DNA of 28,689 nucleotides, taken from Promethearchaeota archaeon (GTDB taxonomy: Archaea; Asgardarchaeota; Hermodarchaeia; Hermodarchaeales; Hermodarchaeaceae). A program made the translations under genes and the position numbers. The notes below the pieces were generated by a model. It was not told the origin of the DNA, ran no database searches, and was given only the letters and a program-made list of their open reading frames with translations. Of this stretch, positions 1-28,689 are shown piece by piece. Where the stretch lies: NCBI GenBank assembly GCA_048938295.1, contig JBHLMI010000023.1, positions 1 through 28,689 on the forward strand. Reading direction: 5' to 3'. Numbering within the stretch: position 1 is the first letter of the stretch; every line of letters starts with the position of its first letter.

Positions 1-1209
1 GAACTTGCATATGAACTCAACCTATTACGTAAATTAGTTGAAATTAATACTACCGTGACTAATGAAAGTCGAATGGGATATGCTGAATGCTCTGAGATGA
101 TCCGTCTTACTGCTCAATTGTTGGGATTAGGTACTGAAGTATTAGATGGTCGCAATGTGACGGTTGATGGTGAATCACGACCTAATGTTGTCGTTTCCCT
201 CGATGGAACCTCAGACGTTGATTTGCTCCTTGTAACTCATCTTGACGTAGTGCCAGCTGAAGAGTCAGAATGGATGACGCCTCCCTTCCGCCTGAGGGTC
301 ACAAGAGACCGTGCCTTCGGACGAGGAGCTGCAGATAATAAATCCAACATCGTAGCAGCATTAAGCGCTATGGGTGAACTAGCTAAAGGTGAACCGGAGC
401 TTAACATCAAATTACTTGTTACCGTTGATGAGGAAATTGGAGGTCGAGCAGGAATTGGATACCTCTTTGATGATATCGGCATACGCGGTCATGCAGGTGT
501 AGTAATCGACAGTGCTCCTAACTATATTAGCATTGGAGCAAGCGGGGCTTTATGGGGTCGTTTCAATGTTAAGGGAAAGGGAGGTCATAGTGGGTACCCT
601 GAACAGGCAGATAATGCAATTTACCGCGCAACAGCATTCGTTGAAAAACTAAAGCATTATCACGAAAAGGTTTCAAAGATACGGAGTAAATTCAATGCCC
701 CCCCAGAAGCACCTTACCCAAAGGTATATGGCCGGTTCACCATAACCATGATGCATGCAGGCGAAAAGGAAAATGTCATCCCGGGTGAATGTGAAATTCG
801 TTTTGACAGACGTTTGACGCCTGAAGAGGATGCCAAGCAGGCAGAACAGGATTTACGTGCCTATATTACCAATCTGGCTGCCAAGGAGGGAACCACAATT
901 GATGATTTTAAGATCCTCAATAGGGTAGAAGGATATTTCACAGACGCGGGTAATCCCTTCGTCCGACATTTCTCATCCATTGCCAGTAAAGTCGTAGGTG
1001 AAGCGTTACCGATCGCTGCAGAGTTGGGAGGGAATGATGGGGCACACCTTGCACAGACAGGCATCCCAGTTGTATCATTCGGGACTATTCGCAACGACAC
1101 AAACTACCATGCACATAATGAATTTGTCTACTTGAAAGATATGCAGGTCGTTCGAGACGTGCTCATTGCTCTGGGTAAGAGTCCCGCAAGTATATTCAAT
1201 TCTCCCTAA
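1..1209 (+). CDS. M20 family metallopeptidase/deacylase (ArgE/DapE-like), 5'-truncated by the window edge
   Basis: Motifs THLDVVP, GRGAADNKS, DEEIGG, GGHSG, ELGGNDG and HAHNE. Frame 1 is open from base 1 (ELAYELNLLRKLVEINT), matching the usual M20 N-terminal helix, so the true start lies upstream of the ORF-track GTG at 55. Confidence 0.9.
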   Translation, partial: ELAYELNLLRKLVEINTTVTNESRMGYAECSEMIRLTAQLLGLGTEVLDGRNVTVDGESRPNVVVSLDGTSDVDLLLVTHLDVVPAEESEWMTPPFRLRVTRDRAFGRGAADNKSNIVAALSAMGELAKGEPELNIKLLVTVDEEIGGRAGIGYLFDDIGIRGHAGVVIDSAPNYISIGASGALWGRFNVKGKGGHSGYPEQADNAIYRATAFVEKLKHYHEKVSKIRSKFNAPPEAPYPKVYGRFTITMMHAGEKENVIPGECEIRFDRRLTPEEDAKQAEQDLRAYITNLAAKEGTTIDDFKILNRVEGYFTDAGNPFVRHFSSIASKVVGEALPIAAELGGNDGAHLAQTGIPVVSFGTIRNDTNYHAHNEFVYLKDMQVVRDVLIALGKSPASIFNSP

Positions 1210-1441
1210 CACTCCCCAGTACGTTTAAAAGGCAAGCTAATTCCTCACATCATAATATACAGGCATTTACGGTTCACAACATGGCGCCAGCACCTCTACG
1301 TGTGACAAGTGAAGGCTCTAGCTACTTTAGAGTGTTCAGAGACGTGCTCTAACCTTATCGCAAAGGTTTAAGGTCAGTTCTCCCTTGTCATCACGTTTGA
1401 CGGTTTTAGTCGGCGCTAAATACCAAGCGGGGTAATAATAG

Positions 1442-3325
1442 ATGGAAAACTCCACAACACAAGCCAAACCAACTAAGACACCAGAAAAGAATAGTGTCAT
1501 TCGCCGTGGCGAAGTTGCTGAATTCTTCCGCAAACGAACCCAACTTGTTGGCTTTTCAATGGAAATGCACAAGTTCACTCAATACTGCGCTGAGTTCAGC
1601 GACAATTCCCTTGATGCCATCGAAACCTACTACTGGAAACGGACCCCTAAATCAAAAAAACAAAACCAGGCCTTAGTTGTTCTTCCAGAACTACCTGAAT
1701 CTGTGACCTACTCTGAGTTTCCATCTCCCCTAACGACGACCCGGCGACCAACTTCAGCTAACGCAATTTCTGATCGAATCAAATTGTTAGCCACTCCAAT
1801 TCGAAATATCATCAACAATGAACCCGTCTTGCTAATGGTTATGCAAGAGCTTGAGAAACCGGAGATCCTCCCCTCAGAGGTTGCGGGGCGCAACCTCCAT
1901 ATGTATAGTTTTGAGGCACTCGACACGGGCATCGGAATGACCAAGCACGACCTACAGCAGTTCGGACTCTACCTGGCGAGTAGTAAGAGCCTTAAACTAC
2001 GCCAAACACGTGGCAGCCAGGGATTTGGAGCATCTAGTGCTTTCAGCGACGCCCAAAATACAACTGGCCGACCAATTGTGGTGGCTTCCCGCCACTCAGC
2101 AGAACGCCAAGGTTTTGCCTCCATCTTCTTTACAACAAGTAAGAACAAGAAAGATTATCTGTTGCAAGAAACAGCCACTTCCATGTCTATTAATCATGGA
2201 ACTTATCTGCAGCTTGCTTTCCTCAACCTTCCCTACCGCCGAGGGTACGCTGATGAATACGTTCGTCAAACCTCATATCTTAACGCACACGTGAACATAA
2301 TTTTCATCGATCCTTATGGTGATATTTACATATATCCACGGCGTGTCAACGAGTTTGTCCGCGAACCCAGCTATGCCATGCCCCATCCAGCCTCCACTAG
2401 CATTGGAGACTTTCAAGATCTGATTCGGAATAGCCCTCACAAGTCTCTGACAGATTTTCTCTCACGGAGTTATTGTCGGCTGAGCCGCCGTAAAGCTCAC
2501 CAAATCCTCGCAAAGACAGTAAAGCGACTCCAGTCTGATCCGATTACCTCAAGTCAATCCCCAAAGCAGCTTTCCCAAGCTCAAGTTAAGGCATTATATG
2601 CCAGCTTCATCTCCGAGAAATACTATGCCCCACCAACCGAAACGGTGATTCCAGTTGGCGAAGAGGTTATCCAGAAAACCTTGCAAGAAATCTTCAATGC
2701 TGAATTTGTTGAAGCGGTGAGTCGTCCGCCAACAAGTAGTAAAGGATTAGCCTTTGCAGTTGAGGTCGCAGCCGTCTACGACCCCAAGCTGTCTAGTCAG
2801 TCCGGCGTTGGGGTTTTGTATCGGTTTGTCAACCGAACACCCAAACTCCGTGACAACTCCGACTGCGCCATTTGGAAGGCTGCATCTTCAGTGAATTGGC
2901 GTAACTATCGAATAGATGTAGCAAGTAATGGGCTTCCCACAGGATCCGTACGCCTTTTCGCCAACGTGGTTGGTCCTTTCGTACATTTGATTTTCAAGGC
3001 ACAATCCAAGCAAGCTCTTGCTGAAGATGATATTTTAATGCGGGAACTAAAACTTGGGTTTGAAGAGGTGGGTCGGAAGCTTCGTCGACATATTGTTCGT
3101 GTCATCGCACGACGGGAACAAGAACGGCGTGCTGATGTGCTACTCCGCTATTCCCGCATTGTTGCTCAGTCCCTGGTAAATATCCTGCGCACAGATTCGA
3201 AGATGTCCAAGAAGCAACTTGAAGCTCTTCCAGAACTGCTGGAACAATTGATGTCTCGAGTTGCCGGAGTTGAATCCCCTTTACCCTCAAGGATGCAAGA
3301 AACAGAAGAGGTGGTGGTTGAATGA
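1442..3325 (+). CDS. top6B: DNA topoisomerase VI subunit B (GHKL ATPase, H2TH, transducer)
   Basis: VAEFF N-terminal strap; Bergerat motifs EFSDNSLDA, DTGIGM and RGSQGFG; EPSYAMPHP; RFVNRTP..CAI.KA..SVNWRNY; SKQA lysine sensor. Overlaps top6A by ATGA. Confidence 0.93.
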   Translation: MENSTTQAKPTKTPEKNSVIRRGEVAEFFRKRTQLVGFSMEMHKFTQYCAEFSDNSLDAIETYYWKRTPKSKKQNQALVVLPELPESVTYSEFPSPLTTTRRPTSANAISDRIKLLATPIRNIINNEPVLLMVMQELEKPEILPSEVAGRNLHMYSFEALDTGIGMTKHDLQQFGLYLASSKSLKLRQTRGSQGFGASSAFSDAQNTTGRPIVVASRHSAERQGFASIFFTTSKNKKDYLLQETATSMSINHGTYLQLAFLNLPYRRGYADEYVRQTSYLNAHVNIIFIDPYGDIYIYPRRVNEFVREPSYAMPHPASTSIGDFQDLIRNSPHKSLTDFLSRSYCRLSRRKAHQILAKTVKRLQSDPITSSQSPKQLSQAQVKALYASFISEKYYAPPTETVIPVGEEVIQKTLQEIFNAEFVEAVSRPPTSSKGLAFAVEVAAVYDPKLSSQSGVGVLYRFVNRTPKLRDNSDCAIWKAASSVNWRNYRIDVASNGLPTGSVRLFANVVGPFVHLIFKAQSKQALAEDDILMRELKLGFEEVGRKLRRHIVRVIARREQERRADVLLRYSRIVAQSLVNILRTDSKMSKKQLEALPELLEQLMSRVAGVESPLPSRMQETEEVVVE

Positions 3326-4557
3326 GTTCACGGAGTCATCGACGCCATTCGAGCGCTAATACAACCCTTGAAGACCATGTGGCAGGCACTGATAATCCCT
3401 CCAATAATCAATTTGCTGCAGTACAAAAACTCCGTAGAAGTCTGCAGGCTCCTCAAGTTAGTTCTAAGTTGCCTCGTGGAATTAAACTAGTTACTGAGAA
3501 AGACACTGAAAACCTACATGCGGAAATCCACTCGCTGATCCGGTCGTTAGTAAAAGAAATCGGAAAGGGGAACCCCCCATCGCTAGAATTACCCCTACGT
3601 GGTAGTGGAAACATAATTTGGGATGAAGAAAACGATCTTCTGTTACTGGGAGAGAAGACGACAGTCCGGTCGCTTAGTAGTCTTCGTACCGCGAAAGATG
3701 TAACACGTCTCATAAGAGTATTAGAAATCGTACATGAACTTTTAGAGAAAGATATCCACGCAACCAAGCGAGAACTCTTCTACAACGATGTCAACCTCTT
3801 TGAGGAGCAACGGCAAAGCGATATTGCCATCGATGATATCGGTCCCCTCCTTGGAACAAACCGCGAATCCACACACGTAGTCGCTAGTGCGAAGGGAACT
3901 GTGTTGGGACGGCTAATTCTTGAGGATAGTGGTGATCGTATCGATTGTACTCGATTGGGCACTGGGGGTTGGTCAATTACTCCATTTCTGGATAGAGTAG
4001 AAATCGTTGAATCGGATGCTGAGTTTCTTTTGGTTGTAGAAAAGGATGCTGCTATGCTTCGGCTAAGTGAAGTTAAATGGTGGAATAAATATCCCTGCAT
4101 TCTCTTGACGGCAAAGGGCTCTCCTGATATCGCGAGCCGCATCTTCGCACGTCGTCTGTCAAAAGAACTCAAACTTCCTGCCTTCACTCTGGTAGACGCA
4201 GACCCTTTTGGACATTATATTCATAGTGTCTATCTTCGCGGCAGTAAACGTCTAAGCTATGAGAGTCCCTTCCTTGCAACCCCCGACCTACGATTATTAG
4301 GAGTTCTTGGTCGAGACTTGGATCAATATAACATTCCTAAGGAATGCCGGCTTCGTATGTCTCCTGAAGATATCAAACGCGCAAAAGCTATGATGAATGA
4401 GCCCTTCGTGGCTCAGAATTCCAAGTGGGTCGCTGATATCCGGCTAATGGTGAAACGCAAAGAGAAAGCTGAAATACAGGCGCTCAGCAGTCATGGTTTT
4501 GAATTCCTTGCTGATACCTATCTTCCAACAAAACTAGAGACTGGAGATTGGATATAG
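3322..4557 (+). CDS. top6A: DNA topoisomerase VI subunit A (Spo11 family)
   Basis: Catalytic Tyr in TKRELFY; TOPRIM motifs VVEKDA, KGSPD and DADPFG; C-terminal KAEIQAL. Translationally coupled to top6B. Confidence 0.95.
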   Translation: MSSRSHRRHSSANTTLEDHVAGTDNPSNNQFAAVQKLRRSLQAPQVSSKLPRGIKLVTEKDTENLHAEIHSLIRSLVKEIGKGNPPSLELPLRGSGNIIWDEENDLLLLGEKTTVRSLSSLRTAKDVTRLIRVLEIVHELLEKDIHATKRELFYNDVNLFEEQRQSDIAIDDIGPLLGTNRESTHVVASAKGTVLGRLILEDSGDRIDCTRLGTGGWSITPFLDRVEIVESDAEFLLVVEKDAAMLRLSEVKWWNKYPCILLTAKGSPDIASRIFARRLSKELKLPAFTLVDADPFGHYIHSVYLRGSKRLSYESPFLATPDLRLLGVLGRDLDQYNIPKECRLRMSPEDIKRAKAMMNEPFVAQNSKWVADIRLMVKRKEKAEIQALSSHGFEFLADTYLPTKLETGDWI

Positions 4558-4597
4558 AGCCGCGAAGTTCTGAGTATCCTTCCCTTTCTTGTAAATA

Positions 4598-6616
4598 CTA
4601 GGGAGAGGTATGAAAAAGCGATTCAAGCAGCATTGATGAACACAGCCACTCTTGGCCTACGGTTTTGAATAGTGCTAGTGGCAATTCGTGGATCTGAGGT
4701 AGTTGGTAGTCACTAAGGAGCGGGTTGAATTCGATGGCGTCATAGAAGCTTGTTACATCTTGTAAGGCTTTCGTGAAGGGAATCAATGCCCCCTGAGGAA
4801 GGTTAAGCGTTACAAGAAGGGTGGATAAGTTTGGCTTCATCAAAGATTTGAGATGCCACGCTTGAAACATTGGTAACAAACGAATTCCTGCAATCATTTG
4901 ATTACAAGAGTCTTTAGAGGGGCAATGGATCAAAGTGATGAGCCCTTCAGGTAGTGGTGGTTTTTCAAATCGCAGATATGGCGTAATAACCTTTGGAATT
5001 AATCGATTATGATAAGTTGTTGCAGTCGTTACAGAAGTTTGCGCTAGCTGTGCTAGCTTTCGTTGACTGAATCGCATATCGTTTTCAAGGATAAGGAGGG
5101 TACGTAGACCTTCCCGTGTCAGCTTGATAGCAGGAGGTTGATAGTGGATGGAGGAAATAATGTTAAATTGTGAACCTTCAGGGCGAAGGCTACTGCTTGC
5201 CAGAATTTTCCATTCTTCTGATGGGAATTCTTTCCAGTATGTAAAATTCCATCCCCTATCAAACTGGTTAATTTGGAATAGTTGGGGTGATAATTCCACC
5301 GTTTCTTGCCATTGCTCTAGAAGTTGTTGAAAGTCAGAAATCGCTGAGTTAGGGAGGACTATAATCGCATATAGGACGGGTTTATTTAGTGTGTGTGGCG
5401 TTTCTAACCGCAGGCAGTAAGGAAATTTATTGAGTTGTAGGCCTAAATTCTTTAGCTTCGAGATTCCGGGCTGGGCTCCCGTGGAAGAATGTACGGTGAG
5501 TAAAAATGGTGTAAGTCCGAGTTTTTGGTAATTAATTTCACCAGGAAATTTAAGACCGAATTGCTCTTGCAGGGTAGTAAGATTACGACTGATGGTTCCT
5601 CTAGCAAGTTGAGTTGATTTTGCTAGCATGCGTTCGCTAGCCATTGGGTTCTCCGCTAGCGCAAGTAGGACCTGATGTTGGGACTGACTAATTACTGGTT
5701 TTGGAGCTATTTCATTGAGTAGTTGCTTGGCGAGAATTGTCAAAGATCCAGTGGGAACTTGTGCAGCAAGGGTGTTTATGCGATTCAATCGTGTGTAAAG
5801 AGATGGGAGTTGTTTATTCTCGATGAGTTTTGGCAAGATTGACGCAATCGCAGCGACCCATTGCAGCTGTTCATGAGTCGGAGTTGTGCCGTTCCATTTG
5901 ATTTGTGACCAAAGCTGCTGTTCTTGCGGATTAAGAAGCTCTGAAATGAGGGTATTTGCAAGTTCTTGGACATCAAAGGCGTTTTGAAAGCATGGTGGGA
6001 GAAAAATGCGGACAGCCTCTCGAAGTACAAGGCTTTTCCCGACTTCTGGAAGGAAGAGGAATGGGGGATGGATGTTAACAATGTTAGATTCCTGATAATA
6101 GCTGATCCCCCACCAATCGTACTCAGAGACAAAAAAGGAATTGAGTTTGGGGGTGACTTGTGAGCTTCGGCGAACCTTGAATAATGTGCGAAGTACATGC
6201 AGCCCCTCCTGGAAATATTGACTTAAGGTACGTAATTGGGCCGACCAAAATAGGGTAGGGTCAAAGGCTTCACGGATTAGTCTCTTTATTTGGGATTGAA
6301 GCGCATCTGGGAATGGTTTTCTAATGAGGAGGTCAGGGTTCTGAAAGAAATCGAACTTATGTAATAATGAAACGAGTTGCAGTGTAGCTGGATTCATATT
6401 ATGAAGTGCTTGTGCAATCAAACAGGCACTGTAACGGGCCGACGCCCTTTGCTGGCCCATAGCATCAGGAACTTCAAGGGGCCCTTTCAGTAGCTCTTCG
6501 AGAAATCGGGCATCACCTTGAAAAGTATCAGGTGCAACTGCCGAGACCCACAGCATTGAATTACTTGGTTGAATTGATTCCTTAAACCAAGTTAGAAACA
6601 TCATCTCTGAACTCAT
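4598..6616 (-). CDS. Large putative transcriptional regulator: degenerate metallopeptidase-like segment plus two wHTH/Lrp-AsnC-like modules
   Basis: Two HTH-like segments (QVLLALAENPMASERMLAKSTQLARGTISRNLTTL and RTLLILENDMRFSQRKLAQLAQTSVTTAT), each followed by an alpha/beta region. ATG at 6616 preceded by GGGTG is preferred over the track's TTG at 6634. Confidence 0.65.
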   Translation of the reverse strand: MSSEMMFLTWFKESIQPSNSMLWVSAVAPDTFQGDARFLEELLKGPLEVPDAMGQQRASARYSACLIAQALHNMNPATLQLVSLLHKFDFFQNPDLLIRKPFPDALQSQIKRLIREAFDPTLFWSAQLRTLSQYFQEGLHVLRTLFKVRRSSQVTPKLNSFFVSEYDWWGISYYQESNIVNIHPPFLFLPEVGKSLVLREAVRIFLPPCFQNAFDVQELANTLISELLNPQEQQLWSQIKWNGTTPTHEQLQWVAAIASILPKLIENKQLPSLYTRLNRINTLAAQVPTGSLTILAKQLLNEIAPKPVISQSQHQVLLALAENPMASERMLAKSTQLARGTISRNLTTLQEQFGLKFPGEINYQKLGLTPFLLTVHSSTGAQPGISKLKNLGLQLNKFPYCLRLETPHTLNKPVLYAIIVLPNSAISDFQQLLEQWQETVELSPQLFQINQFDRGWNFTYWKEFPSEEWKILASSSLRPEGSQFNIISSIHYQPPAIKLTREGLRTLLILENDMRFSQRKLAQLAQTSVTTATTYHNRLIPKVITPYLRFEKPPLPEGLITLIHCPSKDSCNQMIAGIRLLPMFQAWHLKSLMKPNLSTLLVTLNLPQGALIPFTKALQDVTSFYDAIEFNPLLSDYQLPQIHELPLALFKTVGQEWLCSSMLLESLFHTSP

Positions 6617-6674
6617 CGAGCACCCACTTGCCAAATAATCATGTTCACCATTAAGGTAAAAAGGAAAGGGGTAA

Positions 6675-6720
6675 GGGCGATGAGCTTCCCTGAAGACACT
6701 TCAAAGGAGATTCTTCGCCC
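6675..6720 (-). terminator. Long imperfect hairpin followed by a pyrimidine/T-rich tract on the minus strand
   Basis: GGGCGA/TCGCCC outer stem and TGAAG/CTTCA inner stem. On the minus strand it lies 17 nt after the 6738 stop and is followed by TTACCCCTTTCCTTTTTACC. Confidence 0.4.
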
Positions 6721-6737
6721 AGACCGCTTTGTGTATA

Positions 6738-7493
6738 TTAGTCGATATCTACTTCAATTCGTCGAAGTAATTGCAGAATATTGATCTCTATGGAATTGAT
6801 GCGTGGTACATTGTCGAGTGTAATGGGGGCCTTGCGTCCAGGAATGGTGAAACTCAGCCGACCTGATCGAAGAAGAAGAAACTCGAATATATCTGGAATC
6901 TCCTTATGAACCATCACGTTGGAGGTTCCGTAGCGTTCTACGTCACCCATGATTCCTTTCTTGTAGATGATCTCATTCGGTGTTATTTTGAAATAGTAAA
7001 TGCGAGTCTTAATCCATGAGAGGAAGATGGTGAAAGCGAAGAGAAGGAAGAAGGCTAAATAGGCTTCAACGCTGATAAAGAGTCGAAGGGCGGCGGGATT
7101 AATACCAATTATTGCCCCAATGCCGTACTGGGTCAGTACAAGGACTACTACTAGAACTATGATGACAAGGATCAATGCGAGTGCAACAATAACAGATTTT
7201 CCAAATTCAAACGTAACGATGAGTAAGTTGAAAAAGAACAAGACAAACCAAATGAAGCCGATTGTAAAAAGCCAGGTCGTTTGCAGTATTGGATCTAATA
7301 TAAAGAGTGGCACTAGCCAAGCTGCTAAAGCGAGAATCAGTGAAATGAGGATCATGGGATAAAGGAGTACGGTCTTTGGATATTCGCGAACAACCACCTC
7401 TTGGAGTTCTGTTTCAGGTTCTGTTTCAGGTTTTTTTTCAGGTTTTTCTGAAGTCACTGTTGTTTCAGAACTTTCCAAATATTCTTCAGACAT
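6738..7493 (-). CDS. Membrane protein with about 4 TM helices and a C-terminal bacterial-PH-like soluble domain
   Basis: Hydrophobic stretches followed by YFKITPNEIIYKKGIMG...SGRLSF, a bPH-like pattern. ATG at 7493 has a GGTGA SD; the track start is 7508. The acidic N-terminus includes a 12-bp tandem repeat (7406-7429, PETE x2). Confidence 0.6.
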   Translation of the reverse strand: MSEEYLESSETTVTSEKPEKKPETEPETELQEVVVREYPKTVLLYPMILISLILALAAWLVPLFILDPILQTTWLFTIGFIWFVLFFFNLLIVTFEFGKSVIVALALILVIIVLVVVLVLTQYGIGAIIGINPAALRLFISVEAYLAFFLLFAFTIFLSWIKTRIYYFKITPNEIIYKKGIMGDVERYGTSNVMVHKEIPDIFEFLLLRSGRLSFTIPGRKAPITLDNVPRINSIEINILQLLRRIEVDID

Positions 7494-7568
7494 TGTGTTT
7501 CTCACCAAGAATCGGTCAAAGCATAGAGAGGGTTCCTAGCCGCTAATTTGCTAGAACCTACTTAATCT

Positions 7569-8132
7569 TTACTCCGGAATCGAATTTGTTTTCCAATATT
7601 TACTCAGAATTGGCTCAATAATCCCTTGGGTGAGAAGGAGTGCCACAGCAACCCAGATTCCTGCTTGAACAGCGTCAATACTTGCTGTTAAAGCCGCAAT
7701 AATAGGGAGAACTCCAAAGACTAAAACTTCGATTGTGAAGGTGGGCAGGAACCCGCCGATGATGATAGCAGAGATAATACACGCTACCATCCACGGCGTT
7801 TGGTGAAGTTTATGACGGTAATATGTGGGAATTCCGGTGCTCATTCCAAGAGCGACATTTCCTAGCAGGGGAATAAGGGAAGGTTCCCACAGTGCCCCGC
7901 TTATCCCAACGAAGAGACCACATAAAAACCCTCCCACTGGTCCTAGCACGATACCGGCAATAAGGGGTATGAGAAAACCTGGAGTTAGTGTGACATAGGG
8001 TGAGAAAGTAGGAATTGCCAGTTGTCGAAGTACTATGCCTATGGCAGAAAAAATCGCCAATATGGCAATCCAGAGGGTGGTTGGTAAATTACCTTGATGC
8101 GTTGGTTGGAATAGTGGGTTAGGGGATGGCAA
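7569..8132 (-). CDS. ECF transporter S component (substrate unknown)
   Basis: 187 aa, highly hydrophobic, with the S-component pattern LIAGIVLGPVGGFLCG. No ECF A or T genes nearby. Confidence 0.7.
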   Translation of the reverse strand: MPSPNPLFQPTHQGNLPTTLWIAILAIFSAIGIVLRQLAIPTFSPYVTLTPGFLIPLIAGIVLGPVGGFLCGLFVGISGALWEPSLIPLLGNVALGMSTGIPTYYRHKLHQTPWMVACIISAIIIGGFLPTFTIEVLVFGVLPIIAALTASIDAVQAGIWVAVALLLTQGIIEPILSKYWKTNSIPE

Positions 8133-8155
8133 CAGTTTCTTCCCTTAGCCATTGT

Positions 8156-8872
8156 TTAGCTTTCTTTCAGTACGATTTCTTGGTCGGATTCGAAGAAATC
8201 TTTAGCAGTCTTTATTACTTTATCGAATTCATTTACTGGGAAGGTTTCCTCTTCTTCATCGCAGACTTGGATCTCAAGGCTTTCTTCTCCCAGATAGAGA
8301 AACGCGCTGTAATACCCCCAGGCGGATATCAGTACGAAACTTAGGGAGGGTTCTTGAAGGTGAAGGCTACCATCTCGATATATTACGAAGAATTCGTTTC
8401 CCTCGATTCCTCGTCCGCCATGTTCACGTACAGCTGCATCGAGGGCAGTCAGTAACCGTGTGACCGATTGCAGCGAGTATCGTAGGCCGTAATCCATTTT
8501 CCAATTATAGACTTCTGCTGTTGTAGTTTCAGTTTCTATTGATTCGCCTTCGAACTTGAATTTCACCCGACGTTTCGAAGGTCCAATTGATGCTTCAGTT
8601 TTTGTCTTCAGATGGTTACTAATATCCTTAAGCAGTTCCATCTGGGTTGAGGTGACTGGAAGATCGATATACCCCCACAAAGCCTTGCCAGAGACGACAA
8701 ATAAATTCAGGGTGAGCGGATCAAGGTCTTGACCAGCGCTGATTCTCATTTCGACCATATCCCCCATGTGATGCATCCGGACTTCCCATTTATCACTCAG
8801 TGCTTGGTGGACGTTCGCTAGTAATTTTCCAGTTTTCCAGACAAAAAGTGGACATTGGTATTTTATCGCCAT
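8156..8872 (-). CDS. Hypothetical protein
   Basis: 238-aa ORF filling the space between co-oriented genes, with protein-like composition. No motif recognised. Confidence 0.65.
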   Translation of the reverse strand: MAIKYQCPLFVWKTGKLLANVHQALSDKWEVRMHHMGDMVEMRISAGQDLDPLTLNLFVVSGKALWGYIDLPVTSTQMELLKDISNHLKTKTEASIGPSKRRVKFKFEGESIETETTTAEVYNWKMDYGLRYSLQSVTRLLTALDAAVREHGGRGIEGNEFFVIYRDGSLHLQEPSLSFVLISAWGYYSAFLYLGEESLEIQVCDEEEETFPVNEFDKVIKTAKDFFESDQEIVLKES

Positions 8873-8983
8873 TTGTACTCGCCTCGAGTTGTTTTTGCCT
8901 GTTCAATGGCTCATATAGTTTTCGTAATCACAGTCTCATTAAAGTCAACCAATCAGTTGAATCATATTAGATTGAAGATATAA

Positions 8984-9604
8984 TCAAGTACTTTGCGAAT
9001 GAGCTGCGATAAGGTCTTCATGGCTCTTATTAAAGCGCTTTGCTAACTCGGCAATAATGCCATCTAAAAAGACAGCGGCTGCAATTTCAAATTGGGTACC
9101 TTCGGGCGTTAAGCTTGCATCTTCACCTTTTTCTTTTCGGGCTACATCGATTTTCGTGCGACCCTGAAGCTTTACGACCAGGTCACTCATCCGTCCAATC
9201 CAACTCTCGGGATAACTAGTAATCGATAGAATATTCGGGTTTTGATCAAGATAACTTTCGATAATGGCCTTTACAATTGATGTTTTACCACTACCTGAGA
9301 TCACGATTAATACGTCACCCTTATCGAGGTGTGGAACGGAACGACTATTTGTAATAAAATAAACAGGTACGTTCAGGTGTTCTAGACGGGTCTGAAACAT
9401 TTGACCTACCATAGCTGAACGGCCGCTCCCAACCACAAACACGCATTTACCTTCCCGCGCCGCTTTTTCAATGGCATCAACGAAATTGTTCACATTGCCT
9501 TTGTTTTTCCGAAGGAAATCGATGTTTTTCTGAAGGTTATCTGTGATGAGTTGCATGGCTCGAAGATAAGTATCGTCTTTATTTGATCCCGCTTCTGTTG
9601 GCAA
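8984..9604 (-). CDS. hxlB: SIS-domain 6-phospho-3-hexuloisomerase (PHI)
   Basis: VVGSGRS, ISGSGKT, ITSYPES and PEGTQFE motifs. GGTGA SD upstream of the TTG start. Confidence 0.82.
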   Translation of the reverse strand: MPTEAGSNKDDTYLRAMQLITDNLQKNIDFLRKNKGNVNNFVDAIEKAAREGKCVFVVGSGRSAMVGQMFQTRLEHLNVPVYFITNSRSVPHLDKGDVLIVISGSGKTSIVKAIIESYLDQNPNILSITSYPESWIGRMSDLVVKLQGRTKIDVARKEKGEDASLTPEGTQFEIAAAVFLDGIIAELAKRFNKSHEDLIAAHSQST

Positions 9605-9714
9605 AAAGCCTAGTCACCGTTGCCCACAAAGATGTTCTTGTATAAAAGCACTTGTTTTTATGCTAACATAAACGAGGTTTCATTCTAATCTTGTGAAGAG
9701 AACTGCTGATAAAC

Positions 9715-10518
9715 TTATTTTTTGAGAAGAGGCTGAAAAAAACGTCGAGTGGTTTCAATGAGCTTGTCTTCGGATAACGAAATGCAAATGGGACTTATTA
9801 CAATCTTTTTTTCTTTCAAGGAAAAGTAGACATCAGTTGCTTTTACTGGTTGAGGGTTCTCTTTTCCATGTATCCAATGATATTCCATTCCATGGGGATC
9901 TATGCGAGACTTTAGTCGATTGGTGAATCTTATCCTTTGAGGTTTGGCAACTTCGATGGGGGTGTTTGCATCTACATCAGCTGGAAAGCTTATGTTTAGA
10001 AAATCACTTCCTGCTGGCATACCCTTTTCTAGTATAAGATTAATAATCTCGCGAGTGTGTTTAGCTGCCTCCTTATAGTTCGCATCTGAATCTTGGGGAA
10101 TGAACCAAGTATTGCTCGGGGTTTCAATTGAAAAAGCAATAGCTGGAATTTTCCAGAGTGCGGCTTCTATGGCAGCTCCTACCGTGCCACTAGTTAGAAT
10201 GCTGTGTGCACTAACGTTCAAACCTAAATTAGGTCCTGATATCACCAAATCAACATCTGGGCAATAAGTTAGACACCAGGTAATGGCATCTCCTGGAGTT
10301 CCTGAGGACTCAATGATAGTTTGTTCTGCGAATTTGGGTCCTTTGAAGAATCGAATTGGTTCATTGAAAGAAATTGCTTTTGATATTCCACTCCGGGGGC
10401 GATCTGGCACAATGACTGTAAGTTTGTAATGGGGGAAAAGCTCTTCAATGAAAGAAGGCAACGCAGGTGAACGAGCCCCATCATCATTAGTAAAGAAGAT
10501 GTGAAATTGAGTCGTCAC
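9715..10518 (-). CDS. surE: 5'/3'-nucleotidase SurE
   Basis: TNDDG, SGTPGD, DLVISGPNLGLN and SGTVGAAIEA motifs. Confidence 0.93.
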   Translation of the reverse strand: MTTQFHIFFTNDDGARSPALPSFIEELFPHYKLTVIVPDRPRSGISKAISFNEPIRFFKGPKFAEQTIIESSGTPGDAITWCLTYCPDVDLVISGPNLGLNVSAHSILTSGTVGAAIEAALWKIPAIAFSIETPSNTWFIPQDSDANYKEAAKHTREIINLILEKGMPAGSDFLNISFPADVDANTPIEVAKPQRIRFTNRLKSRIDPHGMEYHWIHGKENPQPVKATDVYFSLKEKKIVISPICISLSEDKLIETTRRFFQPLLKK

Positions 10519-10590
10519 TTTAAATACAACTCCTATGCATCATTAGCCTCTTTTTTAATGTAAGAGCCGGAACATGTAAAAAGAGTATTA

Positions 10591-11253
10591 ATGCGTGAAA
10601 ACATCGAACGGGATAGGAAAAGGAATCCCATGTCATATTATTCAGGTATCGTTGAAGGCCCTGAAACAAGTCAAAAGCTTTTGGTTTGTCTGGCAACTCA
10701 TATTCAAGCACAAATGTTTCAGGGGAGTTTTATGACCCTAATTCATGCAGGTAATAGTGACTACATTCGCCTACTCCATATCTTGATTTCTAAGCTTCTC
10801 TTAAACAAACATCGAGTGTATGTTTTTGATTATCATCGACGGATTAAGCCCGTTTATCTTCAACAATTACTTTACGAAATCCCTGAAAAGATGAGAACGG
10901 TTCTCCAAAAGCTAACCATCCGCGTGATTCTCGATGAGAACCATGCACTAGATGAGCTTATGCAATTACAACGGCTGACGCCTTCTCGACGTCGACCACC
11001 TGCTCTCTTCTTCATTGACCCATCAAGTCTCTTTAGCCGTCTGAGAGGTGGTGTCAAGCAGTCTTCAGAGGGACTCCAATTCCAATATGAAGCTGCAATG
11101 GCATTCGCACAAAAAGGGTACTCTGTCGTCGTTTCGGATTTTGGTGGCCGCCATTTTCATCGTATTGAGTCAGTGGTTCCAGCTCAACTAGCTGAGCCAT
11201 CGACACTAATCCTTCAATTTCTTCCACGGCAAATACTGCTGTTTTCGAGTTAG
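10591..11253 (+). CDS. Hypothetical protein, probably a degenerate RecA/RadA-fold protein
   Basis: RVYVFD, LFFID (Walker B-like) and YSVVVSD occur in the order and spacing of the RadA/Rad51 core strands. No intact GxxxxGK[ST]. Confidence 0.45.
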   Translation: MRENIERDRKRNPMSYYSGIVEGPETSQKLLVCLATHIQAQMFQGSFMTLIHAGNSDYIRLLHILISKLLLNKHRVYVFDYHRRIKPVYLQQLLYEIPEKMRTVLQKLTIRVILDENHALDELMQLQRLTPSRRRPPALFFIDPSSLFSRLRGGVKQSSEGLQFQYEAAMAFAQKGYSVVVSDFGGRHFHRIESVVPAQLAEPSTLILQFLPRQILLFSS

Positions 11254-12299
11254 GATGAAGGTGCAACCTTCTCCATTGGTTGACCGCACTGAGTGCAGAA
11301 AGCTATCCCCGGTCTCCCTCTTTGTCCACAGTGTTGGCATACATTCCCTTCATCAGAAACTACTTCTTCGAATGGGATATATTGCGGTTGTTGTGGTTTT
11401 ACTTGTTTTTGCTGGTGCATATATTTCTCGTGTTGTTTTTCACGGTATGCCCCACGTGCTCCTGCAAAGAATGCAACCGAAAAGAGAGGAGTCAATGGCG
11501 CGACCATCGCTACTGGTATTTGGGTCAGGAGACTGAGGAGAAAGGGAGCTGCCAATCCAAGGGAAATTCCATAGAGGCTGAGAACAGTCTCTAAATTCAG
11601 ATAAAATGTCACACCCAGATGGCCAGCGAAAAGGTTTAGAATGAAGCTCAAAATCAGGGCTCCAAGAATGCGCCGCCAATGGTGAACCCGAAAATTAATA
11701 CTCAGAGTAAATGATTTTGTCAATGAAGACCCTCCAAGAACCAGAAAGATGGGTATGAAGAAAAAGAGGACTTGGATGACGGGAACGATGACTATAACGA
11801 TGCTAGCGGCAGTAAGACTCATTGCTGTGATTAGGGCCGCGAGTACTGTCGATAGTATTGGGAAGTGAAGCGTATTCGGGTCTGAAACTAATACGCGCAA
11901 GGATGGAACTTTCCTTAGCACGTGATACACTGCAAAAGTTCCGAGAATAAAGGTTCCAAAAAATATCACGAAATTTTGCACTAATCCCAGGGAAAAGCTG
12001 GCGATGAGAAGATCAAAAAAGAACAGATAATCGGGAACAGGAGCCAATAGTTCATTGGTGATCAGAATTTCAAAGGTTGCTATGGCGGAGTTAACGGGAA
12101 TCAGAATAATGGACAAGATAAATCCACTGATAAAAAATACGATAACTAGCCAACGGAACTGATGACGGAGGAGATAGATACTCCGCTTAAAGGCACCACC
12201 AAACGAGGTACTGGCTAACCAATCCTTCCCTTGAGCAGAAGACATGTCATTAGGTGTATGGGAAATTTGGTGTGTGTCTATGAGGTTAGACGATGACAT
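11250..12299 (-). CDS. Multi-pass membrane protein with a C-terminal double zinc ribbon
   Basis: Several TM segments, a Q/P-rich linker, then CQHCG...FCTQCG. GAGGAG SD upstream. Confidence 0.75.
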   Translation of the reverse strand: MSSSNLIDTHQISHTPNDMSSAQGKDWLASTSFGGAFKRSIYLLRHQFRWLVIVFFISGFILSIILIPVNSAIATFEILITNELLAPVPDYLFFFDLLIASFSLGLVQNFVIFFGTFILGTFAVYHVLRKVPSLRVLVSDPNTLHFPILSTVLAALITAMSLTAASIVIVIVPVIQVLFFFIPIFLVLGGSSLTKSFTLSINFRVHHWRRILGALILSFILNLFAGHLGVTFYLNLETVLSLYGISLGLAAPFLLSLLTQIPVAMVAPLTPLFSVAFFAGARGAYREKQHEKYMHQQKQVKPQQPQYIPFEEVVSDEGNVCQHCGQRGRPGIAFCTQCGQPMEKVAPSS

Positions 12300-12471
12300 T
12301 CATGCTCCTCAACAAGAGTTTGTGAAATACTTGCGGGAGAAACCATCTTAAACTTGATGGTGATTATCCTTGTTTAATAGGACAGTTTTGTAGAAAGAGA
12401 AAAAAGATAATTTAGTTATCAAGACACAGTTTTATCATCATTAGAGATTTTGGTCAATTGAGTGGATTTCT

Positions 12472-14025
12472 GTGCCAAAGCGACTAACTATCAATGATAC
12501 CTGGGTCCTCGAAAGGGAAGGATCGTTCAGTACAAACTTTTCCAGCTTTCTCAATAATATCACCGGCGGATTAAAACTGACTGATACTATAAAAGCCGGA
12601 TTAGATGTTGCTCGCACCATGACAGATTTCGGGGACACAGGTTTTGTTAAACCACTACTTGACAAAATATGGGGCACCTTGGGTGTAGATATTAAACCGG
12701 AATTGAGAGAGAAACTCCAGAAAAAGCTTGATCAAAGACAAAAGGAAGCTCAAAGAAAAATCGATGAGGCACAGAAAAAAACTCAAAAAAGGATTGAAGA
12801 AACTGTAGCAACAAAGGAAATCAAGATTAGAGTACTTGAAGATCGAATAGCTCAACATGAAGCCGATTTGGAAGCAATGGAAACGACCGTCGGACAACAA
12901 GTCGCCAGCCAATTGTTCAGCACCAAAATGGACTCCCTGGTAGCAGCTTTGTACTCAGTGGCAAAGGAACGGGGAATCACCAACGAGGAGATTTTAAACA
13001 TCATCAAAGCCCTCCCCGAGTTTGAAGCCCTCCTGTACATCATGAACGTCCGAAAATTCTATCGAGATCACACAGCTCATTCCCTGCGTGTTGCAGCACT
13101 TGGCGATTTTCTCCTAGACAAAGAGGGATTCGCTGGCGGATTAGAAGAGCTAATCAAGGAGAAACTAAACTTTACAAAAGAAGAAGTGAGAACAACCTGG
13201 TGGTTCACTGGGTTGCTTCATGATATTGGAACACCCTTAGCGAAGCTTTTCAGTTCTCTAAACTGGTCAATGATCAATGAAATGACCCGCTGCTATTCAT
13301 CTTTAGGCATGGAATTCTCTCCCCTTGAAATCAATGTGAATCATCCAGAATTAGGGAATACAGATTATCTACAAATCCTCTGTGAAGGCTATCCCCAATC
13401 CTGGCAAAAAATAATCACGAGCGGTCTTGGAGTAACTATACACACTCCTGATACCTTTCGGTATTCAGCACAGAGTAAAAAACACGCTGAATACAAACCA
13501 ACTTCAACCCGAATCGATCACGGCGTTGTTGCTGCAGTTGCTTTACTTCGCACCCTAGGACCACCTGATCAAGTTTCAAAAGACCAGCCAGAAAATCACC
13601 CCCTCATTGAAGCCGCTCGTGTGATTGCCCTGCATGATAACATCGAGAAATTAGGCCCGCTTCGCTTCGAAGAGTATCCCCTCCTCTTTCTCCTTGCGAT
13701 ATGTGATGAATTACAAGAATGGGGTCGTCCAATTCCCGTCTCCTCTGAAGAGGGGTATTTCACAACATCGCTTCAGAAAGTCACCCTTACTGATGCGATT
13801 TTCCACGAGACATCACTCGAGCTATGGGACATCCCCTTCACTAACGCCCAGGCAAAGAGCCTCATGGGGTTTGATTTCGATCGGCTCCATAACGACAAAG
13901 AAACCAAACTTCGGGGACTCGACTGCACCGAACAGTTCCCTGAAACTGACCTGCTGTTAATCGACTATGATAAAGATGCTTCAAAGATTGAAGATAAATA
14001 CGAAATTAAAATCAAGTCCCTATGA
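12472..14025 (+). CDS. HD-superfamily metal-dependent phosphohydrolase with an N-terminal coiled coil
   Basis: DHTAHSLRV, LLHDIG, IDHG, ALHD and ICDELQEWGRP. K/E/Q-rich heptad region at about aa 75-140. Confidence 0.75.
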   Translation: MPKRLTINDTWVLEREGSFSTNFSSFLNNITGGLKLTDTIKAGLDVARTMTDFGDTGFVKPLLDKIWGTLGVDIKPELREKLQKKLDQRQKEAQRKIDEAQKKTQKRIEETVATKEIKIRVLEDRIAQHEADLEAMETTVGQQVASQLFSTKMDSLVAALYSVAKERGITNEEILNIIKALPEFEALLYIMNVRKFYRDHTAHSLRVAALGDFLLDKEGFAGGLEELIKEKLNFTKEEVRTTWWFTGLLHDIGTPLAKLFSSLNWSMINEMTRCYSSLGMEFSPLEINVNHPELGNTDYLQILCEGYPQSWQKIITSGLGVTIHTPDTFRYSAQSKKHAEYKPTSTRIDHGVVAAVALLRTLGPPDQVSKDQPENHPLIEAARVIALHDNIEKLGPLRFEEYPLLFLLAICDELQEWGRPIPVSSEEGYFTTSLQKVTLTDAIFHETSLELWDIPFTNAQAKSLMGFDFDRLHNDKETKLRGLDCTEQFPETDLLLIDYDKDASKIEDKYEIKIKSL

Positions 14026-14595
14026 GGCAAAAGAAGAATAAATGAAAGGGTGCAGCTTCTCCCTTAACTCTGCTAGCCGATTATATATTAACAGACGAGT
14101 CACTTGATCAAAGAGCTCTCCTACATTCTCACCGGACCGGGCTGAAGTCTCAAAGTAGTTATCAAATTCAAGATTAATATGGCGTTGGTAGGCTTCAGCC
14201 ATTGAAATCACTCGCTTCGATGCTAAGTCGACTTTATTTCCAACGAGCACACTCGGAGTCTCATCAGGTACAGCTTGACGGAAAGCTTGCAACCATCCTT
14301 CAACATTATCAAAAGTTTCTGCACGGGTCAAATCGAAGGTGACAATGACGGCATCGCTGCCTAAGAAATAGAGCTTCCGGACACTCTCGAACCGCGGCTG
14401 ACCCGCGAGGTCCCAAATAACCAAGCGAATAAGCACATCGCCAACCACGATTTCTGAGCAGTTGAGTTGAGTACCAATAGACATCTTATAATCGTGATCG
14501 AAGGTCTTGTCAATGAATCGGGTAATGATGCTGGTCTTACCGACCATCGGGTCCCCAATGATTACTAGCTTGAAAGTGTGCTCATTCATTGACAT
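14020..14595 (-). CDS. Rab-like small GTPase
   Basis: G1 GDPMVGKTS, G3 WDLAGQ, G4 NKVD, G5 ETSA. No C-terminal prenylation Cys. Its stop overlaps the convergent HD gene stop. Confidence 0.92.
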   Translation of the reverse strand: MSMNEHTFKLVIIGDPMVGKTSIITRFIDKTFDHDYKMSIGTQLNCSEIVVGDVLIRLVIWDLAGQPRFESVRKLYFLGSDAVIVTFDLTRAETFDNVEGWLQAFRQAVPDETPSVLVGNKVDLASKRVISMAEAYQRHINLEFDNYFETSARSGENVGELFDQVTRLLIYNRLAELREKLHPFIYSSFAS

Positions 14596-14868
14596 GGGGA
14601 GTCGCTCGCTTTTCTCGCCTTGCTTTTTTATTCATTTGGGCTCGAAATTTAAAGGATGTTAATACGAACTACCCAAATCGTGAAGTTCCCTAAATGACTT
14701 TTCCTCGCATTACGTCGGTATTTCGCGCTGGTCTAGCCCGGAAGAAACCAGAATCATACTGGATTCAGATGTAAATAAACGCGCAAAAACGCAAATAGCT
14801 CTTCAAGGGTTTAGGATTGCGAAATATTTAAGCTGAAAAAGTCGTAGTGCCATGCAGGAGCGTCAACA

Positions 14869-16227
14869 GTGACTATACAAATTGATGATGCCGGATGGGG
14901 TGATCCGGTCGGTGGTGTAATCATTGGAGTCTATCGAGTCGAAACTAGCGAATATGTCTCGAAGGAGATCGAAGTCACCCACTTTCAAAGAACGAATTTC
15001 ACGAAAAAGACGTTTCTCGTGCGTGGTCTTGAATTAGTCCTAAAGGCTCTTAACTGCCTACAAGTCTCAAAGGAAGAACCACTTGAAATCTGTCGAGGGG
15101 CAGTTCTTGATGGAGTCCGGGAGGGACTACAAAAAAGAGGCTACGAGGTTATTCCAACCAAAATTGAAGGTCAACTGCAAGAATTGGTTGAAGCCACTTT
15201 TGTGACCTCATTAGAACGACTTGGTCTCAACGATATCCCTAGGGTGAGTGGAAAAGAACGCTTTTTTCGCCAGTTGGAATGGATTCAAGCAGACCTCAAG
15301 CACCGAGAGCATTATGTGAAAACCGGTTGGAAAAACTGGGAAAAGAAGCTCCGGACTTGGCGGCCAAAATGGCGCCAACCTCAACGTCAGAACTTCGACC
15401 CACCAGTTATTATCAAACTGGGTGGGAGTATTATCTCCGATAAATCCAAGCGGTCAACTCCTCGCCTTGACACCATTAAATTGTTAGCTAAAGAGATTTC
15501 AGCAGTGAAATCACATCCAGTGGTGGTCGTGCATGGTGGTGGCTCTTATGGACATTTTCCCGCTAAAGAGTATGAGGTTCATCGGGGGGGACGCACACGG
15601 AAAAAGAAAGTAGGCGTGACTGAAACCGCTCTCGAAATGACAAACTTGGGTTATCTTATTCATAGCGCCTTCCTCGAAATTCAACAACCAGTAATTCCTA
15701 TTCGCTCATCTTCTATCATCGTCACACTCGACGGACGCATCTCTCATATGGACCTTCAAGCCCTGCAAGAATTCTTACGGCAGGGATTCATTCCGATTCT
15801 AGCAGGGGATGTTGCTGCCGATACGGTGAAAGGATTCACCATCATTAGTGGCGATCAAATCTCCATGTATTTAGCTCGGCTATTAGATTCGCAAACGGTC
15901 ATTTTCGCTACTGATGTCGATGGATTATACACCGCGGATCCCAAAGAAGATCCCAAAGCTCGCCGAATTGATCTCATCACACCCGAAACCCTTAATCACG
16001 TATTCGATCAAATTGCTGTGGGAGCTGCACAGAACGCGGCAGATGTAACCGAAGGTATGCGAGGCAAACTCACAGAAATTTTCAAAGGCCTTCCGAAGGG
16101 CTGTGAGGTCATTATCACCGATATTCGTAAACCTGGAACCCTGAATCGAATCTTAACAGGAAAACCTATTCCGGCAACCCGGCTTCGCCACAGTAATACC
16201 TCGCACACTCCTGTCAAACAAAAATAA
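14869..16227 (+). CDS. Fusion of an uncharacterised N-terminal domain (RNase H-like first strand) and a C-terminal isopentenyl phosphate kinase
   Basis: The C-terminal part has IKLGGS, HGGGSYGH (IPK catalytic His), GDVA, ISGDQI, TDVDG and DVTEGMRGK. The N-terminal about 165 aa starts IQIDDAGWGDPVGG. CAGGAG SD upstream of the GTG start. Confidence 0.8.
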   Translation: MTIQIDDAGWGDPVGGVIIGVYRVETSEYVSKEIEVTHFQRTNFTKKTFLVRGLELVLKALNCLQVSKEEPLEICRGAVLDGVREGLQKRGYEVIPTKIEGQLQELVEATFVTSLERLGLNDIPRVSGKERFFRQLEWIQADLKHREHYVKTGWKNWEKKLRTWRPKWRQPQRQNFDPPVIIKLGGSIISDKSKRSTPRLDTIKLLAKEISAVKSHPVVVVHGGGSYGHFPAKEYEVHRGGRTRKKKVGVTETALEMTNLGYLIHSAFLEIQQPVIPIRSSSIIVTLDGRISHMDLQALQEFLRQGFIPILAGDVAADTVKGFTIISGDQISMYLARLLDSQTVIFATDVDGLYTADPKEDPKARRIDLITPETLNHVFDQIAVGAAQNAADVTEGMRGKLTEIFKGLPKGCEVIITDIRKPGTLNRILTGKPIPATRLRHSNTSHTPVKQK

Positions 16228-16272
16228 TAATCAATCTGGTCTTAGAAATGGTTCCAGCAGGTCTGATGTGAT

Positions 16273-16929
16273 ATGTTTTCATTTACCTACTACGGGTATG
16301 CGGCTATTCTTGTACAATTCGAAAAACACATACTCTTCGATCCTGGTATCATTGATAAGACTCCGCTAGTCGCAGTTAACCAGGTCAAAACCTCATACAT
16401 CATCGTTACACATGAACCCGATGAGCACTTTGGTAATGCGGTCGAGTTTGCCAACCAAAAAGGAAGCATACTCATTGGAAACAGTGATGTTCGTGACCGC
16501 GCACGAAAAGCAGGCATCTATGGGTACGCTTTCACGGAAATAACCATGGACTCACCGCTAGATATCGGGGCAGACATCCAAATCACAGCATACAACGCAC
16601 CACGCGGAGGATTCCTAGCCCCTCAAAATACAGCATACTTAGTTACGAGTAAGCAGGGGTCAGTTTTGCATATGGGTCATCCTAAAGAGGTGGGGATACT
16701 GGAGGGCTTGAAACCGGACCTGTTATGCCTCCCCATTGCTGGTAAAAAACATGGAACCCTATCGCCTGAAGAAGCGGTAAAGGCAACCTCAGCTATCCAT
16801 CCTCGATATGCTTTCCCCATAAGTGGGTCAGGAACCCAAACCCACCAGTTCATGGCTTTACTAGTAGAACAAAATCCAAATGTTACCCCAGTGTCTTTAG
16901 CTCCAGGTCAGTCCTTTACATTGGTCTAA
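16273..16929 (+). CDS. Metallo-beta-lactamase-fold protein (UPF0173/UlaG-like) with a degenerate metal site
   Basis: YYGYAAILV..ILFDPG, THEPDEH in place of HxHxDH, PDLLCLPI, and SPEEAVKA...P. Confidence 0.7.
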   Translation: MFSFTYYGYAAILVQFEKHILFDPGIIDKTPLVAVNQVKTSYIIVTHEPDEHFGNAVEFANQKGSILIGNSDVRDRARKAGIYGYAFTEITMDSPLDIGADIQITAYNAPRGGFLAPQNTAYLVTSKQGSVLHMGHPKEVGILEGLKPDLLCLPIAGKKHGTLSPEEAVKATSAIHPRYAFPISGSGTQTHQFMALLVEQNPNVTPVSLAPGQSFTLV

Positions 16930-16944
16930 TACCTTCGGTTTTTT

Positions 16945-17763
16945 CTAAGGCTTCAAGAGTCTGTGGTATAAATCCACACGTCGATCTGTGATGATATTAT
17001 TTGTATGAGTAAGCATTTTGTTTTGGGCCTGGCGTGGGTTAATTTCTGCAACAATGATCCCTGTGCGATCTTTACCACCCCGAGCAAGTATCTTGCCTTG
17101 TATATCGGTGATTTGACTTCGTCCGGTGAACGTCAATGTTCTTTCTGTTCCAATTCGGTTGGCAAGGATCGTAAAGATGCGATTTTCAATACTCCTCGCT
17201 ATCATGGTTCGTTGTGCGTATGGGAGAACCAGATTTGCAGGTAGGCATAATATTTCACATCCTTCCAACATGAGAATTCGTGTAACTTCTGGAAATGCCC
17301 AATCAAAACACACCAAGACTCCTATAATTGCCTTGCCAAGGTTCCAAACCTTAGGTGGGTCATTTCCAGCGTGAAACCATTCCTTTTCTCGAGCGAAAAG
17401 GTGTATCTTCCGATACTTCCCTACATAACCTCGTGGGTCGATGATCACAGAGGAATTGAATGCCTTGTTCGGGCCTTCCCTTTCAGCGATTCCCATAACC
17501 AATGTTAATTGATATTGATCCGCTAGCTTGATCAAAGAGGTTGTAGTGGGGCCATCGGGGATTGATTCAGCCAGATTAAAGACTTGATCCTTTGAAGTGA
17601 AGTTATACCCCGAAATACATAATTCGGGAAAAACAAGCAAGTCAACATCTTGTTTGCCCGCTCTCTTACAATACCGTTTGACTAGAACTCGGTTTTTCTC
17701 TGGTTGAGCAAACCGGGGATGCATTTGTGCTGCAGCTACCTTCATATTGTTCACGCTCTTCAT
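16945..17763 (-). CDS. Nitrilase-superfamily carbon-nitrogen hydrolase
   Basis: Glu-Lys-Cys triad in FPEL, YRKIHLF and VCFDW; also ARSIEN and ANRIG. Confidence 0.92.
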   Translation of the reverse strand: MKSVNNMKVAAAQMHPRFAQPEKNRVLVKRYCKRAGKQDVDLLVFPELCISGYNFTSKDQVFNLAESIPDGPTTTSLIKLADQYQLTLVMGIAEREGPNKAFNSSVIIDPRGYVGKYRKIHLFAREKEWFHAGNDPPKVWNLGKAIIGVLVCFDWAFPEVTRILMLEGCEILCLPANLVLPYAQRTMIARSIENRIFTILANRIGTERTLTFTGRSQITDIQGKILARGGKDRTGIIVAEINPRQAQNKMLTHTNNIITDRRVDLYHRLLKP

Positions 17764-17777
17764 ACTTCTGTTTCATT

Positions 17778-17791
17778 CTGAAATATTTCAG
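17778..17791. promoter_or_regulatory. Perfect 14-bp palindrome CTGAAATATTTCAG (candidate operator)
   Basis: Lies 15 nt upstream of the nitrilase start, in the divergent intergenic region. Confidence 0.3.
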
Positions 17792-17935
17792 GATTCCTAC
17801 CGAGTTTGATAGTGCTATTGGTGCAAAGAATTCCCTTCCCACACCTACTTTCTAGGACATTTCTTCAGCTTCGCTTTGGACCTTTAAGTAGGCTAAGCAG
17901 ATTCGTCATGCAGTGGCTAGCTAGCGGAGTAAATC

Positions 17936-18901
17936 ATGATGGCTGCTATTTGTAAAATTCAAACAGAGCTAGAGCAGCTTCGCGGCATCAGAGGTGTAGA
18001 AAACTGCTTTCTCGCCCAGCGCGATGGATACCCCATAACTAGCGCTGGCCTTTGGTTGTCTGCGGATGAAATTTTCGGCATTTCAGCTGCTGCATCTGCC
18101 ATCAATGCTGTGGCTCGACGTCTCTACAGCACTCTCAATTATATCCTTGTAGAAGGTGAACAGGTAAAATTCCTCGTGGTTGCCATTCCAGAAAATGATG
18201 AGTTCTTCTTATCGTTAACCACCCGGATCCACGCAAATTTGGGCGTCATCCTCCAGGCCCTTAGCCGCTGTACTCAGAAAATCTCTCCTCATCTTCTCAA
18301 TGCAGGGTCGCTGCCCCCACTCCGACGCTACTCTCAGGACCAGGAAGCATCGATCATGGATCGATTTCAAGCACAGGAAAAACCCATCCATGCACAAAGT
18401 CCTTCACTCCGTTCCCTTGCACTTGTGCTAACGAAATCCATGATGGTAAAGCTTCGAGCGCTCTTAGTGGATTTTACCAATCTCATGGATGGCGCCCATC
18501 CCACTTTCATCTCACTGAACGGTGGTTACCCAATTGCTCCTGAAAATCAGCTTGGGTACTCGACCAGTAGTTTAAGCGCATTCACCTATGCTCTCTATGA
18601 CACTTGCCGAAAGGTCGCCTGGATAACTAAGCGCACCAGCATTAACCAGATCACCATCGACATTGGCTCACACCATCATTTCATCTATAACACTGGAACG
18701 GGGATTTTCAGCACAACTCTGCAGAAAAGCAACTGCCGCCTAGGATATCTTCGACTTCTTATCCCTACTTACACAACACGTATCGAAGAAACCCTGACTG
18801 AAGCGTCGCAGACCTTTGAAAAACCAAAAATACAGCAGCCAATGAACAGATTTCTCAATGGCTTTTTTTCCACTTTTCAACGACAAGCCTTGACAGGTTG
18901 A
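17936..18901 (+). CDS. Tandem roadblock/LC7 (MglB-like) domain protein
   Basis: Two related units with the GYPI motif (FLAQRDGYPI; FISLNGGYPI), each followed by a helix, beta strands and a terminal NLG/RLG helix. Directly upstream of an MglA GTPase. Confidence 0.75.
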   Translation: MMAAICKIQTELEQLRGIRGVENCFLAQRDGYPITSAGLWLSADEIFGISAAASAINAVARRLYSTLNYILVEGEQVKFLVVAIPENDEFFLSLTTRIHANLGVILQALSRCTQKISPHLLNAGSLPPLRRYSQDQEASIMDRFQAQEKPIHAQSPSLRSLALVLTKSMMVKLRALLVDFTNLMDGAHPTFISLNGGYPIAPENQLGYSTSSLSAFTYALYDTCRKVAWITKRTSINQITIDIGSHHHFIYNTGTGIFSTTLQKSNCRLGYLRLLIPTYTTRIEETLTEASQTFEKPKIQQPMNRFLNGFFSTFQRQALTG

Positions 18902-18908
18902 TATCAAG

Positions 18909-19463
18909 TTGTTAATAGACTGGAGTAGTAAAGTTATCCAATCAAAGATTGTTTACTACGGTCCTGCTATGAGCGGGAAAACTACAAGCATTCAAACATT
19001 GTTTAAGAAACTCAACCAATACGAAAAAATCGAATCCATCGAAACCACTACCGGACGAACCCTGTTCTTCGATTTCGGATCCCTTGAATTGACACATAAT
19101 GATTGGACTCTTCGATTGTACATCTGGTCTGCAACTGGGCAAGACTACTATGCCGAAACTCGCTCAACGGTTCTCGCTGGCGCTGATGGCATAGTTTTCG
19201 TCGCAGATATTCAACCACATATACTAGAGGACAATGTTCGCTCCTGGAATGAGTTGAAGAACTTTTATGGCAATCAACTTGGCCGTGAACTTCCTGTAGT
19301 GATCATGCTCAATAAAACAGATCTTCCCAATGTGCTAACTCGTCACCGCATCACTGATGCACTAGATGTGCACAACGGCATCCACGTGTTTCCATCCATC
19401 GCACTCGATGGATACAACGTCACAGAAGCATTCTCAGCGATAATTCAGCAAATATTCCAGTGA
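18909..19463 (+). CDS. mglA: MglA-family small GTPase
   Basis: KIVYYGPAMSGKTT, RTLFFDF, TGQ, GADGIVFVAD and NKTD. Confidence 0.88.
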   Translation: MLIDWSSKVIQSKIVYYGPAMSGKTTSIQTLFKKLNQYEKIESIETTTGRTLFFDFGSLELTHNDWTLRLYIWSATGQDYYAETRSTVLAGADGIVFVADIQPHILEDNVRSWNELKNFYGNQLGRELPVVIMLNKTDLPNVLTRHRITDALDVHNGIHVFPSIALDGYNVTEAFSAIIQQIFQ

Positions 19464-19541
19464 TCCATTTGAGGTCCAGCTTTCAACAATACACAGTCTT
19501 TTGAATATGAACTCCACATAGGATGCTTTGGTGAGGTTATC

Positions 19542-20918
19542 TTGAAACCAAAGGTCCTAACTGAAAATGAGATTGCTGAAATGCTCACTAATGTCACTGA
19601 GGAGGAAATCGAGGAGTGCAACTCTCACATTCTAACTCCCTTGAAAGAAATGATTCTAGTCAGTGGGACTCCAGGTGGCGCCATGGTGAAGGATCTAAAT
19701 GGGAATGAGTATCTCGATTGTACGAGTCAGGCTTGGACCCTCAATGTCGGTTACGTTAATCCCGATGTCATCTATGCCACCCAATTTCAAGCTGAGCGTC
19801 TCACACATGTCCGATACGGCTACCCAACCATTCCACGTATTAAACTTGTAAATAAGCTCAGCGAAATCGCTCCAGGATCTTTAAAAAAGGTCTCCATCCA
19901 GAATCAAGGAGGTTCTACTGCAATTGAAGCAGCTATGAAGCTGTCAATGATTCACAAACCCGGCGCATCTCTCTTCATCACTCATTGGCTGGGCTATCAC
20001 GGTGCTACCCTCGCTACTATCTCGGCAAGTAACTGGATGCCTAGCCCTCTCATCCGGTTTCCCAATATCGGGCTCCAGCACTTCTTGAAAGCCCCTTACC
20101 CATATTGCTATCGGTGCCGAGGCAATCAAGACCCCGCGGATTGTGATCTCGAATGCCTCCAGTATCTCCAGAATCTAATTATGTATGGAACAAATACGCC
20201 TATAGCGGGACTTATTATTGAGCCCATGCAAGGGCCCGGCGGTCAAGTAATCGCTCCCCAACGATATATAGAAGGCATTCGAAAACTCTGCACAGAAATG
20301 CAAGTAACGCTCATTTTCGATGAATCCCAAACAGCCTTTGGTCGCGTTGGTAAAATGTTTGCCTCAGAAATATACAAAATCACACCTGACATGATGGCAC
20401 TCACAAAGGCGCTTGGGGGTGGACTCCCCATCGGCGCTACCTTAGCTGATGAAAAATACGGTGGCTTCACACCTGCCGAAGAACACAGCACTTTTGGAAG
20501 TAGCCCTCTTATAATGGCAGCGGCGCTCATCAATATTGAAATTATTCAACGCCTAAATCTGCCACGGCGTGCCGAAAAATTAGGAAATCACATTACTAAA
20601 CGTCTTCAAGAACTCCAAAAAACAAGTGATCAGATTGGTGATGTCCGAGGACCTGGCCTTTTCATTGGCGTTGAAATGGTCAAGGATCGAGACACGAAAG
20701 AACCCGCTAATTCCTTGGCTGACGCCATCGTCCGTGAAGGGTTGAAGCGTGGTGTCATCTATGACCTCAGTATGCCATTCATGCGCCATCTGACCTTTCA
20801 ACGAAACGTCGTGAAAATCAAACCTCCTTTGACCATATCCGAAGATCAGGCAGATCGAGCAATTGATGTCTTTGAAGAGTCACTCAAGGCTGCATTGAAA
20901 GACTTGACTATTCTATAG
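19542..20918 (+). CDS. Class III PLP-dependent aminotransferase (GabT/ArgD-like)
   Basis: YLDC, GGSTAIEAAMK, YHGAT, IEPMQG, DESQTAFGRVG, PLP Lys in LTKALGGG, and VRGPGL. GGTGAGG SD upstream of the TTG start. Confidence 0.92.
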   Translation: MKPKVLTENEIAEMLTNVTEEEIEECNSHILTPLKEMILVSGTPGGAMVKDLNGNEYLDCTSQAWTLNVGYVNPDVIYATQFQAERLTHVRYGYPTIPRIKLVNKLSEIAPGSLKKVSIQNQGGSTAIEAAMKLSMIHKPGASLFITHWLGYHGATLATISASNWMPSPLIRFPNIGLQHFLKAPYPYCYRCRGNQDPADCDLECLQYLQNLIMYGTNTPIAGLIIEPMQGPGGQVIAPQRYIEGIRKLCTEMQVTLIFDESQTAFGRVGKMFASEIYKITPDMMALTKALGGGLPIGATLADEKYGGFTPAEEHSTFGSSPLIMAAALINIEIIQRLNLPRRAEKLGNHITKRLQELQKTSDQIGDVRGPGLFIGVEMVKDRDTKEPANSLADAIVREGLKRGVIYDLSMPFMRHLTFQRNVVKIKPPLTISEDQADRAIDVFEESLKAALKDLTIL

Positions 20919-20958
20919 GTAAAAGCCAAGTATTCACTAAGGTCTGCTAGAGGGCTAG

Positions 20959-20974
20959 AGGATTCATGAATCCT
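20959..20974. promoter_or_regulatory. Perfect 16-bp palindrome AGGATTCATGAATCCT
   Basis: Intergenic, between the aminotransferase stop and the promoter of the small gene. Preceded by a tandem GCTAGAGG x2 (20946-20961). Confidence 0.3.
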
Positions 20975-21131
20975 GAAGAGAATTTCTCAATTCGCAGAAA
21001 GTTCAACAGGTACCCCTCGAATTCTTTAGAAATTTAAATCAAAGACAATAACGAGAGAAAGGTATTAAATAAAAGCTAACCGAGTCGAATTTACGTACTC
21101 ATCTGGGGAACGAGTGCACAAGTGACCAGCC

Positions 21132-21374
21132 ATGGCCCGACGGGCAATACCGCGATATCCATGACCCACCTGCGGTTTCTTCATCCAGGAAATAACCGTT
21201 GAAGAAAAAGCAATCCTCAACGCCCCGCGGGTACTCGTACTATTACACGCGACTTGCTCGAATGGCCATCAAAGCACTCTCTTCGTTGACAGAAATTTCC
21301 AGATCCGCGAAGCTGAACCAATCGTCCAAGAGGTTAAATCGAAAAAATCCGCCGTTGATAAGGCAAAGGCTTAG
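21132..21374 (+). CDS. Small 80-aa putative metal-binding protein with in-frame TGA at codon 11 (candidate selenoprotein or nonsense allele)
   Basis: Manual translation: MARRAIPRYP*PTCGFFIQEITVEEKAILNAPRVLVLLHATCSNGHQSTLFVDRNFQIREAEPIVQEVKSKKSAVDKAKA. AGTGA SD-like sequence at 21121-21125 and BRE/TATA-like GAAAGGTATTAAATA at about 21057-21071. Confidence 0.6.
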
Positions 21375-21535
21375 CTTGGTTGAATCTAGGTTGACAATCA
21401 TGATTCAAAATGTCTTCCTCATCACATCCAGCAGAAAACATATCTTGGCAGCGAAAGCGGCTGATTGGACCGATTGATTGATAGGGAGAAAACTAAACCG
21501 AAGCTGTGACAGCCTAGAATCATGAGGTTGCAACT

Positions 21536-22087
21536 GTGATAGGGATACTTAAAATCGTTCTCATAGGTGAAGGCGGAGTGGGAAAAACGAGTCTTCTTAA
21601 ACGGTACACTTGGAACACCTTCGATGAAAATATGAAGCTCACTATTGGTGTTGACTTTGCTGCCAAGAACATACAACAAGGCGGATGGGCTGCTACACTA
21701 CAAATCTGGGATCTCGGAGGGCAAATCCGGTTTCGCGACCTAGCCATCAGTTACTTCAAAGGTGCCCGGCTTGCCATTGCGGTTTTTGACATCTCCAGTC
21801 GTTATACTATGGAACGCTTGAATGATTGGATTACCAGTTTGTATCAAACCGTTCCTAGTTGTCCCTTGATCATTGTTGGTAACAAATGCGATCTAAGGGA
21901 TACCCTCGGTGCCACTAGACCCTTGGTCACACTTCAGGAAGGAATCGAATATGCAGCTCAGTACAATGCCCCCTTCATCGAAGCATCAGCCAAAGATGGA
22001 CAAGGTGTAGACGACGTCTTTGGAGCGGTCACCCAAATCCTTTCTGAAAAATTCCCAACACGAGAAGCAACCGGCATGGCATTCTAG
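21536..22087 (+). CDS. Rab-like small GTPase
   Basis: GEGGVGKTS, TIGVDF, WDLGGQ, NKCD and EASAK. GAGGT SD. No prenylation motif. Confidence 0.92.
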   Translation: MIGILKIVLIGEGGVGKTSLLKRYTWNTFDENMKLTIGVDFAAKNIQQGGWAATLQIWDLGGQIRFRDLAISYFKGARLAIAVFDISSRYTMERLNDWITSLYQTVPSCPLIIVGNKCDLRDTLGATRPLVTLQEGIEYAAQYNAPFIEASAKDGQGVDDVFGAVTQILSEKFPTREATGMAF

Positions 22088-22289
22088 ACTGGCAGTCATC
22101 TGTTCTAAAAAGGTTCTAAGAAGTACTAATTCCTGATAGCGCTTGTATTATACAGTTGACTGTTTCACCTGTAGTTAGTAAATGTGACAAGTATATCCGA
22201 CATATTTGATAACTTTCTCTTCTTATTTGACAACCATATGATGGAAGTTGCAAAAATATAAAGCGCCAGGAGAGTGAATTGATGGAGAA

Positions 22290-24842
22290 ATGGTGGTGAC
22301 CACCATCGCAAAAGCCAAGCAACCCAAAGAAGAAAAACCACGAATCGGCGTATTCGTCTGCCAGTGTGGACGCAACATCGCTGGCGTTATCGACTGCCAT
22401 GCTCTTGCTGAAGGAGCAGCAAAATTAGATGGCGTCGTGGCAACCAAGGTTAACAGGTTTACCTGCGCTGATCCTGGTCAAGAAGAAATCAAACGCATCG
22501 TCAAGGAAGAAAAGCTAGACCGTGTCGTGGTCGCAGCTTGTTCACCCCGCATGCACGAACCCACCTTCCGACGCTGCACAGAAGATGCCGGGCTAAATCA
22601 ATTCTTCTTTGAAATGGCAAATATCCGCGATCAAGGCACCTGGTGTCACGCAAGCGATCCCGAAGGTTGTCAAGTAAAAGCTGCTGACCTCATCGCCAGT
22701 GCCGTAGCCAAGGCCCACCACCTCGAACCGCTAGAAGTTCTAAAGGTTCCTGTCACCCACACTACGCTAGTCATCGGGGGAGGCGTCTCCGGTATCCACG
22801 CTGCCCTCGACATTGCTGATGCTGGCTACAAAGTGTACCTCGTAGAAAGATCACCCACCGTTGGCGGCATCATGGCACTCCTCGATAAATGCTTCCCAAC
22901 TTTGGACTGTTCAATTTGCATCTTGGGTCCGAAGATGGCGGAAGTGGCTCGTCACCCCAACATTGAACTCATTACTAATGCTGAAGTGACTAAAGTAGAA
23001 GGTTTTGTGGGGAACTTCAAAGTCCAAGTAATACAACGACCCCGTTATGTAGATATTGACAAATGCAATAGCTGTGGCGATTGCCAAAAAGTTTGCCCCG
23101 TAGTTGTACCAAATAACTTTGATGCGAATTTAAGCTGGCGTCATGCAATTTACATCCCGTATCCCCAAGCTGTGCCAGCAGCCTATTTGATTGACCCGGA
23201 TCACTGTCTTGGGTTGAGCCCGAATGGGTGCATGATGTGCTATGAAGCCTGTAACAAAGCAGGACAAGAAGCCATCATCCCTGATGACACTGAAAAAATC
23301 CGAGAACTAGACATCGGCACCATCATCGTGGCTACCGGTTGCGAGCCCTATGATCCTTCACCTATCACCGAATACGGTTATGGCGTCTATCCCAACGTCA
23401 TCACTGCCATTGAGCTTGAACGCCTCATCAATGCTGCGGGACCAACTGAAGGCAAAGTCATTCGCCCCTCTGACCAAGCAAAGCCTCATAGCTTTGCTTT
23501 CATTCAATGCGTCGGAAGTCGAGACGCGCGTTACAATATCTACTGTTCTGGCTTCTGCTGCATGTACACAATTAAAAACGCCCTCCTCCTCCATGAGAAA
23601 TATCCGGATGCTGATATCACCATCTACTACATGGATATTCGTACCAACTTCAAAGATTATGAGGAATTCTACCAACGCGCTCGCCGGGCGGGGATCCGCT
23701 TCCAGCAAGGCCGCCCTGCAAATATTACAGAAGATCACCAAACGCGCAATCTCTTCGTGCAAGCGGAGGACATGGCCACTGGGAAATTCACCAAACGAGA
23801 ATATGAAATGGTTATCCTTAGCACGGCGGCAGTTCCAAGCAAAGGCACCGAAGACCTCGCCCGTGTCCTAAATGTACCTCTTGGGCCCTCAGGCTTCTAC
23901 ATGGAAGCTCATCCCAAACTCAAACCTGTTGATGCCGCTACAGAAGGCGTCTTCTTCTGTGGGTCTGCCCAAGGTCCCAAGGATATCCCTGCTAGTGTCG
24001 CCCAAGGCAGCGCCGCGGCATCCCGGGCTTTTCGTATCATCACCCAGGATGAATGGGAAATCGAACCTATTGTGGCAGTTGTCAACCCGGAACTCTGCCG
24101 TAGCGCCACCGGTAAGTGCGGCATTTGTGTCTCTCGTTGTGCCTACGGAGCAATTTATGCTGAACCCGGAAAAGCGGCCTTCGTTACTCCTGCAAAATGT
24201 CACGGATGTGGAACCTGTGTTGCTGAGTGTCCAGCAAATGCGATTACTCAGATGCACTTCACTGATGCCCAGATTATGGATCAAGTTCGTGCTCTATTGA
24301 AGGAGAATCCTGAAGACAAAATTCTTGCCATGTTATGTAACTGGTGCAGTTACGCTGGGGCGGATTTAGCGGGAATCAGTCGGTACAACTACCCTACCAA
24401 TGTCCGAGGAATTCGTGTGATGTGTTCAGGGCGGATGTCGGAGCAGTTCATTCTCGAGGCGTTCCGTTTGGGTGCCGGTATGGTACTCATGTCTGGGTGC
24501 CGACTCACTGAAACAGGCAGTGACTGCCACTACATCAGTGGTAACGTTTGGGCAGAGAAGCGAGCGAAACGTATGTCTGCCTACCTAGACCGGATTGGTA
24601 TGGATCCCCGCCGTTTCCGATTGGAATGGGTGTCGGCTGCGGAAGGCGATAAATGGGCGGCTGTAACGACTGAAATGGCAGAACAGCTCAAAGAGATGGG
24701 TCGTGATTTCATAATTGAAGAGAATAAGCGGGTCCTACCTGAGGTTGAGTCGCGACTCCAGAAGCTATTGAAAAAGGAAACACCTGCTGCTAAAAAGAAG
24801 GCAAAGGCAGAACCGAAGACGGCTAAGGCGAAGGTGAAGTGA
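22290..24842 (+). CDS. hdrA: Heterodisulfide reductase subunit A fused to a C-terminal MvhD-like [2Fe-2S] domain
   Basis: RIGVFVCQCG, AACSPRMHE, GGGVSG (FAD), DCSICILGPKM, CVGSRD and ferredoxin CxxCxxCxxxCP motifs. The MvhD part has LCNWCSYAGAD, RVMCSGR and DCHY. Confidence 0.93.
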   Translation: MVVTTIAKAKQPKEEKPRIGVFVCQCGRNIAGVIDCHALAEGAAKLDGVVATKVNRFTCADPGQEEIKRIVKEEKLDRVVVAACSPRMHEPTFRRCTEDAGLNQFFFEMANIRDQGTWCHASDPEGCQVKAADLIASAVAKAHHLEPLEVLKVPVTHTTLVIGGGVSGIHAALDIADAGYKVYLVERSPTVGGIMALLDKCFPTLDCSICILGPKMAEVARHPNIELITNAEVTKVEGFVGNFKVQVIQRPRYVDIDKCNSCGDCQKVCPVVVPNNFDANLSWRHAIYIPYPQAVPAAYLIDPDHCLGLSPNGCMMCYEACNKAGQEAIIPDDTEKIRELDIGTIIVATGCEPYDPSPITEYGYGVYPNVITAIELERLINAAGPTEGKVIRPSDQAKPHSFAFIQCVGSRDARYNIYCSGFCCMYTIKNALLLHEKYPDADITIYYMDIRTNFKDYEEFYQRARRAGIRFQQGRPANITEDHQTRNLFVQAEDMATGKFTKREYEMVILSTAAVPSKGTEDLARVLNVPLGPSGFYMEAHPKLKPVDAATEGVFFCGSAQGPKDIPASVAQGSAAASRAFRIITQDEWEIEPIVAVVNPELCRSATGKCGICVSRCAYGAIYAEPGKAAFVTPAKCHGCGTCVAECPANAITQMHFTDAQIMDQVRALLKENPEDKILAMLCNWCSYAGADLAGISRYNYPTNVRGIRVMCSGRMSEQFILEAFRLGAGMVLMSGCRLTETGSDCHYISGNVWAEKRAKRMSAYLDRIGMDPRRFRLEWVSAAEGDKWAAVTTEMAEQLKEMGRDFIIEENKRVLPEVESRLQKLLKKETPAAKKKAKAEPKTAKAKVK

Positions 24843-25399
24843 ACGTGGAAAAACACCTCGAAGAAATCTCAGCGAAATTAGCAAAGCGTGTTGACACAAA
24901 GAGTTGTTTTGCCTGTGGCACCTGCGTAGCCGCGTGTCCGGTTTCCCGTTTTACTGGACCAGAAACCTATCATCCTCGACGCGTTGTGAAAGCTATCCTT
25001 GAAGGCGAAGCTGCGACATTGCTAGAAGAGCCAACTTTATGGTTATGTACGAGTTGTCATGCGTGTTTAGAACACTGTCCCCAGAAAGTTCCAGTCTCTG
25101 AACTGATTAAAGATTTACAAAACCTTGCTAGCTCCATGGGTATCACTCCCGATGATATTATCGCGGAAGTTGAGAATATCTTGGCCACTGGTTGGGCTCT
25201 TGCACCGAGTGAACAGGCGAATAGAAAACGGGCTGAACTTGGATTACCCTCCATCCCCTTAGGTGATCATGGTGAGAAAGACCTGCAGAAAATCGCTAAA
25301 GCCACCGAGCTTAGGGCACGGCTTGAGAAGGTGAAGCAGCGTAAGGCGGAGAAGGAACAAGCACTCGCGGCCACTGAAGAGGGAGGCGAAGTGTTATGA
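24839..25399 (+). CDS. hdrC: Heterodisulfide reductase subunit C
   Basis: CFACGTCVAACP and LWLCTSCHACLEHCPQ. 4-nt overlap with hdrA. Confidence 0.88.
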   Translation: MNVEKHLEEISAKLAKRVDTKSCFACGTCVAACPVSRFTGPETYHPRRVVKAILEGEAATLLEEPTLWLCTSCHACLEHCPQKVPVSELIKDLQNLASSMGITPDDIIAEVENILATGWALAPSEQANRKRAELGLPSIPLGDHGEKDLQKIAKATELRARLEKVKQRKAEKEQALAATEEGGEVL

Positions 25400-26280
25400 A
25401 CGATTCGAACTGGGCTCTGTATATGGGGTGTGTGATTCCCAATCGTCTCCCTTACATGGAAGTGGCGATGCGAGAAACCTTACAGCATTTTGAAATTAAT
25501 ACACATGATATCGAAGGGTTTAGTTGTTGCCCCAATCCATTGACCTTACCTCACATTGACCATCATGCAGCCTTGGCTATTTCTGCTCGTAACCTTGCTC
25601 TGGCAGAAAAGCAGGGAATGGATATTCTAACTCCCTGTAACGGTTGCTTTGAGATGCTAAAAAGTGCTGCAGTCTGTTTGGCTGACGACAAAGAACTTCG
25701 TGAAGAAATCAACACGATTCTAGCGAAAACTGGCCATGAATACAAGGGTACCGTTAAGGTGAAGCATTTCATTCAACTACTCTTTGAAGATATAGGACTC
25801 GGAACTATTGCTGAGTCAGTCGTTTATCCGCTCGGAGATTTAACTGTGGCCGTGCACGTTGGGTGCCATCTCCTTCGTCCCAGTATTCTGCTCAATGTTG
25901 ATGATGCACAAAGACCCACTATTTTGCATCAACTCGTTCGTGCATTAGGGGCTAAGACCGTCCAGTTTCATGATGAGATGGACTGCTGTGGGTATGGAAC
26001 TCGTCCTGCTGATCGAGACCTTGCCTTGAAAATGACAGGGACAAAATTAGAAAACATGAAACGAGCAGGGGCTGAAGCCTTAGTATTGATCTGTCCCGCG
26101 TGTACCCTACAATTTGATTTGATGCAACACCTTGCCTTACGAAATGCTGAGGATAAAACACCGCTTCCCGTGTTTTATTATCCCGAACTACTCAACCTAG
26201 CGGTGGGAATGCCGCCTCAGAAACTCGGTTTTGGACAGCATCGGGTTAAGGTGGATCCAGTTCTAGCTAAGCTACTTTAA
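25396..26280 (+). CDS. hdrB: Heterodisulfide reductase subunit B
   Basis: CCG-domain motifs GCVIP, SCCP, CNGC, HVGCH, DCCG and CPACTLQFD. 4-nt overlap with hdrC. Confidence 0.9.
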   Translation: MNDSNWALYMGCVIPNRLPYMEVAMRETLQHFEINTHDIEGFSCCPNPLTLPHIDHHAALAISARNLALAEKQGMDILTPCNGCFEMLKSAAVCLADDKELREEINTILAKTGHEYKGTVKVKHFIQLLFEDIGLGTIAESVVYPLGDLTVAVHVGCHLLRPSILLNVDDAQRPTILHQLVRALGAKTVQFHDEMDCCGYGTRPADRDLALKMTGTKLENMKRAGAEALVLICPACTLQFDLMQHLALRNAEDKTPLPVFYYPELLNLAVGMPPQKLGFGQHRVKVDPVLAKLL

Positions 26281-26355
26281 ACCTTGGTCTTATCAAACGC
26301 ACCTTTTTCTAGTTACAATGTATACTATTTTCAGATCTTCAAAGGAGGAATTCCA

Positions 26356-27090
26356 ATGTCAACGTCTTTAGTTACAGAAATACGTGACAACGTCCTCAAA
26401 TGGGGCGCTGACCTTGTGGGATTCGCATCAATCGATCGATTCGACCGCTATCCTCCTGAAAATCGCCCCACCTCTACTTTACCCTCAACAAAAACCGTTA
26501 TAGTCATAGCCCTGCAAATGGTTGATCCCCTCCTTGATTTGTGGCTACATGCCCCACCCACAAGCGGTACCGGTCGGTCAACAACGGGTCGAGCCTTCGA
26601 GGATGAGATCCTTCGTGCTGTTTCCTATCGACTAACGCTAGACATGTTCAAACGCAACATCGAAGCGAAGGTGCTTCCCTATGGGCCTTCAGATGACGAG
26701 GAACCTTCGGGCTTTATCTATTTGAAAGAGGCAGGTGTATTAGCTGGTTTGGGGGTCATTGGAAAAAACAATCTGTTGGTGACCCCTGATTTTGGACCAC
26801 GAATTCGCCTTCGTGCAGTCGCGATTTCTGAAATAATACCTCCAAGTCCAATCATCACCGATAACCCCTGGTGTGCGGAATGCGACCAATGTATCAAAGC
26901 CTGCCCAGTGAATGCCCTTGAGGGGGGAAGATACGACAGGGAGCGCTGTTTATCTTGTTCATTGCATAGACGGCCCCTTTCTCCAGCCGCCCAACTTTGG
27001 TGTACTAGATGTAGCTGTGTGTGCCCTGTTGGAGCTCGTGTTCCCTGTGATGATACCCTCCAAATTCAAGTACTTTTATCGAATAAGTGA
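26356..27090 (+). CDS. QueG/reductive-dehalogenase-like 4Fe-4S protein
   Basis: GADLVGFA, AGLGVIGKNNLLVTPDFGPRIRL, CAECDQCIKACP and CTRCSCVCP. ATG at 26356 follows AAAGGAGG; the track start at 26284 is probably too far upstream. Confidence 0.8.
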   Translation: MSTSLVTEIRDNVLKWGADLVGFASIDRFDRYPPENRPTSTLPSTKTVIVIALQMVDPLLDLWLHAPPTSGTGRSTTGRAFEDEILRAVSYRLTLDMFKRNIEAKVLPYGPSDDEEPSGFIYLKEAGVLAGLGVIGKNNLLVTPDFGPRIRLRAVAISEIIPPSPIITDNPWCAECDQCIKACPVNALEGGRYDRERCLSCSLHRRPLSPAAQLWCTRCSCVCPVGARVPCDDTLQIQVLLSNK

Positions 27091-27142
27091 GGTTTTAAGT
27101 ATCCTATCTAGGGAAGGAACAATACTTCCTGGAGGAATCCTT

Positions 27143-28507
27143 ATGTCTCAACATGACCTGATAGTCGTCGGCGCAGGACCAGGTGGTGCCCATCTAGCAA
27201 AAGAAGCTGCCCAAATGGGACTCGATGTCCTAATATTAGAACGGTTATCCCGTGATCGTGTTGGAGATAAAGTCTGTGGCGAAGGTATTGCTCTCCATCA
27301 TCTCAAAAATGCAGGCATCCCCTACCCCACTGGAAAAGAATTAGGTAATACCATCAATGGAATTGACATTTACCCACCCAGTATGAAAAACCATGTCACC
27401 GTGAGTCAACGGATAGAAGGAGAGCCCTGTGATGGATGGACTATCGACCGCATCTATTTTGGACAACGCCTCCTTGGCTATGCAGAAAAAGCTGGAGCCC
27501 AGGTTCAAGATCATGCTCATGTCCTCGAACCCATATTTGATAATGATACCGTAATCGGGGTGAAATACAAGGATACAAAAACCCAAACCCTACATGAAGC
27601 CACTGCGAAGGTCACTGTGGATGCCAGTGGCATGTCCGCTATTCTACGCCGAAAAATGAAGGATCCCATCATTGAGCAGACAATTGCTCTCCGAGATCAG
27701 GCAGTTTGTTATCGGGAAATCTTAGAGCTTCAAGCACCCTTCGAACCTGCTGACCGTTGCTGGATAATCATGGATGACCAGTACAGTCCCGGTGGTTATG
27801 TGTGGATTTTTCCCCGAGGAGGAAACGTCGCTAACGTGGGGTTAGGCACACAAGGCGGACAAGGTCATCGACCCAAAGAACTCTTCAAGCTTTTCCTTAC
27901 TACGAATCCGATCTTTAAGGATGCCAAAGTTATCCATGGAGGTGGGGGAGCTGCACCAATTCGACGTCCTCTCTGGAGTTATGTTGCCAACGGCATCGTA
28001 TTCATCGGGGATAGCGGCTGCCACGTCAATCCAATCCACGGGGGAGGAATTGGTTCGACCATAGAGGCAGGACATGTTGCAGCTCCAGCTATCAAACAGG
28101 CTATCGAAGCCAGTGACGTTTCAACGGCAGGGCTCTGGCCGTTCAATGTAGCGTATAACCGGAGGGGCTACGGACAGAAGATTGCCTCATTGGACCTCAT
28201 GCGCCATCTACTCCAGGAGGTGGGTAACGAGGAGTTTGACTTTGTGATTAATAACCGAATTCTTACGACTGAAGATTTATTGCGAGCTAATGCAGGTGAA
28301 GGGTTGGAGCTCTCCGCTATTGATAAAGCTGGTCGGTTGCTACGGGGGCTACGTAAGTTCGGGCTGCTCCGCCGAATACAAAGGGTATCCAAAGCCATGG
28401 GTGAGATGCTGGCTCTTTACCGATCCTTTCCCGAATCTCCTGATCTGTTCGATTCATGGAAACAGCAGGTCATGCACTTATACCAGGGCTTAGGATATCA
28501 AACTTGA
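27143..28507 (+). CDS. Geranylgeranyl reductase family flavoprotein (DGGR-like)
   Basis: VVGAGPGG, KVCGEG, PGGYVWIFP and GDSGCHVNPIHGGGI. ATG at 27143 follows GGAGG; the track start at 26912 overlaps the upstream gene. Confidence 0.88.
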   Translation: MSQHDLIVVGAGPGGAHLAKEAAQMGLDVLILERLSRDRVGDKVCGEGIALHHLKNAGIPYPTGKELGNTINGIDIYPPSMKNHVTVSQRIEGEPCDGWTIDRIYFGQRLLGYAEKAGAQVQDHAHVLEPIFDNDTVIGVKYKDTKTQTLHEATAKVTVDASGMSAILRRKMKDPIIEQTIALRDQAVCYREILELQAPFEPADRCWIIMDDQYSPGGYVWIFPRGGNVANVGLGTQGGQGHRPKELFKLFLTTNPIFKDAKVIHGGGGAAPIRRPLWSYVANGIVFIGDSGCHVNPIHGGGIGSTIEAGHVAAPAIKQAIEASDVSTAGLWPFNVAYNRRGYGQKIASLDLMRHLLQEVGNEEFDFVINNRILTTEDLLRANAGEGLELSAIDKAGRLLRGLRKFGLLRRIQRVSKAMGEMLALYRSFPESPDLFDSWKQQVMHLYQGLGYQT

Positions 28508-28618
28508 CCTCCAGCCAAGCAACAGGATAGTCTATAGTTACGCTTTTTATGTGGCTCCAAATAAAAGTAGGCTAGTTTCCATTCTCGCAAGCATGGAATG
28601 GTCACCTAGGTGAAGTTC

Positions 28619-28689
28619 ATGGAACCTAAAATCGTCATCGATGCTCATACGCGTCACACCACTAGAGTCCTGTTTTCACCGGATAACAC
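28619..28689 (+). CDS. Start of a probable WD40-repeat protein (truncated by the window end)
   Basis: ATG after an AGGTGA SD. It reads MEPKIVIDAHTRHTTRVLFSPDN, matching the WD40 pattern (G/A)H...V.FSPD. Only 23 codons are visible. Confidence 0.45.
   Translation, partial: MEPKIVIDAHTRHTTRVLFSPDN

Follow-up and report, generated by a model that had tools for sequence, protein, structure and literature searches.

An open reading frame in the window (the whole stretch of 28,689 nucleotides analysed here) joins a complete isopentenyl phosphate kinase (IPK) to an N-terminal domain with an RNase HII-like predicted fold. This N-domain represents an undescribed family that is absent from the domain databases. 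The fusion is real, recurrent and inherited in the Hermodarchaeota. The preferred reading, to which we give a probability of roughly 55%, is that the protein is bifunctional: it would combine the primary IPK with an independent, metal-dependent and nucleic-acid-directed RNase HII-like module, joined without channelling. The gene and its surroundings contain the following features:

14857-14860, + strand: GGAG, a putative Shine-Dalgarno-like site, 8 nt 5' of the GTG
14869-16227, + strand: whole fusion gene, a single ORF of 452 aa plus stop, with a GTG start
14869-15351, + strand: N-terminal RNase HII-like domain, residues 1-161 (AF2 model, fold matches)
14875-14928, + strand: motif I, IQIDDAGWGDPVGGVIIG, residues 3-20; strand b1 with Asp6, Asp7 and the G-x-G loop
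15091-15093, + strand: Cys75, end of strand b4; by topology, the probable position of the third catalytic Asp of RNase HII
15178-15192, + strand: Gln104 to Glu108, helix after strand b5; Q104 and E108 nearly invariant in 72 members
15319-15333, + strand: KTGWK motif, residues 151-155; across 72 sequences K151 does not vary and G153 hardly does
15352-15405, + strand: Trp/Arg-rich linker between the N-domain and the IPK, residues 162-179 (RTWRPKWRQPQRQNFDPP)
15406-16164, + strand: isopentenyl phosphate kinase domain, residues 180-432 (NF040647, PF00696)
15415-15429, + strand: KLGGS nucleotide/phosphate-binding motif, residues 183-187, aligned to KLGGS of solved IPKs
15532-15555, + strand: HGGGSYGH motif, residues 222-229, aligned to HGGGSFGH of solved IPKs
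16273-16929, + strand: metallo-beta-lactamase-fold hydrolase gene, 3' of the fusion (PF13483 at 2.6e-10)

The frame is open across all 452 codons without a stop or frameshift, as the preliminary description had it, and an in-frame TAG lies 8 codons 5' of the GTG start. The protein begins with (M)TIQIDDAGWGDPVGG, and both this start and the KTGWKNW (residues 151-157) given there as the end of the N-domain are present as described. The kinase was also said to begin near 15406 with no start codon of its own nearby. Indeed, the NF040647 match begins at residue 180, and no ATG, GTG or TTG is found in frame from residue 150 to residue 205, which leaves the fusion as the only form in which the kinase can be made; the essential KLGGS precedes residue 205. 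Linker residues R162, W164, P166, W168 and R169 are invariant in an alignment of 35 fused proteins, and stand-alone homologues of the N-domain carry a similar basic C-terminal tail of Trp, Lys and Arg. In the model of the full-length fusion (pTM 0.60), the linker has a pLDDT of 59-67 and no confident packing or geometry between the two domains is predicted. The metallo-beta-lactamase-fold gene occupies the same-strand +1 position at seven of nine Hermodarchaeota loci and is possibly an operon partner of the fusion gene.

The same in-frame join, free of stops, is found at 13 complete and two contig-truncated loci of related genomes. It is also present in 34 protein clusters (439-498 aa) from NCBI, JGI, ENA and Logan assemblies and in 16 of the 18 genomes of the source organism's own family (Hermodarchaeota), to which it is restricted among the genomes surveyed. 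Because the join recurs in related loci, clusters and genomes, it is no assembly artefact of one contig. That two genes were united by a lost stop, by a frameshift or in a chimeric contig can be practically dismissed: no point in favour of such an origin was found, the recurrence at independent loci and in assemblies from four sources refutes it, the linker residues do not vary, and in the two genomes of the family without the N-domain the primary IPK is missing as well. The two halves are conserved equally within the fusion clade (identities of 69-82% for the N-domain and 60-83% for the kinase), and the fused N-domain is the sole copy of its family in these genomes. A complete IPK and an uncharacterised RNase H-like domain are thus truly united, as had been proposed, and the union is not unique to this contig. 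A literature search found no description of the fusion or of the N-domain family. Public annotation calls the fused proteins "isopentenyl phosphate kinase" and all named stand-alone members "hypothetical".

By sequence, the C-terminal module is a complete IPK. Residues 180-432 match positions 1-252 of the 259 in the NCBIfam equivalog model NF040647 with 200.8 bits (202.6 bits for the fusion in the genome scan; the curated cut-off is 120 bits), and the match to PF00696, with its amino-acid-kinase fold, is at 6.5e-43. The best solved relatives are the IPKs 8u0k, 7n9d and 3ll9 (E 1e-40 to 3e-37). KLGGS (K183-S187) and, in the second motif, H222-G-G-G-S and G228-H229 are invariant in the 35 fused proteins; the HGGGSxGH motif of IPKs bears the catalytic histidine. 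The module resembles IPKs of the archaeal mevalonate pathway (NF040647; 8U0K, 7N9D, 3LL9, 3K4O) over its full length, in both motifs and in fold, but the fusion adds an N-terminal extension of 179 residues and the kinase is not translatable alone. An MVK-UbiD-AcnX operon, an isopentenyl phosphate-producing pathway with a UbiD-type decarboxylase and an AcnX dehydratase, is found elsewhere in the same genome, and the fusion gene sits outside this mevalonate operon. The genome encodes only one further IPK, which belongs to a separate paralogue clade common to other Asgard families. The fused IPK appears to be the primary copy of the lineage and is predicted to make IPP from the isopentenyl phosphate of the archaeal-type mevalonate pathway.

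IPK is also part of a larger polypeptide in two other Asgard families, as an IPK-IDI2 fusion, so the general statement that archaeal IPKs are single-domain proteins stands only with a qualifier. In those proteins the enzyme that follows in the pathway, a type-2 IPP isomerase of the FMN_dh fold, forms the C-terminal part, and a mevalonate kinase gene adjoins. The Hermodarchaeota partner, in contrast, lies N-terminal to the kinase and is not known to act in the pathway.

Residues 1-177 match no Pfam or NCBIfam model, PF01351 included, even at E <= 1. In a profile search of the PDB, the RNase HII chains 1eke (E 0.49) and 2dfh (E 1.9) are outscored by several unrelated proteins, and the matches are otherwise at chance level. 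The AF2 model of the N-domain (pLDDT 96, pTM 0.89) has the topology b1-b2-b3-aA-b4-aB-b5-aC followed by C-terminal helices. This is the strand and helix order of the RNase H-like superfamily (b1-b2-b3-a-b4-a-b5-a), including an acidic residue on b1, and the modelled five-stranded core with its helical C-terminal part is that of a type-2 RNase H. In a fold search of 48,161 chains, the top seven matches are type-2 RNases H (RNase HII, HIII or H2A; Z 9.3-10.8, 139-162 residues aligned) and integrases rank after them (Z <= 8.3); across the fold comparisons, the matches of the domain include RNase H2, integrases, Argonaute PIWI, Prp8 RH and EndoV. RNase_HII is the sole nuclease family named by a language-model search. 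The likeness to the first strand of RNase HII, suggested earlier from the letters of the N-terminus, is supported by these fold matches and by profile-profile comparison, where motif I (IDDAGWG in place of IDEAGRG) aligns to IDEAGRGPVIGP of RNase HII with an E-value of 8.7e-4 and 21 confident columns. Outside motif I the similarity is weak (hhalign probability 23%), and a permissive profile alignment is anchored at both ends with a middle region that is not trustworthy. On the evidence of its model, the N-domain is an RNase HII descendant of type-2 RNase H fold whose active site appears to be rebuilt.

The conserved residues of the N-domain are D6, D7, G11, C75, G77, Q104, E108, K151 and G153. 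Among 72 family members, conservation reaches 90% or more at D6, D7 and G11, C75 and G77 are nearly invariant in the family, and D6, D7 and E108 are the only conserved acidic residues in the 72. The canonical RNase HII alignment conserves D4, E5, D103 and D133. With positions assigned by topology, these four catalytic carboxylates (D-E...D...D) are not kept in the N-domain, where the third and fourth Asp are missing. Cys75 would be equivalent to the Asp of the YVDA motif by secondary-structure order rather than by superposition, and position 100, topologically that of the fourth Asp, varies across the family, with Glu in the fused proteins. Two substrate-binding motifs that do not vary among 14 Asgard RNases HII, DSK and GSGYPxD, are absent from the alignments of the N-domain family. 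A profile alignment of low confidence matches KTGWK to (V)RKSW, the motif at the end of archaeal RNase HII. According to the fold topology of the model, C75, Q104, E108 and K151 would line the old active site. Nuclease activity cannot be taken for granted, because D6, D7 and E108 are the only acidic residues conserved and the DEDD tetrad is not kept. One homologue, P0121, carries an intein between G11 and S12, inside motif I; inteins are typically inserted in essential active-site motifs.

Among the known systems closest to the N-domain is archaeal RNase HII (T. kodakarensis 1IO2, PF01351; Z 10.6, 157 of 177 residues aligned, 21% identity). It shares with the N-domain the core and helical C-terminal part, the first-strand motif h-D-(D/E)-A-G-x-G-x-x-x-G and a collinear C-terminal F..W...(R/K)-x-(S/G)-W block, and motif I of the organism's own RNase HII likewise reads DD. 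Unlike archaeal RNase HII, which is 200-230 aa long, the N-domain has about 165 aa, with neither the helix insert that carries DSK nor the loop that carries GSGYPxD. It has a Cys at the position of the third Asp and no conserved fourth Asp, its invariant Gln104, Glu108 and Lys151 are new, and in the fusion clade the Arg of the G-R-G loop is replaced by Trp. The cores of retroviral integrases and DDE transposases, which are the top Foldseek matches of the N-domain (E ~1e-4), also have an RNase H-like fold, and the acid on b1 and the Glu on the helix after b5 recall their D..D..E triad. However, their TM-scores of 0.3-0.4 and Z <= 8.3 are below those of the RNase HII group, the N-domain has Cys for the middle Asp, and it has no transposon context.

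The N-domain family comprises about 270 clusters and is stand-alone outside the fusion clade. Members occur in 113 of the 301 Asgard genomes sampled and in 41 of 301 from Thermoproteota. The preliminary description likened the N-domain to a stand-alone family of Firmicutes and methanogens: stand-alone homologues do exist, but the named ones come from Asgard archaea or Bathyarchaeia, except for one bin labelled bacterium, and neither Firmicutes nor methanogens are seen among them. Divergent members are metagenomic only. Apart from the IPK fusions, the only additions in longer members are the intein, TPR repeats and, in some, zinc-ribbon-like C-terminal tails. No IPK is found within 1.5-8 kb of stand-alone members (20 + 70 loci), and at 100 loci no IPK or other mevalonate gene adjoins them and no single partner is conserved. 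Their neighbourhoods fall into at least four synteny types. Glycolytic genes, for PGI in the Bathyarchaeia and for GAPDH and PGK in both Jord/Freyarchaeia and a further Asgard family, are as frequent there as the RNA/ribosome genes S25e, S30e and SPOUT methyltransferase, so gene context does not single out nucleic acids. The Rosetta-stone link to isoprenoid or phosphate metabolism that had been drawn from the fusion is not supported: stand-alone copies are never near an IPK, their neighbours are heterogeneous and the model predicts no packing of the two halves.

In the preferred, bifunctional reading, the two-module gene would have a single origin, among the Hermodarchaeota of the Asgard archaea. 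The N-domain has kept the metal-binding first strand (Asp-Asp, then the G-x-G loop) and the C-terminal F..W..KTGW block, both collinear with RNase HII, and has lost DSK, GSGYP and the third and fourth catalytic Asp, with Cys75, Gln104, Glu108 and Lys151 conserved instead. It would act alone, binding or cleaving phosphodiesters with the help of a divalent metal, most likely in a nucleic acid, either RNA or an RNA-containing duplex. The basic Trp/Arg tail, which would help to hold the nucleic acid, would have become the linker, and the fusion would tether two activities with no channelling between them.

The same domain could be a catalytically dead relic of RNase HII that binds, scaffolds or oligomerises (holding RNA, DNA or a partner protein) and so localises or regulates the kinase in Hermodarchaeota. 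The family-wide loss of two of the four type-2 RNase H carboxylates and of the DSK and GSGYP motifs agrees with this. Moreover, the genome has a canonical RNase HII in a gene of its own, as do 25 of 26 relatives, and classical RNase HII activity is therefore already covered. Against it, D6 and D7 are placed exactly at the metal site, motif I is where the intein is inserted, and the near-invariance of the polar C75, Q104, E108 and K151 across the ~270 clusters is typical of a catalytic centre rather than of a scaffold; we regard such a relic as a doubtful but real possibility. It is unlikely that the N-domain acts on a small phosphorylated metabolite, or as a hydrolase with a Cys75-Lys151-acid triad, and is coupled to the kinase, for example in controlling the isopentenyl phosphate/IPP or prenyl-phosphate pool; if it were, the fusion would be the Rosetta stone of the preliminary description after all. 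In favour of such a role, its partner is a small-molecule kinase joined by a linker of invariant sequence, the conserved Cys and Lys are unusual for RNase H-type sites, the stand-alone genes adjoin sugar-phosphate enzymes in three lineages, and a thiolase lies 3-4 kb away at three loci. Against such coupling are the absence of IPK near the stand-alone genes and the diversity of their synteny, the confinement of the fusion to one family (IDI2 is the fusion partner of IPK in other Asgard lineages), the lack of confident interdomain packing, and the nearest fold relatives, all of which act on nucleic acids. A long shot is that the domain is a new type of enzyme on the RNase HII scaffold, in which Cys75, Lys151 and either Asp6/Asp7 or Glu108 make up a thiol or mixed metal/thiol centre whose substrate is a phosphorylated small molecule or a lipid precursor. 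If that were true, the fusion would report a genuine coupling to the isopentenyl phosphate/IPP node of archaeal lipid synthesis.

The N-domain family is previously unrecorded and widespread, with members in about one third of the sampled Asgard and one seventh of the sampled Thermoproteota genomes. Motif I, Cys75, Gln104/Glu108 and KTGWK provide markers for its annotation. The fusion calls for caution, in that it is lineage-restricted and does not by itself give the N-domain a part in isoprenoid metabolism. In Asgard archaea IPK is prone to fusion, with the N-terminal fusion described here, the IPK-IDI2 fusions and, in addition, a second conserved IPK paralogue. These fusions and the paralogue matter for reconstructing how lipids are made in the archaea most closely related to eukaryotes.

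The open reading frame at 14869–16227 (+) comprises 452 codons, starts with GTG, and is preceded by an in-frame TAG eight codons upstream and by a GGAG located 8 nt ahead of the start codon. The encoded protein begins with (M)TIQIDDAGWGDPVGG and carries KTGWKNW at residues 151–157; this reading of the ORF confirms the single-frame fusion, the N-terminal start and the KTGWKNW element of the preliminary description. The N-terminal domain (residues ~1–161) is joined by a linker (residues 162–179) to an isopentenyl phosphate kinase (IPK, residues 180–432). There is no in-frame ATG, GTG or TTG between residues 150 and 205, and therefore the kinase is not translatable alone, which bears out the earlier remark that it has no start codon of its own nearby. 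The gene is surrounded by the following features:

12472–14025 (+), a 517-aa protein
14020–14595 (−), 17936–18901 (+) and 18909–19463 (+), two Ras/Arf-like small GTPases and one Roadblock/LC7-like protein
14869–16227 (+), the fusion
16273–16929 (+), a metallo-β-lactamase-fold hydrolase

Ras/Arf-like GTPases and Roadblock/LC7-like proteins are typical ‘eukaryotic signature’ genes of Asgard archaea. Synteny of the GTPase that diverges from the fusion holds in eight of nine Hermodarchaeota loci, and the 517-aa protein, whose sole match is a sub-threshold Cas3-type HD domain (22 bits), is kept upstream of this GTPase in six. The hydrolase gene lies 46 nt 3′ of the fusion on the same strand and keeps this position in 7/9 loci, so that co-transcription of the two genes is possible.

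A search with residues 1–177 of the fusion yielded 34 protein clusters of 439–498 aa from NCBI, JGI, ENA and Logan assemblies, all of which contain the kinase domain and have N-terminal parts 66–81% identical to that of the window protein. The N-terminal domain is encoded in 113 of the 301 sampled genomes of the phylum (Asgard). It is present in 16 of 18 genomes of the window's own family, in open frames of ~445–460 aa where the contig permits, and in every other family its open frame is ~180–250 aa long. In all 15 family loci (13 complete, two cut by the contig end), tblastn places an IPK directly after the N-terminal domain and in frame, with identities of 69–82% for the N-terminal domain and 60–83% for the kinase. 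The two family genomes without the N-terminal domain also have no high-scoring IPK, as expected if a single gene were unassembled. The fusion is thus real and inherited, but narrow in spread, and this recurrence refutes its reading as an artefact, to which we attach a negligible probability.

The kinase half scores 200.8 bits against the curated IPK model NF040647 (cut-off 120) and matches the Pfam family of amino-acid kinases at 6.5e-43. Its nearest solved relatives are IPKs (8u0k, 7n9d and 3ll9; E-values from 1e-40 to 3e-37), with whose counterparts KLGGS (183–187) and HGGGSYGH (222–229) align. Genes for mevalonate kinase, a UbiD-type decarboxylase and the AcnX dehydratase lie side by side on another contig of the same genome (G000:C9:9765-13191) in a cluster without an IPK; we take these to represent the mevalonate route of archaea, which yields isopentenyl phosphate as its end product and requires an IPK. 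A second IPK-like gene (NF040647, 153.7 bits) is found on a third contig (G000:C50:20622-21374; fetched locus L004:1324-2286). It overlaps an upstream ORF for a 281-aa multi-pass membrane protein (L004:525-1370), which carries GDGFADLIGRRFG close to its end and matches no Pfam or NCBIfam model. By analogy with plant VTE5-type kinases, the two may form a prenol or prenyl-phosphate salvage pair. In a quick maximum-likelihood tree with weak deep nodes, unfused Hermodarchaeota IPKs cluster with the ‘second’ copies of at least four other Asgard families (SH-aLRT 96), and the fused IPKs group outside them in a clade of their own (SH-aLRT 100). By exclusion, this leaves the fused gene as the primary IPK of the lineage.

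Searches of Pfam and NCBIfam give no hit to the N-terminal domain, even at E ≤ 1. Its AlphaFold2 model (72-sequence alignment; pLDDT 96, pTM 0.89) consists of β1 (3–8), β2 (17–23), β3 (28–34), a helix (48–63), β4 (72–75), a helix (78–89), β5 (94–97), a helix (102–117) and three C-terminal helices, and this predicted order is that of an RNase H-like topology. The top Foldseek matches are retroviral integrase cores and the IS621 recombinase (E ~1e-4, TM 0.3–0.4). An exhaustive structural comparison with 48,161 chains is more telling: E. coli RNase HII ranks first (Z 10.8), T. kodakarensis RNase HII second (Z 10.6; 157 residues aligned, 21% identity), and RNase HIII, S. aureus RNase HII and human RNase H2A occupy ranks 3–7 (Z 9.3–10.0), with integrases from rank 8 onward (Z 8.3 or lower). 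Since ranks 1–7 are all type-2 RNases H, the originally proposed RNase H-like assignment, with the likeness of the first strand to RNase HII, is both supported and sharpened. Several independent, weak signals agree with this fold. The domain profile finds RNase HII chains in the PDB at E 0.49 and 1.9, beneath several unrelated proteins; profile–profile comparison aligns the first-strand motif (motif I), IDDsGWG..GG, with IDEAGRGP.IGP of 14 Asgard RNases HII (E 8.7e-4, probability 23%); a permissive, low-confidence alignment pairs the C-terminal block F..l.WV..R..vKTGWk with T..FL..WI..P.iVRKSW.T; and RNase_HII is the sole nuclease family listed in a language-model search.

The active site is remodelled. 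Canonical Asgard RNases HII keep D4, E5, D37-S-K39, D103, D133 and GSGYPxD, whereas only D6, D7, G11, F39, C75, G77, Q104, E108, G119, W138, K151 and G153 are at least 90% conserved in 72 members of the new family. The third and fourth Asp are not conserved: judged by topology, Cys75 at the end of β4 would take the place of D103, and position 100 at the end of β5, Glu in the fused clade and variable elsewhere, that of D133. Neither the DSK insert nor the GSGYP loop is present. The domain thus falls outside the type-2 RNases H proper, yet clearly descends from that fold. The window's own genome, like 25 of 26 relatives, encodes a separate canonical RNase HII. The own-genome enzyme (G000:C38:87181-87774; L002:1501-2094) reads VDDAGRGP, with Asp-Asp in motif I; all 13 other aligned Asgard RNases HII show the usual Asp-Glu.

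With two of the four catalytic carboxylates lost, the domain could be a catalytically dead binding or scaffold module, a reading that we consider unlikely, if the strongest competitor. Several observations are signs of function. Polar residues make up the near-invariant set, and the topology predicts that they ring the classical metal site; within the fused clade, domain and kinase are equally conserved, and these genomes have no other copy of the domain. In a stand-alone metagenomic homologue (P0121, 575 aa), motif I is interrupted exactly between G11 and S12 by a LAGLIDADG intein of 354 residues (residues 12–365, Ser at +1), and excision of the intein from the sequence gives back the family consensus DDSGWG-SLVGG. 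Inteins favour essential catalytic motifs, often in nucleic-acid enzymes. The C-terminus of P0121 is Cys-rich and zinc-ribbon-like, and some family members bear such tails or TPR repeats. Stand-alone members have a basic C-terminal tail (Trp/Lys/Arg), which in the fusion is the linker, with R162, W164, P166, W168 and R169 invariant.

The preliminary description had proposed a Rosetta-stone link to isoprenoid metabolism. A domain that acts on small molecules, possibly with Cys75 and Lys151, and is truly coupled to the kinase would fit such a link, but we regard it as improbable. No IPK occurs within 1.5 kb of 15 stand-alone Asgard loci or within 6–8 kb of ~90 stand-alone Asgard and Bathyarchaeia loci, and the neighbours are heterogeneous across lineages. 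Loki-type loci have a divergent CinA-like gene, a 240-aa gene of unknown function, a TPR protein and S30e; the domain's neighbours in Jord/Freyarchaeia and another family are a divergent GAPDH and a downstream PGK, with FBP aldolase/phosphatase nearby; Bathyarchaeia show at least four arrangements (PGI–domain–SPOUT methyltransferase, S25e–domain, YaaH–domain and others). The sole mevalonate-related neighbour is a thiolase, 3–4 kb away in three loci. The full-length model (pTM 0.60, linker pLDDT ~60) predicts no interface between the two domains. Neither the surveyed loci nor this model reveals a functional tie to isoprenoid synthesis, and the Rosetta-stone proposal is not upheld. Most likely, the fusion happened in this lineage alone, and the two halves need not share any chemistry. 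Two other Asgard families encode 636-aa IPK–IDI2 fusions (AA_kinase and FMN_dh, with the type-2 IPP isomerase C-terminal) directly downstream of mevalonate kinase (L186:1480-3390 and L162:373-2283), a pathway-logical arrangement in contrast to that of the window. IPK is evidently fusion-prone in the phylum, and the Hermodarchaeota version is the odd one. We favour, at a probability of roughly 0.55, a bifunctional protein in which a normal IPK is joined to a module of RNase HII descent that works independently, probably depends on metal and would be directed at nucleic acids.

When 1.84 billion cluster representatives were searched exhaustively with HMMER, 271 clusters of the domain came up at E ≤ 1e-3, nearly all 150–280 aa long, with the IPK fusion as one single cluster among them. 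All named members are titled ‘hypothetical protein’ and come from Asgard archaea (Jord/Freyarchaeia, ‘Promethearchaeota’, Hodarchaeota) or Bathyarchaeia, and not from the Firmicutes and methanogens of the preliminary description; 41 of 301 sampled Thermoproteota genomes encode the domain, each time as a short ORF. The one taxonomic exception is a contig (L096) of genome G302, a bin labelled Candidatus Krumholzibacteriaceae bacterium and probably mislabelled or mixed, with two copies (E 7e-65 and 3e-51). The literature searched contains no mention of the fusion or of the family. The N-terminal domain represents a family that had not been recorded before; it derives from RNase HII, its active site is remodelled, and its architecture with IPK is new. 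The family is widespread in archaea near the eukaryotic stem and wholly uncharacterised.

Follow-up and report, generated by a model that had tools for sequence, protein, structure and literature searches.

The selenocysteine (Sec) trait occurs in several Asgard clades, and the UxxC-type selenoproteins described there, Prx-like and others, have an in-frame TGA where a CxxC-type motif would have its first Cys, and are missed by ORF callers (Huang, Xiao & Zhang 2024, PMC11227280). An earlier note on the DNA analysed here, a stretch of 28,689 nucleotides from a Promethearchaeota archaeon that we refer to as the window, proposed that positions 21132-21374 hide a new selenoprotein of this kind, with a pseudogene or a sequencing error as fallbacks. 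The frame indeed has its TGA at the first Cys of such a motif, lies in an Asgard genome and was missed by ORF calling. In contrast to the Asgard UxxC-type selenoproteins, however, it belongs to a genome and genus in which we find no Sec machinery, no SECIS element was found at the locus, its orthologs keep Cys even in Sec-using lineages, and its motif is a predicted zinc knuckle, not a redox centre. We consider it roughly 85% probable that a small zinc-ribbon gene, part of an eroding operon, has become a nonsense-mutated relic at 21132-21374. The relic itself is ordinary and not a new selenoprotein; more useful is the unnamed, rare four-gene operon to which it leads.

Codon-by-codon reading of the window confirms the frame as first described. 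On the + strand, it opens with ATG at 21132, reads YP-TGA-PTCG across the TGA at 21162-21164 (codon 11), continues through CSNGH and LFVDRNFQIRE, and closes with TAG at 21372-21374 (codon 81), giving 80 codons. These three are the only ATG, GTG, TTG or stop codons in frame, so that nothing later than the TGA could serve as a start, and the 69 codons that follow the TGA are still open. With Cys placed at codon 11, the translation contains a CPTCG knuckle, a second ligand pair (C42...H46) and then LFVDRNFQIRE. The 92-aa ORF listed at 21199-21477 (+) is spurious, an out-of-frame read that runs from the zinc-ribbon relic into the remnant of a longin gene. Upstream, a TATA-like element (about 21055-21076) and the leader that follows it (together 21055-21131, +) are conserved in five species, namely the window genome (G000), its sister species G001, the metagenome contig L027, G009 and G004, which bears out the TATA-like signal seen by eye. 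The proposed Shine-Dalgarno-like signal, GGGGAACGA (21105-21113), is also conserved, but it is located 19-27 nt upstream of the ATG. The conserved element and leader are probably the operon promoter, now driving the GTPase gene described below.

The relic aligns over its full length with intact Asgard genes of 80-91 aa. A six-frame search recovered homologs in 13 of 60 relatives: three species of the same genus match at 71-77% identity, and members from four other Asgard families at 27-54%. The metagenome contig L027 matches at 78%. By tblastn, full-length homologs reach 71-78% in the genus (E 1e-35 to 1e-43) and 35-54% in other Asgard families. The small Asgard-type family suspected earlier is thus real, rare and unnamed, with about 85 aa and a CPxC...CxxGH pattern. 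Among 1.84 billion cluster representatives, a profile of the family returned only 34 clusters at E <= 0.001, and the protein matches no Pfam family. The AF2 model has a pLDDT of 82, with residues 1-63 confident at about 90, and resembles only uncharacterised archaeal AFDB entries (TM 0.6-0.7). Against the PDB, Foldseek gives no match at E <= 0.001 and VIA-align a best Z of 4.0-4.1, which is in the noise range, so that there is no clear PDB relative. The ligand pattern and the model together suggest that the family binds zinc. In the window relic, the four metal-ligand codons are not all intact, the first being the stop. A second copy in G039 (L023:1498-1968, G039:C1:91138) continues beyond the zinc-ribbon domain into a fused C-terminal extension that holds another Cys/His cluster.

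The codon-11 column sets the window apart from the rest of the family. Every other homolog available at the DNA level (17 distinct sequences; L010-L019, L022, L023, L027 and L041-L045) has TGC or TGT there, with the exception of the nearest sister species, G001, which has AGC (Ser) together with a Pro12His change. Tabulated across the Asgard homologs, TGA is therefore restricted to this one organism. Six profile matches appeared N-terminally short of the knuckle, which raised the possibility of further hidden TGA codons; in the four that were checked (P0012, P0014, P0022 and P0024), the cause is a mis-called TTG, GTG or upstream ATG start, and the upstream DNA reads C-P-x-C with TGY codons. 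Public gene calls of the family often begin too late in this way, dropping the CPxC knuckle (L041-L045, upstream of position 1501). Of the 24 one-step nonsense changes possible in the zinc-ribbon ORF, 3 fall on Cys-ligand codons, so that a stop at such a cysteine should cause no surprise. TGA is a normal stop in the window, where it ends 9 of 25 long ORFs. The first zinc-ligand codon would have gone from TGC or TGT to TGA in a single step.

The 3′ end of the frame is altered as well. The earlier note had remarked in passing that the terminal TAG might be a mutated Trp codon, and this is correct: in intact homologs, the column is the conserved Trp of a GWLGxI tail, encoded by TGG. G001 and L027 have TGA in its place and the window has TAG, after which come the decayed remains of the tail, CTT GGT TGA ATC, and the ancestral stop, TAG (21372-21389, +; G009 and G004 read GWLGNI and GWLGQI before their stops). 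The TAG reflects either one old truncation followed by a stop-to-stop change, or two separate hits. The C-terminal ..DKAKxW.... tail is accordingly gone in the window; it is also missing in G001, in L027 and in a paralog subfamily of the sister genus, the last of which indicates that tail loss need not be lethal to function. In one member of that subfamily (L013:1501-1737, in G018), an in-frame TAG lies close to the C terminus, either another lesion or an earlier stop. The zinc-ribbon and longin-fold proteins share a similar end, ..KK.SA.DKA..W... (L029:2700-2755 and L029:3090-3156; L011:2088-2135), with 56% identity over 16 residues by tblastn (E 0.22), and from this resemblance the common tail might be a shared docking peptide.

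The intact form of the locus survives in two species of the genus, G004 (L029) and G009. There, the order is aminotransferase, zinc ribbon (85 aa), a protein of 129-139 aa, a 473-aa protein, a Ras-like GTPase (183 aa; Pfam Ras, 3e-42) and HdrA. The ancestral operon comprises the genes for the zinc ribbon, a longin-fold protein, a polytopic membrane protein and the Ras-like GTPase, intact at L029:2501-5170 and eroded at 21132-22087 of the window. The protein of about 130 aa models as a longin fold, with 43 Foldseek matches in the PDB at E <= 0.001 that include zeta-COP, AP sigma/mu, Mon1-Ccz1 and LAMTOR, and the 473-aa protein, which matches no Pfam family, contains at least a dozen hydrophobic segments. 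The order zinc ribbon, longin, membrane protein recurs in distant Asgard lineages across several families, often with the Ras-like GTPase adjoining. The membrane gene was found in seven of the genomes whose zinc-ribbon gene retains the Trp tail; among genomes without a zinc-ribbon gene, it was seen only as a broken remnant, in G014. A complex prediction for the longin, GTPase and zinc-ribbon proteins of the intact operon scored 0.00, which weighs neither for nor against an assembly. At their N termini, 13 larger proteins of the window genome (175-1399 aa; for example G000:C32:114296-114577) also match the first 80-100 residues of the longin-fold protein; judged by these sequence matches, such an N-terminal domain is widespread in that genome.

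The window has lost both middle genes to deletion, except for 78 nt of remnants at 21400-21477 (+). The first 53 nt of these (21400-21452) are the 5′ end of the longin-fold gene (MIQNVFLITSS...), which aligns to the N terminus of the 129-139 aa gene next to the zinc ribbon in intact operons; the rest (21453-21477) is the 3′ end of the membrane-protein gene, reading ..DWTD before its stop against ..GWLDRLLDR, and G001, G011, G013 and G014 have the same remnant just ahead of their GTPase gene. The Ras-like small GTPase gene (21536-22087, +; Pfam Ras 5.8e-44) is the surviving last gene of the operon, identified also by synteny. Species of the genus display all stages of this loss: in G001 and L027 the longin remnant is longer, frameshifted and contains a TAA, and the membrane-gene tail is kept as well, in G011, G013 and G014 only the membrane-gene tail is left upstream of the GTPase gene, and G002 and G006 have about 180 nt, with nothing recognisable, between aminotransferase and GTPase. 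On our preferred reading, the zinc-ribbon gene would once have been the first of the four genes, and in this organism, with the two middle genes deleted, the GTPase gene alone is retained under strong constraint. This loss of its partners may have relaxed selection on the zinc-ribbon gene. The TGA at codon 11 would end translation after 10 residues; with no in-frame start codon beyond it, the rest of the frame would not be rescued, and the relic presumably makes no full-length protein.

Substitution patterns agree with such a relaxation. Pairwise dN/dS of the zinc ribbon is 0.36 between the window genome and G001, against 0.09 for the pair of intact genes in G009 and G004; among comparison genes, the GTPase has 0.10 (window versus G001) and the aminotransferase 0.04. 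The value of 0.36 is still below 1, suggesting that the lesion is recent or that some constraint is left. With changes polarised by outgroups, and on counts that are small throughout, 9 changes on the window branch are nonsynonymous and 5 synonymous (omega about 0.56; not distinguishable from neutral at p=0.22); the G001 branch has 6 and 1, again not different from neutral, whereas L027 with its stem has 12 and 14 and is under purifying selection (p=0.001). L027 keeps an intact zinc-ribbon gene under this selection despite its broken longin gene, which means that partner loss alone does not render the gene useless. At codon 35 (21234-21236; L009), the conserved Pro of PRVPVL has become Leu (CTC) in the window genome and G001 but is Pro in L027; since L027 is nonetheless closer to G001 by dS, the shared Leu points to a parallel change or to recombination.

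The possible residual constraint also bears on the alternative that fares best, a leaky stop, in which near-cognate tRNAs (Cys or Trp) read through the UGA, yielding small amounts of the complete protein from a gene that still works. In bacteria and eukaryotes, a C directly after UGA makes the stop leaky, as may hold in archaea by analogy, and the open codons downstream, the pairwise dN/dS below 1 and the conserved promoter and leader could all be read in this sense. However, 69 open codons are what a young lesion should leave, the downstream GTPase gene explains why the promoter is conserved, and the partner genes and the tail Trp are already lost; the window branch is indistinguishable from neutral, and no positive evidence speaks for readthrough. 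We consider a leaky but functional gene unlikely. Quite improbable, too, is a scenario in which UGA-11 is decoded, by a near-cognate Cys or Trp tRNA or by a Sec system encoded in the unassembled 8% of the genome, and the resulting full-length zinc ribbon works with the retained Ras-like GTPase.

The second fallback of the earlier note was an error of sequencing or assembly, to which may be added a minority strain variant that entered the consensus by chance; in either case, the population allele would be TGC or TGT. In favour of this, the window genome is metagenome-assembled (91.6% complete). Two Logan contigs (runs SRR30758826 and SRR30758825) that carry the neighbouring GTPase gene are, however, identical to window positions 21060-21540 at 481 of 481 bases, both stops included. 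They derive from two sequencing runs and from an assembler different from that of the MAG, so that neither stop is an assembly error, and the sequence context contains no homopolymer. Because these runs may belong to the same study as the MAG, the match establishes reproducibility as opposed to independent populations. An error or a chance variant is accordingly a slim prospect. The pseudogene that the earlier note held in reserve is what the evidence supports, with a reproducible premature stop where orthologs are intact, a decaying operon and a raised dN/dS.

Decoding of UGA-11 as Sec, which would make the frame a UxxC...CxxxH selenoprotein, draws its appeal from the exact alignment of the TGA with the conserved Cys of a CxxC motif and from the use of Sec in some Asgard lineages. 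The latter point holds: SepSecS scored above cut-off in 18 of 60 other Asgard relatives, in keeping with the published survey (PMC11227280), and the search thus works in the phylum. Applied to the window genome, the same kind of search found no Sec component over its cut-off. For tRNA-Sec, the best hit reached 30 bits against a cut-off of 47, with matches 71-73 nt long; SepSecS had no match; PSTK had only a 20-bit P-loop match; SelD had only four paralogs, scoring 52-70 bits where the cut-off is 125; and SelB had only other translation GTPases. ARAGORN reported no tRNA with anticodon TCA in this genome, which is weak evidence by itself because the program recovers just 15-20 tRNAs in so intron-rich a genome. 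Across the genus, SepSecS was found in 0 of 15 genomes. These machinery results for genome and genus agree with PMC11227280. HdrA provides a further comparison: the paralogs of several SepSecS-positive relatives contain 1-4 in-frame TGA codons, and none was seen in the HdrA of the genus, that of the window included, among the matches listed. A SepSecS-like fragment at a contig edge in the sister genus (G016:C25:2-133; 44 bits, 44 residues) is a separate observation, by which that genus may still have the Sec trait.

The family and the 3′ region argue in the same direction. In the SepSecS-positive lineages G029, G039, G049 and G052, where a Sec codon could be read, the zinc-ribbon homologs carry TGC or TGT at codon 11. 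Consistent with the earlier failure to see a convincing SECIS by eye, no Rfam family, the general SECIS models included, matches 20900-22400 at E up to 10; the 3′ region at 21375-21535 folds no better than shuffled sequence (z -0.39) and is made of deleted-gene remnants. The motif is moreover a predicted structural zinc knuckle and not a redox CxxC. The new UxxC selenoprotein that headed the earlier note, with its TGA in this organism only, Cys in Sec-using lineages, no machinery found in genome or genus and no SECIS found at the locus, is therefore exceedingly improbable. That splicing removes the stop as part of a short archaeal mRNA intron of the bulge-helix-bulge type has a negligible chance, as the codon-by-codon alignment with four close homologs is colinear, with no inserted bases and the TGA exactly on the Cys codon.

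Returning to the relic reading, one false selenoprotein candidate is removed, and the case has a general side: a Cys-rich gene breaks most commonly by TGA on a Cys codon, and such a codon is no evidence of Sec where the machinery is not found. Compared with ordinary nonsense pseudogenes in decaying operons, the locus has the same one-step premature stop, the same deleted or frameshifted neighbours, the same raised dN/dS and the same full loss in sister species; there is no essential difference, except that the family that has decayed is itself unnamed and rare. Among small archaeal zinc-ribbon proteins, such as LysW and the Trm112-like and CpXC-named AFDB clusters, the family finds its counterpart in a CPxC knuckle, a second ligand pair and a small beta structure, but the structural likeness is weak (Z 4.0-4.1 in the PDB and TM 0.6-0.7 in the AFDB) and unaccompanied by a Pfam match.

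The closest known parallel to the operon as a whole may lie in the modules that pair a Ras-like GTPase with a longin-fold or roadblock protein, namely Mon1-Ccz1 with Rab7, Ragulator with Rag, the small subunits of AP and COPI with Arf, and MglB with MglA. The relic leads to a rare, unnamed Asgard operon of four genes, lost stepwise within one Hermodarchaeota-type genus, that is a candidate for a membrane-associated, eukaryote-like GTPase module. The longin-fold protein of the intact operon resembles zeta-COP, AP sigma/mu, Mon1-Ccz1 and LAMTOR at Foldseek E values of 1e-5 to 1e-3 and TM of 0.45-0.6, a likeness at the level of predicted structure. Unlike those modules, the intact Asgard operon adds an 85-aa zinc ribbon and a 473-aa polytopic membrane protein to the pair, and in the window the GTPase is the sole survivor.
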